Shown here one piece after another: positions 1-64,000 of a stretch of DNA of 64,000 nucleotides (the first letter of the stretch is position 1; each line of letters starts with the position of its first letter). The notes under the pieces are model-generated. The model worked only from the letters and a program-made list of their open reading frames with translations, searched no databases and was not told the origin of the DNA. Made by a program: the position numbers and the translations under genes. This DNA comes from Escherichia coli (lineage in GTDB: Bacteria > Pseudomonadota > Gammaproteobacteria > Enterobacterales > Enterobacteriaceae), in NCBI RefSeq assembly GCF_002854065.1, contig NZ_CP024147.1. One strand, given 5' to 3'.

Positions 1-1262
1 CGCCTCCAGCAACAGTTGATCGAATTTTTCCCGCTCGGGGGAAACCAGACCGCAAGAGAGGCCAAAGCGGGTGTTGTTCGCCATCCTGATCGCCTCATCG
101 AAGGTGTCGTAACGCCAGACGCGCAATAGCGGCCCGAACACTTCTTCATCCGGCACGCCTGCAACACCCGTCATTTCAATAATCCCCGGCGTCAACAGCG
201 ATGTTCCTGCGCGCAGTAAACGTGGCGCAAGCAGCGTCCGTCCGCCCATCGCTTCCAGTTCCTGCCAGGCGGTAACCACCTGCTGTGCGGCCTGCTCAGA
301 AATCAGCCCGCCAATAAACGGCTGCGGTTCGTCGTCCCAGTTGCCCGGCGTTAACCTTTGGCTGACGGCAACCAGGCGGGCAAGAAATGCATCGCCCTGC
401 GCTCCACTTTTCAACAATAAACGGCGGGCGCAGGTGCAGCGTTGCCCGGCAGTGACAAATGCCGACTGAATGGTCAGATGGACAGCGGCATCGATATCCG
501 CCGCCTCATCGATAATTAGCGGGTTATTACCGCCCATCTCAAGGGCGAGAATTTTCTCCGGCTGACCGGAGAGCTGGCGATGCAGCTGGTAGCCGGTATT
601 GGCGCTACCGGTAAACAGCAAACCGTCGAGATCCTCCAGCGCACTCAGCGCCTGACCCGTTTCACGCCCGCCCTGCACCAGGTTCAGCACGCCCGGCGGC
701 AAGCCAGCCTGCTGCCATAAACGCATTACCGCTTCGCCACTCCACGGTGTCAGTTCGCTGGATTTAAAGATAATGGTGTTACCTGCCAGCAATGCCGGAA
801 CGATATGTCCGTTCGGCAAATGACCAGGGAAATTATACGGCCCAAACACCGCCAGCACGCCGTGCGGGCGATGTCGCAGGCTCGCCGCGCCGTCCGGCAT
901 TTCACTACGCTGCTCGCCGGTACGAACGTGATACGCCTTAATTGAAATCGCGATTTTATTGATCATCGCCGTCACTTCGGTTGCCGCTTCCCAGCGCGGC
1001 TTGCCGGTTTCTCGGGCAATGATTGCGGTTAATTCGGCTTTATTGCTTTCCAGCAATCCGGCAAAGCGTTCGACAACTGCCTGACGTTCAGCAAATGAGA
1101 GCCGCGCCCAGCGCGGAAACGCCGCACGGGCTGCGCGACAAGCCTGCCCGACCTGAACGGCATCGGCATCATTGCCTTGCCATAACACCTCGCCCGATAC
1201 CGGATTACGCTTCACACGCGATGCACCCTGGCCCGTTATCCAGTCACCGTTAATCCATAAAG

Positions 1263-1266
<4 letters not shown>
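1..1266 (-). CDS. astD: succinylglutamate-semialdehyde dehydrogenase, N-terminal ~420 codons (3' end lies beyond window start)
   Basis: Reverse-strand ATG at 1264-1266 gives [16 protein letters not shown]..., frame open to window edge; start overlaps astA stop (operon coupling). Confidence 0.85.
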
Positions 1267-3550
<2,284 letters not shown>

Positions 3551-3586
3551 TTAATAATAAGTAATGTTTGCGCTGTAAATGTAGAT

Positions 3587-3602
3587 TGCAGGGTTCGTGC
3601 CA
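3587..3602 (-). promoter_or_regulatory. sigma-54 (-24/-12) promoter element for astC
   Basis: Reverse complement reads TGGCACgaaccCTGCA, matching the TGGCAC-N5-TTGCA consensus, ~80 nt upstream of the astC ATG; astCADBE is known to be NtrC/sigma-54 and ArgR controlled. Confidence 0.5.
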
Positions 3603-3959
3603 GCCAGTGATAAAAGTGCATAAACCGCGGAGGCTAACTGGAAATCAAGGAGTTATAACCAAACCATATGCATTTAAAGTGCATATTAAGTGAATACGTT
3701 TGCGATGTGGGTGAATAAAAAGAATAAAAAACGCAATGTTATGCAGAAGTAAAATATAATTCTGGAATTGTGATCATTGACGAAATTTACTGGAAATTAC
3801 TGCGCCATTCTGACGCAGCGCGCACCAAAAGCGGGCATTTTTTGCGCCATCGTTGACATCATTAACAACCATCGATCAAATCACTTAACAACAGGCGGTA
3901 AGCAAAGCGAAATTCTGCTACCATCCACGCACTCTTTATCTGAATAAATGGCAGCGACT

Positions 3960-4766
3960 ATGAAATTTGTCTCTTTTAATATCAACGGCCTGCGCGCCAG
4001 ACCCCACCAGCTTGAAGCCATCGTCGAAAAGCACCAACCGGATGTGATTGGCCTGCAGGAGACAAAAGTTCATGACGATATGTTTCCGCTCGAAGAGGTG
4101 GCGAAGCTCGGCTACAACGTGTTTTATCACGGGCAGAAAGGCCATTATGGCGTGGCGCTGCTGACCAAAGAGACGCCGATTGCCGTGCGTCGCGGCTTTC
4201 CCGGTGACGACGAAGAGGCGCAGCGGCGGATTATTATGGCGGAAATCCCCTCACCGCTGGGTAATGTCACCGTGATCAACGGTTACTTCCCGCAGGGTGA
4301 AAGCCGCGACCATCCGATAAAATTCCCGGCAAAAGCGCAGTTTTATCAGAACCTGCAAAACTACCTGGAAACCGAACTCAAGCGTGAAAATCCGGTGCTG
4401 ATTATGGGCGATATGAATATCAGTCCTGGCGACCTGGATATTGGCATTGGCGAAGAGAACCGTAAGCGCTGGCTGCGTACCGGAAAATGTTCTTTCCTTC
4501 CGGAGGAACGCGAATGGATGGAGAGACTGATGAGCTGGGGATTGGTTGATACCTTCCGCCATGCGAATCCCCAAACAGCAGATCGTTTCTCATGGTTTGA
4601 TTACCGCTCAAAAGGTTTTGACGATAACCGTGGTCTGCGCATCGACCTGCTGCTCGCCAGCCAACCGCTGGCAGAATGTTGCGTAGAAACCGGCATCGAC
4701 TATGAAATCCGCAGCATGGAAAAACCGTCCGATCACGCCCCCGTCTGGGCGACCTTCCGCCGCTAA
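3960..4766 (+). CDS. xthA: exodeoxyribonuclease III (268 aa)
   Basis: [36 protein letters not shown]... within ORF 3948..4766; start taken at the internal ATG giving 268 aa. Confidence 0.9.
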
Positions 4767-4932
4767 TTTAGCAGCTCTCCTGGCTCAAACTGGGTCAGGA
4801 GAATTAACCTTGAGAAAAATCAACAAACTGTCAGTAATGATTTGTTGCCTGCCGTCCTTTGTTATACCGTCACTGCGTTTTTAGTTGTCTGACCACTTCT
4901 CTATTATCAAGTTTGATATAGGAAACACCACG

Positions 4933-5643
4933 ATGAACGCTGAGCGTAAATTTCTGTTTGCCTGTCTTATTTTTGCGCTGGTCATTTACGCTATCCACGC
5001 TTTCGGTTTATTCGATCTGCTCACCGATTTACCCCACTTACAGACACTCATCCGCCAGAGCGGATTGTTCGGTTATAGCCTCTATATTCTGTTATTCATC
5101 ATTGCCACCCTCTTTCTGTTACCAGGAAGCATACTGGTGATCGCGGGAGGAATAGTTTTTGGCCCGCTCTTAGGGACACTACTCTCATTAATTGCCGCAA
5201 CGCTGGCCTCCTCGTGCTCATTCCTGCTGGCGCGCTGGCTGGGACGTGATTTACTGCTGAAATACGTTGGCCATAGCCATACCTTCCAGGCCATTGAAAA
5301 AGGCATTGCGCGTAATGGTATTGATTTTCTTATTCTGACCCGCTTAATCCCGTTGTTTCCTTACAATATTCAAAATTACGCTTACGGATTAACCACAATC
5401 GCCTTCTGGCCTTATACCCTTATTTCGGCACTCACGACCCTGCCCGGTATTGTTATTTATACCGTGATGGCAAGCGATCTCGCCAATGAAGGCATTACGC
5501 TGCGCTTTATTTTACAACTCTGTCTGGCGGGCCTGGCGCTGTTTATTCTCGTCCAGCTCGCCAAACTCTACGCCCGACACAAACATGTGGATCTGTCTGC
5601 TTCGCGCCGCAACCCACTTACTCACCCAAAAAATGAAGGATAG
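4933..5643 (+). CDS. ydjX: DedA/TVP38-family inner membrane protein (236 aa)
   Basis: ORF 4885..5643; start at MNAERKFLFACLIF gives 236 aa; multiple hydrophobic helices. Confidence 0.8.
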   Translation: MNAERKFLFACLIFALVIYAIHAFGLFDLLTDLPHLQTLIRQSGLFGYSLYILLFIIATLFLLPGSILVIAGGIVFGPLLGTLLSLIAATLASSCSFLLARWLGRDLLLKYVGHSHTFQAIEKGIARNGIDFLILTRLIPLFPYNIQNYAYGLTTIAFWPYTLISALTTLPGIVIYTVMASDLANEGITLRFILQLCLAGLALFILVQLAKLYARHKHVDLSASRRNPLTHPKNEG

Positions 5644-5647
5644 AACG

Positions 5648-6325
5648 ATGTTGCAACATTATTCAGTGTCATGGAAAAAAGGACTGGCTGCACTCTGCTT
5701 ACTGGCTGTTGCTGGGCTTAGCGGCTGCGATCAAAAAGAGAATGCGGCGGCAAAAGTGGAATACGACGGACTTTCGAACAGCCAACCGCTGCGCGTCGAT
5801 GCCAATAACCATACGGTAACCATGCTGGTGCAAATTAATGGTCGTTTCCTCACCGACGACACTCGTCACGGTATTGTGTTTAAAGATGGCTCCAACGGAC
5901 ATAAATCGCTGTTTATGGGTTATGCGACCCCGAAAGCATTTTATGAAGCCCTGAAAGAGGCAGGTGGTACACCGGGCGAAAACATGACGATGGATAATAA
6001 AGAAACGACTCATGTCACGGGCAGCAAACTGGATATTTCGGTCAACTGGCAAGGGGCGGCAAAAACGTATTCCTTCGATGAAGTGATTGTTGACAGTAAT
6101 GGCAAGAAACTGGACATGCGCTTTGGCGGTAATTTAACGGCAGCAGAAGAGAAGAAAACGGGTTGCCTGGTATGTCTGGATAGCTGCCCAGTCGGTATCG
6201 TCAGCAATGCGACATACACTTATGGTGCGGTCGAAAAACGCAGCGAAGTGAAATTCAAAGGTAATGCGTCGGTTCTCCCGGCCGATAACACGCTGGCAAC
6301 GGTTACCTTTAAAATCGCCGAATAA
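5648..6325 (+). CDS. ydjY: lipoprotein with Cys-rich motif (225 aa)
   Basis: ORF 5486..6325; start at MLQHYSVSWKKGLAALCLLAVAGLSGC (signal peptide plus lipobox LSGC); CLVCLDSCP motif near C-terminus. Confidence 0.75.
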   Translation: MLQHYSVSWKKGLAALCLLAVAGLSGCDQKENAAAKVEYDGLSNSQPLRVDANNHTVTMLVQINGRFLTDDTRHGIVFKDGSNGHKSLFMGYATPKAFYEALKEAGGTPGENMTMDNKETTHVTGSKLDISVNWQGAAKTYSFDEVIVDSNGKKLDMRFGGNLTAAEEKKTGCLVCLDSCPVGIVSNATYTYGAVEKRSEVKFKGNASVLPADNTLATVTFKIAE

Positions 6326-6340
6326 CAACCTTGATTAAGG

Positions 6341-7048
6341 ATGATGAAGATGCAATCGCGTAAAATCTGGTACTACCGTGCCACCATCATCATCCTGTTG
6401 TTCGCTACGCTGCTTGCATGGGCGCTGCTTCCGGGCGTCCATGATTTTATCAATCACAGCGTTGCGGCGTTTGCCGCTGTGGACCAACAGGGTATTGAAC
6501 GTTTTATTCAGTCTTACGGCACGCAGGCGGCTGTCGTCTCATTCTTTTTGATGATTTTGCAGGCCATTGCCGCGCCGCTACCCGCATTCTTGATTACTTT
6601 TGCTAACGCATCACTTTTTGGCGCATTCTGGGGCGGCGTGCTGTCGTGGACCAGTTCTATGGCTGGCGCGGCGCTATGCTTCTTTATCGCCAGAATAATG
6701 GGCCGTGAAGTGGTGGAAAAGTTAACAGGCAAAACGGTACTCGACAGCATGGACGGCTTTTTTACCCGCTACGGCAAACACACCATTCTGGTATGTCGGT
6801 TATTGCCTTTTGTCCCTTTCGATCCAATCAGCTATGCTGCCGGTTTGACTTCAATACGTTTTCGCCAGTTTTTTATCGCCACCGGGCTCGGTCAGTTACC
6901 GGCGACCATTGTCTATTCCTGGGCGGGTAGCATGTTAACGGGTGGTGCATTCTGGTTTGTCACCGGACTGTTTATTCTGTTTGCCCTGACCGTGGTGATT
7001 TTTATGGCGAAAAAAGTATGGCTTGAACGCCAGAAGAGGAATGCCTGA
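6341..7048 (+). CDS. ydjZ: DedA/TVP38-family inner membrane protein (235 aa)
   Basis: ORF track 6341..7048; hydrophobic, paralogous in pattern to ydjX. Confidence 0.8.
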   Translation: MMKMQSRKIWYYRATIIILLFATLLAWALLPGVHDFINHSVAAFAAVDQQGIERFIQSYGTQAAVVSFFLMILQAIAAPLPAFLITFANASLFGAFWGGVLSWTSSMAGAALCFFIARIMGREVVEKLTGKTVLDSMDGFFTRYGKHTILVCRLLPFVPFDPISYAAGLTSIRFRQFFIATGLGQLPATIVYSWAGSMLTGGAFWFVTGLFILFALTVVIFMAKKVWLERQKRNA

Positions 7049-7596
7049 TGGGGTTACCACCGCTTAGCAAAATTCCTTTAATTTTACGCCCGCAGGCGTG
7101 GCTGCATCGTCGCCATTACGGTGAGGTGCTAAGTCCAATTCGCTGGTGGGGGCGAATTCCGTTTATCTTTTATCTGGTGTCGATGTTTGTCGGTTGGCTG
7201 GAGCGCAAACGCTCACCGCTCGATCCAGTGGTGCGATCGCTTGTCAGCGCGCGTATTGCGCAAATGTGCTTGTGTGAGTTTTGCGTGGATATCACCAGTA
7301 TGAAAGTCGCCGAGCGTACCGGCAGCACCGATAAACTGCTGGCAGTGGCTGACTGGCGGCAAAGCCCGCTCTTCAGCGACGAAGAGCGGCTGGCGCTGGA
7401 GTACGCCGAAGCCGCCAGCGTTACGCCGCCAACTGTGGATGATGCCCTGCGCACCCGACTGGCTACACATTTTGACGCTCAGGCACTCACCGAGCTTACG
7501 GCTTTGATCGGCTTACAAAACCTGTCGGCTCGTTTTAATTCTGCCATGGACATTCCTGCCCAGGGGCTGTGCCGACTTCCTGAAAAACGTTCTTAA
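7048..7596 (+). CDS. ynjA: AhpD-like / carboxymuconolactone decarboxylase family protein (182 aa)
   Basis: ORF track 7048..7596; ATG overlaps ydjZ stop (TGATG). Confidence 0.75.
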   Translation: MGLPPLSKIPLILRPQAWLHRRHYGEVLSPIRWWGRIPFIFYLVSMFVGWLERKRSPLDPVVRSLVSARIAQMCLCEFCVDITSMKVAERTGSTDKLLAVADWRQSPLFSDEERLALEYAEAASVTPPTVDDALRTRLATHFDAQALTELTALIGLQNLSARFNSAMDIPAQGLCRLPEKRS

Positions 7597-7602
7597 GGAG
7601 AG

Positions 7603-8772
7603 ATGATGCGCCATTATGTGTGGTTGCTGGGAATGTTATCGCTGTTTTCTTTGACAACGCATGCCAGCGACTGGCAGGAAATTAAAAACGAAGCCAAAGG
7701 GGAAACCGTCTGGTTTAACGCCTGGGGCGGCGACACCGCGATTAATCGCTATCTCGACTGGGTTAGCGGTGAGATGAAAACGCATTACGATATAAACCTG
7801 AAGATTGTTCGTCTGGCGGATGCCGCAGACGCGGTGAAGCGCATTCAGACCGAAGCTGCTGCCGGACGTAAAACGGGCGGCTCGGTGGATCTGCTCTGGG
7901 TGAACGGCGAAAACTTCCGCACCTTAAAAGAGGCCAAGTTATTACAAACGGGCTGGGCGGAGACTCTGCCCAACTGGCGCTATGTCGACACACAGCTGCC
8001 GGTGCAGGAAGATTTTTCAGTGCCTACAGAAGGGGCTGAATCGCCCTGGGGGGGCGCACAACTGACATTTATCGCCCGCCGCGATGTTACGCCACAGCCA
8101 CCACAAACGCCGCAAGCCTTACTGGAGTTTGCTAAAGCCAATCCCGGCACGGTTACCTATCCGCGCCCACCGGACTTTACCGGCACGGCGTTTCTTGAAC
8201 AGTTGCTGATTATGCTGACGCCCGATCCCGCCGCATTAAAAGAAGCGCCGGACGATGCAACTTTCGCCCGTGTCACTGCTCCCTTGTGGCAATATCTTGA
8301 TGCGCTGCATCCGTATTTGTGGCGCGAAGGAAAGGATTTCCCGCCTTCGCCCGCGCGGATGGATGCTCTGCTGAAAGCCGGAACATTGCGCCTGTCGCTG
8401 ACCTTTAACCCCGCGCATGCGCAGCAAAAAATCGCCAGCGGCGATTTGCCTGCAAGCAGTTACAGTTTTGGCTTTCGTGAGGGGATGATTGGCAACGTGC
8501 ATTTCGTCACCATTCCTGCCAACGCGAATGCCAGTGCTGCGGCGAAGGTAGTTGCCAATTTCTTGCTCTCACCCGATGCGCAATTGCGTAAAGCAGATCC
8601 CGCTGTCTGGGGCGATCCTTCTGTTCTCGATCCGCAAAAACTGCCTGATGGGCAGCGCGAAACATTGCAATCAAGAATGCCGCAAGATCTGCCGCCGGTA
8701 CTGGCTGAACCGCACGCAGGTTGGGTAAATGCGCTGGAACAAGAATGGCTACACCGTTACGGTACGCATTAA
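7603..8772 (+). CDS. ynjB: ABC transporter periplasmic substrate-binding protein (389 aa)
   Basis: ORF track 7603..8772; AAGGAG RBS; N-terminal signal peptide MMRHYVWLLGMLSLFSLTTHA. Confidence 0.8.
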   Translation: MMRHYVWLLGMLSLFSLTTHASDWQEIKNEAKGETVWFNAWGGDTAINRYLDWVSGEMKTHYDINLKIVRLADAADAVKRIQTEAAAGRKTGGSVDLLWVNGENFRTLKEAKLLQTGWAETLPNWRYVDTQLPVQEDFSVPTEGAESPWGGAQLTFIARRDVTPQPPQTPQALLEFAKANPGTVTYPRPPDFTGTAFLEQLLIMLTPDPAALKEAPDDATFARVTAPLWQYLDALHPYLWREGKDFPPSPARMDALLKAGTLRLSLTFNPAHAQQKIASGDLPASSYSFGFREGMIGNVHFVTIPANANASAAAKVVANFLLSPDAQLRKADPAVWGDPSVLDPQKLPDGQRETLQSRMPQDLPPVLAEPHAGWVNALEQEWLHRYGTH

Positions 8773-10280
8773 TCTTTTTGCTGTGGGCGATGGTGGCGGT
8801 GATTTATGCACCGCTGATCCCGGCAGCTCTCACGCTGATATCGCCTGCTTTGTCGTTGACACACTGGCAGGCGTTATTTGCCGATCCACAGTTACCGCAG
8901 GCATTACTGGCAACGCTGGTGTCGACAACCATCGCGGCGGTCGGGGCGTTGTTGATTGCCCTGCTGGTGATTGTGGCGCTGTGGCCTGGGCCGAAATGGC
9001 AGCGTATGTGCACCCGTCTGCCGTGGCTGCTCGCCATTCCCCATGTGGCTTTTGCCACCAGCGCCCTTCTGCTCTTTGCTGACGGAGGGCTGCTTTATGA
9101 CTATTTCCCGTATTTCACTCCGCCAATGGACAAATTGGGTATTGGGCTGGGCTTCACGCTGGCGGTGAAAGAAAGCGCATTTCTGCTGTGGATCTTAGCA
9201 GCAGTATTGAGCGAAAAACGGCTGTTGCAGCAGGTCATTGTGCTGGATTCGCTGGGCTACAGCCGCTGGCAATGCCTGAACTGGCTGCTGTTGCCCTCTG
9301 TCGCGCCTGCGCTGGCAATGGCGATGCTGGCGATTGTCGCCTGGTCGCTGTCGGTCGTGGATGTGGCGATTATTCTTGGGCCAGGTAATCCACCGACGCT
9401 GGCAGTAATTAGCTGGCAGTGGTTAACTCAGGGCGACGCCGATCAACAAACGAAAGGCGCACTCGCCAGCCTGCTGCTGATGTTGTTACTCGCCGCCTAC
9501 GTTTTGCTAGGCTATCTGCTATGGTGTACCTGGCGGCGTACTATTCCCCGCGTAGATGGCGTTCGTAAGCCTGCCACGCCTTTATTGCCAGGCATTACGC
9601 TGGCGAGTTTTTTACCCTTGACCGGTGTGCTGTGTGTGGTTCTGCTGGCGATCCTCGCGGATCAGTCGACGATCAATAGTGAAGCGCTCATCAACAGCCT
9701 GACAATGGGGCTGGTGGCGACATTCATCGCTTTGCTCCTGTTACTGCTGTGGCTGGAATGGGGGCCACAGCGTCGCCAGTTGTGGCTATGGTTGCCCATT
9801 TTATTACCCGCTCTGCCACTGGTGGCGGGCCAGTACACGCTGGCGCTATGGCTGAACCTGGATAGGAGCTGGACGGCGGTGGTCTGGGGGCATCTGCTGT
9901 GGGTAATTCCGTGGATGCTGTTTATCCTGCAACCCGCCTGGCAGCGCATTGATTCACGGTTAATTTTGATTGCACAAACACTGGGCTGGTCGCGGGCCAA
10001 AATCTTCTTTTACGTGAAATGCCCACTCATGTTGCGCCCTACGCTGATTGCCTTCGCGGTGGGATTTTCAGTCAGTATTGCGCAGTATATGCCGACGCTG
10101 TGGCTGGGCGCGGGGCGTTTTCCGACGCTCACCACTGAGGCGGTGGCATTAAGCAGCGGCGGCAGCAACGGTATTCTCGCCGCCCAGGCTTTATGGCAAC
10201 TGCTATTACCGCTTATTATTTTTGCCCTGACCGCGTTAGTCGCAAAATGGGTAGGTTATGTCAGACAAGGACTCCGCTAA
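8745..10280 (+). CDS. ynjC: ABC transporter permease, two-domain (511 aa)
   Basis: ORF 8721..10280; start placed at MATPLRYALIFLL; very hydrophobic; overlaps ynjB 3' end by 28 nt. Confidence 0.75.
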   Translation: MATPLRYALIFLLWAMVAVIYAPLIPAALTLISPALSLTHWQALFADPQLPQALLATLVSTTIAAVGALLIALLVIVALWPGPKWQRMCTRLPWLLAIPHVAFATSALLLFADGGLLYDYFPYFTPPMDKLGIGLGFTLAVKESAFLLWILAAVLSEKRLLQQVIVLDSLGYSRWQCLNWLLLPSVAPALAMAMLAIVAWSLSVVDVAIILGPGNPPTLAVISWQWLTQGDADQQTKGALASLLLMLLLAAYVLLGYLLWCTWRRTIPRVDGVRKPATPLLPGITLASFLPLTGVLCVVLLAILADQSTINSEALINSLTMGLVATFIALLLLLLWLEWGPQRRQLWLWLPILLPALPLVAGQYTLALWLNLDRSWTAVVWGHLLWVIPWMLFILQPAWQRIDSRLILIAQTLGWSRAKIFFYVKCPLMLRPTLIAFAVGFSVSIAQYMPTLWLGAGRFPTLTTEAVALSSGGSNGILAAQALWQLLLPLIIFALTALVAKWVGYVRQGLR

Positions 10281-10933
10281 TGCTCTGCGTGAAAAATGTT
10301 TCGCTACGTTTACCAGAAAGTTGCTTGCTGACAAACGTTAACTTTACGGTGGATAAAGGTGACATTGTCACGTTAATGGGGCCGTCTGGCTGTGGAAAAT
10401 CCACTCTGTTTTCATGGATGATTGGTGCACTGGCTGGACAGTTTTCTTGTACAGGTGAGCTATGGCTCAATGAGCAACGGATTGACATGCTACCCACCGC
10501 ACAGCGTCAGATTGGCATTCTTTTTCAGGATGCACTGTTATTTGACCAGTTCAGTGTCGGGCAAAATTTACTGCTGGCGCTACCGGCGACACTTAAGGGG
10601 AATGCCCGACGTAATGCCGTGAATGATGCACTTGAGCGTTCAGGCCTTGACGGAGCTTTCCATCAGGATCCTGCCACTTTGTCTGGCGGTCAGCGAGCGC
10701 GCGTTGCTCTGCTTCGCGCCCTTCTCGCTCAGCCAAAAGCGTTGCTACTGGATGAGCCATTCAGCCGTCTTGATGTGGCTCTGCGTGATAATTTTCGCCA
10801 GTGGGTGTTCAGCGAAGTTCGCGAACTGGCGATCCCCGTCGTTCAGGTAACGCACGATCTCCAGGATGTTCCTGCTGATAGTTCTGTTCTGGATATGGCG
10901 CAGTGGTCAGAAAATTACAACAAACTGCAATAA
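10280..10933 (+). CDS. ynjD: ABC transporter ATP-binding protein (217 aa)
   Basis: Walker A GPSGCGKST, signature LSGGQRARV, Walker B LLLDEP; ATG overlaps ynjC TAA (TAATG). Confidence 0.8.
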   Translation: MLCVKNVSLRLPESCLLTNVNFTVDKGDIVTLMGPSGCGKSTLFSWMIGALAGQFSCTGELWLNEQRIDMLPTAQRQIGILFQDALLFDQFSVGQNLLLALPATLKGNARRNAVNDALERSGLDGAFHQDPATLSGGQRARVALLRALLAQPKALLLDEPFSRLDVALRDNFRQWVFSEVRELAIPVVQVTHDLQDVPADSSVLDMAQWSENYNKLQ

Positions 10934-10999
10934 CGCAAAGTTTTTCTCAATGCGTCAGTTCAGAATGGCGCACTCAAAACTACAATGTCGGGATTTTCG

Positions 11000-12307
11000 A
11001 TGAAACGTGTTTCTCAAATGACCGCGCTGGCAATGGCTTTAGGGCTGGCTTGCGCTTCTTCGTGGGCCGCTGAACTGGCGAAGCCTCTTACACTTGACCA
11101 GCTTCAACAACAAAATGGCAAAGCGATAGATACTCGCCCCAGCGCGTTTTATAACGGCTGGCCACAAACCTTAAATGGCCCTTCTGGTCATGAACCTGCC
11201 GCCTTAAACCTCTCTGCTAGCTGGCTTGACAAAATGAGCACCGAACAGCTCAACGCGTGGATCAAGCAACATAACCTGAGAGCCGATGCCCCGGTGGCGC
11301 TGTACGGTAATGGCAAAGATGTCGACGCCGTCAAAACGCGACTGCAAAAAGCAGGTTTTACGCATATCTCCATTCTGAGTGACGCGCTAAGCGAACCTTC
11401 CCGTCTGCAAAAACTGCCGCATTTTGAGCAGCTGGTTTATCCGCAATGGCTGCATGACCTGCAACAAGGTAAAGAGGTTACGGCGAAACCTGCCGGTGAC
11501 TGGAAAGTCATTGAAGCGGCCTGGGGCACTCCTAAGCTTTACCTTATCAGCCATATTCCCGGCGCTGACTACATCGATACCAACGAAGTGGAAAGCGAAC
11601 CGCTGTGGAACAAAGTTTCTGATGAACAACTAAAAGCGATGCTGGCAAAACACGGCATTCGCCATGACACCACGGTCATTCTGTACGGGCGTGACGTATA
11701 CGCTGCAGCGCGTGTGGCGCAGATTATGCTGTATGCAGGCGTGAAAGATGTGCGCCTGCTGGATGGCGGCTGGCAAACCTGGTCCGACGCGGGTCTGCCC
11801 GTTGAGCGCGGTACGCCACCGAAAGTGAAAGCGGAACCGGATTTCGGCGTGAAGATCCCGGCGCAACCGCAGTTGATGCTCGATATGGAACAGGCCCGTG
11901 GACTGCTGCATCGCCAGGATGCATCGCTGGTGAGCATTCGTTCGTGGCCAGAATTTATCGGTACGACCAGCGGTTACAGCTATATTAAACCAAAAGGTGA
12001 AATAGCCGGAGCACGTTGGGGACACGCTGGTAGCGACTCGACGCATATGGAAGATTTCCATAACCCGGATGGCACCATGCGTAGCGCCGATGATATTACC
12101 GCTATGTGGAAAGCATGGAATATCAAACCAGATCAGCAAGTTTCATTCTACTGCGGCACCGGCTGGCGCGCGTCCGAAACCTTTATGTACGCACGAGCAA
12201 TGGGCTGGAATAACGTCTCCGTTTACGACGGCGGCTGGTACGAATGGAGCAGCGATCCAAAAAATCCGGTAGCAACCGGTGAACGCGGCCCGGACAGCAG
12301 CAAATAA
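11000..12307 (+). CDS. ynjE: periplasmic sulfurtransferase with rhodanese domains (435 aa)
   Basis: ORF 10985..12307; signal peptide; rhodanese-type active-site Cys (FYCGTGWRAS). Confidence 0.8.
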   Translation: MKRVSQMTALAMALGLACASSWAAELAKPLTLDQLQQQNGKAIDTRPSAFYNGWPQTLNGPSGHEPAALNLSASWLDKMSTEQLNAWIKQHNLRADAPVALYGNGKDVDAVKTRLQKAGFTHISILSDALSEPSRLQKLPHFEQLVYPQWLHDLQQGKEVTAKPAGDWKVIEAAWGTPKLYLISHIPGADYIDTNEVESEPLWNKVSDEQLKAMLAKHGIRHDTTVILYGRDVYAAARVAQIMLYAGVKDVRLLDGGWQTWSDAGLPVERGTPPKVKAEPDFGVKIPAQPQLMLDMEQARGLLHRQDASLVSIRSWPEFIGTTSGYSYIKPKGEIAGARWGHAGSDSTHMEDFHNPDGTMRSADDITAMWKAWNIKPDQQVSFYCGTGWRASETFMYARAMGWNNVSVYDGGWYEWSSDPKNPVATGERGPDSSK

Positions 12308-12315
12308 CATTGCAA

Positions 12316-12942
12316 TTACTGACGCTGGAGCGACTTCAGCGTCAGATACCCACTCCACACCCGCGTAAAGGTCGTCATCCAGCACAACGCACCGAAGATC
12401 CACGCAAACCACGCAAACCATGCAGGGAATAAACATCCCAGCACAAACAGTAAGATCGTTTCTGTGCCTTCGGTTAATCCCCCCAGATAATAAAACGATT
12501 TATGCGCATAACCGGGATTATCAATCTGATGTTTCGCCGCCAGCGCAGCAAAAGCGAGAAAACTGCTACCCGTGCCGATAAACGCAAATAGCAGCCAGCC
12601 GCCTGCCAGGGCGTTTTGCTGCGGTGCGGCGAGGATAAACCCAAAAGGCACCAGCGCGTAAAAAAGAAAATCGAGAGAAATATCAAGAAAGCCGCCCGCG
12701 TCGGTAAGCCCTCTGCGCCGCGCCAGCGCACCGTCCAGACCATCAAGCAGCCTGTTCAACAAAATGACGACTAGCGCCGCCAGATACCAGCCCAGCGCCA
12801 GAAACGGCAGAGCCAGCACGCCGATGGCAAATCCCACTAATGTTAAACCATCTGGCGTAATGCCCGGTTTATCAAGAACCCGCACGCACTGATGCAACAA
12901 CGGTTTAATCCGGGGATGAAGATGGCGGTCTAGCACAGGCAC
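12316..12942 (-). CDS. ynjF: CDP-alcohol phosphatidyltransferase family membrane protein (208 aa)
   Basis: ORF track 12316..12942; D-G-x2-A-R...G motif (DGLDGALARRRG). Confidence 0.75.
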   Translation of the reverse strand: MPVLDRHLHPRIKPLLHQCVRVLDKPGITPDGLTLVGFAIGVLALPFLALGWYLAALVVILLNRLLDGLDGALARRRGLTDAGGFLDISLDFLFYALVPFGFILAAPQQNALAGGWLLFAFIGTGSSFLAFAALAAKHQIDNPGYAHKSFYYLGGLTEGTETILLFVLGCLFPAWFAWFAWIFGALCWMTTFTRVWSGYLTLKSLQRQ

Positions 12943-13022
12943 TCCTTAAATATAAAGCCTTTCTGATTGAGCAACAGTGCGGATATTATGGCATTTTTCG
13001 CTTATCTGCCCGTGTGTAATTT

Positions 13023-13430
13023 ATGAAAATGATTGAAGTTGTTGCCGCCATCATTGAACGTGATGGCAAAATTTTACTCGCGCAACGCCCCGCCCAGAGC
13101 GATCAGGCGGGATTATGGGAGTTTGCCGGTGGTAAAGTCGAGCTGGATGAAAGCCAGCAGCAGGCGCTGGTGCGTGAGTTAAACGAAGAATTGGGCATCG
13201 AAGCAACTGTGGGTGAGTATGTTGCCAGCCATCAGCGAGAAGTTTCGGGCCGGATTATCCATCTTCATGCCTGGCACGTACCCGACTTCCACGGGACGTT
13301 ACAGGCACATGAACATCAGGCGCTGGTCTGGTGCTCACCTGAAGAGGCGCTGCAATATCCGCTGGCCCCTGCTGACATTCCATTATTAGAGGCGTTTATG
13401 GCTTTACGCGCCGCCAGACCAGCGGATTAG
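13023..13430 (+). CDS. nudG: Nudix hydrolase, CTP/dCTP pyrophosphohydrolase (135 aa)
   Basis: Nudix box GGKVELDESQQQALVRELNEELGI. Confidence 0.85.
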   Translation: MKMIEVVAAIIERDGKILLAQRPAQSDQAGLWEFAGGKVELDESQQQALVRELNEELGIEATVGEYVASHQREVSGRIIHLHAWHVPDFHGTLQAHEHQALVWCSPEEALQYPLAPADIPLLEAFMALRAARPAD

Positions 13431-13668
13431 TGCTAAGGGTTTTGTCATCCCGCTGGCATTGCAGCAGTATTCCCTCGGCTTTAATTACCGCGCCTTCAGA
13501 ATAATTTTTATCCTGATAAACGCAGCACTGAGTACAGGGCTGCGCTGATTGCCCGCCTGAACTGAACACTTCTGGCGGTACGTTTACCTCCACGTCCGGA
13601 CGATAATGCGGGTTAGCCAGTGCAATTAATGGAAATGCTAATACTACGGCGAACAATGCTCGACTCAC
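13396..13668 (-). CDS. ynjH: small secreted protein, DUF1496 family (90 aa)
   Basis: ORF track; signal peptide MSRALFAVVLAFPLIALA; 3' end overlaps nudG 3' end by 35 nt. Confidence 0.7.
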   Translation of the reverse strand: MSRALFAVVLAFPLIALANPHYRPDVEVNVPPEVFSSGGQSAQPCTQCCVYQDKNYSEGAVIKAEGILLQCQRDDKTLSTNPLVWRRVKP

Positions 13669-13903
13669 AGGGAACTCCTTAACGTTATTGTCTCTGCTAC
13701 TGATAACGGTAGCCGGGTGGCAAAACTTTAGCGTCTGAGTTATCGCATTTGGTTATGAGATTACTCTCGTTATTAATTTGCTTTCCTGGGTCATTTTTTT
13801 CTTGCTTACCGTCACATTCTTGATGGTATAGTCGAAAACTGCAAAAGCACATGACATAAACAACATAAGCGCAATCATATTAATATATAAGGGTTTTATA
13901 TCT

Positions 13904-15247
13904 ATGGATCAGACATATTCTCTGGAGTCATTCCTCAACCATGTCCAAAAGCGCGACCCGAATCAAACCGAGTTCGCGCAAGCCGTTCGTGAAGTAATGA
14001 CCACACTCTGGCCTTTTCTTGAACAAAATCCAAAATATCGCCAGATGTCATTACTGGAGCGTCTGGTTGAACCGGAGCGCGTGATCCAGTTTCGCGTGGT
14101 ATGGGTTGATGATCGCAATCAGGTACAGGTCAACCGTGCATGGCGTGTGCAGTTCAGCTCTGCCATCGGCCCGTACAAAGGCGGTATGCGCTTCCATCCG
14201 TCAGTTAACCTCTCCATTCTCAAATTCCTCGGCTTCGAGCAAACCTTTAAAAATGCCCTGACTACCCTGCCGATGGGCGGTGGTAAAGGCGGCAGCGATT
14301 TCGATCCGAAAGGAAAAAGCGAAGGTGAAGTGATGCGTTTTTGCCAGGCGCTGATGACTGAACTGTATCGCCACCTGGGCGCGGATACCGACGTTCCGGC
14401 AGGTGATATCGGGGTTGGTGGTCGTGAAGTCGGCTTTATGGCGGGGATGATGAAAAAGCTCTCCAACAATACCGCCTGCGTCTTCACCGGTAAGGGCCTT
14501 TCATTTGGCGGTAGTCTTATTCGCCCGGAAGCTACCGGCTACGGTCTGGTTTATTTCACAGAAGCAATGCTAAAACGCCACGGTATGGGTTTTGAAGGGA
14601 TGCGCGTTTCCGTTTCTGGCTCCGGCAACGTCGCCCAGTACGCTATCGAAAAAGCGATGGAATTTGGTGCTCGTGTGATCACTGCGTCAGACTCCAGCGG
14701 CACTGTAGTTGATGAAAGCGGATTCACGAAAGAGAAACTGGCACGTCTTATCGAAATCAAAGCCAGCCGCGATGGTCGAGTGGCAGATTACGCCAAAGAA
14801 TTTGGTCTGGTCTATCTCGAAGGCCAACAGCCGTGGTCTGTACCGGTTGATATCGCCCTGCCTTGCGCTACCCAGAACGAACTGGATGTTGACGCCGCGC
14901 ATCAGCTTATCGCCAATGGCGTTAAAGCCGTCGCCGAAGGGGCAAATATGCCGACCACCATCGAAGCGACTGAACTGTTCCAGCAGGCAGGCGTACTGTT
15001 TGCACCGGGTAAAGCGGCTAATGCTGGCGGTGTAGCAACGTCAGGCCTGGAAATGGCACAAAACGCTGCGCGCCTGGGCTGGAAAGCCGAGAAAGTTGAC
15101 GCACGTTTGCATCACATCATGCTGGATATCCACCATGCCTGTGTTGAGCATGGTGGTGAAGGTGAGCAAACAAACTACGTGCAGGGCGCGAACATTGCCG
15201 GTTTTGTGAAGGTTGCCGATGCGATGCTGGCGCAGGGTGTGATTTAA
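13904..15247 (+). CDS. gdhA: NADP-specific glutamate dehydrogenase (447 aa)
   Basis: MDQTYSLESFLNHVQKRDPNQTEFAQAVREV...; GGGKGG motif; full-length match. Confidence 0.95.
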   Translation: MDQTYSLESFLNHVQKRDPNQTEFAQAVREVMTTLWPFLEQNPKYRQMSLLERLVEPERVIQFRVVWVDDRNQVQVNRAWRVQFSSAIGPYKGGMRFHPSVNLSILKFLGFEQTFKNALTTLPMGGGKGGSDFDPKGKSEGEVMRFCQALMTELYRHLGADTDVPAGDIGVGGREVGFMAGMMKKLSNNTACVFTGKGLSFGGSLIRPEATGYGLVYFTEAMLKRHGMGFEGMRVSVSGSGNVAQYAIEKAMEFGARVITASDSSGTVVDESGFTKEKLARLIEIKASRDGRVADYAKEFGLVYLEGQQPWSVPVDIALPCATQNELDVDAAHQLIANGVKAVAEGANMPTTIEATELFQQAGVLFAPGKAANAGGVATSGLEMAQNAARLGWKAEKVDARLHHIMLDIHHACVEHGGEGEQTNYVQGANIAGFVKVADAMLAQGVI

Positions 15248-15249
15248 GT

Positions 15250-15352
15250 TGTAAATGCCTGATGGCGCTACGCTTATCAGGCCTACAAATGGGCACAATT
15301 CATTGCAGTTACGCTCTAATGTAGGCCGGGCAAGCGCAGCGCCCCCGGCAAA
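15250..15352. repeat. REP/BIME-type palindromic repeats downstream of gdhA
   Basis: GCCTGATGGCGCTACGCTTATCAGGCCTACA followed by inverted TGTAGGCCGGGCAAGCGCAGCGCCCCCGGCA; typical REP pair. Confidence 0.6.
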
Positions 15353-15363
15353 ATTTCAGGCGT

Positions 15364-16402
15364 TTATGAGTATTTAACGGATGATGCTCCCCAGGGAACA
15401 TTTCTTATGGGCCAACGGCATTTCTTACTGTAGTGCTCCCAAAACTGCTTGTCGTAACGATAACACGCTTCAAGTTCAGCATCCGTTAACTTTCTGCGAT
15501 AGCAGCAGATATGCCAGTAAAGAAATCCCATTAGACTATTTTTTTGATAATCTTCTTCGCTTTCGAACAACTCGTGCGCCTTTCGAGAAGCAAGCATTAT
15601 ATAATGCCAGGCCAGTTCTTCTTCAATTGTCCCGTTTTGAAAAGCTGTGCTTGATATCGAGATCATCCATGATAATTCCGCCGCCCATATTAGCTTCGCC
15701 GAGGATTTACCGGAGCTATGATTAGCGCAATCAGAGATATAGTCTGAGGGAAAACAGCAAATTTATTCAACAAGGCGATAACCTGCTCTGGGGCTTCCTC
15801 CATGTTTGCTTTAAAGGTATTGGCTCCATGGTCGCCAGAAAGAAAATGCTCCATTAAGGCACAATAACTTTCGCTATCTTCGATACCCCATTGATCCTCT
15901 AAAGACTCGCGTCTTTTACTTATGATATCGATCGAGTCAAAAGGAAGCACATGATATTGGAAGGTATCTTTGCCAGGTTCAGGCTTTCGCGGCCAGAACT
16001 CCAGCGTTTCAGACCATTGCTTATGATAGAATCGATAAGGTGCGATCAATTGTAGCGCCTGTAATTTCTCGATACTGAGCGGCTCAATACCTTTAGCCTG
16101 ATAATAATGCAGCTGTTCTTTTTTTGCTTTAAAACCGGCCCGAACAATAAGCCCCATCATAATTAATAGATAAAGAAAAGAGCATCCCGCGGTAATCAGG
16201 CCTCTTTCATTCAAACCTTTGGATGTTATCGCTGCGAATACAAACATTACAGCGACAACACATGTTAAATACCCCCCCACTTACAAAGCAGCATGGCCTT
16301 ATTTTCTTTAATCATCCGTTCAAAATTACTATTAAATATTTCCCAGCCATTAAAAGAATACTTCTCGCTCCCAGGATGGTTTTGTAATAAAACTTTTTTC
16401 AT
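15364..16402 (-). pseudogene. ynjI: ynjI-like inner membrane protein gene split across three reading frames (apparent pseudogene)
   Basis: Three abutting ORFs in three frames (16402..16265, 16280..15690, 15666..15364); span from MKKVLLQNHPGSEKY start to final stop is 1039 nt, two short of a 346-codon frame; first break at a C7 homopolymer (16272-16278). Confidence 0.55.
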
Positions 16403-16529
16403 CACATTCCCTGTTATTACATACTTTAGAGGCGATAATTTTATCCATGCAAAAAAAATATCCAACGAATTTTCTTGATCCGCTGGATATTTCAGAATAT
16501 GACTCGAATAGCACGAAAGATTCGCTCGC

Positions 16530-18491
16530 TTACGCTATCGCCCCGCTTCCGGCTTCATCTGCTGGCGGACTTTTTTTCGCACTACGTTTACGCGGTGTAG
16601 CCTTTTTCTTATCAGCACTGCCACCACTGCCCGGAGCCACAATGCCGCGAAACTGCCGCACCGGAGTACGTTTGGCTTGATCAATAAGCTGATATAGCGT
16701 CCCCACCAGCGGCTGCATAAAGTCCTGATAGCGACACTGCTTTTCGCTGATTTGCGTCAGCACCGATTCCCAGTGCGCGGTCATGTCCGGTCGCGTAGCC
16801 ATTTCTGGCAGCGAATGGAATAGCGCTTTTCCGGCGTCGGTGGAGTGGATATAGCGCCCTTTTTTGGTGAGGAAACCACGCTTGAACAACAGTTCAATAA
16901 TCCCGGCACGCGTTGCTTCTGTCCCCAGACCATCGGTCGCACGAAGGATCTTTTTCAGATCTTTGTCCTGCACAAAGCGCGCGATCCCGGTCATCGCCGA
17001 AAGCAGTGTTGCATCGGTAAAATGGCGAGGCGGCTGGGTTTGCCGCTCTACCACTTCACCTTTTTCACACAGCAACTCATCGCCTTTCGCCACCACAGGC
17101 AATGGCGTACCGTCGTTTTCTTCATCGCGCTCTTTGCTGCCTAACAGCGTGCGCCAGCCTGCTTCAGCAAGAAAACGGGCTTTAGCGACAAATTTGCCTT
17201 TGGCAATGTCCAGTTCGATAACACACTTGCGGAACACCGCATCCGGGCAGAACTGCATCAGATACTGACGGGCAATCAGGTTATAGACCTTCGCTTCGTT
17301 CTCCGTCAGGTTGATCGCAGAACTCCGTGCGGTCGGAATGATGGCGTGGTGCGCATCGACCTTTTTGTCATCCCAACAGCGGTTGCGTATATCTGGATCT
17401 ACCACTGGCTGCGGCAACAGATCCGGTGCATGAACGCTGATGGCATTCATCACCGCGTGGCGTCCGGCAAAATGTTCTTCTGGCAAATAGCGACAATCGG
17501 AACGCGGATAAGTGATTAGCTTGTGTGTTTCGTACAGCTTCTGGCAGATATCAAGCACGTTCTGCGCACTCAGACCAAAACGTTTTGCCGCTTCAATCTG
17601 CAACGTCGAAAGCGAAAAAGGCAGCGGCGCGGATTCTGATTCCCGTTTATCGTTATAGCTGGTGACAATAGCCGGTTGACCACTAATGCGGTTAACCACA
17701 TGCTCCGCCAGTGGACGATGTAACAAGCGCCCTTCTTCATCCTGGTACGGTTCACACGCTTCGCTCGGTTGCCAGATAGCGGTAAACCGCTCATCGGCAG
17801 GTGTCACGATATGTGCTTTGACTTCAAAGAAGTCTTTCGCCACGAAGTTTTCAATCTCTTCATCGCGGCGCACCACCAGCCCAAGCACGGGCGTCTGCAC
17901 GCGTCCCACGGAAAGCACGCCCTGATAACCGGCATTGCGACCGAGAATGGTATACGCACGGGTCATATTGATGCCGTACAGCCAGTCGGCACGCGCTCGC
18001 GCCAGCGCAGAAACGCACAGCGGTACAAACTCACTGTTGGAACGAAGACGGTCGATCGCCCGCTCAACCGCCTGCGGGTTCAGGTCGCTTATCAAGCAAC
18101 GCTGCACCTGCTGGCGCTTTTCCGGTGCCAGTTGTAGATAGTCCAGCACTTCATCCACCAGCAGTTGCCCTTCGCGATCCGGGTCCCCGGCGTGAACGAT
18201 TTCGCTGGCTTCATGCAGGTACCGTTTGATGACGTTAAGTTGTTTGGTCACGGAGGGTCGGGGCTGTAATTGCCACTTTTCCGGGACAATCGGCAAATCC
18301 GCAAGATTCCAGCGCGCATAGCGGCTGTCGTAGGCGTCTGGCTGCGCCTGCTCAAGCAGGTGACCGATACACCAGGTCACCACCTGACCATTACCGCACT
18401 CGATAAAGCCATCGCCTTTACGGTGCGGTTTGGGCAGGACATCAGCAATGGCGCGCGCCAGACTCGGTTTTTCGGCAATAAACAACCGCAT
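16530..18491 (-). CDS. topB: DNA topoisomerase III (653 aa)
   Basis: ORF 16530..18548; start at [19 protein letters not shown]; 4 nt downstream of selD stop (selD-topB operon). Confidence 0.9.
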
Positions 18492-18495
18492 TGAA

Positions 18496-19539
18496 TTAAC
18501 GGATCTCAACCATGGCACGACCGCCGCGCGCTGGCACCAGTTCGCCAATCGCCGTCAGTTCAATGCCAAACTCGGCGGCTGTAGCTTTAACCTCATTTTC
18601 TGCTTCCGGCATGACCGCCAGCAGCAAACCGCCAGAAGTTTGCGGATCGCACAGCAAATCGCGCACTTCACGCGGCATTTCACCCATCAGATGACCGTAG
18701 CTGGCAAAGTTACGTTCGGTGCCGCCAGGCACTGCACCCAACTTAATGTACTCTTCAACCCCCGGCAATTTCGGGATCGCGTCATAGTCAACGCGCGCCT
18801 GCACACCTGCGCCCTGACACATTTCGCTCAAATGCCCCAGCAGGCCAAAGCCCGTTACGTCGGTCATCGCTTTTACGCCTTCAATGTTGGCAAAGGACGC
18901 GCCTGCGATGTTCATCCGGCACATCACTTCCGTCGCCAGTCCCTGATGTTCTGGTTTCAGCAGTGATTTTTTCTCAGCCGTGGTAAGAACGCCGATCCCC
19001 AGCGGTTTCGTCAGGAACAGTTTACATCCGGCTTGTGCGGTACTGTTTTTCTTCACCCGCTCGGTCGGTACGATCCCCGTCACCGCCAAACCAAAAATCG
19101 GCTCCGGCGCATCGATGGAGTGACCGCCAGCCAGCGCAATACCCGCCTGACGACATGCATAGCGTCCACCTTCAGTCACTTCGCGGGCAATTTCCGGGGA
19201 AAGTTTGTTAATCGGCCAGCCGAGGATCGCAATCGCCATAATCGGTTTGCCCCCCATCGCGAAGATATCGCTGATGGCGTTAGTCGCCGCAATGCGGCCA
19301 AAATCGAAAGGATTATCAACGATCGGCATAAAGAAGTCGGTGGTACTGATAACGCTGGTGCCATTGCCCAGATCGTACACCGCCGCATCGTCGCGGGTTT
19401 CATTACCCACAAGCAAATTCGGATCAACAAACTTCGCCTGCTCACTGTGCAGGATGGTTTCCAACACTTTTGGGGAAATTTTACAGCCGCAACCAGCTCC
19501 GTGGCTGTATTGGGTCAAACGAATCGAGTTCTCGCTCAT
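18496..19539 (-). CDS. selD: selenide, water dikinase (selenophosphate synthetase), 347 aa
   Basis: [23 protein letters not shown]... (Cys at the catalytic position). Confidence 0.9.
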
Positions 19540-19655
19540 GGACATCTCCTGTCAATGCAATCCGGGTATGGTAACCCTCATTCCGTGAAGTGATAAGTGA
19601 GAGTGTCTGAATTCCTGCGCCTTTGCTCACAATCCAGACAGTTTCGCGACAATTA

Positions 19656-20207
19656 TCAGAAATAAGTGACAAACGGCGTCGGGTCCGGGACGTTTATCGA
19701 CGTAGATGCTTTCAGCTGCGGCGTGCCGAGGTAGAGAAAACCGACAATTTTATCCTGCTCACGGCAACCGAATGCTTCACGCACTACCGGACTTTCAGTT
19801 AATGCGCCACTGCGCCAGATGCCGCCAAACCCCTGGGCAACGGCTGCCATTTGCATCGCCATGACCGCGCATCCGGCAGACATTTCCTGTTCCCATCGCG
19901 GGACTTTATGATTTTCTTCGCATTTCGCCACCACCGTGATGATGAGCGGTGCGCGGAACGGCGCATTACGGGCTTTGTCGATAGCTTTGTCATCACTACC
20001 GGCAGCAATCGCCCCCTGTTCCAGTACGGCGCTGAAACGCTCGCGCCCTTCCCCTTCAATCACAAAAAAATGCCACGGTTGCATGGACTTATGGTCCGGC
20101 GCACGCATACCCGCACGCAGGATGTTTTGCAGTTGTTCACCCGTTGGCGCGGGTTCAGCCAGGCGGGAGGCGCTACGGCGATTGATCAATAGTTCGAGTG
20201 CATCCAT
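19656..20207 (-). CDS. ydjA: nitroreductase-family protein (183 aa)
   Basis: ORF 19656..20225; start at [16 protein letters not shown]. Confidence 0.85.
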
Positions 20208-20367
20208 TTGATTAACTCCTGTCATGATATTTATTCACAAAATTAACACGAGAGTGGATTTTGTTACAGCACAGTCCGCAATTCCTGCTGACAAGTGCCG
20301 GTTGGGTCATTACGATAACCACATCTATTGCGCCTGTGACAGGTGTGACCTTAAGTTGGGAGAATAC

Positions 20368-22224
20368 ATGCGAACCCTTTGGCGATTTATTGCCGGATTT
20401 TTTAAATGGACGTGGCGTCTGCTGAATTTCGTCCGTGAAATGGTACTTAACCTGTTCTTTATTTTTCTCGTGCTGGTTGGTGTGGGGATCTGGATGCAGG
20501 TCAGTGGTGGTGATTCGAAAGAAACGGCCAGTCGTGGTGCACTGCTGCTGGACATTTCTGGTGTAATCGTCGATAAACCCGACAGTTCTCAGCGGTTTAG
20601 TAAATTAAGCCGCCAACTACTTGGTGCCAGTTCCGATCGTCTGCAGGAAAACTCACTGTTTGATATCGTCAACACCATTCGCCAGGCGAAGGACGACCGC
20701 AATATCACCGGTATCGTGATGGATCTGAAAAACTTCGCAGGCGGCGACCTGCCGTCTATGCAGTACATCGGCAAAGCCCTGAAAGAGTTTCGTGACAGCG
20801 GGAAACCGGTTTATGCCGTTGGCGAGAACTACAGCCAGGGGCAATATTATCTCGCCAGTTTCGCCAATAAAATTTGGCTGTCACCGCAAGGCGTGGTGGA
20901 TTTGCACGGTTTTGCTACCAACGGTCTGTACTACAAATCGTTGCTGGATAAGCTGAAAGTTTCCACCCATGTGTTCCGCGTGGGTACGTATAAATCTGCC
21001 GTTGAACCGTTTATTCGTGATGACATGTCACCGGCAGCCCGCGAAGCTGACAGCCGCTGGATTGGTGAGCTGTGGCAAAACTATCTGAATACTGTTGCCG
21101 CTAACCGGCAGATCCCTGCTCAGCAGGTATTCCCTGGCGCGCAAGGGTTGCTTGAGGGTTTAACCAAAACCGGTGGCGATACCGCGAAATATGCACTGGA
21201 AAACAAGCTGGTCGATGCACTGGCATCGAGTGCGGAAATCGAAAAAGCACTGACCAAAGAGTTCGGCTGGAGTAAGACTGATAAAAATTATCGCGCCATC
21301 AGTTATTACGATTACGCATTGAAAACGCCGGCAGATACCGGTGACAGCATCGGTGTCGTCTTCGCTAATGGCGCAATTATGGATGGCGAGGAAACTCAGG
21401 GGAATGTTGGCGGTGATACCACTGCGGCACAAATCCGCGACGCTCGCCTTGACCCGAAAGTGAAAGCGATTGTCCTGCGTGTTAATAGCCCAGGCGGCAG
21501 CGTTACCGCGTCTGAAGTGATTCGCGCTGAACTGGCAGCAGCCCGGGCAGCGGGTAAGCCTGTGGTTGTATCGATGGGCGGCATGGCGGCATCTGGTGGT
21601 TACTGGATTTCCACGCCAGCTAATTACATTGTGGCTAACCCCAGCACCCTGACCGGTTCTATTGGTATCTTCGGCGTGATCACCACCGTAGAAAATAGTC
21701 TGGATTCGATTGGTGTTCATACTGATGGTGTCTCAACTTCACCGCTGGCAGATGTTTCTATCACCAGGGCACTGCCGCCGGAAGCGCAGCAGATGATGCA
21801 GTTAAGCATTGAGAATGGCTATAAACGCTTTATTACGCTGGTTGCTGATGCGCGTCATTCGACGCCGGAGCAGATTGATAAAATCGCCCAGGGCCACGTC
21901 TGGACCGGTCAGGACGCAAAAGCTAACGGGCTGGTCGATAGTCTCGGGGATTTCGATGATGCGGTCGCCAAAGCAGCAGAGCTGGCAAAAGTGAAACAGT
22001 GGCATCTGGAATACTACGTTGATGAACCGACCTTCTTCGACAAAGTGATGGACAACATGTCTGGTTCTGTCCGGGCAATGTTGCCAGATGCGTTCCAGGC
22101 CATGTTACCTGCACCGCTTGCCTCGGTAGCCTCTACCGTTAAAAGTGAAAGTGACAAGCTGGCCGCGTTTAACGACCCACAAAACCGTTATGCGTTTTGC
22201 CTGACCTGCGCCAACGTGCGTTAA
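20368..22224 (+). CDS. sppA: signal peptide peptidase A / protease IV (618 aa)
   Basis: ORF 20224..22224; start at [21 protein letters not shown]; duplicated ClpP-like S49 domains. Confidence 0.9.
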
Positions 22225-22237
22225 ATCCTGCAAAAAT

Positions 22238-23050
22238 GTGGTCGATATGCTGTCGGCCACACTCCTGAATCGGACTGTCTTTCACTCCCTCTCTCCACTA
22301 CATTCCCTTGCTCATTTAGCATCTGATATGGAGTCATCAGTGAACAAGGCCCCCTCTTTAATTGCCGCTATCGTCCTCGGACTGGGGATTAGCGCCTGTG
22401 GTTATTTTGTTGGTGATGGTGTTAAACATTTAAAAACCAACAACCGTTATGTGAATGTGCGCGGGCTTTCTGAAAAAGAAGTTCGCGCAGATACGGCAGA
22501 ATTAACAATTGCGATTAACTTTAAGGGTAATGTTCCCGGCGAACTGTTCCCGAAACTGGAAGACGCGCAGAAAAAAATTGTTGCCGAACTCAATGCTCAG
22601 GGGATTAACGAGAAAGAGATAATCCTGGGCCAATGGACAAGCAAGCGAACTGATTCCTTCTATCTGAAAGATGATCCCACAATGCCACGCTATAACGCAG
22701 ACGGGTCAGTGACGATAAAAACCCATAATGTTGCTGCTGTCGAAAAAGTCGTCGCGAAATTAAACGAACTGCAAGTCGCTACGGATGGCGCTATCGCTGA
22801 GAGCAAAGTCGCCTATCGCTTTAATGGTATTGGCGCACTGCGCGCTGAGATGATTGCTGCCGCCACCAAAGATGCACGCAACGCCGCACTACAATTTGCA
22901 ACGGACTCAGGTAGCCAGGTGGGGTCAATTAGCGATGCCTCACAAGGCGTATTCCAGATCTTTGCCAGTGGCAGTGATGAAGATGATCCTACGGCGATTA
23001 ATAAAACGGTACGCGTAGTCACGACCGTAACCTATGCGTTGCAGGATTAA
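22238..23050 (+). CDS. putative lipoprotein with SIMPL/DUF541-like sequence pattern (270 aa from GTG; more likely 240 aa from ATG at 22328)
   Basis: Uninterrupted ORF with E. coli-like codon usage; internal start MESSVNKAPSLIAAIVLGLGISA|CG carries signal peptide plus lipobox; C-terminal AxxxAxxxA...G..G.I pattern resembles the SIMPL fold (YggE, BP26). No gene at this position in the K-12 order as I recall it. Confidence 0.55.
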   Translation: MVDMLSATLLNRTVFHSLSPLHSLAHLASDMESSVNKAPSLIAAIVLGLGISACGYFVGDGVKHLKTNNRYVNVRGLSEKEVRADTAELTIAINFKGNVPGELFPKLEDAQKKIVAELNAQGINEKEIILGQWTSKRTDSFYLKDDPTMPRYNADGSVTIKTHNVAAVEKVVAKLNELQVATDGAIAESKVAYRFNGIGALRAEMIAAATKDARNAALQFATDSGSQVGSISDASQGVFQIFASGSDEDDPTAINKTVRVVTTVTYALQD

Positions 23051-23058
23051 CCACTTTT

Positions 23059-23100
23059 CTCCGGCGGGACACTAATCCCTCCGTCCTGCCGGACTTTTCT
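23059..23100 (+). terminator. candidate intrinsic terminator after the extra ORF
   Basis: Imperfect inverted repeat TCCGGCGGGA...TCCTGCCGGA followed by CTTTTCTC. Confidence 0.4.
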
Positions 23101-23181
23101 CATATCCACAGAGTATCCAGGTGCGCTCGCTGCCCCTCACGTATATACTTTTGCTCTTTCGATATCATTCATATCAATATC

Positions 23182-24198
23182 ATGCAAAAGAAATCAATTT
23201 ACGTTGCCTACACGGGCGGGACCATCGGGATGCAGCGTTCCGAGCAGGGTTATATACCGGTGTCAGGTCATCTACAACGCCAACTGGCGCTGATGCCGGA
23301 ATTCCATCGCCCGGAGATGCCAGATTTCACCATTCATGAATATACGCCGCTGATGGATTCTTCAGATATGACGCCGGAAGACTGGCAGCATATTGCTGAA
23401 GATATTAAAGCGCACTATGACGACTATGATGGTTTTGTCATTCTGCACGGCACCGATACGATGGCATATACCGCCTCTGCGCTGTCGTTCATGCTCGAAA
23501 ATCTCGGTAAACCGGTCATTGTGACAGGGTCACAAATCCCGCTGGCTGAGTTACGCTCTGACGGACAAATTAATCTGCTGAATGCGTTGTACGTTGCGGC
23601 GAATTATCCGATCAACGAAGTAACGCTCTTTTTCAATAACCGATTGTATCGCGGCAACCGCACTACCAAAGCCCATGCCGATGGTTTTGATGCGTTTGCC
23701 TCTCCAAACCTTCCTCCGTTACTGGAAGCAGGTATCCATATTCGTCGTTTGAATACGCCACCAGCCCCGCACGGTGAAGGGGAATTGATCGTTCATCCAA
23801 TCACGCCACAACCAATTGGCGTAGTGACGATTTATCCGGGGATTTCTGCTGACGTCGTGCGCAATTTTCTGCGCCAACCGGTGAAAGCATTGATTCTGCG
23901 CTCATATGGCGTGGGTAATGCGCCACAAAACAAAGCCTTCCTGCAGGAATTACAAGAAGCCAGCGATCGCGGTATTGTGGTGGTCAACCTGACACAATGT
24001 ATGTCCGGTAAAGTGAATATGGGTGGTTATGCCACCGGTAACGCCCTCGCCCATGCTGGCGTTATTGGCGGTGCAGATATGACTGTAGAAGCCACGCTAA
24101 CCAAACTGCATTACCTGCTTAGCCAGGAACTGGATACTGAAACCATTCGCAAGGCCATGAGCCAAAACCTGCGCGGCGAACTGACGCCGGATGATTAA
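23182..24198 (+). CDS. ansA: L-asparaginase I, cytoplasmic (338 aa)
   Basis: MQKKSIYVAYTGGTIGMQRSEQGYIPVSG...; TGGTIG active-site motif. Confidence 0.9.
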   Translation: MQKKSIYVAYTGGTIGMQRSEQGYIPVSGHLQRQLALMPEFHRPEMPDFTIHEYTPLMDSSDMTPEDWQHIAEDIKAHYDDYDGFVILHGTDTMAYTASALSFMLENLGKPVIVTGSQIPLAELRSDGQINLLNALYVAANYPINEVTLFFNNRLYRGNRTTKAHADGFDAFASPNLPPLLEAGIHIRRLNTPPAPHGEGELIVHPITPQPIGVVTIYPGISADVVRNFLRQPVKALILRSYGVGNAPQNKAFLQELQEASDRGIVVVNLTQCMSGKVNMGGYATGNALAHAGVIGGADMTVEATLTKLHYLLSQELDTETIRKAMSQNLRGELTPDD

Positions 24199-24208
24199 GG
24201 AGACTGCA

Positions 24209-24850
24209 ATGCCCCCTCGCGCCCTGTTACTGGTCGATTTACAAAATGATTTCTGTGCTGGTGGCGCGCTCGCCGTGCCGGAAGGTGACAGTACGGTGGA
24301 TGTCGCTAACCGCCTGATTGACTGGTGCCAGTCGCGCGGTGAAGCGGTTATCGCCAGTCAGGACTGGCACCCGGCGAATCACGGCAGTTTTGCCAGCCAG
24401 CACGGTGTAGAGCCTTATACGCCAGGCCAACTCGACGGTTTGCCACAAACCTTCTGGCCAGATCACTGTGTGCAGAACAGTGAAGGCGCACAATTACATC
24501 CGTTACTGAACCAAAAAGCGATCGCAGCGGTGTTCCATAAAGGCGAAAATCCTTTAGTTGACAGTTACAGTGCCTTTTTTGATAACGGCCGTCGGCAGAA
24601 AACCTTTCTCGATGACTGGTTACGCGATCATGAAATCGATGAATTGATCGTTATGGGCCTGGCTACTGACTATTGCGTGAAGTTTACCGTGCTGGACGCG
24701 TTACAGTTAGGTTATAAGGTAAACGTGATTACCGATGGTTGTCGTGGCGTGAATATCCAGCCCCAGGACAGTGCGCACGCGTTTATGGAGATGTCAGCAG
24801 CTGGGGCAACGCTATATACGCTGGCAGACTGGGAAGAGACGCAGGGGTAA
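24209..24850 (+). CDS. pncA: nicotinamidase/pyrazinamidase (213 aa)
   Basis: ORF 24191..24850; start at MPPRALLLVDLQNDF; isochorismatase-family fold; 10 nt after ansA stop. Confidence 0.9.
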   Translation: MPPRALLLVDLQNDFCAGGALAVPEGDSTVDVANRLIDWCQSRGEAVIASQDWHPANHGSFASQHGVEPYTPGQLDGLPQTFWPDHCVQNSEGAQLHPLLNQKAIAAVFHKGENPLVDSYSAFFDNGRRQKTFLDDWLRDHEIDELIVMGLATDYCVKFTVLDALQLGYKVNVITDGCRGVNIQPQDSAHAFMEMSAAGATLYTLADWEETQG

Positions 24851-24859
24851 TTTTACGCT

Positions 24860-24890
24860 GGCCTACAATTCTGTACTGGCATTGTAGGCC
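24860..24890. terminator. hairpin between convergent pncA and ydjE (bidirectional terminator candidate)
   Basis: Perfect inverted repeat GGCCTACAAT...ATTGTAGGCC. Confidence 0.35.
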
Positions 24891-24942
24891 AAATAAAACA
24901 CGTCAGTGGCACATCTGGCAATTGATGCCATCAACGAAAGAT

Positions 24943-26301
24943 TTAATTCACCTCAGAAATCTCTTCCAACGACACCTTCCGCGTTTCGATGCCAAAAATG
25001 GAGAGAACCAGCGCACAGAGCAATAACATGACACCAAGTACCATAAACACCGTGATCGACCCATAATGTGTTAATAATGCCGCAACGCCATAGGGCGTGA
25101 AGACTGCGACGATCCGTCCGACGGCATTAACGAAACCCGAACCGCGCAGGCGTAAATGCGTTGGCCAAAGCTCCGGGATATAAACCGCCGACGCGAAGCA
25201 AACATACATGTATAAAAAGAAGATCATCACCAGGCCATAGATTAAAATCGCCCACTCTGTAGTCTGAATTGAATAGATATAGCCTAACACGGCAATAATA
25301 ATAAGTAAGGTGGAGCCAAATAACCGACGAGGAAAATGATCAATAATTAATGCCGCAATAAATATTCCTACCGGAGCGCCAATCATAATAACAGCGGTCA
25401 TTAATATTGATTTATCGACATCAATGCCGGAGTTAACAAATATGGTCGGTATCCATACGGTGATGGTATAAAGCGAAATGTTCATTGCAATTAAAACAGT
25501 AATCGCGACTAATGTACGTCGTAACATTTCACCTTTAAACAGGAGCCAGAAAGTACCCTTGATTACTTTAACCTTGCTGTTGCTCTGATACGAAGTAAGC
25601 GGGGGTAAACGAATACTCTTCTCTCTTTCAATTTGCTGCTCTACTTCACGAAGTTGGCTTTCTGCACCTGCGATTTGCCCTTTCCCTGCCAGCCATCGTG
25701 GCGACTCAATAAAGTATTTACCTGAAAGAAACCAGGCTAACAGTATGCCAATACCACCCAGCAGAAACATTATCCGCCAACTAAAAAAAGCGATAACCAC
25801 CACACCTATCGCCGCAGACAGCATGGGCGACCAGTTACCAACAAATGAGAGCCGCGCGGACCATTTTCCACGCACCGTCGCGGGGATAAACTCCGTAAAT
25901 GAGGCATAGCCAACCATAATCAGCGCCCCCATTCCTGTTCCCATCAGGAAGCGAAAGAAGATGAGCCAGTACATATCAGGGACAAAAGCGGCCCCTGTTG
26001 CAGCAATACCGACGATGAGAAGATTTATGCGAAACGCCCTGCGCCGCCCAAAGTAATCACCGATGAACCCACCGGTAAGAGAGCCGATGAAATAACCAAA
26101 CATTAATGCCGAGGTAAAGGCGGCATTGAGGAAATTATTTGACCATCCATTGCTTACCAGCTTTGCTAAGACGACATTACCGGAGTAACTCAAAAACCCT
26201 GTTAATAACAGACTAAAGCTTATAATACCAAATATACGATAATGAAACCGGGCCAAAGGCAAGCGGTCCAGTCTTGCGCCAATTTGATCATATTGTTCCA
26301 T
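24943..26301 (-). CDS. ydjE: MFS transporter (452 aa)
   Basis: ORF 24943..26406; start at MEQYDQIGARLDRLPLARFHYRIF; 12 predicted TM-like hydrophobic stretches. Confidence 0.8.
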   Translation of the reverse strand: MEQYDQIGARLDRLPLARFHYRIFGIISFSLLLTGFLSYSGNVVLAKLVSNGWSNNFLNAAFTSALMFGYFIGSLTGGFIGDYFGRRRAFRINLLIVGIAATGAAFVPDMYWLIFFRFLMGTGMGALIMVGYASFTEFIPATVRGKWSARLSFVGNWSPMLSAAIGVVVIAFFSWRIMFLLGGIGILLAWFLSGKYFIESPRWLAGKGQIAGAESQLREVEQQIEREKSIRLPPLTSYQSNSKVKVIKGTFWLLFKGEMLRRTLVAITVLIAMNISLYTITVWIPTIFVNSGIDVDKSILMTAVIMIGAPVGIFIAALIIDHFPRRLFGSTLLIIIAVLGYIYSIQTTEWAILIYGLVMIFFLYMYVCFASAVYIPELWPTHLRLRGSGFVNAVGRIVAVFTPYGVAALLTHYGSITVFMVLGVMLLLCALVLSIFGIETRKVSLEEISEVN

Positions 26302-26418
26302 TGGGTGCCTCGGATTTGCTAAAAAAGGTAGCAATTGCGGCAAATTCACTTGCCGCATCTTTATCATCATTTTATTTCCAGGCGCAGGAACAAATAATAT
26401 TGACAACGTGTGCTTAAA

Positions 26419-27177
26419 TTACCACACCAGCTGGATATTATTGTCTTTGCAAAATGCTATCCACTCTGCACCCGGTGATTTATCAGTTATTATGTAATTA
26501 ATATGACTAAAGTCAGCTAACTGGACAAAAGCTTTGCGATCAAACTTAGAGTGATCAACCAATAACGCAACTTCTGTCGCCTGACGGATCATTGTCTTTT
26601 TGATTTCAGCTTCCGCTTCATTAGAGTCCAGCGCGCCGCTGTTAATATCAAGACCTTTACAACTCATTACCATGATATCGACATGGTAGCGGCTGATGAT
26701 CTCTTTAGTAATTCTTCCTTGCAGTGAAAGTGTATTTTTGTTTAGTTCCCCACCCGTTGAAACGACTTTAATTTCTGACTGAGCCAGAACATGAATCGCT
26801 TCCGCCGAGTTGGTTAGCAACGTCAGGTCACTACGGTCCTGTAACAATTTGAGCAATTCCATTACGGTACTACTGGAATCGGCTGCCATGGTGGTTTTAT
26901 TGTCGATAAAGGGTAGTGCCTTGCGTGCAATAAGCTGCTTCTCTTCATAAAACGATGAAGCGCGCTTATAAAAATGGATATTCTCCGTCAACATCGCTGT
27001 ATTTAAAACAGCACCACCATAGGTTCTGGTCAAAAAGCCTTCATCTTCCAGCTTCTCAAGATCGCGGCGAATGGTTTCTTCGGTTACCTGAAAAATCCCA
27101 CTCAAATTTGAGACTGTCACCTTTTTATCGTTGGCAACCATTTGCTTAATTGCCTGAATCCTGTCTTTTGCCGCCAC
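26419..27177 (-). CDS. ydjF: DeoR-family transcriptional regulator (252 aa)
   Basis: N-terminal HTH (VSNLSGIFQVTEETIRRDLEKLE) plus C-terminal sugar-phosphate-binding domain. Confidence 0.85.
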   Translation of the reverse strand: MAAKDRIQAIKQMVANDKKVTVSNLSGIFQVTEETIRRDLEKLEDEGFLTRTYGGAVLNTAMLTENIHFYKRASSFYEEKQLIARKALPFIDNKTTMAADSSSTVMELLKLLQDRSDLTLLTNSAEAIHVLAQSEIKVVSTGGELNKNTLSLQGRITKEIISRYHVDIMVMSCKGLDINSGALDSNEAEAEIKKTMIRQATEVALLVDHSKFDRKAFVQLADFSHINYIITDKSPGAEWIAFCKDNNIQLVW

Positions 27178-27313
27178 GATTACACCCCTGTATCTTTTTA
27201 CATCACATTAGCGCGATTATCGCATAACCGATGTTTACTTTCAAAATAACCTGTTTGAATCACAGATTTTCATCACAGTTTTCACAGAAACAGAGGTGAA
27301 TCGTGTTGAGTAT

Positions 27314-28294
27314 TTAACGCTCCAGGGCCTCTGCCATTTCCCTCATCAATGTTGCGTCTGCATCCGATAAGTTGATATTCAGTGCTGCGACATTTTCGCG
27401 TACCTGTTCCGGTGCAGTAGCCCCACTAAGAATGGAGATTAAATCACTCTGTTTTAATATCCACGCCAGTGCCAGAGTGGGAATTGTGCACTGATAACGA
27501 GCACAAAGTGGCTGCCACTGTTCAAGCATATCAATCACTTTCAGCATGTTTTCACGCTGGAACCAGACTTTATTTGCCCGAGCGCCGCCCGGAACGTAAT
27601 CACGAGTGATGGTGCCGGTCAACAATCCCTGCTCTAGCGGGGAATAAACCTGAACCACAATGCCATTATCACGACATAGCGGCAGCAGTTCGTTTTCCAT
27701 TGCCCGGTCGAGGATACTGTATTTCGCCTGAATAATATCCAGTTCACCATATTGCAGATACTCGCGGATATGGTCAGCATCGACGTTAGCAGCGCCTATA
27801 GCGCGAATTTTCCCTTCAGCCTTTAACTCATTAAGCACTGCGACAGTTTCAGCGATCGGCGTATAAAATGGCGGCACCGACTGCCAGTGCGTCATGTAGA
27901 TATCGATGTAATCAATACCCAGACGTTGCAAGCTGGCTTCTACCTCTTCGCGGATAGATTCCGGGGAAAGGTTTTTATACAACTGCCGATCGCCAACTTT
28001 GTTGAATAAACTTCCTTTTCGTTCCCAGACAATGCCGCATTTGGTTTCTACTACAACCTGTTCACGGGGCAGTTTTTTTAACGCCTGACCGACGATAACT
28101 TCACTATTGCCAAAGTTATATCCTGGTGCAGTATCAATCAGGTTAATGCCGCAACGATGGGCTTCAAGAATCGTATCAATACATATTTGCCGATCGAGAT
28201 CGCCATTCCATGCAGGACCGCCGCCAATGGCCCATGTCCCCAACCCCATTCGCGAAAGCGTAATATCCGTTGTGCCTAAAGGTATCTTTTTCAT
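27314..28294 (-). CDS. ydjG: aldo-keto reductase (326 aa)
   Basis: ORF track 27314..28294; AKR family pattern. Confidence 0.85.
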   Translation of the reverse strand: MKKIPLGTTDITLSRMGLGTWAIGGGPAWNGDLDRQICIDTILEAHRCGINLIDTAPGYNFGNSEVIVGQALKKLPREQVVVETKCGIVWERKGSLFNKVGDRQLYKNLSPESIREEVEASLQRLGIDYIDIYMTHWQSVPPFYTPIAETVAVLNELKAEGKIRAIGAANVDADHIREYLQYGELDIIQAKYSILDRAMENELLPLCRDNGIVVQVYSPLEQGLLTGTITRDYVPGGARANKVWFQRENMLKVIDMLEQWQPLCARYQCTIPTLALAWILKQSDLISILSGATAPEQVRENVAALNINLSDADATLMREMAEALER

Positions 28295-28303
28295 TTGCCT
28301 TCA

Positions 28304-29251
28304 TTATCCTTCGTATTCTTCCAGCAATTGTTCGACCAGCTTTCTGTTTTTTACGCCGGTGGTGGCACCGACGCTTAGAACCGAGATAGCCGCCGTTGCA
28401 TTGGCAAAGCGTGCGCATTCACGCAGATTTTTGCCTTCTAACAGTGCCGCAATAAAACCTGAAGCAAAGTTATCGCCCGCGCCAATGGTGTCGATGGCGG
28501 TTATTCCTGCGACCGCCGGCACCTTCATCGTCATGTCACCACGCTTGATAAAGCAGCCGTCTTTACCCGTTTTAATCACCACCGTTTTTACGCCGCACGC
28601 AAGAAAGCAGTCAGCAATTTCATCCAGTGTCTCTTTCCCGGTGAGTAATTTTGCCTCGGCATAATTAGGAAACAGATAATCGACATAACTCAATGCTTCG
28701 CAAATATCATCCAGCGTTTCATTCAACCGCGGTTTGATCATATCGGCACAGATAATCATCTGCCGGGCTTTAGCTTGCGTAAAAATTTCTGTTAGCGCTT
28801 TACCATCCAATAGTGGACTGTTGAAAATACTGGCCAGTGATAATAATTTCGCCTGGGAAAACCGCGCAAAATCAACATCGTCAATATTCAATTTCCACAG
28901 ACTGCCGTTACGGTTTGTGACAAACGTCCGCTCGCCATCCTCCGTCACCAGTCCAACATTAATAGAGGTATCTATGTTGACGTCCTGCTTCAGGCTTTGA
29001 ATATCAATATTCTCTTTGCGGCAATGGTCGAGAATAAACTGCCCTGCGGCATCTTTACCAATACGGCTCATTAATGCTGTACGATGGCCCAGACGAGAAA
29101 TAATTGTTGCTTCATTTATTGCATCACCCCCGGTGGTCATTGCGATTCTTTCAAGAGGATAAGAATCCACATCAAAGATATTTTTACTGACCGGTTGCAA
29201 TGGAATATCAACAATAGCGGCACCTATACAAATAACGTCGAGATTATCCAT
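28304..29251 (-). CDS. ydjH: PfkB-family sugar kinase (315 aa)
   Basis: ORF 28304..29272; start at MDNLDVICIGAAIVD; GAGD motif (DTIGAGDNFASGF). Confidence 0.8.
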   Translation of the reverse strand: MDNLDVICIGAAIVDIPLQPVSKNIFDVDSYPLERIAMTTGGDAINEATIISRLGHRTALMSRIGKDAAGQFILDHCRKENIDIQSLKQDVNIDTSINVGLVTEDGERTFVTNRNGSLWKLNIDDVDFARFSQAKLLSLASIFNSPLLDGKALTEIFTQAKARQMIICADMIKPRLNETLDDICEALSYVDYLFPNYAEAKLLTGKETLDEIADCFLACGVKTVVIKTGKDGCFIKRGDMTMKVPAVAGITAIDTIGAGDNFASGFIAALLEGKNLRECARFANATAAISVLSVGATTGVKNRKLVEQLLEEYEG

Positions 29252-29255
29252 ATCA

Positions 29256-30092
29256 TTATTCCGCTTTGCCATCAGAACCGAACAGTTTAATTTTTTCCAA
29301 TGCCCGTTCTTTTACAGCTTTACGTACTTCACGTTCTAAATGCAGGAAAGGCTGATCCTGGTTTTCTTTCACTGCGACCATTGCGGCCTGACAGAGCTCC
29401 GTATGGATGTTGATTTTCGCGATACCTAACGAAATTGCAGTTTTAATGTCGGCATCACTGATCCCCGATGCGCCATGCAAAACCAGCGGAACAGACACGG
29501 CATCGCGTACGCGTTTGACGACCTCAAAGTTCAATTGTGGCTCTGACGTATAAACCCCATGCTGGTTGCCGATGGCGACAGCCAATGAGTCACAGCCCGT
29601 ACGTTCAACAAATTCAGCCGCCTGGTCAGGATCGGTATAGTGATAGCCCGCCAGAGCTTCCTCATAAACGGTTTCATTACCGACATGCCCTAATTCCGCC
29701 TCTACCGGAATACCCAGCGGATGGAAGAAATCAACAGCCTCTTTGGTTAAACGAATATTTTCTTCGAAATCAAATGCGGAAGCATCACGCATTAATGAAT
29801 TCATACCATGAGTCCAGGCGTTATGAATAATCTCCATACTCCGACCATGATCCCAATGAGTTATTACCGGCACCGTTGCTTTTTGTGCCATTGATACCAT
29901 CATGTGAGAGAAATCTTCAAATGAGGTGTTGCCGACAAAACCTGTGCCAAAAGAAATAATAACCGGTGATTTCGCTTCTTCGGCTGCGTCGATAACGCCC
30001 ATCAACATTTCTGCATTCCATACATTAAAATGGGCAATAGCATAACGTTTATTTGTGGCATCGTTTTCCCAATATCTGATATCTGCGAGCAT
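29256..30092 (-). CDS. ydjI: class II (metal-dependent) aldolase (278 aa)
   Basis: ORF track; fructose/tagatose-bisphosphate aldolase class II pattern. Confidence 0.85.
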   Translation of the reverse strand: MLADIRYWENDATNKRYAIAHFNVWNAEMLMGVIDAAEEAKSPVIISFGTGFVGNTSFEDFSHMMVSMAQKATVPVITHWDHGRSMEIIHNAWTHGMNSLMRDASAFDFEENIRLTKEAVDFFHPLGIPVEAELGHVGNETVYEEALAGYHYTDPDQAAEFVERTGCDSLAVAIGNQHGVYTSEPQLNFEVVKRVRDAVSVPLVLHGASGISDADIKTAISLGIAKINIHTELCQAAMVAVKENQDQPFLHLEREVRKAVKERALEKIKLFGSDGKAE

Positions 30093-30112
30093 GTTCTGTT
30101 CTCCCGTATTAA

Positions 30113-31156
30113 TTAATCGCTAATCTTAATAACGCCTTTAATAATGTCGCGTTTGTTGTTAACTGACTCTTCAAATGCCTGTTGTACATCCCGATAATCG
30201 TAAATATGCGTCACCATCGATTTCACATCGAATCGCCCTGAAGAAATAGCTTCAATCGTGACCGGATAACGATTGGCATAGCGGAATACCGTCTGGATAG
30301 TGACTTCACGATTTATTTTGAGGAAATTGATTGCCGAATCGCCGGGTACAGTACCAACAATCATAATTTTACCGCCGCGCATTACCAGATAAGGTGCCTG
30401 TTTAACGGTGACCGCAGAACCCGCTGTTTCGAAAACAACATCTGCGCCCATGTCTTCGGTAAATTGCTGACAGCGTGCAATAGTGTCTTCTTTTGCGCCG
30501 TTAATAACCACTGTCGCACCAAGCTGTTCCGCCATTGCCAGACGTTTTTCCAGCACATCAACGACGGCAATTTCCGTTGCTCCCAGGCATTTGCACGCTT
30601 GCAACGTCATCAAACCAATACAACCTGATCCCAGAATAATTATCTTCTTACCCGGTTTAACATCTGCCAGCATCGCGGCATGCATCCCGACTGCGGCAGG
30701 CTCCACCAGCGCCCCTTCCATCGTGTCCATATTGTCGGGCAGTTTGTAAGTAAAGCTCTCCGGATGACACAGATAGTGCGTTAATGCGCCGCGGTAGTTG
30801 GGTTGTGTCGCCATAAAATCAACGTCCGGGCAGATGTTATATTTGCCTTCCAGACAGTAACGACAGTGACCGCAAGGAACGCCAGGTTCGATATTTACCC
30901 GATCCCCCGTTTTAAATTTGCGCACGCGGCTTCCCACAGCCACAACCGTCCCGGCGCATTCATGACCCAGGCCAATTTCTTGATTTGGGTCTTTAGGCGG
31001 AATAAACGGACCTGATTCAAAACCATGTACATCTGAACCACAAATACCGACATATTCTACTTTAATCAAAACTTCATCTTCTTTAGGCACTGGTATTTCT
31101 GCTGAAATAATTTTCATTGTGCCCGGCACCTGCAATATTGCTTTTGAATTTTTCAT
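30113..31156 (-). CDS. ydjJ: Zn-dependent alcohol/polyol dehydrogenase (347 aa)
   Basis: GHECAG catalytic Zn motif, structural Zn Cys cluster (CGHCRYC), GxGxxG NAD site. Confidence 0.85.
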   Translation of the reverse strand: MKNSKAILQVPGTMKIISAEIPVPKEDEVLIKVEYVGICGSDVHGFESGPFIPPKDPNQEIGLGHECAGTVVAVGSRVRKFKTGDRVNIEPGVPCGHCRYCLEGKYNICPDVDFMATQPNYRGALTHYLCHPESFTYKLPDNMDTMEGALVEPAAVGMHAAMLADVKPGKKIIILGSGCIGLMTLQACKCLGATEIAVVDVLEKRLAMAEQLGATVVINGAKEDTIARCQQFTEDMGADVVFETAGSAVTVKQAPYLVMRGGKIMIVGTVPGDSAINFLKINREVTIQTVFRYANRYPVTIEAISSGRFDVKSMVTHIYDYRDVQQAFEESVNNKRDIIKGVIKISD

Positions 31157-31172
31157 TTTGAATCCACCCGTA

Positions 31173-32552
31173 TTATTTATTGGCTACTGCATCAATACTT
31201 AAACTTTCAACGGAGACACCTTTGGTTTCGATTCCAATGGTGGCGATAGCAATTGCGACAATAATTGAAACCGCCCCCAGAAGAATAAAGACTCCCGTAA
31301 CGCCATAACTACTGAGCAGCACTGCAACGGCATAAGGTGCGGCAATACCACTGATTCGCCCTACCGCATTCGCCAGACCGGAGCCACGGAGTTTGGCCTC
31401 TGTCGGCCAGATCTCAGGGACATACACTGCCGAGGCATAGCAAACGTACATATAGACGAAAGTAATCAGGAAGAAACCAATCAACGTTATGAGCAACATG
31501 CTGGTTTGCAGTGAATAGATATATCCGAGCACCGCAATCAGGATTAATAGCCCCACACCCATTGTTTTACGCGGAATTTTATCCATCACCAGCATGGCAA
31601 TAAAAATGCCAAATGGCGCGCCAAACATACTCATGGTATTTAAAACAATCGAGTCTTTTAAATTAATCCCCTGGGTCATGAATATCGTTGGCAACCAGTT
31701 AATTAGTGTGTACTGCACAACGTTCATGGCAATCAGCACACAAGAGCCTAATATCACGCGTTTCAGTAATACTCCTGTCAGTAAGGCTGAATATGGCACC
31801 GCTTGTGGTGCTTTACCGTCATCAGCAATAACCACGGGCGGCAAAGGTTTACCTGTATGGCGTATGACGCCTTCTTCTATACTCCGCATGACTTTCTCGG
31901 CTTCCTGATACCGTCCGCGCGATTCCAGCCAGCGCGGGGATTCAGGAAAGTAGCGCCAGGCCAGCGCCGTAGCGATAAGCGACAATATTGCAGGGATAAG
32001 CAGTTGTACCCGCCAGTTCCACTCTGCACTAATCAGCGGCGTGAGTCCCATCGCTATCAATGAACAGAGCGGATATGACCAGTTGCCAATAAAGGAAACC
32101 CGACTTGACCACGTTCCACGATTTCTACCGGGCATATATTCGGTGAAACCAGCAAACAGCGTAACCAGTAAAGCTCCCAGCCCAACTCCCATCACAAAAC
32201 GGCAGGCAATAAGGAAATCCATATTCGGTGAGAAAGCACCGACAACCATCGAGGCAATATGAATGGCCTCATAGAGGATGAACGCATTTCTGCGACCGGT
32301 TTTGTCGCCAATGATGCCGCCCACCAGCGCACCGAGAAACATTCCGGCGGTCGTGATTGCTGAGAATGTGGCTGTGGTGGAATTATCTGTCCAGCCCAAC
32401 GCTTTCAGCTGCGCGAGGATCAAGCCACCAACGGCATTACTCCAGCAGACAAGCAAGCCAAACGCGACGATGGCAAACATTGACGAATGCCAGCGGCAAT
32501 CCGGTAAGCGATCCAGCCGTGCACCACAATGCGGTTTTGTTATCTGTTCCAT
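31173..32552 (-). CDS. ydjK: MFS sugar transporter (459 aa)
   Basis: ORF track; 12-helix MFS pattern. Confidence 0.85.
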   Translation of the reverse strand: MEQITKPHCGARLDRLPDCRWHSSMFAIVAFGLLVCWSNAVGGLILAQLKALGWTDNSTTATFSAITTAGMFLGALVGGIIGDKTGRRNAFILYEAIHIASMVVGAFSPNMDFLIACRFVMGVGLGALLVTLFAGFTEYMPGRNRGTWSSRVSFIGNWSYPLCSLIAMGLTPLISAEWNWRVQLLIPAILSLIATALAWRYFPESPRWLESRGRYQEAEKVMRSIEEGVIRHTGKPLPPVVIADDGKAPQAVPYSALLTGVLLKRVILGSCVLIAMNVVQYTLINWLPTIFMTQGINLKDSIVLNTMSMFGAPFGIFIAMLVMDKIPRKTMGVGLLILIAVLGYIYSLQTSMLLITLIGFFLITFVYMYVCYASAVYVPEIWPTEAKLRGSGLANAVGRISGIAAPYAVAVLLSSYGVTGVFILLGAVSIIVAIAIATIGIETKGVSVESLSIDAVANK

Positions 32553-32578
32553 GCGATAACGTTCCTTCAGGAAAGTTG

Positions 32579-33655
32579 TTATTCATCAAAGTCGTAAGTC
32601 ATGATCACTTTGATTGCGGTTTTATCGACCATCGCATCAAACCCTTCGCACCATTGCGACAGGCCGATACGATGCGTGATCATCGGTTTGACTTTGATAG
32701 CGCCGCTGGCTAATAGCCTGATAGCGTTACGCCATGAGGTGGAGTCATAGGCCATATGCCCAATGATGCTTTTGTTCCAGGCGGTAATGTCATTAATCGA
32801 GAAATCAAGAGGTTTGAAGCCCATTCCAACGCGTACCACTTCCCCGTTCGGGCGGAGCATTTCGATGGCTTGTTTCAGTGCGATATTGGCACCGGAGCAT
32901 TCAATCACCAGTCCCAGATTGTCTTTGCCACAAATTTGCTGGCAGCGCGCCACCACATCTTCGGTAGAACCATTTACTACTGCCGTCGCACCCAGTTCTT
33001 TTGCAACCGGGAAGCGGACCGCCACATCTTCTTGCAGACCAACGACGACGATATTTACCGCCCCCATAATTCGCGCCATTTGTACGGAGAACAGCCCGAG
33101 TGGGCCAGTGCCGATGACGACCACATCCTGACCAGGAAGGAATTTCGATTGCTGCGCGATGGATTTGTAGGCATTACAGATAGGGTCAAGTACGGCTGCG
33201 TCCTCATAATCAACACCATCAGGGATTTCCCACAACGCATGACGATGAATTTTGAGAATTTCACCAGGTACCAGACAATATTTGGAAAAACCACCGCCCC
33301 AGGTATTATTATCCAGACCAAGGTTTACTTTTTCTGTACAACACAGAAAATCACCTTGTTCACAGGCCGGACAAACGCCGCAAACGTGACCGCTGTTATC
33401 CGATACGACGCGTTGCCCCACTTTCCAGTCTTTGACTTTTTCACCAACCTGCGCAATACAACCTGCGAACTCATGGCCGCGGATAGAGTTAAACTCATCA
33501 GAATCGCTATCGACATTGTAGTGCTTCATGTCTGCGCCGCAGATTGCCGCGGCTTTAATTTCAATCACTACATCTTCCGGGCCACACATGGGTTGTGGGA
33601 CATCAATCATCTTGTAGCCGCCAAAGGCCTTGCCAAACCGAGCCAATGCTTTCAT
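32579..33655 (-). CDS. ydjL: Zn-dependent dehydrogenase (358 aa)
   Basis: GHEFAG Zn motif, CxxCxxC cluster; first gene of a minus-strand ydjLKJIHG array. Confidence 0.85.
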   Translation of the reverse strand: MKALARFGKAFGGYKMIDVPQPMCGPEDVVIEIKAAAICGADMKHYNVDSDSDEFNSIRGHEFAGCIAQVGEKVKDWKVGQRVVSDNSGHVCGVCPACEQGDFLCCTEKVNLGLDNNTWGGGFSKYCLVPGEILKIHRHALWEIPDGVDYEDAAVLDPICNAYKSIAQQSKFLPGQDVVVIGTGPLGLFSVQMARIMGAVNIVVVGLQEDVAVRFPVAKELGATAVVNGSTEDVVARCQQICGKDNLGLVIECSGANIALKQAIEMLRPNGEVVRVGMGFKPLDFSINDITAWNKSIIGHMAYDSTSWRNAIRLLASGAIKVKPMITHRIGLSQWCEGFDAMVDKTAIKVIMTYDFDE

Positions 33656-33730
33656 TGCGTCATCCTCTGTGTTTTGTTTTGCTTAGATGGCCATCATACT
33701 TACCCACATGATTTTTGAGGTCAACATTAA

Positions 33731-33747
33731 ATCTGTAAAACACAGAT
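33731..33747. promoter_or_regulatory. perfect palindrome upstream of ydjL (candidate operator)
   Basis: ATCTGT-aaaac-ACAGAT about 75 nt upstream of the ydjL ATG, adjacent to a TTGACC -35-like hexamer on the minus strand. Confidence 0.3.
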
Positions 33748-34024
33748 AATGATCTGCGTTTTACAACTTAGATCACAATTACGCAGAAAATGGCTCGGTC
33801 TGTTACAGGTTGATGGAAGGCGGGACGCAAAAAGAGCAAATTCGAGAGGGATTACCGGCCAAATAGGTCTGAGACTTAAGTTCAGGAGAAGTCATTCAGG
33901 CGTGAACGCGACTGCAAGAGATCGGACTGGGACTTAGCCAGGTCGGGGCGAGATAATTGAGACGAGTCGTGGGGTCATTGTTGGCTATCCCCTTCATAGC
34001 CGCGGCAAAAAGGGGATGAACCAC

Positions 34025-34297
34025 TTACTTAAACATGGCAATCGGCTTTGCTGAGATACCAAAATCTTCTTTTAACTGCTGTTTGCTCTTCATGACCATC
34101 TGACCATTTGTGTCAATTGTCATATGCTGCGCTTCGGTATTATTGCGGGCTTGCCACAGCATCACGAGTTGCAGGCAGTTCTCTTTTTGTTCCTCGGTCA
34201 ACGCAACGCCATCGGGCCATTTCCCCAGTTCAACGGCGGTCGACAAACGCTGGTATACCTCAGGCGTCATGCTGTTGATAATGTCATCAAGATTCAT
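34025..34297 (-). CDS. yeaC: DUF1315 family protein (90 aa)
   Basis: ORF 34025..34342; start at MNLDDIINSMTPEVYQRL. Confidence 0.8.
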   Translation of the reverse strand: MNLDDIINSMTPEVYQRLSTAVELGKWPDGVALTEEQKENCLQLVMLWQARNNTEAQHMTIDTNGQMVMKSKQQLKEDFGISAKPIAMFK

Positions 34298-34338
34298 AAT
34301 TTTTCCGCTCCTGTGGAATAAGCTGCTGAATCGTTTTT

Positions 34339-34752
34339 TCAACCGTTGATTTCTTCGCCGTTTTCGCCATCAGTGAAGCGTAAAGAGGCAGAGTTAACAC
34401 AATAACGTTCGCCCGTTGGCTGCGGCCCGTCGGGGAAGACATGTCCCAGATGGGCATCACAGTTACCGCAACGAATTTCTATGCGCTGCATTCCATGTGA
34501 CAAGTCTTTGATATAACGAATGGATTCTTCACTTACCGGTTCGTAGAAACTGGGCCAGCCACAGCCGGAATCATACTTGGTTTGGGAATGAAACAGCGGG
34601 GCATCGCAGATCAAACAGTGATATACGCCGTCACGCTTGTTATGCAGTAAACGACCCGTAAATGGCGGCTCTGTCCCATGATTCTGCGTCACGTAAAACT
34701 GCATCTCGGACAAATTTTTTTTCAGTTCTTCTGCCGAAGGTTTATTAGCCAT
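34339..34752 (-). CDS. msrB: peptide methionine-(R)-sulfoxide reductase (137 aa)
   Basis: ORF 34339..34782; start at [12 protein letters not shown]; two CxxC Zn-site pairs and catalytic Cys. Confidence 0.9.
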
Positions 34753-35081
34753 TTGCTCACATCTCACTTTAATCGTGCTCACATTACGTGACTAATTCTA
34801 ACAAAACATTAACACCAACTGGCAAAATTTTGTCCTAAACTTGATCTCGACGAAATGGCTGCACCTAAATCGTGATGAAAATCACATTTTTATCGTAATT
34901 GCCCTTTAAAATTCGGGGCGCCGACCCCATGTGGTCTCAAGCCCAAAGGAAGAGTGAGGCGAGTCAGTCGCGTAATGCTTAGGCACAGGATTGATTTGTC
35001 GCAATGATTGACACGATTCCGCTTGACGCTGCGTAAGGTTTTTGTAATTTTACAGGCAACCTTTTATTCACTAACAAATAG

Positions 35082-36089
<1,008 letters not shown>

Positions 36090-36111
36090 GTTGAGATGAC
36101 ACTGTGATCTA

Positions 36112-36142
36112 AAAAGAGCGACTTCGGTCGCTCTTTTTTTTA
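36112..36142 (+). terminator. intrinsic terminator of gapA
   Basis: AAAAAGAGCGACTTCGGTCGCTCTTTTTTTT: GC-rich hairpin plus U-run, 22 nt after the stop. Confidence 0.8.
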
Positions 36143-36172
36143 CCTGATAAAATGAAGTTAAAGGACTGCGTC

Positions 36173-37057
36173 ATGATTAAGAAAATTTTTGCCCTTCCGG
36201 TCATCGAACAAACCTCCCCTGTCCTCTCCCGTCGTAAACTGGATGAACTGGACCTCATTGTGGTCGATCATCCCCAGGTAAAAGCCTCTTTTGCATTACA
36301 GGGCGCACACCTTCTCTCGTGGAAACCTGCGGGTGAAGAAGAAGTTCTGTGGTTGAGCAACAACACACCGTTCAAAAATGGCGTCGCTATTCGCGGTGGC
36401 GTACCGGTTTGCTGGCCGTGGTTTGGTCCGGCGGCACAACAAGGCCTGCCTGCGCACGGTTTTGCCCGCAACCTGCCGTGGACGCTGAAATCACATCGTG
36501 AAGATGCTGATGGCGTAGCGCTGACTTTTGAATTGACACAAAGCGAAGAGACGAAAAAATTCTGGCCGCACGACTTTACGCTGTTAGCGCATTTCCGCGT
36601 GGGTAAAACCTGTGAAATCGATCTTGAAGCACACGGCGAATTTGAAACCACCTCTGCCCTGCATACCTACTTTAACGTGGGTGATATCGCTAAGGTAAGC
36701 GTCAGTGGGCTGGGCGATCGCTTCATTGATAAAGTAAATGACGCGAAAGAAGATGTACTGACCGACGGTATTCAGACCTTCCCTGACCGTACCGATCGCG
36801 TGTATCTGAATCCGCAAGATTGCAGCGTGATTAATGATGAAGCGCTGAATCGTATTATCGCCGTAGGCCACCAGCATCATCTGAACGTTGTAGGCTGGAA
36901 CCCGGGACCGGCGCTTTCAGTTAGCATGGGCGACATGCCGGACGATGGCTACAAGACCTTTGTTTGTGTAGAAACAGCTTACGCCTCAGAAATGCAAAAA
37001 GTGACCAAAGAAAAACCTGCACATCTGGCGCAATCCATTCGCGTTGCCAAACGTTAA
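36173..37057 (+). CDS. yeaD: glucose-6-phosphate 1-epimerase-family (aldose 1-epimerase-like) protein (294 aa)
   Basis: ORF 36152..37057; start at MIKKIFALPVIEQ. Confidence 0.85.
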   Translation: MIKKIFALPVIEQTSPVLSRRKLDELDLIVVDHPQVKASFALQGAHLLSWKPAGEEEVLWLSNNTPFKNGVAIRGGVPVCWPWFGPAAQQGLPAHGFARNLPWTLKSHREDADGVALTFELTQSEETKKFWPHDFTLLAHFRVGKTCEIDLEAHGEFETTSALHTYFNVGDIAKVSVSGLGDRFIDKVNDAKEDVLTDGIQTFPDRTDRVYLNPQDCSVINDEALNRIIAVGHQHHLNVVGWNPGPALSVSMGDMPDDGYKTFVCVETAYASEMQKVTKEKPAHLAQSIRVAKR

Positions 37058-37107
37058 TTTGCGTCAATGTTGTGTGCCGGGTGCGATGCATCCGGCACGT
37101 ATCAACA

Positions 37108-37962
37108 TCACACCATATCCAGCGCAGTTTTTCCTTTTGGTGCCGGATACGCTTTGTCCAGCATGGCTAATTCCGCTGACGAAAGTTCGACCTCAAGCAC
37201 AGCCGCATTCTGTTGGACATGGGCAATCGTGGCCGCTTTTGGAATCGCCATCACACCCTGATGGCTGATTACCCACGCCAACAATACTTGTGCCGCGCTG
37301 ATATTGTGAGCATGTGCAATTTCGTTGACTACCGCGTTTTTTAACAGTCCATTGCGCAACCGCCCGGCCTGGGCTAACGGACTGTAAGCCATCACCGGCA
37401 TCTGCTGTTGCTGGCACCAGGGGAGTAGATCGTACTCAATCCCTCGTGAACCGAGATGGTAAAGCACCTGATTAGTGGCACACTGATTTCCCCCCGGCAG
37501 CTGCCAGAGTTCCTGCATATCAGCATAATCAAGGTTCGAAACGCCCCAGCGGCGGATTTTTCCCTGGGCGATCATTTTTTCCATCGCTGCGACAGTCTCT
37601 TCAAAAGCGAAACTGCCAGACCAGTGTAATAAGTAGAGATCGAGATAATCAGTATTGAGACGGCGTAAACTGGCTTCGCATGCATTTATCGCTTTTTGCC
37701 CGCCAGCATTCCACGGATAGACTTTAGAGACGAGAAAGACGTTATCACGCAGACCGGTTAATGCTTCCCCAACCACCTTTTCGGCACCACCATCGGCATA
37801 CATTTCGGCGGTATCAATGAGGGTTAAACCGAGCTCAATGCCCGCGCGTAGTGCAGCAACTTCTGTTTTACACTTACTGGCATCTTCGCCCATATACCAT
37901 GTTCCCTGCCCTATGGCTGGCAGTGAGACATCGCCACTAAATTGAATCATTTTTTGTTGCAT
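37108..37962 (-). CDS. yeaE: aldo-keto reductase (284 aa)
   Basis: ORF track 37108..37962. Confidence 0.85.
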   Translation of the reverse strand: MQQKMIQFSGDVSLPAIGQGTWYMGEDASKCKTEVAALRAGIELGLTLIDTAEMYADGGAEKVVGEALTGLRDNVFLVSKVYPWNAGGQKAINACEASLRRLNTDYLDLYLLHWSGSFAFEETVAAMEKMIAQGKIRRWGVSNLDYADMQELWQLPGGNQCATNQVLYHLGSRGIEYDLLPWCQQQQMPVMAYSPLAQAGRLRNGLLKNAVVNEIAHAHNISAAQVLLAWVISHQGVMAIPKAATIAHVQQNAAVLEVELSSAELAMLDKAYPAPKGKTALDMV

Positions 37963-37995
37963 TGTTTCCTCCCAGGTATTGCACCACCGTAATGC

Positions 37996-38021
37996 AAAAC
38001 AGGGCGTGACGCCCTGTTTTT
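37996..38021. terminator. bidirectional intrinsic terminator between yeaE and mipA
   Basis: AAAACAGGGCGTGACGCCCTGTTTTT: perfect hairpin flanked by A-run and T-run. Confidence 0.6.
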
Positions 38022-38051
38022 ATGCACAAAATGCCCTGGAAAGATGCATTA

Positions 38052-38798
38052 TCAGAATTTGTAGGTGATCCCGGTAGAAATCAGGCCAGTCCAGGATTTA
38101 TCCACCATCGGGCTGTCAGTAACTTCATCAGACAGACGGGTGTAGCGCGCGGTACCGTAAACACTCCAGTCGCCGAGGAAGTTGTAGCTGGCGCTCAGCT
38201 CCAGGTAAGGGCTCCAGCTGTCGTTCGGGTTATAGCCACGCAGACCGCTGCGAGCGGACTCTTTGCGCGATACGCCATAATAGTATTCGTTCTGGTTTTC
38301 GCTGTTCCACTGCACACCAATACCCGGAGTCACGGTCAGGCCACCGTTGGTGTAACGATACAACCAGGCCATATCCCAGACGATGCCGTTGCTGTTATCC
38401 AGGGTATCGCCAGCCAGGGTGGTACGCAGGTAACCGTACTGGGTAAAGTGAGCATAAGACAGACCAGCCATCATGGTGCTCTTACGGTCATCCAGGTGAC
38501 GCATTTGGTGATCGCCACTGTCTTTAGCTTTGAAGTAAAGCGGCGACCAGTAAGCGGTAATTGAAAGTTTATCCGTTGCGTCATTCCACAGGTAGTAACC
38601 ACCACCTAAGCCACGGAACCAGAAGTTATCGCCTTCATAGTTGATTACCGGTACTGGGTAAACATCGGTATCGTAATCTTTATATGGGTGTTCAACGACA
38701 CCTACGCCTGCGCCCAGGGAAAATTTACCTTCAGCGTGCGCTACGCCTGCAGACGTTGCGATAAGCACTCCAAGTGCCAGAAGTTTGAGTTTGGTCAC
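38052..38798 (-). CDS. mipA: MltA-interacting outer membrane protein (248 aa)
   Basis: Signal peptide MTKLKLLALGVLIATSAGVAHA; beta-barrel-like alternating pattern; C-terminal aromatic residue. Confidence 0.9.
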   Translation of the reverse strand: MTKLKLLALGVLIATSAGVAHAEGKFSLGAGVGVVEHPYKDYDTDVYPVPVINYEGDNFWFRGLGGGYYLWNDATDKLSITAYWSPLYFKAKDSGDHQMRHLDDRKSTMMAGLSYAHFTQYGYLRTTLAGDTLDNSNGIVWDMAWLYRYTNGGLTVTPGIGVQWNSENQNEYYYGVSRKESARSGLRGYNPNDSWSPYLELSASYNFLGDWSVYGTARYTRLSDEVTDSPMVDKSWTGLISTGITYKF

Positions 38799-39114
38799 AA
38801 TTAATCATTCCTTAAACAAATGTTTAGCGGGCGACAAAGTTTACCCGTCAATACATCGAAACCCAACCTTTTTACGTTTTCATTTTTTAAAGTAACTGTT
38901 TAATTTTCCTGACGCAGATGACACCGCGCTTACAGCCAAATGAATTTAGCGTTACTGGCGAGCCTGGTCTTTACATTAATTATGCAAAATTTATGGATGA
39001 GTTGTTGATATGCCATTGAAATTAAGAAAGCCGTGTAGGCAAGTTTTCCATTTGCCATCTACGCTTAATTTTGAAGGTGTATCACCGGGCACGTTGTTCT
39101 CATCGTCGATAAAA

Positions 39115-39130
39115 TGGCATGAGAGTTGCT
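39115..39130 (+). promoter_or_regulatory. candidate sigma-54 promoter for yeaGH
   Basis: TGGCATgagagTTGCT, close to TGGCAC-N5-TTGCA, ~105 nt upstream of the yeaG ATG. Confidence 0.4.
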
Positions 39131-39233
39131 GTGTTTTAGCAAGAGACGTCGTTCAGTTTACCTCTTCCGGGAGCCTCTACTATTCATATGAACGGCTCTT
39201 AACCTGTGCTAAAAAACGAAAGGACGGCATACC

Positions 39234-41168
39234 ATGAATATATTCGATCACTATCGCCAGCGATATGAAGCTGCCAAGGACGAAGAGTTCACACTGCAGG
39301 AGTTTCTTACCACTTGTCGGCAAGATCGCAGTGCTTATGCCAACGCGGCTGAGCGGCTATTGATGGCTATCGGTGAGCCTGTCATGGTCGATACAGCCCA
39401 GGAACCCAGACTTTCTCGACTCTTTTCTAACCGGGTCATTGCACGTTATCCGGCGTTTGAAGAGTTTTACGGCATGGAAGACGCGATTGAACAGATTGTC
39501 TCTTATCTGAAACACGCGGCTCAGGGGCTGGAAGAGAAGAAACAAATCCTGTATCTGCTGGGGCCTGTGGGTGGGGGTAAATCATCGCTTGCTGAGCGAC
39601 TGAAATCATTAATGCAGCTCGTACCGATTTATGTATTGAGCGCCAACGGTGAGCGTAGCCCGGTCAACGATCATCCGTTCTGTCTTTTCAATCCGCAGGA
39701 AGATGCGCAGATTCTGGAAAAAGAGTATGGCATTCCTCGCCGTTATCTCGGCACCATCATGTCGCCGTGGGCGGCAAAACGTCTGCATGAATTTGGTGGC
39801 GATATTACTAAGTTCCGGGTAGTGAAGGTCTGGCCGTCCATTCTGCAACAAATTGCTATCGCCAAAACAGAGCCCGGTGATGAGAACAACCAGGACATCT
39901 CCGCGCTGGTAGGGAAAGTCGATATTCGTAAACTCGAACACTACGCGCAGAATGACCCAGACGCCTATGGCTATTCCGGCGCACTGTGCCGCGCCAACCA
40001 GGGGATCATGGAATTCGTTGAGATGTTTAAAGCACCGATTAAAGTGCTGCATCCCTTGTTAACCGCCACTCAGGAAGGTAACTACAACGGGACGGAAGGT
40101 ATCTCCGCCCTGCCGTTCAACGGGATTATTCTTGCCCACTCGAACGAGTCCGAATGGGTCACTTTCCGTAATAACAAAAACAACGAAGCCTTCCTCGACC
40201 GTGTTTACATCGTGAAGGTGCCATATTGCTTGCGCATTTCCGAAGAGATCAAAATCTACGAGAAATTGCTTAATCACAGTGAATTGACTCACGCCCCATG
40301 CGCCCCTGGCACGCTCGAAACACTGTCACGTTTTTCCATTCTTTCGCGCCTGAAAGAGCCAGAAAACTCCAGCATTTATTCAAAGATGCGGGTTTATGAT
40401 GGCGAAAGTCTGAAAGACACCGATCCCAAAGCCAAGTCATATCAGGAATATCGTGACTACGCCGGTGTCGATGAAGGGATGAACGGTCTGTCGACGCGTT
40501 TTGCGTTTAAGATCCTCTCCCGCGTGTTCAACTTCGATCATGTAGAAGTGGCGGCAAACCCGGTCCATCTGTTCTACGTCCTGGAACAGCAGATCGAGCG
40601 CGAGCAGTTCCCACAAGAGCAGGCAGAACGCTATCTGGAGTTCCTGAAAGGTTATCTGATCCCGAAATATGCCGAGTTTATTGGCAAAGAGATCCAGACG
40701 GCCTACCTTGAATCCTATTCCGAATATGGGCAAAACATTTTCGACCGTTATGTTACCTACGCGGATTTCTGGATTCAGGATCAGGAGTATCGCGATCCGG
40801 ATACCGGGCAGCTGTTTGACCGCGAGTCTCTTAACGCCGAGCTGGAGAAAATCGAGAAACCGGCGGGGATCAGTAATCCAAAAGATTTCCGCAACGAGAT
40901 TGTTAACTTCGTACTGCGCGCCAGAGCCAATAACAGCGGACGCAATCCGAACTGGACCAGCTATGAAAAACTGCGCACGGTTATCGAGAAGAAAATGTTC
41001 TCCAATACCGAGGAGCTGTTGCCGGTTATCTCGTTTAACGCCAAAACGTCAACCGACGAGCAGAAGAAACACGACGACTTTGTCGACCGTATGATGGAAA
41101 AAGGCTACACCCGTAAACAGGTGCGTTTACTGTGCGAATGGTATTTGCGCGTACGTAAATCGTCTTAA
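39234..41168 (+). CDS. yeaG: PrkA-family protein kinase (644 aa)
   Basis: Walker-A-like GPVGGGKSS near N-terminus; full-length ORF. Confidence 0.9.
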   Translation: MNIFDHYRQRYEAAKDEEFTLQEFLTTCRQDRSAYANAAERLLMAIGEPVMVDTAQEPRLSRLFSNRVIARYPAFEEFYGMEDAIEQIVSYLKHAAQGLEEKKQILYLLGPVGGGKSSLAERLKSLMQLVPIYVLSANGERSPVNDHPFCLFNPQEDAQILEKEYGIPRRYLGTIMSPWAAKRLHEFGGDITKFRVVKVWPSILQQIAIAKTEPGDENNQDISALVGKVDIRKLEHYAQNDPDAYGYSGALCRANQGIMEFVEMFKAPIKVLHPLLTATQEGNYNGTEGISALPFNGIILAHSNESEWVTFRNNKNNEAFLDRVYIVKVPYCLRISEEIKIYEKLLNHSELTHAPCAPGTLETLSRFSILSRLKEPENSSIYSKMRVYDGESLKDTDPKAKSYQEYRDYAGVDEGMNGLSTRFAFKILSRVFNFDHVEVAANPVHLFYVLEQQIEREQFPQEQAERYLEFLKGYLIPKYAEFIGKEIQTAYLESYSEYGQNIFDRYVTYADFWIQDQEYRDPDTGQLFDRESLNAELEKIEKPAGISNPKDFRNEIVNFVLRARANNSGRNPNWTSYEKLRTVIEKKMFSNTEELLPVISFNAKTSTDEQKKHDDFVDRMMEKGYTRKQVRLLCEWYLRVRKSS

Positions 41169-41268
41169 CAACCCTGGCCCGGTACACATGCTACCGGGCC
41201 TACAACGACAGCGAACCGTGGGCCAGAGAAATGGCAACACAGGCGTAGCATACAGTTGGCAAATGTAG

Positions 41269-42564
<1,296 letters not shown>

Positions 42565-42710
42565 AACTATCAGCCGGGTCATTATCGCCTGGCTGATTTT
42601 TAGCTTACTGTAAATTATCTCATTTATTACATACATTAGCTTACAATCGCTTTAAATATGACAGCATAACCTTTACATAATTTAGTTCCAGAAAACAATC
42701 ATTCGGAAAA

Positions 42711-44186
42711 ATGATTCAGTCAACACGTATTTCCATGGGGTTATTCTTTAAATGTTTTTTATCGTTAACGAAAATTGATCCTGGTCAAAACTATATATCT
42801 CTGCCATCAATAAAATCCAGCACTCACATTGCTCTCCTTTTTATGGTTTCTATGGGTACACAAAAATTAAAAGCTCAAAGCTTTTTTATTTTCAGTTTAT
42901 TGCTGACGTTAATTTTATTTTGCATTACTACCTTATATAACGAAAACACAAATGTAAAACTCATCCCACAGATGAATTACCTGATGGTTGTTGTGGCTTT
43001 GTTTTTCCTTAACGCCGTCATTTTTCTTTTCATGTTAATGAAATATTTCACTAACAAACAAATTTTACCAACACTCATTTTAAGCCTTGCATTTTTAAGT
43101 GGCCTTATCTATTTAGTTGAAACCATTGTAATTATCCATAAACCAATTAACGGCAGTACACTGATCCAGACAAAGTCGAATGATGTTTCTATTTTCTATA
43201 TTTTCCGCCAACTCAGTTTTATTTGTTTAACCTCGCTGGCGCTCTTTTGTTATGGAAAAGACAACATCCTTGACAACAATAAGAAAAAAACTGGCATTCT
43301 GTTGCTGGCGCTGATTCCTTTTTTAGTTTTTCCCCTTCTGGCACACAATCTGAGCAGTTATAACGCTGACTATTCTTTGTATGTCGTCGATTACTGTCCG
43401 GACAACCATACTGCGACCTGGGGAATCAACTATACAAAAATATTGGTTTGTCTGTGGGCATTTTTACTGTTCTTTATTATCATGCGTACACGATTAGCCA
43501 GCGAACTATGGCCGTTAATAGCATTATTATGTCTGGCATCGCTATGCTGCAACTTACTTCTACTGACTCTGGATGAGTATAATTATACCATCTGGTATAT
43601 CAGTCGCGGGATTGAAGTCTCCAGTAAACTGTTTGTTGTGTCTTTTCTGATTTATAACATTTTTCAGGAGCTGCAACTCTCCAGCAAACTGGCAGTTCAT
43701 GATGTGCTGACCAATATTTATAATCGGCGCTACTTTTTCAACAGCGTAGAGTCATTATTGTCGCGACCTGTTGTTAAGGACTTCTGTGTCATGCTGGTTG
43801 ATATTAATCAGTTCAAACGCATCAATGCCCAATGGGGACATCGTGTGGGTGATAAAGTGCTGGTTTCAATTGTCGATATTATCCAGCAAAGCATCCGCCC
43901 CGATGATATTTTAGCGCGACTGGAGGGTGAGGTGTTTGGCTTGCTATTTACCGAACTCAATAGTGCCCAGGCAAAAATCATTGCGGAACGTATGCGTAAA
44001 AATGTCGAACTCCTGACCGGCTTTAGTAACAGATATGATGTTCCTGAACAAATGACCATCAGTATTGGCACGGTTTTTTCAACGGGTGACACGCGTAATA
44101 TCTCGCTTGTCATGACGGAAGCAGATAAAGCCTTACGCGAAGCGAAAAGCGAGGGGGGCAACAAAGTGATTATTCATCATATTTAA
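42711..44186 (+). CDS. yeaI: membrane protein with degenerate GGDEF domain (491 aa)
   Basis: N-terminal multi-TM region; C-terminal GGDEF-like domain whose signature reads EGEVF (LARLEGEVFGLLF). Confidence 0.8.
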   Translation: MIQSTRISMGLFFKCFLSLTKIDPGQNYISLPSIKSSTHIALLFMVSMGTQKLKAQSFFIFSLLLTLILFCITTLYNENTNVKLIPQMNYLMVVVALFFLNAVIFLFMLMKYFTNKQILPTLILSLAFLSGLIYLVETIVIIHKPINGSTLIQTKSNDVSIFYIFRQLSFICLTSLALFCYGKDNILDNNKKKTGILLLALIPFLVFPLLAHNLSSYNADYSLYVVDYCPDNHTATWGINYTKILVCLWAFLLFFIIMRTRLASELWPLIALLCLASLCCNLLLLTLDEYNYTIWYISRGIEVSSKLFVVSFLIYNIFQELQLSSKLAVHDVLTNIYNRRYFFNSVESLLSRPVVKDFCVMLVDINQFKRINAQWGHRVGDKVLVSIVDIIQQSIRPDDILARLEGEVFGLLFTELNSAQAKIIAERMRKNVELLTGFSNRYDVPEQMTISIGTVFSTGDTRNISLVMTEADKALREAKSEGGNKVIIHHI

Positions 44187-44366
44187 GTGCAAAAATATTC
44201 AGAGCCATGCTTTTTGCGTGGCTTTTGCATACAATTTATTACTATTACCCCTAAATTTCCCCTCCCCAGCGGCGCAGAGATGAGTATAATTAGCGCCCCT
44301 GTGCCAGGCCGCAATCGAACTTTATCTGGTTTTCTCGTTTCACTAACCGAAGGAGTGCCATTTATC

Positions 44367-45857
44367 ATGAAATTGCACCATAGAATGCTCCGGCATTTTA
44401 TCGCCGCAAGTGTCATTGTGCTGACATCTTCCTTCCTTATTTTTGAACTTGTCGCCAGCGACAGAGCAATGAGTGCCTATCTGCGCTATATCGTGCAGAA
44501 AGCAGACTCCTCCTTTCTTTATGATAAGTATCAGAATCAGAGTATTGCCGCGCATGTGATGCGCGCTCTCGCTGCTGAGCAGTCGGAAGTGTCGCCAGAA
44601 CAGCGGCGCGCCATCTGCGAGGCTTTTGAGTCTGCCAATAATACCCATGGCTTAAACCTGACTGCCCATAAATACCCGGGCTTACGCGGCACACTACAAA
44701 CCGCATCCACTGACTGCGACACAATTGTGGAAGCTGCAGCACTATTACCCGCTTTTGATCAGGCAGTGGAAGGCAACCGCCACCAGGATGATTACGGTTC
44801 AGGTCTTGGGATGGCCGAAGAGAAATTTCACTATTATCTCGATCTCAATGACCGCTATGTCTATTTTTATGAGCCGGTTAATGTTGAATACTTTGCGATG
44901 AATAACTGGTCCTTCCTGCAGTCAGGAAGTATTGGCATCGATCGCAAAGATATTGAAAAGGTATTTACCGGGCGTACCGTATTGTCGAGCATTTACCAGG
45001 ATCAGCGTACTAAACAGAACGTGATGAGTTTGCTGACGCCGGTGTATGTTGCAGGGCAGCTAAAAGGGATTGTGCTGCTGGATATTAACAAAAACAATCT
45101 GCGGAATATCTTTTACACTCATGACCGCCCTCTCCTCTGGCGTTTTCTCAATGTCACGCTAACCGATACAGATTCGGGGCGCGACATTATCATCAACCAG
45201 AGCGAAGATAATCTGTTCCAGTATGTCAGTTACGTCCATGACTTACCGGGCGGCATTCGTGTCTCGTTATCCATTGATATTCTTTACTTTATCACGTCTT
45301 CGTGGAAAAGCGTTCTGTTCTGGATTTTGACGGCGTTAATTTTGCTGAATATGGTGCGGATGCACTTCCGCTTATACCAAAATGTGTCGCGAGAAAATAT
45401 TAGTGATGCGATGACTGGACTGTATAATCGCAAAATTTTAACCCCTGAACTGGAGCAGCGGTTGCAGAAACTGGTGCAATCCGGTTCTTCGGTGATGTTT
45501 ATTGCAATTGACATGGACAAGTTAAAGCTAATAAATGACACCCTCGGTCATCAGGAAGGGGATTTAGCGATTACGTTGTTAGCTCAGGCGATTAAACAAT
45601 CGATTCGTAAAAGTGATTATGCCATCCGACTCGGTGGCGATGAATTCTGCATCATTCTTGTCGATTCGACGCCGCAAATTGCATCACAACTACCTGAACG
45701 TATCGAAAAACGTCTGCAACATATCGCGCCGCAGAAAGAGATCGGCTTCTCTTCCGGTATTTACGCGATGAAAGAAAACGATACGTTACATGATGCGTAT
45801 AAAGCTTCCGATGAGCGTTTATATGTCAATAAGCAGAACAAAAACAGCCGTTCATGA
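44367..45857 (+). CDS. yeaJ: membrane-anchored diguanylate cyclase with periplasmic sensor domain (496 aa)
   Basis: ORF 44187..45857; start at MKLHHRMLRHFIAASVIVL; intact GGDEF signature (IRLGGDEFCIIL). Confidence 0.8.
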   Translation: MKLHHRMLRHFIAASVIVLTSSFLIFELVASDRAMSAYLRYIVQKADSSFLYDKYQNQSIAAHVMRALAAEQSEVSPEQRRAICEAFESANNTHGLNLTAHKYPGLRGTLQTASTDCDTIVEAAALLPAFDQAVEGNRHQDDYGSGLGMAEEKFHYYLDLNDRYVYFYEPVNVEYFAMNNWSFLQSGSIGIDRKDIEKVFTGRTVLSSIYQDQRTKQNVMSLLTPVYVAGQLKGIVLLDINKNNLRNIFYTHDRPLLWRFLNVTLTDTDSGRDIIINQSEDNLFQYVSYVHDLPGGIRVSLSIDILYFITSSWKSVLFWILTALILLNMVRMHFRLYQNVSRENISDAMTGLYNRKILTPELEQRLQKLVQSGSSVMFIAIDMDKLKLINDTLGHQEGDLAITLLAQAIKQSIRKSDYAIRLGGDEFCIILVDSTPQIASQLPERIEKRLQHIAPQKEIGFSSGIYAMKENDTLHDAYKASDERLYVNKQNKNSRS

Positions 45858-45899
45858 TAACCTTCTGTGATTGTTTGCTTGTAATCTCAGGAGCATGAA

Positions 45900-46403
45900 A
45901 TGACTGAAATGGCTAAAGGAAGCGTGACGCATCAGCGGTTAATCGCTTTATTATCACAAGAAGGTGCTGATTTCCGCGTCGTTACCCATGAAGCGGTAGG
46001 TAAATGTGAAGCGGTGTCAGAAATTCGTGGCACCGCTCTAGGCCAGGGTGCTAAGGCACTGGTATGTAAAGTCAAAGGCAATGGCGTAAATCAACATGTT
46101 CTGGCAATCCTCGCAGCCGATCAACAGGCCGATCTGAGCCAACTCGCCAGCCATATAGGCGGATTACGCGCTTCGTTGGCCAGCCCGGCGGAAGTCGATG
46201 AACTCACAGGCTGTGTCTTCGGCGCGATCCCCCCTTTCAGCTTCCATCCAAAACTCAAACTGGTTGCCGACCCTCTACTCTTCGAACGATTTGATGAAAT
46301 CGCCTTCAATGCAGGCATGCTGGATAAATCCGTTATTTTGAAAACCGCGGATTATTTGCGCATTGCGCAACCAGAACTGGTCAATTTCCGCCGCACTGCG
46401 TAA
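45900..46403 (+). CDS. yeaK: YbaK/ProX-type aminoacyl-tRNA deacylase-like protein (167 aa)
   Basis: ORF track 45900..46403. Confidence 0.8.
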   Translation: MTEMAKGSVTHQRLIALLSQEGADFRVVTHEAVGKCEAVSEIRGTALGQGAKALVCKVKGNGVNQHVLAILAADQQADLSQLASHIGGLRASLASPAEVDELTGCVFGAIPPFSFHPKLKLVADPLLFERFDEIAFNAGMLDKSVILKTADYLRIAQPELVNFRRTA

Positions 46404-46508
46404 CTAGCCTGTCCGTTCAATAAGCAGAACGGACAAAACCAGCACAACCGCAATGGCAAAAAACGATGACGTGATAATCAGTGTCTCGACGAACATTTGA
46501 TCGTTCAT
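46404..46508 (-). CDS. yoaI: small membrane protein (34 aa)
   Basis: Reverse strand ATG at 46506-46508: [34 protein letters not shown]; abuts yeaK stop. Confidence 0.6.
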
Positions 46509-46677
46509 AGCATGCCCCCGGGAGATAGCTGTTTTCACGTTATTGTTAGCGTGCACAAATGGCAGTTTGATGACAGTTCGCCTGATTTTTTATGCAAAAA
46601 ACGTAAAGATTTTCTACTTCCTTCCTGCAGCAAGCGTAAAGTAAGCAGGCTTATTATTTTTTGGCAAGGAAACCACG

Positions 46678-47124
46678 ATGTTTGATGTCACTTTGCTGAT
46701 CCTGCTCGGGTTAGCTGCGCTGGGCTTTATCAGTCATAACACCACTGTCGCCGTTTCAATTCTGGTGTTGATTATTGTCCGCGTCACACCGTTAAGCACC
46801 TTTTTCCCGTGGATTGAAAAACAGGGGCTAAGTATCGGGATAATCATTCTGACGATTGGCGTTATGGCCCCCATCGCCAGCGGGACGCTACCGCCCTCAA
46901 CCCTGATTCACTCGTTTCTGAACTGGAAATCGCTGGTGGCAATTGCAGTAGGCGTTATTGTCTCCTGGCTGGGGGGGCGCGGCGTGACGTTAATGGGCAG
47001 CCAGCCGCAACTGGTCGCCGGGCTGCTGGTGGGCACTGTTTTAGGCGTGGCGCTGTTTCGCGGCGTACCGGTTGGCCCGCTTATTGCCGCGGGTCTGGTT
47101 TCGCTGATTGTGGGGAAGCAGTAG
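46678..47124 (+). CDS. yeaL: UPF0756-family inner membrane protein (148 aa)
   Basis: ORF track; four hydrophobic helices. Confidence 0.8.
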
Positions 47125-47902
47125 TTAATCCCGCAATATATCGGCCTGGCGTTTGCCCCAGGCCTTTCTTAAACATAGTAATAAAGGCTGTTGTTGAATC
47201 ATACCCCAGCGTATGAGCAACTTTCTGTACAGTATCGCCTTTCACTAATCCCTGAAGCGCCATAATCAGCTGTAACTGCTGACGCCACTGGCGAAAACTC
47301 AACCCCGTCTCTTTTACTATCAGTCGGGCAAGATTGCGTTCACTCATCGCAAAAAAGCCAGCCCATTGCCCCAATGAGCCCCACTCGACGGGCTCTTTCG
47401 CCATCATCTCCACCATCGTGCGGATTTTAGGATGAGAAGAAACGGGCAAGTGCAGCTGTTGTTGTGGCTGCTGAGGGAGTTCATCAAACAGGACCTGAAT
47501 TAATCTGCAGGTCATCGGCTCAGCACGCTGAGTCGTCGTCCTGTTTGCCAGGGTTAAAATCAATTCCCGGCATAAGGGCGATATTTTCAATGTGCAACAT
47601 GTTGTCGGCATTGTCACTGCGCTGGGTTCGATAAACAGAAAACAGAGTTCAGCGTTAGCTGTCACTTGATTGCTATGCTTCACCCCGCCCGGTATCCAAA
47701 CCGCATATTGTGGCGGCACCATCCACAAAGCATTTTCCACCGTACAGGTAATTGCACCATGTAATGCTAGTATCAGCTGTCCTTTGCGGTGCTGATGTAC
47801 AGGACTGGTTAACTCATCCGTTCCGGCGTGAATACAAAATGCGACCGCGGCTTCATGGTGTCGGTCGGGTTCATAGCCATTGAGATTCAACCTGTGCATC
47901 AT
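47081..47902 (-). CDS. yeaM: AraC-family transcriptional regulator (273 aa)
   Basis: Cupin-like N-terminal domain plus C-terminal AraC HTH; 3' end overlaps yeaL 3' end by 44 nt. Confidence 0.8.
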
Positions 47903-47998
47903 TTTGTCCGAATATAGCGATAATTTGTCATTTTAGCTTGATTCAACATAACAATAAAAACGGTAAGGTACAGCCTCGTTTGTAACAATGAGAAGCAT

Positions 47999-49180
47999 AT
48001 GACCTGTTCAACTTCATTAAGCGGCAAAAACAGGATTGTCCTTATCGCTGGCATTCTGATGATTGCCACTACATTACGCGTCACCTTCACCGGCGCTGCA
48101 CCGTTACTCGATACGATTCGTTCCGCTTACTCGCTGACGACAGCGCAAACCGGCTTATTAACCACCCTGCCATTATTGGCCTTTGCGCTAATCTCACCTC
48201 TGGCTGCCCCGGTGGCGCGACGTTTTGGTATGGAACGTAGCCTGTTTGCCGCGTTACTTTTGATCTGTGCTGGTATCGCAATTCGCTCTCTCCCTTCGCC
48301 TTACTTATTATTTGGCGGTACAGCGGTCATTGGCGGTGGGATTGCATTAGGTAATGTCTTACTGCCAGGATTAATTAAACGCGATTTCCCTCATTCCGTC
48401 GCCAGACTTACCGGCGCATATTCCCTGACAATGGGAGCTGCGGCGGCCCTGGGATCGGCTATGGTAGTGCCGCTGGCTTTGAACGGTTTTGGCTGGCAAG
48501 GCGCGTTGCTCATGCTGATGTGTTTTCCTCTGCTGGCTCTTTTTTTATGGCTGCCACAGTGGCGAAGCCAACAACATGCAAATTTGAGTACTTCACGCGC
48601 CTTACATACTCGGGGTATCTGGCGTTCGCCGCTTGCCTGGCAGGTAACATTGTTTCTTGGGATCAACTCACTGGTCTATTACGTGATTATTGGCTGGCTT
48701 CCGGCGATCCTCATCAGTCACGGCTATAGCGAAGCACAGGCGGGTTCACTGCATGGTTTGCTGCAACTAGCCACAGCAGCTCCCGGTTTGCTGATCCCTC
48801 TTTTCTTACATCATGTGAAAGACCAGCGTGGTATTGCAGCGTTCGTTGCCTTGATGTGCGCAGTGGGCGCGGTTGGGCTCTGCTTTATGCCAGCGCACGC
48901 GATCACCTGGACTCTGCTTTTCGGTTTTGGTTCCGGCGCAACAATGATACTGGGGTTGACGTTCATTGGTCTGCGGGCTAGTTCTGCGCATCAGGCGGCG
49001 GCACTCTCGGGGATGGCACAATCCGTCGGGTATTTGTTGGCAGCCTGTGGGCCGCCGCTGATGGGTAAAATACACGATGCTAACGGTGACTGGTCCGTAC
49101 CACTAATGGGTGTTGCAATACTTTCACTACTGATGGCGATTTTCGGACTTTGCGCCGGGAGAGACAAAGAAATTCGCTAA
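47999..49180 (+). CDS. yeaN: MFS transporter (393 aa), divergent from yeaM
   Basis: ORF track 47999..49180. Confidence 0.8.
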   Translation: MTCSTSLSGKNRIVLIAGILMIATTLRVTFTGAAPLLDTIRSAYSLTTAQTGLLTTLPLLAFALISPLAAPVARRFGMERSLFAALLLICAGIAIRSLPSPYLLFGGTAVIGGGIALGNVLLPGLIKRDFPHSVARLTGAYSLTMGAAAALGSAMVVPLALNGFGWQGALLMLMCFPLLALFLWLPQWRSQQHANLSTSRALHTRGIWRSPLAWQVTLFLGINSLVYYVIIGWLPAILISHGYSEAQAGSLHGLLQLATAAPGLLIPLFLHHVKDQRGIAAFVALMCAVGAVGLCFMPAHAITWTLLFGFGSGATMILGLTFIGLRASSAHQAAALSGMAQSVGYLLAACGPPLMGKIHDANGDWSVPLMGVAILSLLMAIFGLCAGRDKEIR

Positions 49181-49234
49181 TATCCGGTGCTATAGTGACG
49201 TGACAAATCATGCGTGAAAGGGAGAACAAACACG

Positions 49235-49582
49235 ATGAATATTCAGTGCAAACGCGTTTATGATCCGGCAGAACAGAGCGATGGTTATCGCGTACTGGTC
49301 GACCGCCTCTGGCCGCGCGGTATCAAAAAAACCGATTTAGCCCTTGATGAGTGGGATAAAGAAATCACGCCGTCAACGGAACTGCGCAAAGCCTTTCACG
49401 GCGAAGTCGTCGATTTTGCAACCTTTCGCGAGCAATATCTTGCAGAACTGGCACAACACGAGCAAGAAGGAAAGCGGCTGGCGGACATCGCCAAAAAACA
49501 GCCGCTGACCCTGCTCTACTCAGCAAAAAACACCACGCAGAACCATGCGCTGGTGCTGGCCGACTGGCTACGTAGCTTGTGA
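49235..49582 (+). CDS. yeaO: DUF488 family protein (115 aa)
   Basis: ORF 49214..49582; start at MNIQCKRVYDP. Confidence 0.75.
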   Translation: MNIQCKRVYDPAEQSDGYRVLVDRLWPRGIKKTDLALDEWDKEITPSTELRKAFHGEVVDFATFREQYLAELAQHEQEGKRLADIAKKQPLTLLYSAKNTTQNHALVLADWLRSL

Positions 49583-49603
49583 TTTTAGTACAGCATCCGG
49601 CGG

Positions 49604-49858
49604 TTATTTTTCACCAGCCGGATGGTCCCGTCGCCACAATGCCCATTCATCAATCGTTTCACCGCCCGGTAATTTGCAATTGTTGCTGACCCCTTGCGCT
49701 GTCTGCACTGGAATGAGCGTCCCGCCCTTCTGCTGGCAATAGACCGACACCGGATTTGCCATACCAATCTGCGGCGGTTTAGGTGCTTCTGGCTGAGAAG
49801 GGGTTGAACAACCAGCCAGGACCAGCAAGCAAGGCAGAACAAAACTGATAATTTTCAT
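49604..49858 (-). CDS. yoaF: DUF333-family lipoprotein (84 aa)
   Basis: Signal peptide plus lipobox MKIISFVLPCLLVLAGCS. Confidence 0.75.
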   Translation of the reverse strand: MKIISFVLPCLLVLAGCSTPSQPEAPKPPQIGMANPVSVYCQQKGGTLIPVQTAQGVSNNCKLPGGETIDEWALWRRDHPAGEK

Positions 49859-50040
49859 TTATTGATCTCACATATGTATCCAAGCTTAGAGTATCGCGGT
49901 ATCGTTTTGTTTTGCAGCACTATTTTTATTACATTCACTCAAAACATATTACGTCTTATTTCATCTTTGTTGATGATGTTTTATCATGCCTGCAAAGATT
50001 AAATAATCAGCATTTACCCGCCGTATCCTGGAGTTGTTCC

Positions 50041-51066
50041 GTGTCAGATCAGATTATCGCCCGCGTCTCGCAATCCCTTGCCAAAGAACAGTCACTGGAA
50101 AGTCTGGTCCGACAGCTTCTGGAGATGCTGGAAATGGTCACTGATATGGAATCAACCTACCTGACCAAAGTGGATGTCGAAGCGCGCCTGCAGCATATTA
50201 TGTTTGCCCGTAACAGCCAGAAAATGCACATCCCGGAGAATTTTACCGTCTCGTGGGATTACTCGTTATGCAAACGCGCCATTGATGAAAACTGCTTTTT
50301 CAGCGATGAAGTCCCTGACCGTTGGGGCGACTGTATTGCGGCACGCAATCTTGGCATCACCACATTTCTGAGCACGCCAATTCACTTACCGGATGGATCA
50401 TTCTATGGCACGCTTTGCGCCGCCAGCAGTGAGAAGCGCCAGTGGAGTGAACGCGCGGAACAGGTTTTACAGTTATTCGCCGGACTGATTGCACAATATA
50501 TTCAAAAAGAGGCATTGGTTGAACAGCTGCGCGAAGCTAATGCTGCGCTGATTGCGCAATCGTATACCGACTCGTTAACCGGGCTACCGAATCGGCGGGC
50601 GATTTTTGAAAATCTGACGACGCTGTTTTCCCTCGCCCGGCATCTTAACCATAAGATAATGATCGCGTTTATCGATCTGGATAACTTCAAATTAATCAAT
50701 GATCGTTTTGGTCATAATAGTGGCGATCTGTTTCTCATTCAGGTTGGCGAGCGCCTTAATACGCTCCAGCAAAATGGCGAAGTTATTGGTCGTCTCGGTG
50801 GTGATGAGTTTTTGGTTGTTTCACTAAACAACGAGAATGCGGATATTTCGTCGCTGCGAGAACGTATTCAACAGCAAATACGTGGAGAATATCACTTAGG
50901 TGATGTTGATTTGTATTATCCCGGTGCCAGTCTTGGCATAGTAGAAGTCGATCCTGAAACGACCGATGCAGACAGTGCCCTGTATGCTGCCGATATCGCG
51001 ATGTATCAGGAGAAAAAACACAAACAGAAAACACCTTTTGTCGCGCATCCAGCGCTACATTCCTGA
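50041..51066 (+). CDS. yeaP: GAF-GGDEF diguanylate cyclase (341 aa), GTG start
   Basis: ORF 49912..51066; annotated-length start at GTG 50041 (VSDQIIARVSQ); intact GGDEF (GRLGGDEFLVV). Confidence 0.8.
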   Translation: MSDQIIARVSQSLAKEQSLESLVRQLLEMLEMVTDMESTYLTKVDVEARLQHIMFARNSQKMHIPENFTVSWDYSLCKRAIDENCFFSDEVPDRWGDCIAARNLGITTFLSTPIHLPDGSFYGTLCAASSEKRQWSERAEQVLQLFAGLIAQYIQKEALVEQLREANAALIAQSYTDSLTGLPNRRAIFENLTTLFSLARHLNHKIMIAFIDLDNFKLINDRFGHNSGDLFLIQVGERLNTLQQNGEVIGRLGGDEFLVVSLNNENADISSLRERIQQQIRGEYHLGDVDLYYPGASLGIVEVDPETTDADSALYAADIAMYQEKKHKQKTPFVAHPALHS

Positions 51067-51098
51067 GGCGTATTCACATCCTTTTGATTGGTGATAAC

Positions 51099-51197
51099 AT
51101 GCGAATCGGTATTATTTTTCCGGTTGTAATCTTCATTACAGCGGTCGTATTTTTAGCATGGTTTTTTATTGGCGGCTATGCTGCCCCGGGAGCATAA
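51099..51197 (+). CDS. yoaK: small hydrophobic protein (32 aa)
   Basis: MRIGIIFPVVIFITAVVFLAWFFIGGYAAPGA*; single TM helix. Confidence 0.5.
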   Translation: MRIGIIFPVVIFITAVVFLAWFFIGGYAAPGA

Positions 51198-51199
51198 AG

Positions 51200-51274
51200 A
51201 TGAAAAAAACAACGATTATTATGATGGGTGTGGCGATTATTGTCGTACTCGGCACTGAGCTGGGATGGTGGTAA
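51200..51274 (+). CDS. yoaJ: small hydrophobic protein (24 aa)
   Basis: MKKTTIIMMGVAIIVVLGTELGWW*; 2 nt after yoaK stop. Confidence 0.5.
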   Translation: MKKTTIIMMGVAIIVVLGTELGWW

Positions 51275-51331
51275 CGTCACCTCTAAAAATAGCAAAGGCT
51301 GCCTGTGTGCAGCCTTTGTGCAATTTAAGCG

Positions 51332-51580
51332 TTAACTTTTAATCTTCCTGTAGATAAATAGCACGACAATCGCACCAATAACGGCAACCACGAAGCTGCC
51401 AAAATTGAAGCCATCAACTTTACCAAAGCCAAACAGCGTGCTGATCCATCCGCCGACTACGGCACCGACTATCCCCAGCAGGATAGTCATAAAGAATCCA
51501 CCACCATCTTTACCTGGCATGATCCACTTCGCCAGAATACCGGCAATAAGCCCAAAAATAATCCATGACAGAATGCCCAT
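51332..51580 (-). CDS. yeaQ: GlsB/YeaQ/YmgE-family small membrane protein (82 aa)
   Basis: ORF track; Gly-rich two-helix pattern. Confidence 0.8.
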   Translation of the reverse strand: MGILSWIIFGLIAGILAKWIMPGKDGGGFFMTILLGIVGAVVGGWISTLFGFGKVDGFNFGSFVVAVIGAIVVLFIYRKIKS

Positions 51581-51727
51581 TGTTTCCTCACTTATCTGTT
51601 TTGCATTAGCGGGTTAGTCGCTGATAAAAAGCATAGCACAACATCGGGAGGGCAAGATTTGTGACGAGCATCACGGAGGATTTTTTTGCGATGGCGCAGA
51701 AATTGCGCCATCAACGATCAGTGATAA

Positions 51728-51910
51728 TTACCAACCACAAACATCATGTTCGTTTTCCGTGTCATAAGAACGCACGGTATTCACCAGATCTTTTATCACT
51801 TCAGCCGCCACTTCTGGCACCAGCAAAGTCATCGGCGTCTCTGTTTCATAATCGACAGAAACGCCATTGCTGTTATTGGTGACGGTCACGGTATACGTTG
51901 CTTTGCCCAT
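51728..51910 (-). CDS. yoaG: DUF1869 protein (60 aa)
   Basis: ORF track 51728..51910; 3 nt downstream of yeaR. Confidence 0.75.
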   Translation of the reverse strand: MGKATYTVTVTNNSNGVSVDYETETPMTLLVPEVAAEVIKDLVNTVRSYDTENEHDVCGW

Positions 51911-51913
51911 GAT

Positions 51914-52273
51914 TCATTTCCCGTTATGAATGACTTTCCGTTGTTGCGCACCTTCCATCAGGACTTCAGGAGCCACGAAGAAGTCAATGTTGAAATAAGT
52001 ATCGTCAGTCATGGCTTCAATGTTGTGCCACTTTTCTGGAGGGAACACCGCAAACTGCCCCGCTTCGATAAGGATCACCTGATCAGGCTCTGCACTGTGT
52101 TCATCAGCGTAGCCGAGATATTTGACCGCCCCATGCATAACGGAAAGGCGTGGGTAAACCCCCGGGCGCGTTCCTTTATCAAGATGACGTTCGAATATTC
52201 CGGCAGGCGCAGTTTGTTTATTCCAGAAAGGCGTTGAGCGCGTATGAATATAATTCTGTGGGATTTGCAGCAT
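51914..52273 (-). CDS. yeaR: DUF1971 protein (119 aa)
   Basis: ORF track 51914..52273. Confidence 0.8.
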   Translation of the reverse strand: MLQIPQNYIHTRSTPFWNKQTAPAGIFERHLDKGTRPGVYPRLSVMHGAVKYLGYADEHSAEPDQVILIEAGQFAVFPPEKWHNIEAMTDDTYFNIDFFVAPEVLMEGAQQRKVIHNGK

Positions 52274-52336
52274 CCTTTTCCCTCCTTCGGTGAATGCGCT
52301 GAAAACGGTTTATTCCAGCCGTTTCAGGGTACGCCT

Positions 52337-52363
52337 GATAATTTGCATTTTAAATACCATTTA
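52337..52363. promoter_or_regulatory. candidate NsrR operator upstream of yeaR
   Basis: ATAATTTGCATTTTAAATACCATTTA resembles the AT-rich inverted repeat recognised by NsrR; yeaR-yoaG is a known NsrR/NarL target. Confidence 0.4.
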
Positions 52364-52445
52364 TTGGTTATTTTTTAGCACCATATCAGAGAAGAATCAG
52401 GGAGGATTATAGATGGGAAGCCCGCGACAACGCGGGCTGAAAGCA

Positions 52446-53153
<708 letters not shown>

Positions 53154-53210
53154 TTAGAAAGGAGAAAATCAGGTTTTAACCTGATATCAACCCGATAATT
53201 GAATCATTAA

Positions 53211-54134
53211 TCAGGCATGCTCCAGTGAAAAATTCGGGTAGTGCTCGGCAAAATACTGGCGTAAAAATTCTACCGTTATCCGCACTTTCGCTGACGTCGC
53301 CAGCCTTGAAACATAAACGGCCCAGACGTTCGCTGGCTGGTAATATTCCGGTAGCACTTGCACTAAATGACCACTGGCAATGTTTTCGCTAACATCCCAC
53401 CAGGAACGCAGAGCAATCCCCTGCCCATCGAGACACCACTGATGGACAATTTCTCCATGATTAGACGACAGTGGGCCGGTGACTTTAATCGCATGGTGGC
53501 CTTCTTTATTGCGTAATTGCCAGACACCAAAAGGATGATCGCGCTCTTTAATGACCAGGCACGGCAATGCAGAAAGATCGGTTAAATGTTTCGGCGCGCC
53601 ATGTTGCGCAATAAATTCCGGCGACGCGCAGAGAATGCGGTAATTGGTCGCCAGTTTGCGGGCGATTAAATTAGGGGAGATGTCATCGCCAATGCGAATA
53701 TCGAGATCGACACCTTCATTGACCAAATCGACCAGCCGGTCTTCCACATCAAAACGTAATTCCAGTTGCGGATACGCCTTCGCCAGCGCTGATAACGCCG
53801 GAGCCACCACCTGTCGTCCAAAACCAAAGCTGCTGATAATACGCAGCATCCCCTGTGGCACCTGACGCACGTCAGAAAGTTCGTCCATCATCTGACCGAC
53901 ATCCTGCAAAATCCGCTGCGCCCATTCATAAATCCGCTCTCCTTCTTCGGTAATGGTGACGCGGCGTGTGGTGCGGTGTAACAACACCACGTTTAGCGTT
54001 TGCTCCAGCAAGGCGATGCGCTTGCTGACGAACGCCGGTGAAACGCCCAGTTCTTCCGCCACGGCGGCAAAACCAGCCCGACGAGCCACCAGCATAAAGA
54101 CGCGCAAATCATTCAGCAGCGGTAAATTATTCAT
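53211..54134 (-). CDS. dmlR: LysR-family transcriptional regulator (307 aa)
   Basis: ORF 53211..54155; start at MNNLPLLNDLRVFMLVARR; divergent from dmlA. Confidence 0.85.
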   Translation of the reverse strand: MNNLPLLNDLRVFMLVARRAGFAAVAEELGVSPAFVSKRIALLEQTLNVVLLHRTTRRVTITEEGERIYEWAQRILQDVGQMMDELSDVRQVPQGMLRIISSFGFGRQVVAPALSALAKAYPQLELRFDVEDRLVDLVNEGVDLDIRIGDDISPNLIARKLATNYRILCASPEFIAQHGAPKHLTDLSALPCLVIKERDHPFGVWQLRNKEGHHAIKVTGPLSSNHGEIVHQWCLDGQGIALRSWWDVSENIASGHLVQVLPEYYQPANVWAVYVSRLATSAKVRITVEFLRQYFAEHYPNFSLEHA

Positions 54135-54239
54135 GATTCGTGTTTTATGTTTCACCAGTTATGGGGATTAATTCCTTTTCAGTCAATTATAGGATAGTGA
54201 TGTTGTCAATTTTGATGGTCAGGAAGTGAGAACCCAATA

Positions 54240-55322
54240 ATGAAAACGATGCGTATTGCTGCGATCCCGGGAGACGGGATTGGCAAAGAAGTCCTTCCTG
54301 AAGGGATTCGCGTGTTACAGGCTGCCGCTGAGCGCTGGGGCTTCGCCTTGAGTTTTGAGCAAATGGAGTGGGCGAGCTGCGAGTATTACAGCCATCACGG
54401 TAAAATGATGCCGGACGACTGGCATGAGCAACTTAGCCGTTTCGACGCCATCTATTTTGGTGCCGTCGGCTGGCCGGACACCGTTCCGGACCATATTTCG
54501 TTGTGGGGTTCGCTGCTGAAATTTCGTCGTGAATTCGACCAGTACGTCAACCTGCGCCCGGTTCGTCTCTTTCCTGGCGTTCCCTGCCCGCTGGCGGGAA
54601 AACAGCCTGGCGACATCGATTTTTACGTGGTCAGGGAAAACACCGAAGGCGAATATTCCTCGCTCGGCGGTAGAGTGAATGAAGGTACAGAGCATGAAGT
54701 CGTCATTCAGGAATCGGTATTTACGCGTCGTGGTGTCGATCGCATTTTGCGTTATGCCTTCGAACTTGCGCAAAGCCGCCCACGTAAGACGCTAACTTCT
54801 GCCACTAAATCAAACGGTTTAGCCATCAGCATGCCGTACTGGGATGAGCGAGTGGAAGCAATGGCCGAGAATTACCCGGAGATCCGCTGGGACAAGCAGC
54901 ATATTGATATTCTCTGCGCGCGTTTTGTGATGCAGCCGGAACGCTTCGATGTGGTGGTGGCGTCCAATTTGTTTGGCGATATCCTTTCCGATCTTGGCCC
55001 GGCCTGCACCGGCACCATTGGCATTGCCCCATCCGCCAACCTGAATCCGGAACGCACTTTCCCGTCGCTCTTCGAGCCTGTCCACGGTTCCGCGCCGGAT
55101 ATCTACGGGAAAAATATTGCTAACCCTATCGCCACAATTTGGGCCGGGGCAATGATGCTCGATTTTCTCGGCAATGGCGATGAGCGTTTCCAGCAAGCGC
55201 ATAACGGTATTCTGGCAGCGATTGAAGAAGTGATTGCTCACGGGCCGAAAACACCGGATATGAAAGGCAGTGCCACCACGCCACAGGTTGCCGACGCGAT
55301 TTGCAAAATTATTTTGCGTTAA
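54240..55322 (+). CDS. dmlA: D-malate / tartrate dehydrogenase, decarboxylating (360 aa)
   Basis: Isocitrate/isopropylmalate dehydrogenase family pattern (MKTMRIAAIPGDGIGKEV...). Confidence 0.9.
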   Translation: MKTMRIAAIPGDGIGKEVLPEGIRVLQAAAERWGFALSFEQMEWASCEYYSHHGKMMPDDWHEQLSRFDAIYFGAVGWPDTVPDHISLWGSLLKFRREFDQYVNLRPVRLFPGVPCPLAGKQPGDIDFYVVRENTEGEYSSLGGRVNEGTEHEVVIQESVFTRRGVDRILRYAFELAQSRPRKTLTSATKSNGLAISMPYWDERVEAMAENYPEIRWDKQHIDILCARFVMQPERFDVVVASNLFGDILSDLGPACTGTIGIAPSANLNPERTFPSLFEPVHGSAPDIYGKNIANPIATIWAGAMMLDFLGNGDERFQQAHNGILAAIEEVIAHGPKTPDMKGSATTPQVADAICKIILR

Positions 55323-55342
55323 GGTCAAACCAGTTTATTTGA

Positions 55343-55368
55343 ACCGCGTCACTGACGCGGTTTTTTTA
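55343..55368 (+). terminator. intrinsic terminator of dmlA
   Basis: AACCGCGTCACTGACGCGGTTTTTTT. Confidence 0.6.
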
Positions 55369-55572
55369 TTCGTTCTTTGCAGTTAATAACCTGCGTCATT
55401 TCACCTTTTATTGTTTCCGTTTCGTGTTTTATGGCTTTCCGTATTCTTAATTGTTTAATTTATGTAACATGCAAATAATCAATTTGTTAAACACAACATA
55501 CAACTCATTACCCTGCAAATAATTACAACTGGCAAAAGCCAGAGACGGGCTTTTATGCCCAGGAGATGACTC

Positions 55573-57183
55573 ATGATGAGCAATGTTAAGAAAAAAGATG
55601 TGCCGCTGATAAGCATCAGCCTGGTGGCCATTCTTTTCATCGCAGCTGCATTAAGCCTTTTCCCACAACAATCGGCCGACGCGGCCAACGCAATATACAC
55701 TTTTGTTACGCGTACGTTAGGTTCCGCCGTACAGGTATTGGTTTTGCTGGCAATGGGACTGGTGATTTATTTAGCCACTAGTAAATACGGCAATATTCGT
55801 CTTGGCGAAGGAAAACCGGAATACAGCACGCTCTCCTGGCTGTTTATGTTTATTTGTGCCGGTTTAGGTTCTTCTACGCTTTATTGGGGGGTTGCTGAAT
55901 GGGCCTATTATTATCAAACGCCTGGATTAAATATCGCACCGCGTTCACAACAGGCACTCGAATTTAGCGTCCCTTACTCCTTCTTCCACTGGGGCATCAG
56001 CGCCTGGGCAACTTATACGCTGGCCTCATTAATCATGGCTTATCACTTTCATGTGCGGAAAAACAAAGGTCTGAGTCTTTCCGGCATTATTGCCGCGATT
56101 ACCGGCGTTCGCCCGCAAGGCCCATGGGGAAAACTGGTTGATTTGATGTTCCTGATCGCCACTGTCGGTGCACTGACTATTTCCCTTGTTGTCACCGCAG
56201 CAACCTTTACTCGTGGACTTTCCGCACTGACCGGTTTACCCGATAACTTCACCGTGCAGGCATTTGTGATCCTGCTTTCCGGCGGCATTTTTTGCCTAAG
56301 CTCATGGATTGGTATCAACAACGGTTTGCAACGTCTGAGCAAAATGGTTGGCTGGGGCGCGTTCCTGCTGCCATTACTGGTGCTGATTGTCGGTCCAACC
56401 GAATTTATTACCAACAGCATCATCAATGCCATCGGCCTGACCACGCAAAACTTCCTGCAAATGAGCTTATTCACCGATCCGCTTGGCGATGGTTCATTTA
56501 CCCGCAACTGGACCGTATTCTACTGGCTGTGGTGGATCTCATACACCCCTGGCGTAGCAATGTTTGTCACCCGCGTTTCCCGCGGTCGTAAGATTAAAGA
56601 AGTTATCTGGGGACTGATCCTCGGCAGCACCGTCGGTTGCTGGTTCTTCTTCGGCGTAATGGAAAGCTATGCCATTCATCAGTTTATCAATGGCGTAATC
56701 AACGTCCCACAGGTGCTGGAAACACTGGGCGGCGAAACAGCTGTACAGCAAGTTCTGATGTCGTTGCCAGCCGGTAAATTGTTCCTCGCCGCATACTTGG
56801 GCGTGATGATTATTTTCCTTGCCTCGCATATGGATGCAGTGGCCTACACCATGGCGGCGACCAGTACGCGTAATCTCCAGGAAGGTGACGATCCTGACCG
56901 TGGGCTGCGTCTTTTCTGGTGCGTGGTGATCACTCTGATCCCGCTTTCCATCTTGTTTACCGGTGCTTCGCTGGAAACGATGAAAACCACCGTCGTGCTC
57001 ACAGCCCTTCCCTTCCTCGTCATTTTACTGGTGAAAGTCGGCGGATTTATTCGCTGGCTGAAACAGGATTACGCCGACATTCCGGCTCATCAAGTTGAAC
57101 ATTATCTCCCGCAGACACCGGTTGAAGCCCTGGAAAAAACACCAGTGCTCCCTGCGGGAACCGTATTCAAAGGCGACAACTGA
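55573..57183 (+). CDS. yeaV: BCCT-family transporter (536 aa from ATG; a shorter internal TTG start is possible)
   Basis: ORF track 55573..57183 with AGGAG RBS before ATGATG; N-terminal 55 residues form a hydrophobic helix. Confidence 0.8.
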
Positions 57184-57214
57184 GCGCCATCATCCTAACG
57201 ATAAAGGTATCCCT

Positions 57215-58339
57215 ATGAGCAATCTGAGCCCTGACTTTGTACTACCCGAAAATTTTTGCGCTAACCCGCAAGAGGCGTGGACCATTCCTGCCCGTTTTTA
57301 TACCGATCAGAACGCCTTTGAACACGAAAAAGAGAACGTCTTCGCCAAAAGCTGGATTTGCGTCGCTCACAGCAGCGAACTGGCGAATGCCAATGATTAT
57401 GTGACGCGTGAGATCATTGGCGAAAGCATCGTGCTGGTACGCGGTCGTGATAAGGTTTTGCGCGCGTTCTATAACGTGTGTCCGCACCGTGGTCATCAGT
57501 TGTTGAGCGGTGAAGGAAAAGCAAAAAATGTGATTACCTGCCCATATCACGCATGGGCATTCAAACTCGATGGCAATCTGGCCCATGCACGTAACTGCGA
57601 AAACGTCGCCAATTTCGATAGCGACAAAGCGCAACTGATTCCGGTGCGTCTGGAAGAATATGCCGGATTCGTCTTCATCAACATGGACCCCAACGCCACC
57701 AGCGTAGAAGATCAGTTACCCGGTCTGGGCGCGAAAGTGCTGGAAGCCTGCCCGGAAGTCCACGATCTGAAACTGGCGGCCCGCTTTACCACCCGCACGC
57801 CTGCCAACTGGAAGAACATTGTCGATAACTATCTCGAGTGCTATCACTGTGGTCCGGCGCATCCAGGTTTCTCCGACTCCGTACAGGTTGATCGTTACTG
57901 GCACACCATGCACGGTAACTGGACGCTGCAATACGGTTTCGCCAAACCGTCCGAACAGTCGTTTAAATTTGAAGAGGGTACGGATGCGGCATTCCACGGT
58001 TTCTGGCTGTGGCCGTGCACGATGCTGAACGTCACCCCGATCAAAGGGATGATGACGGTCATTTATGAATTCCCGGTGGATTCTGAAACTACCCTGCAAA
58101 ACTACGATATTTACTTCACCAATGAAGAGTTAACCGACGAGCAAAAATCGCTGATTGAGTGGTATCGCGATGTGTTCCGTCCGGAAGATTTACGTCTGGT
58201 TGAAAGCGTACAGAAAGGGCTGAAATCGCGTGGCTATCGTGGTCAGGGGCGCATCATGGCCGACAGTAGCGGTAGCGGCATTTCCGAACATGGTATCGCC
58301 CATTTCCATAATCTGCTGGCGCAGGTATTTAAGGACTAA
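57215..58339 (+). CDS. yeaW: Rieske-type oxygenase subunit, carnitine monooxygenase-like (374 aa)
   Basis: ORF 57095..58339; start at MSNLSPDFVLPENF; Rieske motif CPHRGH...CPYHAW. Confidence 0.85.
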   Translation: MSNLSPDFVLPENFCANPQEAWTIPARFYTDQNAFEHEKENVFAKSWICVAHSSELANANDYVTREIIGESIVLVRGRDKVLRAFYNVCPHRGHQLLSGEGKAKNVITCPYHAWAFKLDGNLAHARNCENVANFDSDKAQLIPVRLEEYAGFVFINMDPNATSVEDQLPGLGAKVLEACPEVHDLKLAARFTTRTPANWKNIVDNYLECYHCGPAHPGFSDSVQVDRYWHTMHGNWTLQYGFAKPSEQSFKFEEGTDAAFHGFWLWPCTMLNVTPIKGMMTVIYEFPVDSETTLQNYDIYFTNEELTDEQKSLIEWYRDVFRPEDLRLVESVQKGLKSRGYRGQGRIMADSSGSGISEHGIAHFHNLLAQVFKD

Positions 58340-58394
58340 TGACATCGGCGGCGGTATTTTCCGCCGCCGGGCTGATTTTTGATGGAGTACAGCA

Positions 58395-59360
58395 ATGTCA
58401 GACTATCAAATGTTTGAAGTACAGGTGAGTCAGGTGGAACCGCTTACCGAACAGGTGAAACGCTTCACGCTGGTGGCAACCGATGGCAAACCATTACCTG
58501 CGTTTACTGGAGGAAGTCACGTCATTGTGCAGATGAGCGATGGTGATAACCAGTATAGCAATGCGTATTCACTGCTGAGTTCGCCTCTCGATACAACTCA
58601 TTATCAGATTGCCGTTCGACTGGAAGAAAACTCGCGCGGCGGTTCCCGCTTTTTGCATCAGCAGGTAAAAGTGGGCGATCGGTTAACGATCTCATCGCCT
58701 AATAACCTGTTTGCGCTAATTCCCTCAGCCAGAAAGCATCTGTTTATCGCGGGCGGTATTGGTATCACCCCTTTCCTGTCGCACATGGCAGAGTTGCAAC
58801 ACAGCGACGTCGACTGGCAGCTACATTACTGCTCGCGAAATCCAGAAAGTTGCGCATTTCGTGATGAGCTAGTCCAGCATCCGCAGGCTGAGAAAGTCCA
58901 TTTGCATCATTCATCAACCGGAACACGACTGGAATTAGCGCGATTATTGGCGGATATCGAACCTGGCACACACGTTTATACCTGTGGCCCCGAGGCGCTA
59001 ATTGAAGCGGTAAGAAGTGAAGCTGCGCGTCTGGACATCGCCGCCGATACGCTGCACTTTGAGCAATTTGCTATCGAAGACAAAACCGGCGATGCATTTA
59101 CCCTGGTGCTTGCCCGTTCCGGAAAAGAGTTTGTGGTGCCGGAAGAGATGACTATTTTGCAGGTTATTGAAAATAATAAAGCCGCGAAAGTGGAATGTTT
59201 ATGTCGTGAAGGGGTATGCGGAACCTGCGAAACGGCAATACTGGAAGGTGAAGCTGACCATCGGGATCAGTATTTTAGCGATGAAGAGCGTGCCAGCCAG
59301 CAAAGTATGTTGATCTGTTGTTCGCGTGCGAAGGGTAAACGCCTGGTGTTGGATTTGTAG
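58395..59360 (+). CDS. yeaX: oxidoreductase with FNR-like and 2Fe-2S ferredoxin domains (321 aa)
   Basis: C-terminal CREGVCGTCE 2Fe-2S motif. Confidence 0.85.
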   Translation: MSDYQMFEVQVSQVEPLTEQVKRFTLVATDGKPLPAFTGGSHVIVQMSDGDNQYSNAYSLLSSPLDTTHYQIAVRLEENSRGGSRFLHQQVKVGDRLTISSPNNLFALIPSARKHLFIAGGIGITPFLSHMAELQHSDVDWQLHYCSRNPESCAFRDELVQHPQAEKVHLHHSSTGTRLELARLLADIEPGTHVYTCGPEALIEAVRSEAARLDIAADTLHFEQFAIEDKTGDAFTLVLARSGKEFVVPEEMTILQVIENNKAAKVECLCREGVCGTCETAILEGEADHRDQYFSDEERASQQSMLICCSRAKGKRLVLDL

Positions 59361-59364
59361 TTTG

Positions 59365-59407
59365 CCGAAGCCGGATGTGGCGCTGAGCGCGCCCAGTCCG
59401 GCTTCGG
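59365..59407. terminator. hairpin between convergent yeaX and rnd
   Basis: CCGAAGCCGGA...TCCGGCTTCGG, 11-bp stem. Confidence 0.45.
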
Positions 59408-59413
59408 AAGATT

Positions 59414-60541
59414 TTACTGCGGATATTCCTGCAATAAATTGTGTAATGCTTCCGCCATCAGCTCACCACGCCAGCCGGAAATCAGCTCCGGCAAATTGTT
59501 CTGCGGTTTCAGTTTCCAGTGCCAGTTCAGCAGTTGGTTGATTTGCCGACGCGATGCCAGCAATTCGGCGCTGATCTTATGCGTTTCGCTCACATCAGTA
59601 ATCAGCGACTTAATCGCTTTAAACGCTTTACGATAACCCGGCATGTCCATCAGGTTAAGCATCGGCTGCGGTAAGGCATCTTCCGGCAATGTCTGCGCTT
59701 TTTCCACCAGCGCCAGCAGCGTTTTACCATGAAAGCGGATTTCGCTACCGGATAAACCCAGGCTGTCCAGTTCGCCTAAACTTCCCGGCATATAACGCGC
59801 TACCGACCACAAATGCTCTTCACGCACGACAAAGTTCACCGCCAGATCGCGCTCTCGCGCCTTGCGCAGTCGCCAGTCGGCTAACAGTTGCAGACAGGCC
59901 AGTTGGCGTGTGCGTAATTGCCAGGCATTGGTGATATCACGCCAGGCATCTTCCGGCGCAACGACTTCCTGACGACGCATTTGCATCAGGCGACATTCAT
60001 CCAGCGCCGCTGGTAGCCAGCCGGAGGCCTCCGTTTCTACCATAAGCTTGGCGGTGATCGGTAACAGATACCAGACATCCGCCGCTGCATATTCACACTG
60101 ACGTTCGGTCAGCGGTCTGGCCAGCCAGTCGGTGCGCGATTCACTCTTGTCCAGCGTAACGCCGGAATACTCTTCCACCATGGAAGCGAAACCCCATGAC
60201 ATCGGGCGTCCGCAGAAGGCAGCAAGGATTTGCGTGTCAATCAGGGGTTGTGGTAATTCGCCAAAGGCATTGAGGAACACTTCCAGATCTTCACTGCCTG
60301 CATGGAGAAATTTTGTGATGGACGGATCGCGCAGGATCGCTTTCAGCGGTGACCAGTCGGTGATCCCGAGAGGATCAATTAGCGCCAGATGCTCGCCATC
60401 GAAAAGTTGAATCAACCCCAGCTGCGGGTAATAAGTGCGCGTACGAACAAATTCAGTATCCAGGGCTATCGCCGGAAAGGCACGGACGGCTTCACACAAA
60501 GAAGCCAGCGCATCGTCCGTGGTAATCATTTGGTAATTCAA
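59414..60541 (-). CDS. rnd: ribonuclease D (375 aa), TTG start
   Basis: MNYQMITTDDALASLCEAVRAF...; codon at 60539-60541 is TTG on the coding strand. Confidence 0.9.
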   Translation of the reverse strand: MNYQMITTDDALASLCEAVRAFPAIALDTEFVRTRTYYPQLGLIQLFDGEHLALIDPLGITDWSPLKAILRDPSITKFLHAGSEDLEVFLNAFGELPQPLIDTQILAAFCGRPMSWGFASMVEEYSGVTLDKSESRTDWLARPLTERQCEYAAADVWYLLPITAKLMVETEASGWLPAALDECRLMQMRRQEVVAPEDAWRDITNAWQLRTRQLACLQLLADWRLRKARERDLAVNFVVREEHLWSVARYMPGSLGELDSLGLSGSEIRFHGKTLLALVEKAQTLPEDALPQPMLNLMDMPGYRKAFKAIKSLITDVSETHKISAELLASRRQINQLLNWHWKLKPQNNLPELISGWRGELMAEALHNLLQEYPQ

Positions 60542-60565
60542 ATTGTATTCTCTTTAGTGGGCGTC

Positions 60566-60591
60566 AAAAAAAACGCCGGATTAACCGGCGT
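60566..60591 (-). terminator. intrinsic terminator downstream of fadD
   Basis: Minus strand reads GACGCCGGTTAATCCGGCGTTTTTTTT. Confidence 0.6.
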
Positions 60592-60610
60592 CTGACGACT
60601 GACTTAACGC

Positions 60611-62296
60611 TCAGGCTTTATTGTCCACTTTGCCGCGCGCTTCGTCACGTAATTCTCGTCGCAAAATTTTTCCGACGTTAGATTTCGGTAACTCATCACG
60701 AAACTCCACCAGCTTCGGTACTTTGTAGCCCGTGAGCTGACGGCGGCAAAAGGTCACCAGTGACTCTTCGGTAAGCGATGGATCTTTTTTCACTACGAAG
60801 ATTTTCACCGCTTCACCACTGGAGCCGGAAGGTACGCCAACAGCCGCGACTTCCTGTACGCCAGGATGCTGCATGACGACATCTTCAATCTCGTTGGGAT
60901 AGACGTTAAAACCGGAAACCAGAATCATGTCTTTTTTACGATCGACAATGCGCAGGAATCCTTCTTCATCCATCACCGCGATGTCGCCAGTGTGTAACCA
61001 GCCATTTTTGATGATTTCATCGGTAGCATCCGGACGCTGCCAGTAACCCAGCATCACCTGCGGTCCTTTGACACAAAGCTCACCCGGTTGACCCGGTGGT
61101 ACTTCATTATCATCATCATCCACCAGTTTGGCTTCTGTTGACGGTACTGGTAGGCCGATACTGCCGCTGTGGTAATCAATATCGTACGGGTTAACACTTA
61201 CCAATGGCGCACATTCGGTTAAGCCATAACCTTCAAGCAGATATTGTCCGGTCAGTTTCACCCAACGCTCTGCCACCACTTGCTGCACTGGCATCCCACC
61301 GCCTGCGGAAAGATGCAGACTGGAGAAATCCAGCTGCTGGAAATCTTTATTGTTCAGCAACGCATTAAACAAGGTGTTAACGCCAGTGATAGCGGTAAAC
61401 GGATATTTCGCTAACTCTTTTACCAACCCTGGAATATCACGCGGGTTAGTGATAAGCAGGTTCTGCCCACCCAGTTCGATAAACAGCAGGCAGTTAATGG
61501 TCAGGGCAAAAATGTGATACAGCGGCAGTGCCGTTACTACCAGTTCTTTACCTGGATGCAGCAACGGCCCATAGGTGGCGTTGACCTGTTCCAGGTTCGC
61601 CAGCATATTGCGGTGAGTCAGCATCGCGCCTTTCGCCACACCTGTGGTGCCGCCGGTGTATTGCAGGAAGGCTAAATCTTCCGGCACCAGTTCGGGTTTG
61701 ACGTACTGCATCCGGTAGCCGTTATGCAGTGCGCTACGAAATGAAATGGCATCTGGCAGATGGTATTTCGGCACCAAACGCTTGATGTATTTAACAACGA
61801 AATTGACTACCGTGCCTTTTGCCGTAGATAGCTGATCGCCCATACGGGTCAGAATTACGTGCTGAACGGCGGTTTTATCAACCACTTTTTCCAGTGTGTG
61901 AGCAAAGTTAGACACGATAACAATCGCCGATGCGCCGCTATCGTTAAGCTGATGCTCAAGCTCACGCGGGGTATACAACGGGTTAACGTTTACGACGATC
62001 ATCCCGGCACGCAAAATGCCAAACAGCGCCACCGGATATTGCAATAAATTAGGCATCATCAACGCAACGCGATCGCCTTTCTTCAGCCCCAACCCTTGTT
62101 GCAAATAAGCGGCAAACGCGCGACTGCGTTCTTCCAGCTTGCGGAAGGTCATCACCTCCCCCATATTCACAAACGCAGGCTGATCAGCGTAGCGCGCGAC
62201 CGACTGCTCAAACATATCTACCAGAGATTGATAACGGTCAGGGTTGATCTCCGTCGGAACGTCCGCGGGATAACGGTTAAGCCAAACCTTCTTCAA
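60611..62296 (-). CDS. fadD: long-chain fatty acid-CoA ligase (561 aa), TTG start
   Basis: ORF 60611..62362; start at TTG ([17 protein letters not shown]) preceded by GAGGTGAAG RBS; AMP-binding motifs. Confidence 0.9.
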
Positions 62297-62370
62297 TTCT
62301 TCACCTCTAAAATGCGTGTTCGTCGTCATCGCAACCCCAAATGATATACATGCCGTTAACATAATACTAA

Positions 62371-62390
62371 CTCATCATACCAGCTTGATA
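62371..62390 (-). promoter_or_regulatory. candidate FadR operator in the fadD promoter
   Basis: Minus strand ATCAAGCTGGTATGATGAG resembles the FadR half-site pattern (CTGGT...); position ~75 nt upstream of the fadD start. Confidence 0.35.
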
Positions 62391-62500
62391 ATTACCCAAC
62401 GAAAAGGTTGCGAAGCGCGTCACTATTTATTTTTATCTTTACCGTAAGAATGCAGAAACAGCGGACCAGCCGCTGTTTCTTTTTCTTTAAAAACAAGCAA

Positions 62501-63082
62501 TTATTCAGTTACAACTGTTTGTACTCTCGCGGGGCCGGGATTATACCAGCCCCATCCGCCGTAGCCATAGGGCCAGCCACGACCGCCATAAAACCATGGA
62601 TCAATCGGCTGAGGCGGCATAATCACCTGCTGGGTTAAATGCCAACGTTTGTAACCCGTTACTTGCATCACCATAAATTTATAGGGCGTGTTGCCGATTT
62701 TTCCGTCAACCGTACCGGTGATTGGCCCGACAACCGTCACCAGTTGTCCACGGAAATCCACCGGGTCCAGAAAACCGTTCACATCGGCATAAATGCGACC
62801 GCGAGAAGGTTCTCCCAGCGTCGGTCTGGCTCCGCTGTCCAGCGGTACGGTAGCAATTTCCAGGCGGGTTTTCCCTTGCTGGTTTTGCACCGCAACCACT
62901 TTGCCACCAAAGCGTGCCTCCTGACCAACGTACAGCTGCGGCGCACTCATCACCCGAACTAAATCTTGTTGCGGCGTGGGACTGCTGCCTTTAATGGCGT
63001 CCGGCACAGTGACACAACCGCTCAGCATTAGCGCAAACGTACCTGCCAGTATGCCTTTGATAACATTCTTTTGAACCGCCAT
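62501..63082 (-). CDS. yeaY: Slp-family outer membrane lipoprotein (193 aa)
   Basis: Signal peptide plus lipobox (LMLSGC). Confidence 0.8.
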
Positions 63083-63121
63083 GATGCGACTCCTTTTTTT
63101 CTCAGGGCATACTCTTAAGAT

Positions 63122-63817
63122 TCATTCTTTGCCCGGAAGTTTCTTCCATGCGACGTTGTTACGTAAATAAACCGGTTCGGCATGTTCCACCGCCACCGTT
63201 TTACCCTCGGCAAACATCTGACAAGCAATCGGCAGCATATCTTCTGCAGCGGGCAGTAAAACTTCTCCGTCGCGCAAAACCAGCCCGCTCTCTTTACCGA
63301 GATCCGGCCAGGCTTGCCAGCCCGTCCCTACCGTCACCCATTCGCCGGAAAGCTGTTGCATTCGTTCATGAACGAGTTCGGGTTTGAGTACGGCTTCGGT
63401 TTCTTCACCGTGCCAGATACCGTTTTCATCACGCTGATATTCGGCCCAGTAAACTTCGCCCATCCGCGCATCAATGGCAGCCAGCACGCGCGTTGCGCCG
63501 TTTTTGCGCCACGCCCCCTGCGCCATCGTCATGAGCGTGGAGACGCCAATCATCGGCAGCGCCGCGCCAAGTGCCAGCCCCTGCGCAATGCCAATACCAA
63601 TGCGCACGCCGGTAAAACTACCGGGGCCGCGCCCGTAGGCCAGAGCATCAATATCAGAGAGGGAGGTACCGCTGGTGGTCAGGATATCCTGTACCATCGG
63701 TAAGATTCGTTGAGTATGTTCACGAGGGCAAAGCTCAAAATGAGCGTTGACAGTACCGTCGTTCCACAGGGCGACAGAGCAGGCCTCTGTCGCGGTATCG
63801 ATAGCCAGAATTCGCAT
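63122..63817 (-). CDS. tsaB: tRNA t6A37 threonylcarbamoyladenosine biosynthesis protein TsaB (231 aa)
   Basis: [21 protein letters not shown]...; ASKHA fold pattern. Confidence 0.9.
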
Positions 63818-63874
63818 GGGTCTTCGTGCTTAGATCAATAAAAAGGCGCGCATCATACCATACTCCGTAACAAA

Positions 63875-64000
63875 TTACCTGGAGGATGGTATCGCAAGGA
63901 AACGAACCGCACGGGCAATGTCACGGGTGCGTGGCGCGGGCGGCAGACTGGCGAGAAACGTCGCACCGTAAGGACGCATCACCAGCCGATTGTCACAAAT
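63875..64000 (-). CDS. yoaA: C-terminal 41 codons of a DinG-family helicase gene (5' part beyond window end)
   Basis: Reverse-strand frame open from window edge to TAA at 63875-63877 (...RPYGATFLASLPPAPRTRDIARAVRFLAIPSSR*); identity by synteny with tsaB. Confidence 0.6.
   Translation of the reverse strand: MCDNRLVMRPYGATFLASLPPAPRTRDIARAVRFLAIPSSR

Follow-up and report, generated by a model that had tools for sequence, protein, structure and literature searches.

What could two DedA-family membrane proteins, a cysteine-motif lipoprotein, an AhpD-like protein, an ABC importer and a rhodanese be doing together? The question is raised by ydjX, ydjY, ydjZ, ynjA, ynjB, ynjC, ynjD and ynjE, which fill positions 4933-12307 of the window, i.e. 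the whole 64,000-nt stretch of Escherichia coli DNA that was analysed (GCF_002854065.1 NZ_CP024147.1). All eight ORFs are intact and on the + strand, and their coordinates agree with those annotated by RefSeq in an E. coli record of 100% identity. The array is core E. coli DNA, present in 5424 of 5426 complete genomes at 95-100% identity; as just four genomes are ≥99% identical, the window comes from a less sampled lineage. The K-12 ydjXYZ-ynjABCD plus ynjE is the same locus, with identical gene order and junctions and no structural difference, and the flanks are those of K-12 as well (astC and xthA upstream; ynjF, nudG and gdhA downstream). The gene cluster is already catalogued as oxygen-regulated and the locus is not new; published K-12 records assign it no function and leave ynjF out of the unit. 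Its features are the following.

4810..4823, + strand: FNR-box-like site TTGAGAAAAATCAA in the xthA-ydjX spacer, one mismatch to TTGATnnnnATCAA
4863..4868, + strand: candidate -10 hexamer TATACC of the ydjX promoter, preceded by TGT (read from the sequence)
4933..5643, + strand: ydjX, VTT/DedA-family membrane protein, 236 aa (PF09335, RefSeq annotation)
5648..6325, + strand: ydjY, exported lipoprotein with a conserved His74/Cys173/Cys176/Cys180 site
6341..7048, + strand: ydjZ, VTT/DedA-family membrane protein, 235 aa (PF09335)
7048..7596, + strand: ynjA, CMD/AhpD-like protein with a hydrophobic N-terminal segment and an invariant C-x-C-x2-C (PF02627)
7606..8772, + strand: ynjB, periplasmic substrate-binding protein (NF008633)
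8745..10280, + strand: ynjC, fused double ABC permease, 511 aa (PF00528)
10280..10933, + strand: ynjD, ABC ATPase (PF00005)
10959..10986, + strand: sigma-70-like promoter TTCAGA-16-TACAAT upstream of ynjE (promoter scan)
11000..12307, + strand: ynjE, periplasmic three-domain rhodanese, Cys385 in a CGTGWR loop (PF00581)
12316..12936, - strand: ynjF, CDP-alcohol phosphatidyltransferase family membrane protein (annotation; outside 4933-12307)

The gene content, overlaps and YdjY cysteine motif listed in the initial annotation are confirmed by the ORF coordinates and junction sequences, and its family assignments (DedA pair, lipoprotein, AhpD-like protein, ABC importer, rhodanese) hold in domain searches. 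From ydjX to ynjD, every junction is an overlap or a gap of at most 15 nt. The gaps measure 4 nt (ydjX/ydjY), 15 nt (ydjY/ydjZ) and 9 nt (ynjA/ynjB); ydjZ/ynjA and ynjC/ynjD overlap by 1 nt, in the sequences TGATG and TAATG, respectively. The 28-nt ynjB/ynjC overlap is contingent on the annotated ATG at 8745, and an alternative in-frame TTG for ynjC at 8721 would make it longer. This stretch, ydjXYZ-ynjABCD, is a published FNR-activated operon with an FNR site at -60.5, and is thus expressed anaerobically. In a phylogenetic footprint of three genera (Escherichia, Citrobacter and Klebsiella), the FNR-box-like site stands out as the spacer's best conserved block, and its centre at 4816.5 is compatible with the published position; we place the candidate -10 hexamer by inference, such that a ydjX start near 4877 would set the box at -60.5. 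A separate FNR-dependent promoter, with its FNR site at -41.5, has been published for ynjE. The sole sigma-70-like match in 4600-13100 is the site at 10959-10986, just 5' of ynjE, consistent with that promoter, and a fold check of the ynjD-ynjE junction found no terminator-like fold. Given the 66-nt gap, the promoter-like site and the lack of a terminator-like fold at this junction, read-through from ynjD combined with an internal promoter is likely. The single transcription unit proposed earlier therefore stands for ydjX to ynjD, on the packing and the published operon, but ynjE, with its own FNR promoter, is not simply its last gene. An uncharacterized iModulon groups ydjXYZ-ynjABCD with yedEF, yjiLM and ynjE; Mo/Se usage was suggested for it by the authors.

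The VTT/DedA domain PF09335 is found in both YdjX (93.1 bits) and YdjZ (87.4 bits; cutoff 33.9). They share it with the lipid transporters of the DedA superfamily (UptA; the TMEM41B/VMP1 scramblases) but, unlike UptA, fall in the TVP38 branch. As candidates for the UptA undecaprenyl-phosphate transporter they were rejected, scoring 27.5 and 37.8 bits against an equivalog cutoff of 250. Among the eight E. coli paralogs, DedA alone gave high-level complementation of UndP transport (MX2401 resistance), and YdjX and YdjZ do not rescue the cell-division defect of YqjA/YghB; superfamily members have been proposed to be lipid transporters of narrow specificity that handle distinct lipids. YdjZ is 54-60% identical to its orthologs in Firmicutes and Campylobacter, where the clusters' second VTT gene matches YdjX at 30-39% identity.

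Three further proteins supply conserved cysteines. YdjY, which like YnjB and YnjE carries an export signal, has the lipobox L-S-G-C27 and the motif C173-x2-C176-x3-C180-P181, and C173, C176, C180 and H74 are each at least 90% conserved in 73 diverse homologs. It belongs to the YdjY-domain family (NF040466/PF27149; 146.1 bits, cutoff 50, together with the TGCxxCLDSCP motif). The UniProt-style label of a 4Fe-4S ferredoxin was rejected when judged by full CxxCxxCxxxCP motif(s), a ferredoxin fold and cofactor-compatible (Tat) export. The predicted fold is confident and has no informative match among solved structures. YnjA is a CMD/AhpD family member (PF02627, 36.7 bits, cutoff 23) whose C-x-C-x2-C cluster is invariant in four genera, and it scores below the cutoff of every specific equivalog compared (YciW-related, peroxidase-related). 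YnjE is a rhodanese with three rhodanese stretches (PF00581, 118.7 bits), and seven orthologs, spread over three phyla, all keep Cys385 of its CGTGWR loop.

The distribution of these genes was followed in 80 species-level YdjY loci from 44 lineages. A VTT/DedA gene adjoins ydjY in 71 of them, ydjZ being its best conserved partner, and YnjB/C (17/80, 10 lineages), a YnjE-like rhodanese (12/80, 6 lineages) and a YnjF-like transferase (11/80, 7 lineages) recur less often. YdjY is also found fused to rhodanese domains in both domain orders, to VTT and to a fatty-acid hydroxylase. In other phyla, genes for SelD, YedF, a predicted selenoprotein, radical-SAM proteins and glycosyltransferases join the module. 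The YdjY-centred module is thus rare and cross-phylum, with a gene set conserved across phyla; Klebsiella has a variant that lacks ydjY.

The initial annotation was right about the eight genes and stopped one gene short, as ynjF travels with the module. Homologs of ynjF adjoin YnjA, YnjE and VTT genes in Klebsiella, Citrobacter and Edwardsiella, where the ynjF-like gene calls carry PF01066; ynjA overlaps ynjF in Citrobacter freundii and Edwardsiella. Tight VTT-CCG-YnjF-YnjBCD operons of Firmicutes also include one (PF01066, 57.3 bits, cutoff 22). The minimal Edwardsiella module consists of YnjA, YnjF, YnjE and one VTT protein, without YnjBCD. Since the enteric variants leave a core of VTT, YnjA, YnjF and YnjE, we take ynjF to belong to the system. 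In NCBIfam, YnjF resembles archaetidylinositol-phosphate and PIP synthases below cutoff, the E. coli protein scoring 63.6 bits against 180 for archaetidylinositol-phosphate synthase.

YnjBCD is a contiguous, overlapping set with the components of a type I ABC importer (PF13416, PF00528 and PF00005, each scoring over its cutoff). The binding protein YnjB is of the SBP_bac_8 type (NF008633, 561 bits; AF2 model pLDDT 86.3), and its closest folds are PotD, FbpA, TbpA, PhnS and AfuA at 12-17% identity; sugar-phosphate and dinucleotide binding proteins are among its fold neighbours, and no annotated sulfate/thiosulfate-binding Sbp/CysP is among its best 50 fold matches. In Firmicute clusters, two separate permease genes stand in for ynjC. 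YnjD (PF00005, 103.5 bits) is most similar to the equivalogs PhnT2, ThiQ and PotA, all far under cutoff. Two known importers were considered and rejected. YnjBCD shares with CysPUWA/Sbp the type I architecture and a periplasmic binding protein, but YnjC, a double permease fused into one protein as in the ThiP/FbpB/PhnU type, scores 24.1 bits against a CysT cutoff of 415, with YnjD at 110.4 against 502 for CysA. For ThiBPQ, the ThiQ score is 133 bits (cutoff 245), TbpA is a distant fold neighbour at ~15% identity, and neither a TPP riboswitch nor any other Rfam element was found in 4500-13200. A system that is in essence an importer is not supported, as YnjBCD occurs in only 17 of the 80 YdjY loci and is missing from the Edwardsiella minimal module.

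Cys385, the YnjA cysteine cluster, the YdjY-rhodanese fusions and the YedF/SelD neighbours together fit a thiol-redox theme of the sulfur/selenium type. We tentatively propose, with somewhat less than even confidence, that ydjXYZ-ynjABCD, ynjE and the convergent ynjF form an anaerobic envelope module for a reduced chalcogen, selenium being likelier than sulfur, that relies on thiol proteins outside the cytoplasm and on a lipid transported by the VTT proteins. YnjE, with Cys385, and YdjY, with its three cysteines and histidine, would carry the reduced chalcogen in protein-bound form, as persulfide or selenosulfide. The carrier site would be the outer face of the inner membrane, and the chalcogen most likely selenium, possibly sulfane sulfur. 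Against such a role, the YdjY site could bind a metal or metalloid. Going by family membership alone, the ancient YdjX/YdjZ VTT pair may move a dedicated lipid across the membrane and YnjF would be its likely maker. YnjA may act as a thiol-redox partner of YnjF, and YnjBCD as an accessory importer of a soluble precursor.

Of the 80 loci, 6 have SelD (324.6 bits, cutoff 125) at a distance of at most 10 kb and 8 the long form of YedF (217.8 bits, cutoff 110), both across two phyla, in Desulfobacterota and Facklamia; the low counts, from lineages that are not independent, speak against the selenium link. Two clusters contain a PrdB/GrdB-like gene with an in-frame TGA within a conserved U-x-x-C motif. 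A caution against the selenium reading is that many '(seleno)protein' family names mean just that some members contain Sec. In E. coli, selD is 6.2 kb from ynjE; no selD is found near the relocated Edwardsiella module, and since the closeness is lost where the module moved, it is perhaps coincidental synteny. The YedE/YedF (YeeE/YeeD-type) chalcogen transport system and its TusA-like partners share with the module the use of thiol-based S/Se carriers; this system is co-expressed in E. coli, and YedF and SelD lie beside YdjY clusters in other phyla. However, no YedE-type (Sulf_transp) protein is found here, the membrane proteins of the locus being of the VTT/DedA, ABC permease and CDP-alcohol transferase types. 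Because YedE-family proteins transport zero-valent sulfur, co-expression with yedEF argues for sulfur equally.

A sulfur-specific function is the first alternative, and we consider it unlikely. YnjB and YnjCD would import thiosulfate or another sulfane-sulfur compound, which YnjE, YdjY and YnjA would process into a supply of cysteine, persulfide or Moco sulfur. Classic sulfur carriers include rhodanese and TusA/YedF-type proteins, and the YedE-family transport of zero-valent sulfur fits this. YnjE is named thiosulfate sulfurtransferase in RefSeq, and the FNR and iModulon papers annotate it as molybdopterin synthase sulfurtransferase. Yet in the literature the periplasmic YnjE has poor activity with thiosulfate or 3-mercaptopyruvate, no apparent thiosulfate:GSH activity when purified and just a small effect in complementation, and the substrate that it uses physiologically is called unclear. 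This poor activity, the lack of an annotated Sbp/CysP among the best 50 fold matches of YnjB and the CysT score of YnjC speak against thiosulfate as the specific substrate, once suggested for this array; the broader sulfur/redox idea survives as a thiol-redox (S/Se-type) context, not as a simple thiosulfate importer. YnjD is likewise far under the CysA cutoff, most related loci have no importer, and SelD and the selenoprotein gene of related clusters favour selenium. A sulfur-specific function would also leave YnjF and the VTT pair without a role.

Quite unlikely, in our estimate, is an organo-metalloid or organo-chalcogen lipid pathway resembling arsenosugar-phospholipid synthesis. Elsewhere, radical SAM proteins, a nucleoside hydrolase and TIGR04282/TIGR04283 transferases would assemble a modified ribosyl head group, which E. 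coli, lacking these enzymes, would take up via YnjBCD. Once YnjF had joined it to CDP-diacylglycerol, YdjX/YdjZ would flip the product, to be serviced outside the membrane by YdjY and YnjE. The non-enteric YdjY/VTT clusters do share TIGR04282/TIGR04283, radical SAM and nucleoside hydrolase genes with NCBI 'arsenosugar biosynthesis' neighbourhoods. In 16 loci there are TIGR04282 and TIGR04283 matches that exceed the curated thresholds; 9 loci have a radical SAM gene and 6 a nucleoside hydrolase, the hydrolase lying immediately beside YnjBCD in Clostridium and Catonella, and a single Campylobacter operon interleaves ydjY, ydjZ and ydjX with radical SAM, nucleoside hydrolase and transferase genes. 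The YnjF-like transferases and LPG_synthase_TM flippase-like proteins of the clusters, the fatty-acid hydroxylase-YdjY fusion and the sugar-phosphate- and dinucleotide-binding fold neighbours of YnjB point the same way. Three-cysteine sites are typical As(III) ligands, which also counts for such a pathway. However, the ArsS score of the radical SAM protein is 77.7 bits (cutoff 300), no ArsM-like methyltransferase was seen, and the 'arsenosugar' family names derive from the association of genes rather than from experimental work on these proteins. SelD, YedF and the selenoprotein gene, unlike the arsenosugar neighbourhoods, favour selenium over arsenic. E. coli has none of the biosynthetic genes of the set, and is not known to have been reported to contain such a lipid.

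It is very unlikely that the locus has no unified function, as an ordinary nutrient importer (thiamine/polyamine/phosphonate type) beside unrelated membrane proteins and a Moco-serving rhodanese: some sources call YnjB a 'putative thiamine transport system' protein, PhnT2, ThiQ and PotA are nearest to YnjD, BaeR overexpression modestly induces ynjA (1.6-fold) and ynjB (1.4-fold), filed by that paper under a ynjABCD operon, and some relatives do without the importer and some without YdjY, but YdjY, the VTT pair, YnjBCD, YnjE and YnjF occur together in distant phyla, often in one operon, YdjY is fused to rhodanese and to VTT, the equivalog scores are far below cutoff with no riboswitch, and FNR control and the iModulon are common to the operon and ynjE.

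Returning to the chalcogen module, its neighbourhoods across phyla suggest that the E. coli locus may be a pared-down version of a membrane system that is widespread and linked to Se/S handling and an unusual lipid. A bolder form of this proposal, which we regard as improbable, is that the reduced locus derives from an envelope pathway that would be the first dedicated bacterial selenium acquisition system, or a route of selenium- or metalloid-phospholipid synthesis or salvage; in the phospholipid version, the lipid would be built by YnjF, flipped by YdjX/YdjZ and serviced on the outer side by YdjY and YnjE. Should the selenium link fail, an ordinary uncharacterized anaerobic operon remains. 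The locus defines YdjY as a small protein family and, being FNR-activated, co-expressed with yedEF, near selD and with selenium-linked relatives, is a concrete candidate that is genetically testable in E. coli K-12. If true, the proposal would give a specific job to two among the eight DedA-family members of E. coli and likewise to YnjF, an orphan lipid enzyme.

Window positions 4933-12307 hold eight intact plus-strand genes, ydjX, ydjY, ydjZ, ynjA, ynjB, ynjC, ynjD and ynjE, recovered as open reading frames and matching the genes of the RefSeq annotation. In E. coli strain CUWW06, which matches the stretch at 100% identity, RefSeq annotates exactly these eight genes, and the locus was found in 5424 of 5426 complete E. 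coli genomes. This confirms what the initial annotation had observed; the array has been described and annotated before. The junctions, read from the window sequence, are also as it had stated them.

Junctions between adjacent genes of the array
ydjX/ydjY: gap of 4 nt
ydjY/ydjZ: gap of 15 nt
ydjZ/ynjA: 1-nt overlap, TGATG
ynjA/ynjB: gap of 9 nt
ynjB/ynjC: 28-nt overlap, resting on the annotated ATG at 8745
ynjC/ynjD: 1-nt overlap, TAATG
ynjD/ynjE: gap of 66 nt

The GC content of the locus gives no sign of recent transfer. Only 4 of the 5424 genomes match the array at 99% or more (5399 match at 95-99%), which places the window in a lineage of E. coli that is sparsely sampled. Besides nudG and ynjH, ynjE and ynjF are convergent, with 8 nt between their stop codons, and RNA-seq 'excludon' candidates in the literature include both pairs.

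Sites and genes around the array
4810-4823: FNR-box-like site, TTGAGAAAAATCAA
10926-10937: near-palindrome TGCAATAACGCA, across the ynjD stop codon
10959-10986: sigma-70-like match, directly before ynjE
12316-12936, minus strand: ynjF
13396-13430: overlap (about 35 nt) of the 3' ends of the convergent nudG and ynjH
about 15360-16400, minus strand: ynjI, a frameshifted pseudogene according to the annotation of the 100%-matching reference strain
15690-16280: a 196-aa open reading frame, all that is left in the ynjI region
18499-19545, minus strand: selD (selenide, water dikinase; 618.8 bits)

Myers et al. reported that ydjXYZ-ynjABCD is directly activated by FNR from a site at -60.5, and that FNR activates ynjE as a separate unit, from a site at -41.5. 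No block of the xthA-ydjX spacer is better conserved across Escherichia, Citrobacter and Klebsiella than the FNR-box-like site. The sigma-70-like match is the only one in 4600-13100, and no terminator-like fold was found in the ynjD-ynjE spacer. Given the FNR sites, the promoter-like match before ynjE and the lack of a spacer terminator, we conclude that ydjX to ynjD is one unit, and that ynjE probably owes its expression both to read-through and to a promoter of its own. The single transcription unit proposed for the whole array thus holds as far as ynjD and probably only in part for ynjE, with its published FNR promoter and sigma-70-like match. No convincing FNR box was seen in the window sequence at -41.5 of ynjE; what is conserved there is another palindrome. 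The near-palindrome across the ynjD stop codon, which is the best conserved element of the spacer, is perfect (TGCGTTAACGCA) in Citrobacter sp. R56 and C. freundii and has one mismatch in Klebsiella. It departs from the FNR consensus, and could be the binding site of a regulator. Sastry et al. described an uncharacterized iModulon made up of this operon, yedEF, yjiLM and ynjE, for which they proposed a role in molybdenum/selenium usage. No riboswitch or other Rfam element was found at the locus or preceding the operon.

The family calls made earlier were borne out (two VTT/DedA-family membrane proteins, a CMD/AhpD-like protein, a binding protein, a fused permease, an ABC ATPase and a three-domain rhodanese), as was the cysteine motif of the lipoprotein YdjY, a lipobox LSGC27 together with C173-x2-C176-x3-C180-P. 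Searches against PDB sequences returned ferredoxin motif matches to YdjY at chance level only, and nothing for YnjB. The YnjB model (pLDDT 86.3) resembles the binding proteins PotD, FbpA, TbpA, PhnS and AfuA at 12-17% identity, and its top fold matches include no annotated Sbp/CysP protein. The catalytic Cys385 of YnjE (CGTGWR loop) is invariant across phyla, and YnjA has an invariant C-x-C-x2-C cluster. YdjX and YdjZ share a mere 27% identity and each has its own ortholog elsewhere (54-60% identity between YdjZ and those of Firmicutes and Campylobacter), so they form an ancient pair.

A genome scan seeded with the close 18-sequence YdjY alignment, the 73-sequence alignment being too diverse as a seed, gave 80 YdjY loci in 44 lineages, covering Escherichia, Citrobacter, many anaerobic Firmicutes, Campylobacterota and Desulfobacterota.

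Genes near YdjY
VTT protein: 71 of 80 loci (lineages not counted)
YnjB/YnjC-like: 17 of 80 loci, 10 lineages
YnjE-like rhodanese: 12 of 80 loci, 6 lineages
YnjF-like CDP-alcohol phosphatidyltransferase: 11 of 80 loci, 7 lineages

Nine loci lack a VTT gene, and of these about four are truncated contigs. In some cases a YnjF-like gene forms part of a tight VTT-CCG-YnjF-YnjBCD operon. Neighbours absent from E. coli include TIGR04282/TIGR04283 transferases (above curated cutoffs), a radical SAM enzyme, a nucleoside hydrolase, an LPG_synthase_TM protein of flippase-like type, an HdrD-like Fe-S/CCG protein that is often VTT-fused, CcdA- and ResA-type thiol transporters and C_GCAxxG_C_C proteins. YdjY itself is found fused to rhodanese (in both domain orders), VTT and fatty-acid hydroxylase domains. 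Some Desulfobacterota carry two tandem ydjY copies (L047:9110-10555), and one protein has two YdjY domains (P0122), which suggests that the domain may act as a dimer or pair. In Finegoldia (L004:1-2713), genes for arsenic resistance (ArsA-, Acr3/SBF-like and ArsC-type, the last LMWPc) are found 7-10 kb upstream of a ydjY gene, a proximity that is relevant to the arsenic-versus-selenium question and may be chance.

Among enterics, the Klebsiella pneumoniae locus is the same except that it lacks ydjY, ynjA of Citrobacter freundii is relocated and now overlaps ynjF, and Edwardsiella hoshinae keeps, at another chromosomal site, only the overlapping YnjA-YnjF, a single VTT gene and a YnjE-like rhodanese. 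The enteric core therefore consists of VTT, YnjA, YnjF and YnjE, with YnjBCD and YdjY accessory. This makes ynjF part of the system, even if it falls just beyond the span first described.

Selenium genes recur beside YdjY in other bacteria, with SelD at 324.6 bits (cutoff 125) and long-form YedF at 217.8 bits (cutoff 110); SelD neighbours YdjY clusters in Desulfobacterota and Facklamia. Within the YdjY/VTT clusters of Bacillus benzoevorans and Facklamia lactis (L060:13115-13876; L078:3693-4420), an in-frame TGA falls within the conserved motif PG-U-YICHQSVGLIQ of a PrdB/GrdB-like gene, and sequence conservation extends beyond it. This predicts a selenoprotein, probably one left unannotated or truncated. 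In E. coli, selD lies 6.2 kb downstream of ynjE, beyond ynjF, nudG, ynjH, gdhA, ynjI and topB; this closeness is suggestive, though the synteny may be a coincidence. Haft's SAO selenoprotein ABC system is a different one, in that it has no DedA protein, rhodanese or YedF.

Our best model, put forward tentatively, is an FNR-induced envelope module in which exported thiol proteins handle a reduced chalcogen, with a lipid branch; its chemistry is a proposal throughout. YnjE and YdjY would carry the chalcogen, the VTT pair would transport a dedicated lipid that YnjF plausibly makes, YnjA serving as the redox partner, and YnjBCD would import a soluble precursor. Selenium is favoured because of the SelD, YedF and selenoprotein context and the co-expression with yedEF. 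By analogy with arsenosugar-phospholipid synthesis, an organo-metalloid lipid pathway is a serious alternative. The chalcogen could possibly be sulfur, as YedE-family proteins are reported to move zero-valent sulfur. Searches for a phenotype of these genes with selenite, tellurite or arsenite found none. The initial annotation's interpretation is supported in part: a broader sulfur/selenium-redox theme has support, and the specific idea of a thiosulfate importer does not, given the little or no thiosulfate activity of purified YnjE in the literature, the YnjB fold matches and the accessory standing of YnjBCD. As of 2024 a dedicated selenium transporter was known in no organism, and the comparative evidence makes the locus a candidate, open to testing, for a part of bacterial selenium biology that has long been missing.

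Follow-up and report, generated by a model that had tools for sequence, protein, structure and literature searches.

In the window analyzed here, a 64,000-nucleotide stretch of Escherichia coli DNA (contig NZ_CP024147.1), nudG occupies positions 13023..13430 on the plus strand and encodes a 135-aa protein, with a TAG stop codon at 13428-13430. The ynjH gene lies on the minus strand at 13396..13668 and encodes a 90-aa protein that starts from a GTG codon at 13668 and ends with a TAA codon read at 13398-13396. Both genes are found in the ORF list and in RefSeq and are matched by Pfam profiles, and nudG is also matched by NCBIfam and PDB entries. The sequence-only reading that preceded this work had claimed that the last 35 nt of nudG are also the last 35 nt of ynjH, and the ORF list and the sequence bear this out: the two genes overlap tail to tail by exactly 35 nt, at 13396..13430, on both strands. 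The shared stretch encodes NudG residues 125 (in part) to 135, (F)MALRAARPAD*, in one direction and YnjH residues 80 (in part) to 90, (T)NPLVWRRVKP*, in the other. Being on opposite strands and sharing their 3' nucleotides, nudG and ynjH form a convergent overlapping coding pair.

According to the annotation and profile matches, NudG is a CTP/pyrimidine (d)NTP pyrophosphohydrolase of the Nudix family. The Pfam NUDIX profile covers its residues 4-125 and ends where the overlap begins, whereas the NCBIfam equivalog PRK10546 (pyrimidine (d)NTP diphosphatase) covers residues 1-135; the PDB entry 2RRK, “CTP pyrophosphohydrolase,” which was solved on the full 135-residue sequence, matches NudG with an E value of 9.5e-85. 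An AlphaFold2 model of NudG, based on 42 orthologues, has a mean pLDDT of 92.8 and a terminal helix at residues 116-131; confidence is low for the last four or five residues (mean pLDDT of 58 for residues 131-135). YnjH, listed in RefSeq as “YnjH family protein,” looks like a secreted DUF1496 protein with no assigned function. The Pfam DUF1496 profile matches residues 33-89 of 90 over all 53 profile positions (E = 1.7e-24) and extends to the penultimate residue, and the C terminus of YnjH is the best-conserved part of the family. That the NUDIX profile ends at the start of the overlap and DUF1496 reaches the end of YnjH is the first sign that the two partners in the overlap are unequal. Both ORFs are real protein-coding genes, as indicated by the profile matches, the 2RRK structure, the codon-position periodicity outside the overlap, and a published display of Ribo-seq data.

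The nudG/ynjH overlap is already known, having been both annotated and published. The 2018 paper on GWIPS-viz used the “overlapping genes nudG and ynjH” as a figure example, with strand-specific Ribo-seq and mRNA-seq data for the pair displayed in its Figure 1 (PMC5753223). ExcludonFinder (NAR 2025) placed nudG-ynjH among 165 convergent overlapping transcription units of strain MG1655, a core set that is present in at least 50% of 58 MG1655 transcriptomes and that also contains the neighboring ynjE-ynjF pair (PMC12288877). In one comparative study, E. coli had 663 overlapping adjacent gene pairs, 75 of them convergent (PMC4161906).

Tight convergent junctions are common in the window. As annotated in strain 100416, this region has ten native convergent junctions, with spacers of 53, 57, 21, -44, 0, 50, 92, 116, -35, and 8 nt. 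Two of the ten overlap and five leave 21 nt or less, so that there is no room for a terminator hairpin at these five. The second convergent overlap of coding regions, longer than that of nudG and ynjH but similar in size (44 nt versus 35 nt), is formed by yeaL (46678..47124, plus strand) and nimR (47081..47902, minus strand), which share positions 47081..47124 (coordinates taken from the window itself, not via strain 100416); yeaL-nimR likewise appears in the published list of excludons (PMC12288877). A length of 35 nt probably exceeds what is typical of convergent overlaps.

The 1051-nt stretch around the overlap is 100% identical to the corresponding sequence of strain 100416 and has matches in 5423 of the 5426 complete E. 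coli genomes, and the 95-nt nudG/ynjH junction is found, at a coverage of at least 80%, in 5413 of them. The identical two coding regions with the 35-nt overlap are present in the RefSeq/PGAP annotation of seven of the eight E. coli genomes that were fetched, among them a K-12 derivative, a strain of the O157 lineage, and the most divergent matches. Thus, with these seven annotations and the 61 Enterobacteriaceae loci described below, the overlap is a feature of related genomes and not a strain-specific mutation or error. In the eighth genome, that of strain F829 (NZ_OY754443.1; locus L004, 3497..4969), ynjH is broken by an IS5-family insertion, ISKpn26, located 4-5 nt past the nudG stop codon. 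In this strain, nudG is intact and ynjH is split, and a new ORF annotated as “hypothetical protein” again overlaps nudG by 35 nt; F829 therefore represents a natural ynjH knockout with the NudG tail preserved.

The junction across Enterobacterales

Scanning one genome per species with NudG yielded 80 loci, and in 77 of these, distributed across Enterobacterales, ynjH is convergent to nudG. The nudG stop codon of each locus was recomputed from the gene's own start before the length of the junction was measured. All 61 loci of the Enterobacteriaceae type (Escherichia, Citrobacter, Salmonella, Kosakonia, Kluyvera, Buttiauxella, Enterobacter, and others) have an overlap of 23-44 nt, which is 35 nt long in 20 loci, 41 nt in 31, 38 nt in 3, 44 nt in 3, 26 nt in 3, and 23 nt in 1. 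In Serratia, Yersinia, and Erwinia, 4 loci have an overlap of 8-12 nt and 12 have a gap of 4-100 nt. Conservation of the overlap, which the sequence-only reading had offered as the way to refute or uphold it, therefore holds within Enterobacteriaceae, where no other true stop codon removes it, and the claim made for E. coli is not overturned; it does not extend to Serratia, Yersinia, and Erwinia, and the length varies.

The comparison of species shows where this variation comes from: the ynjH stop codon is fixed and the nudG stop codon shifts. Whether the overlap measures 35 or 41 nt, which is the commonest difference, is decided solely by the wobble base at ynjH Thr80: ACT reads as TAG on the nudG strand, and ACC, ACG, or ACA abolish this stop codon, adding two residues to NudG. 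In the three loci without ynjH downstream, NudG still ends 5-7 variable residues past the conserved PLL-x-x-[FY] motif. The NudG tail is thus, in every lineage, a short and loosely constrained appendage, which in Enterobacteriaceae is encoded opposite ynjH by happenstance.

In Serratia sp. H1w, a 100-nt insert (locus L073, 2947..3048) separates nudG from ynjH. The insert carries long inverted repeats rich in G and C, GGAGAGGGG...CCCCTCTCC, and has the look of a small repeat element. The NudG frame continues into the sequence around the insert, and the resulting tail is about 15 residues longer than those encoded in the other Serratia loci.

Coding constraints within the overlap

The codon phase of the overlap is the most conflicting one possible, with the ynjH wobble position falling on nudG position 2 and the nudG wobble position falling on ynjH position 2. 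Among 60 species, mean nucleotide entropy inside the overlap is 0.874 at ynjH wobble/nudG position 2 and 0.16 at nudG wobble/ynjH position 2. In the 30 nt upstream of the overlap, it is 1.53 at nudG position 3 and 0.04 at nudG position 2. Normal nudG periodicity thus persists up to the overlap, and from about 13396-13401 onward the variation follows the ynjH frame instead. Among the protein sequences, positions -3 to -11 of YnjH are nearly invariant, with column entropies of 0.0-0.67, and positions +2 to +10 of the NudG tail have column entropies mostly of 0.95-1.73. Since the variation falls at the ynjH wobble position, which is nudG position 2, the sequence is dictated by ynjH and the greater part of the NudG tail conforms to it, and every synonymous change in ynjH alters the NudG tail.

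In Enterobacteriaceae, the conserved cores of NudG and YnjH abut at 13396-13401, and the last 9-10 codons of nudG run antisense to the conserved C terminus of YnjH (TNPLVWRRVKP) until a stop codon happens to occur. Synonymous changes in ynjH, such as Thr80 ACT versus ACC, ACG, or ACA, make or remove nudG stop codons and in this way generate overlaps of 23 to 44 nt. As a baseline for chance, YnjH was recoded with random synonymous codons and the position of the stop codon in the nudG frame was recorded. About 50% of the recoded sequences had this stop at an overlap of 11 nt and about 18-23% had it at 35-41 nt, whereas in the other 27-32% the frame stayed open to 89 nt or more. An overlap of 35 nt is no more than expected by chance.

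The proximal end of the overlap shows signs of a second constraint. This part, at 13396..13416 (an approximate limit) on both strands, includes NudG residues F125 and M126 and the final stretch of the predicted helix, as far as residue 131 or so, as well as the ynjH stop codon and YnjH residues 85-90. YnjH Val88 is encoded by GTA in 42 species and by GTG in the other 18. GTT and GTC, either of which would place a stop codon (TAA or TGA) in the nudG frame at 11 nt of overlap, occur in 0 of 60 species, although these species are related and do not amount to 60 independent trials. At Val84, the other valine of the YnjH tail, all four codons are in use. The ynjH stop codon in the overlap is TAA in 59 of the 60 species and TGA in one, but never TAG, which would convert NudG F125 to Ser; TAG does occur in Yersinia, where F125 is not overlapped. 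Finally, position 13399 is T in 59 of the 60 species despite the variable last residue of YnjH, and this T preserves M/I126 of NudG. Codons that would end NudG two residues past F125, or would replace F125 or M126, do not occur, which points to a weak second constraint near the start of the overlap. NudG would need about 5-7 further residues to complete its terminal helix, and the last residues (RPAD) would be free to vary.

The distal part, at 13417..13430 on both strands, follows ynjH only, and the nudG stop codon varies there, at overlaps of 23, 26, 35, 38, 41, and 44 nt. The overall picture is suggestive of a first segment of about 20 nt constrained by both genes and a last segment of about 14 nt constrained by ynjH alone. 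Just outside the overlap, the ynjH wobble position has an entropy of 1.15, and inside it the value falls somewhat, to 0.87, so that the NudG tail, or some feature at the RNA level, may constrain the overlap more than is credited here.

Transcript ends and termination

The sequence-only reading also held that the overlap leaves no intergenic space for a terminator and that each mRNA must extend into the coding region of the other gene. Both statements agree with the data: there is no intergenic space, and a consensus scan of 12800..14000 on both strands found no intrinsic-terminator-like sites (0 versus 1.3 expected in shuffled sequences). Because each stop codon lies inside the partner coding region, each mRNA covers at least 35 nt of the partner, in accord with published RNA-seq data (PMC12288877). 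No Rfam match was found in 11000..16000 at an E value of ≤1. Among six segments folded on both strands, five were unremarkable, with z scores between -0.67 and +0.66 relative to shuffled sequences; the sixth, a minus-strand hairpin at 13410-13465, had a z score of -2.4, with 5 of 200 shuffled sequences folding equally well. Bidirectional intrinsic terminators serve the same setting, a convergent junction at which both transcripts must end, but consist of a G+C-rich hairpin flanked by A-/U-tracts; the nudG/ynjH junction has neither such an element, with a short loop and a U-tract on both strands, nor the intergenic space for it. Searchable supplements (among ExcludonFinder, SMRT-Cappable-seq, Adams et al. 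2021, and Dar & Sorek 2018) contained no mapped 3' ends for nudG or ynjH.

With no terminator hairpin, each RNA polymerase would be expected to transcribe into the partner gene. The RNA past each stop codon is antisense to the partner coding region and untranslated, and such RNA is a standard substrate of Rho. The ribosome would leave at the stop codon, and the untranslated antisense RNA would then be terminated by Rho. Judging from base composition, Rho-dependent termination inside the partner gene would be the likeliest way in which the two transcripts end. For ynjH, Rho would use a C-rich stretch of RNA antisense to the Nudix box. This candidate loading (rut-like) region, at 13098..13255 on the minus strand, is C rich and G poor, lies antisense to the Nudix-box coding region, and begins 140 nt and ends 300 nt past the ynjH stop codon. 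Read in the direction of ynjH (13255->13098), it has 33-41% C and 15-19% G, and its C/G ratio peaks at 2.58 in a 78-nt window, which ranks in the top 0.3% of all windows of that size when both strands of the 64 kb are counted. The ynjH transcript therefore has downstream of its stop codon what a Rho-dependent terminator calls for, a C-rich, G-poor RNA of about 80 nt that is untranslated in the ynjH frame. The read-through RNA of nudG is only mildly C rich (C/G of 1.25-1.57 at 13431-13550); with this weaker signal, the 3' end of nudG would be less predictable than that of ynjH and could reach the gdhA leader.

The C-richness of this antisense strand is probably a side effect of the Nudix motif, which is rich in Gly and Glu, and because of it the antisense RNAs of Nudix genes could generally be good substrates for Rho. 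The surrounding genes alternate in strand, in the order ynjE(+), ynjF(-), nudG(+), ynjH(-), gdhA(+), which means that read-through from ynjH would enter ynjF in the sense orientation and read-through from nudG would enter gdhA in the sense orientation. The ynjE (+) and ynjF (-, 12316..12942) genes also converge, with an 8-nt spacer at 12308..12315 that again leaves no room for a terminator.

The candidate ynjH promoter

The ynjH gene belongs to the FliA (sigma-28) regulon as one of its conserved members, and deleting it caused no defect in motility (PMC4183435; bioRxiv 10.1101/2020.09.09.289983). A candidate sigma-28 promoter is located at 13703..13730 on the minus strand, about 35 nt upstream of the GTG start codon. 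The motif TAAAGTTT-N12-ACCGTTAT (13730->13703) is the best match to the consensus in the ynjH orientation. It is found at the same distance from the gene in the Escherichia, Citrobacter, and Salmonella loci, and other genera have related GCCGATAT/GTCGATAG variants. With ynjH driven by sigma-28, overlapping transcription antisense to nudG should peak in motile cells, and overlapping transcription of the pair is probably strongest there.

The FliA motif printed for ynjH in PMC4183435, TAACGTTATTGTCTCTGCTACTGATAAC, maps to the plus strand at 13680-13707 and points to gdhA, not to ynjH. This motif occurs only in close Escherichia relatives. It shares the same -10 DNA with the ynjH-oriented TAAAGTTT-N12-ACCGTTAT, in the opposite orientation.

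Interpretation of the overlap

We consider it highly probable that the nudG/ynjH junction is a convergent overlap of an ordinary kind, between two real genes and old in evolutionary terms. It resembles the convergent overlaps that arise by stop codon movement (PMC4161906), in which, as here, real genes on opposite strands share their 3' ends and the length of the overlap shifts through the gain or loss of one stop codon. Nothing essential sets nudG/ynjH apart from other bacterial convergent overlapping pairs. The excludon concept of Sesto et al. applies to overlapping convergent transcription units, and nudG-ynjH has been named as such in the MG1655 “excludome” (PMC12288877); however, classical excludons combine long antisense overlaps with demonstrated mutually exclusive expression, whereas nudG/ynjH is documented by coverage overlap alone. 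It is nevertheless conceivable, if unlikely, that selection has made the junction into a regulatory device, a functional excludon in which FliA-driven ynjH antisense RNA lowers NudG, or the reverse, as polymerases collide and RNase III cleaves the 3' ends where they pair. Such a device would couple motility to a Nudix enzyme that hydrolyzes CTP, damaged pyrimidine nucleotides, and (p)ppGpp, and NudG is described as a (p)ppGpp-metabolizing enzyme in PMC5845004. Also in favor are the call of nudG-ynjH as a convergent excludon in at least half of the 58 transcriptomes, the retention of the terminator-less convergent order in 77 of 80 species loci across Enterobacterales, and the conditional transcription of ynjH from a conserved candidate sigma-28 promoter. 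However, what ExcludonFinder scores is shared RNA-seq coverage and not reciprocal regulation, and where coding regions overlap such a call is almost a matter of course. The tightness of the junction alone is no sign of selection, since half of the convergent junctions in the window are equally tight, and the length of the overlap is not conserved, ranging from a 100-nt gap to a 44-nt overlap, with sequence change tracking the coding needs of ynjH. The FliA study discusses ynjH among FliA-dependent genes, but nudG is absent from its main text (PMC4183435). A one-way version, in which read-through from ynjH, fired by FliA, covers nudG and reduces NudG in motile cells as a sigma-28-controlled antisense switch, seems more improbable still; if true, it would mean a changed turnover of CTP, oxidized pyrimidine nucleotides, or (p)ppGpp in the motile phase.

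Two further explanations carry far less weight. The hairpin at 13410-13465 on the minus strand was considered as a cryptic structured element, a bidirectional terminator or a 3'-end-protecting hairpin, that would define both 3' ends with minimal read-through. It is formed by the inverted repeat CCAGCGG (13419-13425)/CCGCTGG (13452-13458), and its folding score is the one outlier noted above, but the loop is 24 nt long, no U-tract is present on either strand, the site is not terminator-like and has no Rfam match, and the plus strand of the same segment is unremarkable (z = -0.5). In 61 distinct sequences, the pairs are broken by one-sided wobble changes with almost no compensatory ones, base pair 16/41 being formed in only 8 of the 61, and the persistence of both arms is explained by the conserved coding sequence. 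We rejected the hairpin as a conserved RNA element and regard this explanation as very improbable. That the overlap is an annotation artifact, with one of the frames not translated to its annotated end, we discount almost completely. The poor conservation of NudG beyond residue 126 and the predicted disorder of its last residues would agree with this, but the end of an ORF is its first in-frame stop codon, independent of the gene caller, and both stop codons were read directly from the sequence. Moreover, the structure 2RRK was solved on NudG of full length, the C terminus of YnjH is the part of the family that is conserved best, the junction recurs in 5413 genomes, and codons that would truncate NudG are avoided; the artifact was therefore set aside.

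What the comparison of species contributes, beyond an ordinary overlap, is the fixed end of ynjH, the wandering stop codon of nudG, and a short segment under constraint from both genes. As a clean natural case of unequal partners in an antisense overlap, the pair is useful for teaching. It also calls for caution in engineering either gene: NudG is changed when the 3' end of ynjH receives a silent edit, a deletion, or a tag, and vice versa. Since changes at the 3' end of ynjH alter NudG, the published ynjH knockout used in the motility tests may have affected nudG as well.

Additional observations

Some assembly labels in the species set are likely to reflect contamination or mislabeling. The metagenome-assembled genome “Citrobacter sp. 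HRGM_Genome_0066” contains two nudG loci (L006 and L013), whose products are 96% (E. coli-like) and 81% (Citrobacter-like) identical to the query NudG, and “Chryseobacterium sp. 18061” (L036) has a typical enterobacterial nudG/ynjH locus.

When coordinates are mapped via strain 100416, they are shifted by about 776 nt at later positions of the window, a difference that arises somewhere between 13950 and 46678. The window thus derives from a strain other than 100416. That strain has an IS1 in ynjI, a DUF1266 gene, and an IS421 in yeaR, one of which the window may lack.

Follow-up and report, generated by a model that had tools for sequence, protein, structure and literature searches.

The ynjI gene in the analysed window, a stretch of 64,000 nucleotides of Escherichia coli DNA, carries two 1-nt deletions that spread its coding sequence over three reading frames. 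We consider it probable (roughly 85%) that the gene is genuinely and irreversibly inactivated by these two 1-base slippage deletions, that one of them arose in a derived, slippage-prone tract, and that the gene is dispensable. The double-deletion ynjI is an ordinary pseudogene and a case of ordinary gene decay. A known gene has here been put out of frame via the well-known slippage of mononucleotide runs, and sister genomes already carry the label for it; the only mildly new element is the derived poly-G tract, which is hypervariable across the species.

The minus-strand stretch between gdhA (13904-15247, plus strand) and topB (16530-18548, minus strand) was identified as ynjI, which lies there in K-12 as well: the gene is convergent with gdhA in a gdhA-ynjI-topB order that is syntenic with K-12. 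From the ATG of MKKVLLQNHPGSEKY at 16402-16400 (minus strand) to the end of the final stop at 15364 the pseudogene (15364-16402, minus strand) spans 1039 nt. Intact ynjI measures 1041 nt (346 codons and a stop) in both K-12 (b1762, NP_416276.4) and O157:H7, so that the window copy is two nucleotides short of a 346-codon gene, as the original prediction had calculated. The gene belongs to the DUF1266 family and encodes a predicted inner-membrane protein; K-12 YnjI matches Pfam PF06889 (DUF1266) with residues 167-338 over the full profile (positions 1-175, E=1.8e-25, 90.6 bits). The intact K-12 gene resembles the window copy in its orthologous position and in nucleotide identity (>99%), and differs from it in having the ancestral, stable G5T4 tract (Phe44), T5 and a single 346-codon frame.

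K-12 ynjI is a gene of unknown function, and our literature search on ynjI and DUF1266 found nothing on protein function, regulation aside. In K-12, BglJ-RcsB acts as an activator of the ynjI promoter and H-NS/StpA as moderate repressors, and ynjI expression is moderately increased in an hns stpA mutant (PMC3950696). The upstream intergenic region toward topB (16403-16529, minus strand) includes, by sequence comparison, the stretch in which the K-12 ynjI promoter has been defined; it is undamaged and matches K-12 at 126 of 127 nt. On the other side of the gene, the gdhA-ynjI intergenic region (15255-15360) resembles, by eye, palindromic units of REP/BIME type (GCCTGATGGCGCTACGCTTATCAGGCCTAC... 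and TAGGCCGGGCAAGCGCAGCGCCCCCGGCA). Units of this type are ordinary in E. coli intergenic regions.

Alignment of the window with intact and related ynjI genes gave exactly two 1-nt deletions and no further frame-breaking change, in agreement with the two independent 1-bp deletions proposed from the length of the gene. One break had been placed at a run of seven C, which was found exactly at 16272-16278. The second had been placed between 15693 and 15762 and was located at the plus-strand A4 of 15751-15754, so that both deletions sit in homopolymers, a point absent from the original prediction. In frameshift 1 (16272-16278, minus strand; codons 42-44) the coding strand reads G7 followed by T, as compared to G8T in in-frame relatives and G5T4 in K-12, O157 and the outgroups, the last two tracts both being 9 nt long. 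Frameshift 2 (15751-15754, minus strand) lies at about codon 217, within the DUF1266 domain, and has a coding-strand T4 in place of the T5 present in every intact ynjI.

The three minus-strand ORFs in three different frames were confirmed at their coordinates (16265-16402, 15690-16280 and 15364-15666), the start coordinates modulo 3 being 1, 2 and 0. Fragment 1 (16265-16402, minus strand) contains codons 1-45 in the native frame and ends at a TAA created by frameshift 1, the first stop being codon 46; Pfam gave no match for it. Fragment 2 (15690-16280, minus strand), in the second frame, corresponds to YnjI residues ~42-217 followed by an out-of-frame tail to the stop at 15690. It covers the hydrophobic segment and the beginning of DUF1266, and it matched profile positions 1-47 only, with 26.9 bits, just under the 27-bit cut-off. 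Fragment 3 (15364-15750, minus strand) is in the third frame and corresponds to YnjI residues ~218-346, the C-terminal part of DUF1266 (profile positions 90-175, 52.6 bits, E=8.5e-14); the program-listed ORF of 15364-15666 begins at an internal ATG within it. With the domain split between fragments, the window copy would not be expected to give a functional YnjI product. A restart at GTG 16280, inside the G-run, with an N-truncated product was set aside: by eye there is no Shine-Dalgarno-like sequence upstream, and fragment 2 in any case runs into the T4 frameshift.

When the G tract was reset in silico to 9 nt, the stop at codon 238 persisted in the window and in two near-identical strains, CUWW06 and 100416, and 346 codons were regained in AHM8C212RI, ECCRA-119, GZ2408C and STEC435. 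T4 alone thus stops the frame at codon 238, and the gene is dead at any length of the G-run.

Whether the gene is a pseudogene or the sequence carries homopolymer errors had been left open in the original prediction, which suggested to look for the frameshifts in other isolates. CUWW06 (wastewater, Thailand) and 100416 (human stool, Gambia) are the only strains with 100.0% identity over 24 kb among the matches listed. Over the 64,000 nt, 10 SNPs and 1 indel separate CUWW06 from the window, and this sole indel is the ynjI run, with C7 in the window and C8 in CUWW06. From 100416 the window is separated by 18 SNPs, by an IS insertion at each of two sites and by a single indel, which lies in yeaV; the ynjI of 100416 has G7 and T4 like the window and no 1-nt indel relative to it, but an IS1 is inserted. 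The exact T4 context, searched with a 38-nt query counting exact matches, occurred in two of 3475 complete E. coli genomes, namely CUWW06 and 100416. T4 is accordingly a true clone-specific mutation, since an artefact would not follow clonal descent. The G7 call, being common to 100416, is probably real too, and the pseudogene is the favoured reading. The tree of window, CUWW06 and 100416 is unrooted and contains three strains, and it is compatible with G7 having arisen once or twice, or with a reversion in CUWW06.

In RefSeq, ynjI is labelled 'frameshifted' in CUWW06 (ACNHKQ_RS12785) and in 100416 (ACU5SM_RS10810/10820), and PGAP marks it as the sole pseudogene in the corresponding 65-kb region of CUWW06. 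These annotated pseudogenes represent the same gene at the same locus with the same T4 deletion, and in 100416 also the same G7; they differ from the window in the IS1 of 100416, which the window does not have, and in the additional G of the CUWW06 run. An identical three-frame layout in a reference ynjI had been named in advance as speaking against the interpretation. It was found only in such clonal relatives, where the gene is marked as a pseudogene, and the interpretation was not refuted.

That one or both deletions are homopolymer miscalls, so that ynjI would really be intact or broken once, is very improbable. Such an artefact would agree with the location of both lesions in homopolymers, with the C/G run being the sole indel relative to CUWW06, as expected from a miscall of the single hardest site, with the wide variation of tract length among public assemblies, and with the presence of another T-run indel, in yeaV, in 100416. 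T4 is nevertheless found in three independent sequences and in no others among the 3475 genomes, and a recurrent artefact would not track kinship. The window contains 23 homopolymers of at least 7 nt, and the 22 besides the ynjI run, among them four A/T runs of 8 and two G7 runs, are equal in length to those of CUWW06, which speaks against miscalling. Control G7 runs were constant in length in 60 sampled genomes, and given tract lengths recur among related strains, e.g. two O169:H41 genomes that both have G10T. With one indel in 64 kb relative to CUWW06 and agreement of the other long runs, we rejected the idea of an assembly with homopolymer errors in general.

A narrower version, in which only the G-run is wrong and the true sequence is G8 as in CUWW06 with the gene broken once by T4, carries a small though appreciable probability. 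The single indel in 64 kb relative to CUWW06 favours it, and long G/C runs are a classic weak spot of sequencing (general knowledge). Against this, 100416 with the same T4 marker also has G7, exact G7T occurs in 38 genomes including AHM8C212RI, which is unrelated to the window, and neither of the remaining G7 runs in the window, two in number, deviates from CUWW06 or 100416. As T4 breaks the gene regardless, a miscalled G8 would leave the pseudogene status unchanged. The C7 run by itself is not unusual, since G/C runs of 7 numbered 3 in the window and ~6 were expected from base composition. The occurrence of the sole length difference from CUWW06 over 64,000 nt in the ynjI run is more than chance. 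We also compared stop-to-stop frames of at least 80 aa between window and CUWW06: all frames matching annotated CUWW06 genes were unchanged save ynjI, and the other differences concerned two unannotated plus-strand ORFs, antisense to ynjF and to ynjI.

Some further differences were observed among the three strains. At a T-run in yeaV (window 56288) the window and CUWW06 are one T longer than 100416; PGAP marks yeaV as frameshifted in 100416, and the window yeaV is intact. The shorter run may be a true mutation of 100416 or an error in its sequence, and the 100416 assembly may contain some homopolymer errors. In 100416 an IS421 (IS4-family) splits yeaR at window positions 52152-52162, with an 11-nt overlap of GGGTAAACCCC, and yeaR is intact in the window and in CUWW06. 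In the sppA-ansA gap, at about 22341-23051 (plus strand) of the window, CUWW06 has an annotated 236-aa SIMPL-domain protein (WP_032281004.1). K-12 presumably has no gene between sppA and ansA, and the SIMPL-domain gene may thus belong to the accessory genes that vary between lineages.

The length of the G-run was surveyed with short spanning queries, counting exact matches, in 5426 complete E. coli genomes. The in-frame G8T was present in 458 genomes, followed by the out-of-frame G9T (180), G10T (93) and G7T (38), and by the in-frame G7TT (23) and G11T (11). G6T, G12T and G15T were seen as single records, and altogether about 1000 genomes have tract lengths between G6 and G15. The in-frame G5T4 of K-12 type, ancestral GGGGGTTTT, is present in about 2500 genomes, a number inferred from the 92.3% identity class, and the derived allele with G8 or longer is found in about a fifth of E. 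coli genomes. In UMB200201_11 the tract is G9 with no T, in frame, with Tyr45Asp, and the gene is annotated as intact. Our literature search for a description of the ynjI poly-G tract found none.

For comparison with this variation we took the further G7 runs that the window has in ynjB (8048-8054) and in yeaL (46971-46977), each in 30 spread-sampled genomes. Both showed substitutions only and no length variants (0 in 30 and 0 in 30), whereas 21 of 40 sampled genomes were not G8T at the ynjI tract. The idea that G7-G8 runs are unstable or mis-assembled everywhere was therefore rejected. These controls speak against assembly error for G7 runs in constrained genes only, and part of the species-wide tract variation could be assembly error in long-read genomes.

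Two usable outgroups were obtained from a scan of genome contigs, Escherichia sp. MOD1-EC7003 and Pseudocitrobacter vendiensis, both with G5T4 and a collinear gdhA-ynjI-topB order; the long G-run is therefore the derived allele (Phe44 to Gly). The scan also returned two contaminant contigs, NZ_ABFU01000109.1 ('Bacillus coahuilensis') and NZ_VLXZ01000243.1 ('Alkalicoccobacillus porphyridii'), with ynjI fragments 100% identical to K-12 YnjI. By this identity, both of these short Bacillales contigs are almost certainly E. coli contamination.

The alleles G7TT, G8T and G9 suggest a stepwise T-to-G extension at the 3' edge of the run. The ancestral G5TTTT (Phe44) would have given rise to G7TT, G8T and G9 (Gly44) in this way, and from about 8 G on the run would have gained and lost units freely in many lineages. 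In the Kunkel 'dislocation' (transient misalignment) model, a run is extended at the edge of a homopolymer. The ynjI series resembles dislocation mutagenesis in that G5TTTT, G7TT, G8T and G9 differ by T-to-G changes at the 3' border, each of which lengthens the run; direction and mechanism are deduced from the allele states and the two outgroups, and the ES5 allele GGGGAGGTT does not fit a simple series. In ES5 (NZ_CP133871.1) codons 42-45 read TGG GGA GGT TAT, an interrupted run that encodes KWGGY as in the G8T allele, two synonymous changes breaking the run. From its sequence, this allele either derives from the G-run and has been stabilised, or has come from the ancestral TTT codon along a path of its own. 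In the same ES5 record topB is marked as frameshifted.

A hypermutable tract in the 5' coding region is a feature of contingency loci, in which it lies in the promoter or 5' coding region, and the G-run of codons 42-44 with its G6 to G15 range is such a tract. The 5' poly-G could then be a selected ON/OFF switch, with G7 as a reversible OFF state, a reading we regard as unlikely. It draws on the location of the tract near the start of a 346-codon gene, on the difference in length between near-identical strains (G7 in the window and G8 in CUWW06, with 10 SNPs per 64 kb), on the range of lengths in the species and on four strains of OFF length in which the remainder of the gene is intact (AHM8C212RI, ECCRA-119, GZ2408C and STEC435). 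A predicted envelope protein with a promoter under H-NS/StpA and BglJ-RcsB control in K-12 (PMC3950696) would also be in line with it. The poly-G/poly-C contingency loci Neisseria pgtA, M. tuberculosis glpK and Klebsiella rmpA are likewise reported to have a G/C run of at least 7 nt in the 5' part of the coding sequence; close relatives differ in the length of this run, which switches the frame. The window ynjI differs from them in its second, non-reversible lesion and in showing no selection for in-frame lengths, and the likeness does not establish that it belongs with them.

Several observations argue against a switch. T4 kills the window gene in any tract state, so that the OFF state is not reversible here. 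Tract lengths form a smooth distribution with a single peak around G8, and no selection for in-frame lengths was found in it: the in-frame G11T was found in 11 genomes and the out-of-frame G10T in 93. The tract is derived and not conserved, the outgroups and about 2500 genomes having G5T4. Moreover, the G-run allele co-occurs with nonsense mutations and IS1, and the gene is often deleted, as would be expected under neutral decay. Simple sequence repeats (SSRs) in coding sequence are avoided in the species E. coli (PMC3315296), which also weighs against a switch. It is unlikely that the tract is a true SSR contingency switch, of a kind rare in E. coli, by which an envelope protein silenced by H-NS and inducible by Rcs/BglJ is turned on and off, and that the lineage of the window later abandoned it. 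Such a switch keeps a small probability for strains with an otherwise intact ynjI; it is unsupported, and irrelevant to the window.

Programmed recoding, by which ribosomal frameshifting or transcriptional slippage would restore full-length YnjI, is extremely improbable. RNA polymerase is able to slip at homopolymers (general knowledge), and the two shifts are located at such sites, but two separate -1 corrections would be needed. Efficient transcriptional slippage is known from runs of about 9 or more, and T4 is far shorter. The arrangement is also not conserved, with T4 in 2 of the 3475 genomes and a single frame in K-12, O157 and the outgroups, and programmed frameshifting and transcriptional slippage were rejected on the ground that the three-frame layout is not conserved.

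The ynjI gene is absent, with gdhA adjoining topB, in about 1900 of the 5426 genomes (~35%). Among strains with the G-run allele, JX21CE8 and ECNB21-M121 carry Q118* and WP8-S18-CRE-02 has further ynjI damage. In 100416 an IS1B lies inside ynjI at window positions 15521-15528, with the 8-nt AGAAATCC on both sides, and the window is without it; with this IS1B the dead gene has been struck independently for a third time. HY220605 contains an IS621 somewhere in the gdhA-ynjI-topB stretch. Apart from these, 13 genomes had a divergent ynjI region of 60-80% identity, MB53 (H251) showing 83.6% over a 2-kb region; judged by identity, the divergent region may represent an allele class of its own or may have come in by introgression.

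Taken as gene decay, the window copy would have been broken by two independent 1-base deletions through replication slippage, both in mononucleotide runs, with slipped-strand mispairing as the likely mechanism. The change from T5 to T4 at about codon 217 is specific to the clone, having passed by descent to the strain of the window and to CUWW06 and 100416, the closest relatives sequenced; it cuts DUF1266 in two and by itself leaves a truncated product of at most 237 residues. The change from G8 to G7 at codons 42-44 would have arisen in the derived, slippage-prone tract. Since ynjI appears to be dispensable, changes in tract and frame would not have been purged by selection. Absence of the gene, the added lesions and the smooth length spectrum are consistent with a dispensable gene that contains a mutational hotspot and is under relaxed selection, and ynjI may evolve neutrally.

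For the window itself the finding means little: one more decaying accessory gene of unknown function. The T5 to T4 deletion is a clean clonal marker, present in 2 of 3475 public genomes and in the window. At the ynjI G-run E. coli assemblies can be expected to disagree often, and such disagreement should not be read by annotators as poor sequence quality. The series of G5T4, G7TT, G8T and G9, followed by free drift, would be a neat illustration from nature of the way in which coding sequence that was stable can turn into a slippage hotspot under weak selection.

Follow-up and report, generated by a model that had tools for sequence, protein, structure and literature searches.

An ancestral SIMPL/DUF541 gene between sppA and ansA of Escherichia coli, apparently lost from most strains by a single old deletion

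Introduction

BP26 (Omp28) of Brucella is the founding bacterial SIMPL/DUF541 protein. It carries a cleaved signal peptide, has no conserved anchor helix and forms a multimeric barrel. Compared with the protein studied here, which is encoded between sppA and ansA in E. coli, BP26 (PDB 4HVZ) belongs to the same Pfam family, shows the same two-lobed alpha/beta fold and is extracytoplasmic, but the two sequences are 18% identical and their structures superimpose with a TM score of only ~0.5 and an rmsd of 7.9 Å. In vitro, the immunodominant antigen BP26 binds collagen, vitronectin and fibronectin; where it is localised is debated (PMC7697752). Nothing suggests that the E. coli protein binds matrix components in the same manner.

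The closest solved relatives are Campylobacter jejuni proteins, represented by 7C50/7C51 and the near-identical full-length entry 10AM ('Periplasmic protein', 231 aa, 9 chains). Similarity to 10AM/7C50 extends over the full length, with 7C50 as the best structural match (32% identity), and the C. jejuni (231 aa) and E. coli (236 aa) proteins both consist of a short N-terminus, a hydrophobic, glycine-containing helix and the SIMPL domain. However, sequence identity to the C. jejuni protein is only ~30%, and its N-terminal segment has no cysteine, whereas the E. coli protein displays a formal lipobox.

E. coli possesses another SIMPL-domain protein, YggE (NCBIfam NF008299, 'oxidative stress defense protein'), which is ~240 aa long and periplasmic. 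Its gene, yggE, is a core gene located elsewhere on the chromosome, whereas the gene between sppA and ansA is accessory and its product probably membrane-tethered. At the level of genome organisation, the locus recalls the O-islands, reportedly described by Perna et al. in 2001 as small segments that are present or absent when O157:H7 EDL933 and K-12 are compared. Like these, it is a segment of ~0.8 kb that O157:H7 possesses and MG1655 lacks, the backbone being otherwise collinear; unlike these, the gene is neither O157-specific nor an acquired island but is ancestral to the genus and was lost by deletion.

Full-text literature searches returned no paper or experiment on the E. coli gene or the C. 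jejuni SIMPL structures. Matches to cjSLP were rejected as a journal abbreviation, and matches to 'DUF541' in a Rickettsia paper because they were really DUF5410 and DUF5460. In a preprint on Bacteroides LolB, the only mention is of BT_1425, a DUF541 member given as 'likely not a lipoprotein'. Already known are the annotation of the gene in hundreds of RefSeq genomes, its Pfam family and the solved structures of homologues with ~30% identity; existing names in RefSeq and UniRef are 'SIMPL domain-containing protein' and 'DUF541 domain-containing protein', with the O157 allele listed as 'Lipoprotein' in UniRef. The present analysis adds the polarity of the deletion and the junction that K-12 has in common with CFT073, separates the protein from YggE and calls the 'lipoprotein' label into question. 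Overall, we consider it highly probable that the locus comprises a single-copy, chromosomal accessory gene for a 236-residue SIMPL envelope protein, which is ancestral, under purifying selection and missing from other strains through one deletion.

Results

Organisation of the locus and choice of the start codon

The window, a stretch of 64,000 nucleotides of E. coli DNA (NZ_CP024147.1), contains a gap of 957 nt between the sppA stop codon (22222-22224) and the ansA start codon (ATG 23182), in agreement with the size given in a preliminary description of the sequence. The longest ORF in this gap, located on the plus strand at 22238..23050, spans 270 codons when counted from its first GTG. The SIMPL gene itself is intact and extends from GTG 22340 to the stop codon at 23050 (236 aa). 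The preliminary description had therefore been right to propose a complete ORF, but its estimate of 240-270 codons was slightly long, and the extent it assigned to the gene (22238-23100) included the terminator at its end, with coding sequence stopping at 23050.

GTG 22340 appears to be the best start on comparative grounds. It is the start chosen by PGAP in strain 100416, whose sequence is 100% identical over the region, and it is preceded by GGAG (22330..22333), located 6 nt 5' of the GTG. The ribosome-binding site (AAGGAG or AAGGAA) and the start codon are kept in E. albertii, E. fergusonii, Escherichia sp. E1V33, Escherichia sp. MOD1-EC7003 and the enterobacterial Logan contig L093. By contrast, the in-frame ATG at 22328 reads AAG in E. 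albertii, E. fergusonii, the two further Escherichia sp. and L093, and the stretch 5' of GTG 22340 contains indels that are not multiples of three. The long start at GTG 22238 was rejected because the extension overlaps the hairpin behind sppA and is not conserved as coding sequence. All features are listed in Table 1.

Table 1. Features of the sppA-ansA region, with positions counted from the first nucleotide of the window.
Feature	Position	Strand	Evidence and remarks
sppA (signal peptide peptidase, 618 aa)	20368..22224	+	ORF; annotation in identical and related genomes; upstream neighbour
Hairpin directly after sppA (11-bp stem, 3-nt loop)	22237..22261	+	RNA fold, -17 kcal/mol
Allele-specific block relative to K-12	22262..23095	.	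megablast against 74 kb of K-12 and alignments
Shine-Dalgarno sequence GGAG	22330..22333	+	Sequence; conservation across Escherichia species
SIMPL/DUF541 CDS (236 aa, GTG start, TAA stop)	22340..23050	+	PGAP, Pfam, dN/dS
N-terminal hydrophobic segment (residues 4-24)	22349..22411	+	Kyte-Doolittle, alignment, AlphaFold2 helix
Formal lipobox ISAC	22388-22399	+	Within the N-terminal hydrophobic segment; Cys20 at 22397-22399
SIMPL domain PF04402	22451..23035	+	hmmscan; fold match to 7C50 and 4HVZ
Terminator-like element (11-bp stem, 12-nt loop, then CUUUUCUC)	23060..23101	+	RNA fold
ansA (asparaginase I)	23182..24198	+	ORF and annotation; downstream neighbour

Transcription signals

The gene was proposed to have a terminator-like hairpin of its own, and one was indeed found at 23060-23093 (-21.2 kcal/mol, z = -5.6, with none of 200 shuffled sequences folding as well), directly followed by CUUUUCUC. 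A simple terminator scan missed this element because it allows only loops of 3-8 nt. The hairpin behind sppA (22237-22261) is followed in the window allele by ACUCCUGAA, without a U-run, whereas its homologues in K-12 and E. fergusonii are followed by a T-run (U-run in the transcript) and constitute a proper sppA terminator. No sigma-70 consensus promoter was detected by a consensus scan of positions 22000-23300. As the window allele shows neither a U-run behind this hairpin nor a consensus promoter, we tentatively favour read-through from sppA, and transcription may then end at the hairpin at 23060-23101. In E. fergusonii and contig L093, sppA has a proper terminator, so that the gene can have a promoter of its own.

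Family and fold of the encoded protein

The assignment to the SIMPL/DUF541 family, suggested earlier from sequence patterns, was borne out by a match to PF04402 that covers the entire model (positions 1-205 of 205) with an E value of 7.7e-18 and 65.9 bits (hmmscan). The same domain was present in all 120 homologues among the matches listed. A single-sequence search of the PDB (phmmer) retrieved 10am_A (2.9e-27, residues 9-236) and 7c50_A (1.1e-25), and a search with a family profile built from 102 homologues gave the same two entries (10am_A, 1e-65 over residues 7-236; 7c50_A, 2e-63) as well as BP26 (4hvz, E value 1.5e-4). An AlphaFold2 model of the 236-aa protein, based on the alignment of the 102 homologues, reached a mean pLDDT of 88.4. 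In Foldseek it matched 7C50 ('Simpl-like protein', C. jejuni) with an E value of 3.3e-17 and a TM score of 0.81 on the target, and BP26 (4HVZ) with an E value of 1.8e-12, the probability being 1.00 in both cases, so that structure prediction also upheld the proposed fold. Searches with PADLOC and PHROG for a defence or phage origin of the gene returned no match.

Of the details given for the C-terminal half, the alanine-rich helix was recovered in the model (residues 162-190). The Gly-x-x-Gly-x-Ile pattern has to be corrected, as the conserved glycine motif actually reads G191-x3-G195-x-I197. Within the family, the protein belongs to the putatively membrane-anchored subfamily of the C. jejuni 7C50/10AM type.

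Membrane anchor or lipoprotein

The protein begins with MNKAPSLIAAIVLGLGISA, followed, at the position of a putative signal peptidase II cut, by CGYFVGDG. The preliminary description had taken this segment for a signal peptide with a lipobox. The sequence MNK-APSLIAAIVLGLG-ISA-C20 does satisfy a PROSITE-type lipobox rule ([LVI][ASTVI][GAS]C, with the cysteine at position 15-35, a positive n-region and an uncharged h-region), K3 lying in the n-region and the h-region being free of charges; the family, however, tells against the lipoprotein assignment. Only 4 of the 102 homologues, all of them Escherichia-like sequences, carry a cysteine at this column, the others having A, G, M, S or L, and the rule as a whole is likewise matched by only 4 of 102.

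What the family has conserved is a hydrophobic helix. G16, G21 and G25 occur in 99, 101 and 93 of the 102 sequences, respectively, and residues 22-24 follow the pattern [YWF]-F-[VI]. The uncharged run has a median length of 22 residues across the 102 homologues, with a Kyte-Doolittle maximum of 2.12 over 19 residues, and residues ~4-24 contain the helix motif G-x4-G-x3-G. In the AlphaFold2 model, residues 4-34 form a single uninterrupted helix. We therefore favour, with some reserve, the interpretation that the N-terminal segment is a signal-anchor helix, conserved across the family and bearing a packing motif of small residues.

The main competitor, to which we assign a real but smaller chance, is a true lipoprotein, in which Lgt and LspA process the sequence between ISA and C20, leaving an acylated Cys20 as the mature N-terminus; with glycine at position +2, Lol would deliver it to the inner leaflet of the outer membrane. 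This proposal draws on the formally intact lipobox with its cysteine at position 20, on the retention of the cysteine in E. coli, E. albertii, E. fergusonii and the homologue P0007, and on the UniRef name of the O157 allele. It is opposed by the rarity of both the cysteine and the lipobox among the homologues and by the corresponding segment of E. fergusonii (ITVC), whose valine at position -1 lies outside [GAS]. Moreover, the residues behind the cysteine (G21-[YWF]-F-[VI]-G25) are among the most conserved of the family and lie inside the 22-residue uncharged stretch, the continuous helix of residues 4-34 fits a transmembrane anchor rather than a flexible lipoprotein tether, and the closest solved homologue lacks a cysteine in this part. 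A membrane-anchor helix being what characterises the family, the automatic annotation as a 'lipoprotein' is open to doubt.

Relationship to YggE

The resemblance to YggE and BP26 pointed out previously is valid at the level of the family and does not extend to orthology with YggE. Against the YggE model NF008299 the protein scored 18.3 bits (E value 0.0012), compared with a curated equivalog cutoff of 249 bits, which makes it a distant paralogue of YggE rather than a second copy. The protein belongs to the SIMPL family without being orthologous to YggE.

A functional duplicate of YggE that does the same job, and is hence redundant and easily lost, nevertheless deserves consideration. Both proteins fall into Pfam SIMPL, a weak match to NF008299 exists, and the loss of the gene from 83% of the genomes demonstrates that it is dispensable. 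We regard this explanation as improbable in view of the score far below the equivalog cutoff and the N-terminal membrane helix conserved in the subfamily, YggE itself being soluble in the periplasm after removal of its signal peptide. In addition, the closest solved relatives are the C. jejuni proteins and not YggE, whose function is itself based on limited evidence.

Distribution among E. coli genomes

In a megablast comparison, the collinearity between the window and 74 kb of K-12 was interrupted twice, once at 22262-23095. Opposite this block, K-12 has 46 nt that can be aligned only poorly, the net difference amounting to 791 nt. The sppA-ansA spacer of K-12 MG1655 is 166 nt long and contains no gene; the same ORF was looked for at this position and was absent, in line with the earlier view that the gene is extra relative to this strain.

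Among 5426 complete E. coli genomes, 943 (17%) contained the gene, always as one chromosomal copy between sppA and ansA that bears the annotation 'SIMPL domain-containing protein', and both flanking spacers were present in the same 943 carriers. The K-12-type empty junction, scored at a coverage of at least 80% of a 131-nt probe, was found in 4481 genomes (~83%), and the variants examined differed only by SNPs or by length changes of 3-13 nt. No partial remnants of the gene were detected among the 5426 genomes. A third allele was considered for 298 genomes left unassigned by megablast and was rejected, because blastn with a word size of 11 placed the empty junction in them, with more SNPs or a spacer shorter by 13 nt. 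The locus is thus variable between strains, as had been suspected, with one common empty junction on the other side.

The exact protein of the window was encoded on 782 public contigs. Among the carriers are O157:H7, O55:H7 and O145:H28, with 99.1% identity to the window, and O25b:H4-ST131, with 98.0%. CFT073, which belongs to phylogroup B2, lacks the gene; its empty junction is identical to that of K-12 at 213 of 219 nt, yet over the sppA and ansA flanks it shares 99.4-99.5% identity with the carrier ST131. A junction like that of K-12 combined with flanks like those of ST131 points to one deletion allele on different phylogroup backgrounds. The deletion is either of sufficient age or has undergone sufficient recombination to be present in K-12 as well as in CFT073.

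Polarity of the insertion/deletion difference

The preliminary description had left open whether the locus represents an insertion or a deletion. The indel itself was confirmed, and its polarity is that of a deletion in most E. coli rather than an insertion in the strain analysed here. The same slot, sppA/gene/ansA, is occupied by a gene of 236 codons in Escherichia sp. MOD1-EC7003, Escherichia sp. E1V33, E. albertii and E. fergusonii, whose products are 97%, 94%, 87% and 70% identical, respectively, to the protein of the window. E. marmotae proteins fall into the same 90% cluster as the window protein, and contig L093 carries a 68% identical copy between sppA and ansA (90% and 99% amino-acid identity). 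Alignment of the empty alleles revealed that they retain the sppA hairpin and a degenerate downstream spacer. The occupied slot across Escherichia and these retained parts identify the K-12 state as a loss. From these comparisons, the gene is ancestral to Escherichia, and the polymorphism reflects a single old deletion of ~790 nt and not an insertion.

Beyond Escherichia-like sequences, identity dropped to 50-59% in metagenome proteins. The first named matches outside Escherichia came from metagenome-assembled genomes (MAGs) of Phycisphaerales (53%) and Rickettsiales (46%), and others from Micavibrio, Caedibacter, many gut Bacteroidales, Synergistetes and Thalassospira. The protein search returned no named protein of Salmonella, Citrobacter or Klebsiella among the homologues, and these missing named close matches imply that the gene is probably absent from Salmonella, Citrobacter and similar genera. 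As the nearest relatives other than Escherichia-like ones are non-enterobacterial, the distribution suggests that the stem of Escherichia may have gained the gene horizontally in an older event.

By the signs of integrases, tRNAs, repeats and composition, the locus is not a genomic island or mobile element. There was no tRNA at the locus and no other ORF in the block 22262..23095, whose GC content is 0.45-0.52 compared with 0.48-0.56 in the flanks. Of two repeats considered as signs of mobility, a perfect inverted one of 10 nt enclosed the gene and a direct one of 9 nt the terminator hairpin; both were rejected as being at the level expected by chance (~0.5 and ~2 per kb-squared, respectively).

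That some E. coli lineages acquired the gene recently by horizontal insertion, the K-12 state being ancestral, is very unlikely and effectively refuted for E. coli. Such an event would be compatible with the restriction of the gene to Escherichia-like sequences within Enterobacterales, with next relatives (46-53% identity) in Phycisphaerales and Rickettsiales MAGs, which make an earlier horizontal entry probable, and with a GC content slightly below that of the flanks. Against it stand the shared slot in E. albertii, E. fergusonii, two other Escherichia sp. and an enterobacterial contig, an amino-acid identity (87%, 70% and 68%) that declines with the distance between species, the lack of an integrase, transposase, tRNA or target duplication, and the 4481 empty sites, which represent one junction with the sppA hairpin and the degenerate downstream spacer.

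Selection on the gene

Within E. coli and out to E. fergusonii, every pairwise comparison yielded a dN/dS of 0.04-0.12, indicating that the gene is under purifying selection. From E. coli to E. fergusonii, the length is constant at 236 aa and the ribosome-binding site is kept. The protein is 70% identical to its E. fergusonii counterpart, compared with 86% for SppA and 94% for AnsA, and thus evolves faster than the products of the two neighbouring genes. A decaying relic that is non-functional in the strains keeping it can practically be dismissed, since the loss of the gene from most E. coli, a few truncated variants (e.g. P0004 at 220 aa, and several partial entries) and one strain with an IS200 between sppA and the SIMPL gene are outweighed by the low dN/dS throughout, within E. 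coli included, an intact CDS annotated in 60 of 60 sampled records, the constant 236-aa length and the conserved Shine-Dalgarno sequence and start codon.

Discussion

Gene neighbourhood offers little guidance on function. When the ORFs of ~80 loci from other taxa were clustered, no conserved neighbour genes were common across taxa, and sppA and ansA occurred as neighbours only in Escherichia-like loci. Without a common neighbour, the genomic context gives no basis for proposing an operon-related function, and only in this lineage is the gene linked to sppA.

The architecture of the protein suggests that the N-terminal helix (residues ~4-24) inserts into the inner membrane, with the SIMPL domain (~36-236) facing the periplasm. 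As the charge balance is about equal on both sides of the helix, this orientation is based on analogy with the family and on the PDB name 'Periplasmic protein'. Across the family, the helix resembles a signal anchor that stays uncleaved. A cysteine has given rise to a formal lipobox in E. coli and E. albertii, so that lipid anchoring after cleavage by LspA would be the alternative. By extrapolation from SIMPL relatives, the domain probably self-assembles into a ring or oligomer. The protein would then most likely be a dispensable structural or stress-related component of the envelope and not an enzyme. The 9 chains of 10AM could be mere crystal or asymmetric-unit copies.

As a consequence of the single old deletion, the laboratory model strain is without an envelope protein that ~17% of sequenced E. 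coli have kept. The retaining lineages include the major pathogens O157:H7, O145:H28 and ST131, and the naturally isogenic-like plus and minus lineages could be used to search for SIMPL/DUF541 phenotypes.

A more far-reaching reading, which we put forward tentatively and consider rather unlikely in its entirety, joins three elements: a widespread class of ring-forming SIMPL proteins anchored in the inner membrane, of which this would be the Escherichia member, an ancestral horizontal gain and a polymorphism kept by a niche-dependent envelope phenotype. If it were true, the natural knock-outs would make SIMPL function directly testable in E. coli. The ring might perhaps be nonameric, as hinted by the number of chains in 10AM. 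The polymorphism extends across phylogroups, with ST131, O157 and O145 keeping the gene and K-12 and CFT073 being without it.

Sequences flanking the SIMPL gene

The hairpin located 3' of sppA was retained in all alleles, as seen when the window was compared with the corresponding loci of K-12 (L001) and Escherichia fergusonii (L084). The T-run behind this hairpin was present only in E. fergusonii and in the empty E. coli allele, that is, the K-12-type sppA-ansA junction devoid of the SIMPL gene. It is absent in the gene-carrying E. coli allele, so that sppA appears to be without an intrinsic terminator of its own in this arrangement. A homolog of the SIMPL gene (68% identity), situated likewise between sppA and ansA, was found in an enterobacterium on a Logan contig of 2393 nt (SRR14739086), with flanking genes whose products are 90% (sppA) and 99% (ansA) identical at the amino-acid level; here, sppA is followed by a clean terminator, and the SIMPL gene starts with ATG.

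Downstream of the gene, the spacer of ~90 nt reaching from the SIMPL stop codon to the ansA promoter region (window 23051-23140) could only be aligned weakly between the filled and empty (K-12) alleles, with an identity of ~50-65%; the flanking genes of the locus are 98-99% identical. Comparable divergence was observed for the same stretch in Escherichia albertii. Judged from these alignments, either the spacer is evolving very fast or the filled and empty alleles are very old. Two short perfect repeats, one flanking the SIMPL gene and one its terminator hairpin, are listed in the table. Both occur at approximately the frequency expected by chance for 1 kb of sequence.

Features in and around the SIMPL gene and elsewhere in the window
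Feature	Position	Strand	Remark
sppA hairpin	22237-22261		3' of sppA
10-nt inverted repeat, AATCCTGCAA / TTGCAGGATT	22224-22233 / 23039-23048		perfect; flanks SIMPL gene
9-nt direct repeat, ACTTTTCTC	23053-23061 / 23093-23101		perfect; flanks terminator hairpin
yeaV ORF	55573-57183	+	536 aa in the window
sRNA sroD	60567-60652	-	Rfam match, 115 bits (gathering score 50)

Other differences from K-12 and RNA genes

Over the 64 kb compared, the sole difference from K-12 besides the sppA-ansA block was a 224-nt segment (window 55477-55700) that is missing in K-12 and holds the 5' end of yeaV together with its upstream region. The K-12 copy of yeaV carries the PGAP flag 'missing N-terminus'. The only Rfam family detected across the window was sroD, and no tRNA genes were found in its 64 kb.

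Variation in other strains

In E. coli E400634 (NZ_CM128600.1, locus 642-1100), an IS200/IS605 tnpA gene interrupts the spacer that separates sppA from the SIMPL gene and contains the sppA hairpin, leaving the SIMPL coding sequence intact. In E. coli EH2252 (NZ_AP027176.1), the sppA-ansA probe matched two separate places with a reduced coverage of 36%, a split that suggests a rearrangement or insertion at this locus. A further small variable locus near the region of the window is gdhA-topB: CFT073 (NC_004431.1, locus 7615-12125) carries three genes at this position, whose products are a J-domain protein, a member of the Hsp70 family and a hypothetical protein, whereas K-12 has ynjI.

Follow-up and report, generated by a model that had tools for sequence, protein, structure and literature searches.

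The DeoR-family regulators GlpR (glp regulon) and DeoR (deo operon) act on tandem operators about 20 bp apart and on distant auxiliary operators, with repression by looping; in glpD, operators lie within the structural gene, and those of deo are designated O1, O2 and OE. The galactitol (gat) and N-acetylgalactosamine (aga) operons, whose DeoR-type repressors are GatR and AgaR, group a class II aldolase and a Zn-dependent dehydrogenase with a DeoR-family regulator in one block, as does the locus studied here. This locus also resembles the sulfoquinovose (yih) operon and its DeoR-type repressor CsqR (YihW), in which a kinase, an aldolase producing DHAP and an anionic aldehyde, and a reductase for aldehydes are likewise accompanied by two transporters and a DeoR regulator.

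The locus lies in a 64,000-nucleotide stretch of Escherichia coli DNA, hereafter the window, where positions 24943-33655 hold the genes of the ydj accessory island of the species: the ydjLKJIHG operon together with ydjF, which encodes a DeoR-family regulator, and ydjE, which encodes a second transporter. It is the cluster published for E. coli K-12, with genes no different (Huddleston & Raushel 2019, Biochemistry 58:3340, 3354; 6OFU, 3H49/3IN1, 5VM2). Between pncA and yeaC, gene content and arrangement are those of K-12, RefSeq names the genes ydjE to ydjL, and the DNA is 100% identical to that of strain CUWW06 and 99.0% to that of K-12 DH1, gene order included. An earlier note on this DNA had described eight consecutive minus-strand genes and assigned them to families, a description that ORFs, RefSeq annotation and Pfam bear out. 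Reading along the minus strand, the Pfam-supported products are a Zn-dependent dehydrogenase resembling threonine dehydrogenase (ydjL, 32579-33655), an MFS transporter (ydjK, 31173-32552), a Zn-dependent dehydrogenase similar to sorbitol/polyol dehydrogenases (ydjJ, 30113-31156; PDB 5VM2), a class II (Zn) aldolase (ydjI, 29256-30092; PDB 6OFU, 'YdjI aldolase') and a PfkB sugar kinase (ydjH, 28304-29251; PDB 3H49, 3IN1). There follow an aldo-keto reductase (ydjG, 27314-28294), which scores 628.6 bits against a cut-off of 550 for the NCBIfam equivalog 'NADH-dependent methylglyoxal reductase', a DeoR/GlpR-family regulator with HTH_DeoR and DeoRC domains (ydjF, 26419-27177) and a second MFS transporter, 44% identical to YdjK (ydjE, 24943-26301). 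The longest ydjE ORF extends to 26406 from a TTG, the annotated ATG start being at 26301. YdjJ and YdjL both belong to the MDR family of Zn-dependent dehydrogenases according to Pfam. YdjI, YdjH and YdjJ are identical to solved structures (6OFU, E = 6e-187; 3H49, E = 2e-205; 5VM2, E = 3e-233), and the next-best PDB matches of YdjJ after 5VM2 are a ketose reductase and a sorbitol dehydrogenase.

Unlike gat and aga, the ydj island consists of these eight genes only, and neither PTS genes nor a GatZ/KbaZ partner were found in its ORFs, annotation or Pfam domains. YdjI itself is below the equivalog cut-offs of GatY (239.6 versus 383) and KbaY (186.2 versus 542), and passes only a generic ketose-bisphosphate aldolase subfamily model (324 versus 215.6). 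According to the literature, its substrates are ketose 1-phosphates whose far end is anionic, and not tagatose bisphosphate. As for yih, the likeness is one of pathway logic only: the ydj aldolase is of class II rather than class I, and dehydrogenases take the place of an isomerase. Both operons are reported to be activated by Crp.

The proposal that the enzyme set serves to take up a polyol or sugar acid, oxidize and phosphorylate it and split it by aldol cleavage matches the annotation and the published partial biochemistry. YdjK would import an anionic polyol or aldonate-type carbohydrate, which YdjJ and/or YdjL would oxidize to a 2-ketose; YdjH would phosphorylate the ketose, YdjI would split the product into DHAP and an aldehyde, and YdjG would reduce the aldehyde. 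The kinase and aldolase steps have been shown in vitro with C7-C9 keto-uronates; how the two dehydrogenases divide the work and in which direction YdjG acts is guesswork. A literature check on assigned substrates, which the earlier note had asked for, found the cluster partly characterized. Structures are solved for YdjH, YdjI and YdjJ, in vitro characterization covers YdjH and YdjI, and these two enzymes prefer C7-C9 keto-uronates. Both work best on L-glycero-L-galacto-octuluronate(-1-P), a compound with no known natural source (PMC9602453). The note's wording of an unresolved substrate still holds.

The note had also singled out a perfect palindrome upstream of ydjL as a candidate operator. 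The sequence ATCTGT-aaaac-ACAGAT (ATCTGTaaaacACAGAT) is present exactly at 33731-33747, 76-92 nt upstream of the ydjL ATG, and the adjoining -35-like hexamer is TTGACC (33724-33719), conserved and 6 nt downstream. By itself, the palindrome is not beyond chance expectation: the window holds 25 perfect 6-5-6 palindromes, against 16 +/- 4 in shuffled sequences, and 254 perfect palindromes with spacers of 0-10 nt, while the pattern with two mismatches allowed is as frequent as in shuffles. Its right arm reads AAAGAT in most genera, including Citrobacter and Klebsiella; the perfect palindrome is therefore limited to E. coli and a small number of other taxa. This right arm, together with the different arm spacing of the copy in the ydjF promoter, led us to reject the perfect 6-5-6 palindrome as the functional unit.

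What is conserved is a 17-bp box, TCTGTGTTTTACAGATT, at 33730-33746, whose core is the palindrome; the consensus of such boxes is TCTKTGTTTYAMAGATT. The box was obtained by a Gibbs search on ten non-enterobacterial ydjL upstream regions (Firmicutes, Actinobacteria), with zero E. coli input; its matrix comprises ten sites, two of them weak (L032, L038). Among 127,968 window positions, the three best matches (33730-33746, 27252-27268 and 33331-33347) all fall within the ydj cluster, and the fourth reaches 14.4 bits. Across 22 independent Enterobacterales loci (448 kb), 84 of the 104 matches of at least 12 bits occur at the three orthologous places. The suggestion of an operator is strongly supported by cross-phylum conservation of the motif, with the reservation that the perfect palindrome is neither the conserved unit nor the lone site. 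Its significance comes from comparative evidence only, namely the footprint, the cross-phylum motif, and the scans of the window and of its relatives. The island has five or six box sites, one of them in the ydjF promoter and one inside ydjL, and the ydjF-ydjE intergenic region has no box of 4 bits or more. Boxes are spaced by 20-23 bp (about two helical turns), and the promoter-proximal one covers the -35 hexamer at both the ydjL and the ydjF promoters. In Firmicutes, Actinobacteria, Klebsiella and Budvicia, tandem arrays with a 20-21 bp period end on the -35 hexamer.

A phylogenetic footprint, in which the box blocks and the -35/-10 hexamers are conserved, places the putative ydjL promoter at 33696-33724 on the minus strand (-35 TTGACC, 33724-33719; 17-nt spacer; -10 AAGTAT, 33701-33696). 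In the -10 site, the A at position 2 and the T at position 6 are kept even in distant taxa. Transcription of ydjL is predicted to start near 33689. A promoter proposed by scanning (-35 TTTACA, 33739-33734; -10 AAAAAT, 33716-33711) was set aside, the pair conserved across genera being TTGACC/AAGTAT. The primary predicted YdjF-box, O_L1 (33730-33746, minus strand), is the top match of the window (21.9 bits); it is present in 22 of 22 Enterobacterales loci, its block being conserved in 24 Enterobacterales. It occupies about -57 to -41, a stretch where activators bind as well. A second predicted box, O_L2 (33753-33769, plus strand, 9.8 bits), is inverted relative to O_L1, and the two together form a 13/14 palindrome (33734-33765). 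O_L3 (33710-33726, minus strand) is a weak predicted box over the -35 hexamer, whose score rises from 6.1 bits here to 13.6 in K. oxytoca and 19.0 in Budvicia. Further upstream, ATTGTGATCT (33770-33779, minus strand) is a nearly invariant CRP-like left half-site. Compared with the 22-bp CRP site TGTGA-N6-TCACA, this left half fits at 10 of 11 positions and the right half at 3 of 11, so that a complete palindromic CRP site was rejected. Crp is reported to bind the ydjL promoter in EMSA (PMC8085971). This promoter is silent in vitro and becomes active on passage through the mouse gut, the gatY promoter being likewise a gut-responsive trigger (PMC6561318).

The putative ydjF promoter (27216-27244, minus strand) is conserved and matches the consensus at 10 of 12 positions (-35 TTGAAA, 27244-27239; 17-nt spacer; TG-extended -10 GATAAT, 27221-27216). 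It carries the conserved O_F1, a predicted YdjF-box TGTTTGAATCACAGATT at 27252-27268 on the plus strand, which is the second-best window match (16.9 bits), and a weaker predicted box, O_F2 (27232-27248, plus strand, 12.1 bits), over the -35 hexamer. On computational grounds, then, candidate operator boxes recur at the promoters of both the operon and its regulator gene, the arrangement found in DeoR/GlpR-regulated sugar operons.

The third-best window match, O_int, is a predicted intragenic YdjF-box TCTGTGTTGTACAGAAA in codons 103-108 of ydjL (33331-33347, minus strand), its centre 399 bp from that of O_L1 (about 38 helical turns). Third-position entropy averages about 1.05 bits but drops to 0.16-0.30 over O_int, which makes this the lowest of the 2,739 codon windows covering all eight genes. 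If it acts as an operator, O_int would be a clean case of regulatory DNA constraining synonymous codons; the constraint could instead come from an RNA-level or other function.

The sole transcription-factor gene of the island is ydjF, and it is syntenic across phyla. YdjF has an N-terminal HTH_DeoR domain (PF08220, 2.9e-17) and a C-terminal DeoRC sensor domain (PF00455, 2.4e-49), and its HTH segment VTEETIRRDLEKLE is nearly invariant across phyla. It falls below all NCBIfam equivalog cut-offs compared (GlpR, AgaR, SrlR, FucR, DeoR, UlaR, YgbI, YciT), the best scores being 171.6 (cut-off 300), 152.8 (260), 138.1 (350) and 137.7 (259). YdjF is of the same family as GlpR and DeoR, its box differs in sequence from theirs, and we only infer its binding and looping. 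It was listed as uncharacterized (Ishihama 2016), and we found no later characterization in the searchable literature, where ydjF is mentioned only for an expression cluster and a synonymous polymorphism.

The palindrome is very probably the main docking site of YdjF. Our best model, to which we give a probability of about 0.6, is that YdjF is a DeoR-type repressor that acts on tandem operators, probably loops to the intragenic operator 399 bp away, autoregulates its gene, and is complemented by CRP co-activation. YdjF would occupy the 17-bp boxes, most strongly O_L1. As boxes are 20-23 bp apart and the proximal one lies on the -35 hexamer, cooperative binding would block access of RNA polymerase, which would repress the operon and place ydjF under its own control. 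Looping of the DNA to O_int would probably stabilize repression, in the manner of DeoR and GlpR; YdjF would leave its operators on meeting a pathway intermediate that occurs in the gut, and CRP-cAMP would contribute catabolite control. Points against the model are the low score of O_L3 in E. coli itself, the activator-like location of O_L1 and the small number of sites behind the matrix.

On the same boxes, YdjF might be an inducer-dependent activator like FucR, a DeoR-family activator, and recruit RNA polymerase from about -50, which we consider unlikely. DeoR-family members characterized so far are mostly repressors, which counts against it, although YdjF scores about equally with the FucR model and with repressor models. 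The distance from the strong box to the -35 hexamer is fixed (7-8 nt) from E. coli to Clostridia, which favours this reading, but phasing by 20-21 bp onto a weak box covering the -35 hexamer would explain it just as well. Likewise, the E. coli ydjL -10 hexamer AAGTAT is weak and the promoter is silent in vitro (PMC6561318), but Firmicute promoters have good hexamers (TTGACT/TAAAAT, TTGAAA/TACAAT) that should need no activation. In addition, a box overlaps the -35 hexamer of ydjF itself, and looping repressors typically have an auxiliary site within a gene.

Rather than YdjF, the conserved box could be bound by CRP, another global regulator or a nucleoid protein. The boxes are AT-rich, a CRP-like half-site, TGTGATCT, adjoins them, and Crp shifts the promoter in EMSA (PMC8085971), but this reading is improbable: the box does not fit TGTGA-N6-TCACA, recurs at the ydjF promoter, is retained ahead of ydjL in Firmicutes and Actinobacteria, phyla without E. 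coli-type CRP and IHF, and is essentially confined to the cluster in the 448 kb of the 22 Enterobacterales loci. We give still less credit to the inverted O_L2/O_L1 pair being an RNA hairpin, either a terminator of yeaC/msrB read-through or a structure of the ydjL 5' leader. The minus-strand RNA does fold at -18.3 kcal/mol (z = -4.6), and 33766-33733 was flagged by a terminator scan; yet the stem has only four G-C pairs, the tail AUUUAAUGUU is a poor U-run, conserved -35/-10 hexamers lie downstream, and no Rfam family matches within 24500-34500. Moreover, the blocks persist in Citrobacter and Klebsiella, where the upstream gene is a divergent GH18 gene and leaves no need for a terminator, and Firmicutes boxes are direct repeats, with which a hairpin is impossible. 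Finally, that the palindrome is a functionless chance feature, as the 25 perfect 6-5-6 palindromes of the window against 16 +/- 4 expected and the imperfect right arm in Citrobacter or Klebsiella might suggest, is hardly credible for a block conserved in 24 Enterobacterales and holding the best window position for a motif learned from other phyla.

Comparison with island-free E. coli, in which pncA is joined directly to yeaC, defines a presence/absence block of about 9.1 kb (24909-34014): homology with strain 7_33_46A ends at 24908 and picks up again at 34015. The block is present in 4262 of 5425 genomes, and is missing from about 21% of complete E. coli genomes. The ydj island is shared with gut anaerobes of other phyla, and YdjL is 76-84% identical to its Firmicutes and Actinobacteria orthologues. 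Citrobacter and Klebsiella have an extra 2 kb upstream of ydjL, with the unrelated, divergent GH18 gene and an HNH-like ORF, and this stretch was rejected as part of the pathway. Cross-phylum sharing and presence/absence polymorphism mark the ydj island as a niche-specific trait. We tentatively propose, at somewhat less than even odds, that it is a horizontally shared gut module (Enterobacterales, Lachnospiraceae, Eubacteriaceae, Anaerococcus, Megamonas, Atopobiaceae) for an undescribed carbohydrate catabolic pathway, whose substrate would be an anionic C7-C9 polyol or keto-acid of the healthy mouse gut, with the same YdjF box controlling it everywhere and, in Enterobacterales, a looping operator inside the ydjL coding sequence.

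The cluster is already named and partly studied, being one of E. coli's better-known orphan sugar pathways, and our claim to novelty is therefore small: the palindrome finding is correct and mostly ordinary, and the general understanding of such operons is unchanged. We found no description of the operator map, the intragenic site, the island boundaries or the cross-phylum synteny in the searchable literature. The operator map offers a concrete handle, in that a ydjL-promoter reporter, or YdjF with O_L1 DNA, could fish the inducer from gut contents and lead to the identity of the substrate. A last feature lies between ydjF and ydjE, where a minus-strand hairpin, GCGGCAA...TTGCCGC (26336-26357), has a stem kept in 17 taxa with a few compensatory changes, and may serve as a terminator for ydjF or as part of the ydjE leader.

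What is new here is a well-supported predicted map of operators for the DeoR-family regulator YdjF, with one intragenic site, together with the conservation of the system across phyla and the exact limits of the ydj island; the island itself was known before and is nothing out of the ordinary. Region 24500-34500 is E. coli chromosome (100% identity to strain CUWW06, 99.0% to K-12 DH1). RefSeq annotates ydjE (24943-26301), ydjF (26419-27177), ydjG (27314-28294), ydjH (28304-29251), ydjI (29256-30092), ydjJ (30113-31156), ydjK (31173-32552) and ydjL (32579-33655), all on the minus strand and flanked by pncA and yeaC-msrB-gapA. A mechanical list of open reading frames matches these limits, the sole exception being ydjE, whose frame runs on to a TTG at 26406. 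The protein families that an earlier note had assigned to the eight genes were each confirmed with Pfam. YdjG is the only protein of the cluster given a named NCBIfam equivalog (NADH-dependent methylglyoxal reductase), YdjI passes only the generic ketose-bisphosphate aldolase subfamily model, and none of the six others exceeds any curated NCBIfam cut-off. YdjE and YdjK are paralogues (44% identity); YdjJ, of the sorbitol/ketose reductase type, is just 28% identical to YdjL.

Structures have been solved for YdjI (6OFU), YdjH (3H49 and 3IN1) and YdjJ (5VM2). In PMC9602453, two papers from the Raushel laboratory are quoted for a preference of YdjH and YdjI for long-chain monosaccharides with a carboxylate end, L-glycero-L-galacto-octuluronate is named as the top YdjI substrate, with no known natural abundance, and the pathway is described as determined only in part. 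YdjF figures in the literature as an uncharacterised DeoR-family factor, and no later characterisation was found in the searchable literature. The ydjL promoter is off in culture and on during transit through the healthy mouse gut, where it is among the two most consistent triggers (PMC6561318), and the ydjLKJIHG operon was newly placed in the Crp-activated set, its promoter shifting with Crp in EMSA (PMC8085971). On these published facts the cluster counts as an orphan pathway already on record, not as a discovery, and its earlier description as having an unresolved substrate is fair.

A YdjL query against one genome per species returned 41 loci. The full ydjL-K-J-I-H-G-F(-E) order was found in Escherichia, Citrobacter, the Klebsiella oxytoca group, Raoultella, Yokenella, Budvicia, Enterobacillus and Symbiopectobacterium on the Enterobacterales side, and also in Lachnospiraceae, Eubacteriaceae, Anaerococcus, Megamonas and one Atopobiaceae genome, whose proteins are 76-84% (YdjL) and 71-82% (YdjI) identical to those of E. 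coli. An extra gene of the ribulose-phosphate 3-epimerase family (PF00834, 1.8e-46), which E. coli does not have, is usual in the Firmicute and Actinobacteria clusters (for example, loci L029 11101-11793, L036 11074-11769 and L038 16386-17078), and hints that the pathway may epimerise a ketose phosphate at C3. Two Clostridia (L025 15923-20732, L034 16017-20854) lack YdjK and carry a Liv-type ABC permease/ATPase set and an FGGY-family sugar kinase after ydjF.

Upstream of ydjL, alignment of 25 Enterobacterales regions revealed three conserved blocks: TTTGTGATCT.AGTTGTGAAATGCAGATC; ATCTGTGTTTTA[A/C]AGATTT; and a TTGACC hexamer followed, after a 17-nt spacer, by AAGTAT. The palindrome that had been put forward as a candidate operator, ATCTGT-aaaac-ACAGAT, lies exactly at 33731-33747. 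Taken alone it is of little meaning; the window holds 25 perfect 6-5-6 palindromes, versus 16 +/- 4 in shuffles, and 254 palindromes with spacers of 0-10 nt. In Citrobacter and Klebsiella its right arm is AAAGAT, and perfect symmetry is therefore not the conserved property.

Against circularity, a Gibbs sampler was given 10 non-enterobacterial ydjL upstream regions only, and converged on TCTKTGTTTYAMAGATT. When the matrix from those 10 sites was scanned over the full 64-kb window (127,968 positions), the best match was the palindrome (O_L1, 33730-33746, minus strand, TCTGTGTTTTACAGATT, 21.9 bits), followed by O_F1 in the ydjG-ydjF spacer (27252-27268, plus strand, TGTTTGAATCACAGATT, 16.9 bits) and O_int within ydjL (33331-33347, minus strand, TCTGTGTTGTACAGAAA, 16.3 bits); the fourth (14.4 bits) lies beyond the cluster. 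The observations of the earlier note were confirmed and their interpretation is supported, the reading of the palindrome as an operator by the top window score of a motif learned from other phyla. Across 22 further Enterobacterales loci (448 kb), the three orthologous places take 84 of the 104 matches of at least 12 bits. Judged from these ranks and counts, the predicted 17-bp YdjF-box is cluster-specific and conserved across phyla. YdjF is the only transcription factor travelling with the cluster, and the sequence of its helix-turn-helix segment, VTEETIRRDLEKLE, hardly changes between E. coli and Actinobacteria.

Weaker predicted boxes accompany the strong ones. O_L2 (33753-33769, 9.8 bits) is inverted relative to O_L1, and this pairing explains a larger imperfect palindrome (TGTAAAACACAGAT / ATCTGCGTTTTACA, 33734-33765, complementary at 13/14 positions) that encloses the first. 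O_L3 (33710-33726, 6.1 bits) covers the -35 hexamer TTGACC, and O_F2 (27232-27248, 12.1 bits) the -35 hexamer TTGAAA of the predicted ydjF promoter, a good one with 10/12 consensus matches and a TG-extended -10. A strong box over the -35 is present in Klebsiella oxytoca (13.6 bits) and also in Budvicia (19.0 bits). The Firmicute and Actinobacteria boxes are arranged as direct arrays phased at 20-21 bp, the final member over the -35 hexamer. This placement fits a cooperative repressor, YdjF, occluding the -35 hexamer, and would imply that ydjF is autoregulated. Less probably, YdjF is an activator; the strong box lies at about -57 to -41, and E. coli has a weak -10 hexamer, both of which would suit that role. 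An RNA hairpin or terminator at the O_L2/O_L1 inverted pair is unlikely: the region folds at -18.3 kcal/mol (z = -4.6) and was flagged by a terminator scan, but it has no Rfam match, the upstream gene in Citrobacter and Klebsiella is a divergent GH18 gene, and the Firmicute repeats are direct, not inverted. Neither another binding factor nor pure chance readily accounts for a motif from other phyla that takes the top window ranks and concentrates at three places.

Besides the boxes, ATTGTGATCT (33770-33779) is nearly invariant, with a good CRP left half and a poor right half, and is probably where the reported Crp binding takes place. The sole difference from K-12 DH1 in the ydjL regulatory region (33690-33785) is at 33769, at the edge of O_L2 and the CRP-like spacer (T here, C in DH1); nothing separates this strain from DH1 in the ydjF promoter or in O_int. 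Between yeaC and ydjL, E. coli has a gap of 369 bp only; Citrobacter and Klebsiella carry there the divergent chitinase-like GH18 gene and an HNH-like ORF (for example, Citrobacter youngae L004 8013-9731). All regulatory statements on the ydj island are computational.

O_int spans codons 103-108 of ydjL (F-L-C-C-T-E-K) and is nucleotide-identical in 25/25 Enterobacterales, rare ACA codon included, while flanking codons vary. Its third-position entropy (0.16-0.30 bits versus a gene mean of ~1.05) is the lowest among 352 ydjL windows and among 2,739 windows of all eight genes. Its centre is 399 bp, or ~38 helical turns, from that of O_L1, a distance kept within ~+/-2 bp in 21/22 related loci, Budvicia being the exception; O_int is not conserved in Firmicutes. 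By analogy with DeoR and GlpR, it is probably an auxiliary looping operator of YdjF. A modest match inside ydjI (29408-29424, 11.4 bits), which scores 17.4 bits in C. youngae (L010) and C. braakii (L011), may mark one more box within a gene, or may be no more than a coincidence of the coding sequence.

The island is a clean presence/absence polymorphism: block 24909-34014 is carried by 4262/5425 complete E. coli genomes and missing from about 21%, in which pncA and yeaC adjoin, separated by ~80 bp of unrelated sequence, homology breaking at 24908 and 34015. Most of the block has 43-47% G+C (51% over ydjL), versus about 50% in the flanks. In O157:H7 strains (for example, NZ_CP033605.1 and NZ_CP062702.1) an IS3-family transposase interrupts the block, and one MFS gene does not bear the ydjE name; strain OkiPb01695 has an inserted ISEc8 element. 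No YdjF box was found upstream of ydjE. The ydjF-ydjE spacer holds a conserved hairpin (GCGGCAA-loop-TTGCCGC, 26336-26357), preceded by a conserved ATGATGAT; the hairpin stem is retained in 17 taxa with a few compensatory changes, and may act as a terminator of ydjF or as a leader element of ydjE. At the left edge of the island, immediately downstream of pncA, a REP-like inverted repeat (GGCCTACAAT...CATTGTAGGCC, 24856-24895) is found in island-free strains too.

Follow-up and report, generated by a model that had tools for sequence, protein, structure and literature searches.

The yeaC and ydjL genes of Escherichia coli lie next to each other on the minus strand of the 64,000-nucleotide stretch of DNA that we analyzed (the window), together with msrB just upstream of yeaC; all the relevant genes are on this strand. 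The gap between the two genes spans 369 nt (33656-34024) and corresponds to K-12 positions 1861333 to 1861701, with 11 of the 369 positions differing between K-12 and the window. The RefSeq K-12 annotation places no feature and no annotated RNA within this gap. Around it, the window (33556-34124) is 100% identical to NZ_CM128593. A first-pass annotation, made from the letters alone, had pointed to a long, structured intergenic region here. The region is real, with coordinates and sequence correctly given and a length of 369 nt. The description as structured holds locally, at a hairpin close to yeaC, and does not hold overall, as the whole 369-nt gap folds no better than shuffled sequences (z -0.4). 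Read in the direction of transcription, the genes and the features of the yeaC-proximal part are as follows.

34025-34297, minus strand: yeaC (list of open reading frames)
34025-34027, minus strand: yeaC stop codon TAA (list of open reading frames and K-12 annotation)
33982-34023, minus strand: U-less 3' stem-loop of the msrB-yeaC mRNA (folding energy and conservation of the stem)
33841-34008, minus strand: variable segment, specific to E. coli and single copy (sequence comparisons)
33978, minus strand: steady-state 3' end of the yeaC RNA (Term-seq, equivalent of K-12 1861655)
33782-33978, minus strand: C-rich, G-poor, poorly structured spacer, proposed rut or Rho termination zone (composition, folding, and Rho score)
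32579-33655, minus strand: ydjL (list of open reading frames)

The hairpin that had been described as an 8-bp stem directly after the yeaC stop, with no U-tract, is present as claimed. Its arms, ATCCCCTT at 33987-33994 and AAGGGGAT at 34010-34017, enclose a 15-nt loop; this stem starts 7 nt past the TAA on the transcribed (minus) strand, and the ten nucleotides 3' of the hairpin, AGCCAACAAU, contain one U only. The full stem-loop comprises 14 pairs (33982-34023) and has a dG of -21.1 kcal/mol (z -3.0), a value reached by 1 of 200 shuffles. This extended fold consists of a lower stem UGGUU/AGCCA, a core stem AUCCCCUUU/GAAGGGGAU (34009-34017 with 33987-33995), and a 13-nt loop. It was not called in a scan for terminators. 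The inverted repeat by itself is only mildly unusual and counts for little (a perfect 8-bp inverted repeat is present somewhere in the 369 nt in 8% of dinucleotide shuffles); it is the position of the hairpin and its conservation that carry weight.

All of 8 E. coli alleles and two other Escherichia species have the core stem TCCCCTT/AAGGGGA unchanged, with the loop replaced. In E. whittamii and Escherichia sp. E1V33 a hairpin sits at this very position; its stem, ATCCCCTTTA/TAAAGGGGAT, is the same, and its loop is different. In the stem alignment of these ten sequences 95.5% of the cells are paired, and the only changes in the two pairs flanking the core are A-U to G.U and U.G to U-A. Covariation, which had been proposed alongside conservation as a check on the hairpin, turned out to be slight because the sequences are close relatives: just two pairs are altered on both sides, both in the lower stem. 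Other genera have different GC-rich hairpins shortly 3' of the yeaC stop, mostly without a U-run.

An abundant RNA end coincides with this hairpin in published data. Adams et al. (2021, eLife, PMC7815308) list a "primary" yeaC 3' end, mapped by Term-seq, at K-12 position 1861655, with mean read numbers of 51,796 and 96,402 in two condition sheets (their Supplementary file 1). This position maps to 33978 in the window and lies 4 nt downstream of the extended stem. In the same study (PMC7815308), DirectRNA-seq of K-12 with and without bicyclomycin defined a Rho termination region whose best position is 1861188. Upstream and downstream of this position, reads numbered 224 and 7 without bicyclomycin and 147 and 95 with the drug, for a Rho score of 20.7 (p 1.8e-24). 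In addition, a ydjL "5' UTR + ORF"-lacZ fusion was more than 2-fold higher in a rhoR66S background (PMC7815308). Downstream read-through rises when Rho is inhibited or mutated in K-12, as seen at a resolution of 800 nt. The score was computed from 800-nt windows, and its best position falls 145 nt into ydjL, so that most of the termination could take place inside ydjL instead of the spacer. Likewise, the reporter does not localize the terminator because it starts inside yeaC, at the forward primer start K-12 1861809 (34132 in the window), and contains the whole ydjL open reading frame; it covers 34132-32579 and with that the whole gap. The Term-seq, Rho, and reporter data all come from K-12 and are read here across the 11 gap positions at which that strain differs from the window.

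A stable, GC-cored hairpin that follows the stop codon directly, and whose stem lies a few nucleotides before a sharp and abundant 3' end, might be taken for a non-canonical intrinsic terminator that stops the polymerase at about 33978 independently of Rho, leaving the C-rich spacer without a role. We consider this improbable. The ten-nucleotide tail with its one U and the failure of the terminator scan to call the hairpin argue against it, as does the increase in downstream reads from 7 to 95 upon Rho inhibition in K-12. Moreover, 3'-terminal stem-loops without a U-run are what the literature describes as the hallmark of Rho-dependent transcripts: these were reported to have precise steady-state ends just 3' of stable U-less stem-loops, which shield the RNA against PNPase and RNase II, with a rut site just downstream (Dar and Sorek 2018, NAR, PMC6061677).

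The RNA that follows the hairpin has a distinct composition. The spacer (33782-33978, 197 nt) contains 68 C against 35 G (C/G 1.94), and its best 78-nt window has a C/G of 2.3 and 21 YC dimers. For the slightly longer segment 33770-33978 (209 nt), the value of (C-G)/L is at the 99.8th percentile among all windows of this size over both strands of the entire 64 kb. The spacer also folds more weakly than 186 of 200 shuffles (z +1.3). In E. whittamii and Escherichia sp. E1V33, an unrelated 158-nt filler, absent from all E. coli genomes searched, takes the place of the 33841-34008 segment, and the C/G of these unrelated fillers is 1.85 to 2.04; in other genera in which ydjL directly follows yeaC, that of the spacer ranges from 1.37 to 3.13. 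Given that the stem and the bias of C over G survive full replacement of the surrounding sequence in the sister species, selection appears to act on structure and composition and not on sequence. The earlier suggestion that the gap might be a Rho-dependent termination zone is supported by this C-rich, G-poor, unstructured RNA 3' of the hairpin together with the sensitivity to bicyclomycin and to a Rho mutation in K-12, and it is already documented in published genome-wide datasets. From the composition and the lack of structure, we infer that Rho may load in the spacer itself.

The first-pass annotation had also raised the possibility of an unannotated small RNA, for which a promoter-like element inside yeaC is of relevance.

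34132-34144, minus strand: promoter-like -10 element AATAAT (34139-34144) inside yeaC (primer mapping)

The published ydjL reporter has its 5' end at 34132, 6 nt downstream of this hexamer, which matches the consensus at 5 of 6 positions and reads AATAAT in the window and CATAAT in K-12. In every other species it decays, to AACAAT, CACAAC, or TACAAC, also in Escherichia species that keep the hairpin. Conceivably, transcription from here could yield a discrete RNA of about 155 nt, starting at about 34132 and ending at 33978, that acts as a 3'-end-derived regulatory RNA of the ProQ type. The start of the Adams et al. fusion 6 nt downstream of a 5/6 hexamer and the very strong Term-seq signal at 33978 would fit such an RNA. 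We nevertheless think that it is unlikely to exist, and equally doubt that most of the RNA end at 33978 stems from an independent transcript of this length driven by an E. coli-specific promoter within yeaC. The -10 element is not conserved outside E. coli, even where the hairpin is kept; the hairpin lacks a U-tail for Hfq, and neither an Rfam match nor an annotated K-12 RNA exists here; and Adams et al. assign the 33978 end to the yeaC mRNA, as its primary one. A search of 33000-35200 on both strands against Rfam 15, with E values up to 10, returned only four chance-level hits to eukaryotic or viral snoRNAs and ribozymes.

A convincing open reading frame had not been seen in the gap, and this assessment stands, the small candidates having failed conservation tests. 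A frame for 42 aa on the minus strand (33896-34024) remains open, yet of the 14 nucleotide differences that distinguish the alleles about 12 alter the amino acid, a neutral pattern. In several strains another frame, for 62 aa on the plus strand, is cut short or no longer has a start codon. Neither a small RNA nor a small protein is thus supported, and we regard the gap as ordinary gene punctuation.

Comparison of the 41 loci obtained in a scan with YdjL shows how differently the two sides of the gap have fared. Outside Escherichia only the 125 to 137 nt adjoining ydjL are conserved (33656 to about 33781-33793), and blastn detects this block in Citrobacter, Klebsiella, Raoultella, Yokenella, Intestinirhabdus, Budvicia, and Serratia. 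The spacer occurs at the yeaC-ydjL locus only; apparent plasmid hits trace to three E. coli records, two of which are of chromosome size. A REP/BIME element or another mobile repeat was considered for the hairpin and rejected because the hairpin segment is single copy, with a single location in each of 4,333 genomes.

The ydjE-ydjL cluster (24909-34026) is a presence/absence polymorphism, missing in about 1,090 of 5,426 complete E. coli genomes (~20%). In strains without this island the homology to the window ends exactly at the yeaC stop. In such strains, for example O111:NM 14614, 07_3722, and RMDEC465, pncA adjoins yeaC via a 93-bp filler in which the yeaC hairpin persists in a decayed form (dG -7.3). 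Judging by synteny in Citrobacter and Klebsiella, having the cluster is probably the ancestral state. Elsewhere in the window, an indel of about 840 bp between sppA and ansA (about 22262-23102) corresponds to a gene for a SIMPL-domain protein that is present in the window strain and RMDEC465 and missing in O111 and 07_3722.

In Citrobacter braakii (L012 8015-9733), two genes lie between yeaC and ydjL, convergent to yeaC, encoding an HNH-endonuclease-like protein of 137 aa and a chitinase-like protein of 426 aa. The same two extra genes are present at other Citrobacter and Klebsiella loci, as judged by the matching length of the gap, and in C. amalonaticus (L032 9540-9870) only a relic of the chitinase C terminus is left (tblastn E 2e-5). 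The possibility that the E. coli spacer is itself a relic of these chitinase or HNH genes was dismissed, as tblastn gave no signal in the spacer. From these comparisons, the yeaC-ydjL junction has clearly been unstable in evolution.

Given this history, the hairpin and spacer could be a mere scar at the DNA level of gain, loss, or reshuffling of the ydj island, devoid of any function in RNA. The island boundary at the yeaC stop and hairpin, the fifth or so of E. coli genomes that lack 24909-34026 and have a decayed hairpin, the unrelated filler in the sister species, and the two extra junction genes in Citrobacter and Klebsiella are all compatible with this idea. It is, however, the least probable of the explanations that we have weighed, and a very unlikely one: the stem is exactly preserved across alleles that differ in loop and flanks, the excess of C over G recurs in unrelated fillers, the hairpin coincides with a mapped RNA end, and the element is single copy rather than a REP or mobile repeat.

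Homologues of YdjL with 76 to 84% protein identity (L024-L039) are found in Lachnospiraceae, Eubacteriaceae, Anaerococcus, Enterococcus alishanensis, Megamonas, and Atopobiaceae. This identity is far closer than phylogeny predicts and indicates that the ydj cluster was probably transferred between phyla in recent times. A second group of matches comprises ydjL fragments that are 95 to 100% identical to E. coli in assemblies of Terrisporobacter, Limosilactobacillus vaginalis, and Prolixibacteraceae (L040-L043). Their contigs are very short (241 to 545 bp), with a coverage of about 0.75 to 0.9x where the contig name states it, and they probably represent E. coli contamination of those assemblies.

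The part of the gap that adjoins ydjL has the features of a promoter region.

33656-33781, minus strand: ydjL promoter/operator/leader block (blastn and alignment of 25 sequences)
33771-33777, minus strand: TGTGATC box, possible regulator site or CRP half-site (24 of 25 aligned sequences)
33734-33765, no strand assigned: 32-bp imperfect palindrome TGTAAAACACAGAT-N4-ATCTGCGTTTTACA, candidate operator next to the -35 element (sequence and alignment)
33719-33724, minus strand: -35 hexamer TTGACC (TTGA in 25 of 25 sequences, TTGAC in 24 of 25)
33696-33701, minus strand: weak -10 candidate AAGTAT, 17 bp from the -35 element (sequence and alignment, with the transcription start presumed from these)
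33663-33667, minus strand: ydjL Shine-Dalgarno sequence GAGGA (alignment, in a well-conserved region)

The palindromic candidate operator and the -35-like hexamer for ydjL that had been picked out from the sequence are both real and belong to this block, which is conserved along with the ydj cluster across the Enterobacterales. The palindrome arms (33734-33747 and 33752-33765) are 14 nt each, with 13 of 14 positions complementary, and both halves are kept in most genera of the 25-sequence alignment, in which ATCTGTGTTT is highly conserved as well. The ydjL block hence combines repeat symmetry with adjacent core promoter elements, conserved across genera. A CRP-like site, TGTGATCTAAGTTGTA, has 7 of 10 core matches in the window and 6 of 10 in most other species and may possibly bind CRP.

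If transcribed from upstream, the operator palindrome (33733-33766) would form an AU-rich RNA hairpin of 14 to 15 bp with a predicted free energy of -18.3 kcal/mol (z -4.4), and AUUUAAUGUU would come directly after it. This hairpin is picked up by the terminator scan and could serve as a back-up stop for read-through from yeaC, but no 3' end has been reported there.

The ydj cluster encodes a DeoR-family protein, YdjF, which is listed as uncharacterized in the literature; our literature searches found neither binding sites nor binding data for it. The ydjG-ydjF intergenic region (27177-27314) contains the boxes CCTCTGTTTCTGTGTAAAA and AAATCTGTGATTCAGACATGTT, which are near-invariant in more than 20 Enterobacterales and have the words ATCTGTG and TGTG.AAA in common with the ydjL block. 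They constitute a candidate autoregulatory site for YdjF. Most likely, the palindrome and boxes upstream of ydjL are bound by YdjF, with CRP as a possible additional factor. The presence of near-invariant boxes upstream of both ydjL and ydjF provides a concrete operator prediction for this DeoR-type protein, and the conserved palindrome with its CTGTG boxes would be the first defined YdjF operator. A second, auxiliary operator inside ydjH (CAGATgATTATCTGTG, 28747-28762) was also considered and attributed to chance, as it is not conserved in other species. At this place CAGATGATTATCTGTG shares 15 of 16 positions with the center of the ydjL palindrome, a chance resemblance within a sequence that encodes the peptide QMIIC.

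Taken together, we believe, with a probability of roughly four in five, that two ordinary modules make up the gap, adjoining each other where the ydj gene island begins. The yeaC-proximal two thirds would be the end of the msrB-yeaC mRNA, with a protective stem-loop and a Rho zone, and the ydjL-proximal third would hold the ydjL promoter with a probable operator. In the first module (33782-34023, minus strand), the ribosome would leave at the yeaC stop, allowing the RNA to form a stable stem-loop without a U-run, while the transcript runs on for some 200 nt that are untranslated, rich in C, poor in G, and weakly folded. Rho would load in this spacer and release the polymerase before or early in ydjL. 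The heterogeneous ends thus created may then be trimmed by 3'-to-5' exonucleases back to the stem-loop, which, by analogy with other Rho-dependent transcripts, we infer to be the origin of the sharp and abundant end at 33978. The second module (33656-33781) would be the ydjL promoter, with its TTGACC -35 element, weak -10 element, 32-bp palindrome, and TGTGATC box, its sites most likely being bound by the DeoR-type YdjF of the cluster and possibly by CRP. The outcome of the first module would be that the normally silent ydjLKJIHG sugar-acid operon is insulated from read-through of the constitutively expressed msrB-yeaC transcript. Two observations go slightly beyond the published tables, namely the persistence of the stem and of the C over G bias, and the boxes shared between ydjL and ydjF; neither alters current understanding.

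Both modules have counterparts among known systems. Like the operators of DeoR, GlpR, AgaR, and UlaR at sigma-70 promoters, the ydjL block combines a long AT-rich inverted repeat with short boxes by the -35 element. It shares with DeoR-family operators the setting in a catabolic operon, a DeoR-family protein encoded in the cluster, conservation across genera, and boxes upstream of the regulator gene. The DeoR operator itself consists of TGTTAGAA/TTCTAACA. The ydjL palindrome is unlike it in sequence, and YdjF is its putative binder.

As for the yeaC end, a possible internal promoter and a 3' end in common with the mRNA are reminiscent of small RNAs that derive from 3' untranslated regions and are transcribed from promoters inside open reading frames. 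Unlike these, the yeaC end carries neither a U-rich Hfq-binding tail nor a conserved promoter. The GC-cored hairpin just past the stop codon and the sharp RNA 3' end recall a canonical intrinsic terminator, from which the yeaC end differs in that a U-tract is absent, with one U in ten nucleotides, and in that transcription downstream is sensitive to Rho. The closest match is the class described by Dar and Sorek (2018), with a stable U-less stem-loop, a 3' end a few nucleotides past it, C-rich and G-poor RNA directly downstream, and read-through upon Rho inhibition. Nothing of substance sets the yeaC end apart from this class, with trimming by PNPase or RNase II presumed here by analogy. The stem-loop, the missing U-tract, and the C-rich RNA downstream that mark Rho-dependent transcript ends are all found here. 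The yeaC end would be a clean textbook instance of an E. coli mRNA that ends without an intrinsic terminator, and an example of a housekeeping transcript that is kept out of a silent, horizontally mobile catabolic operon.
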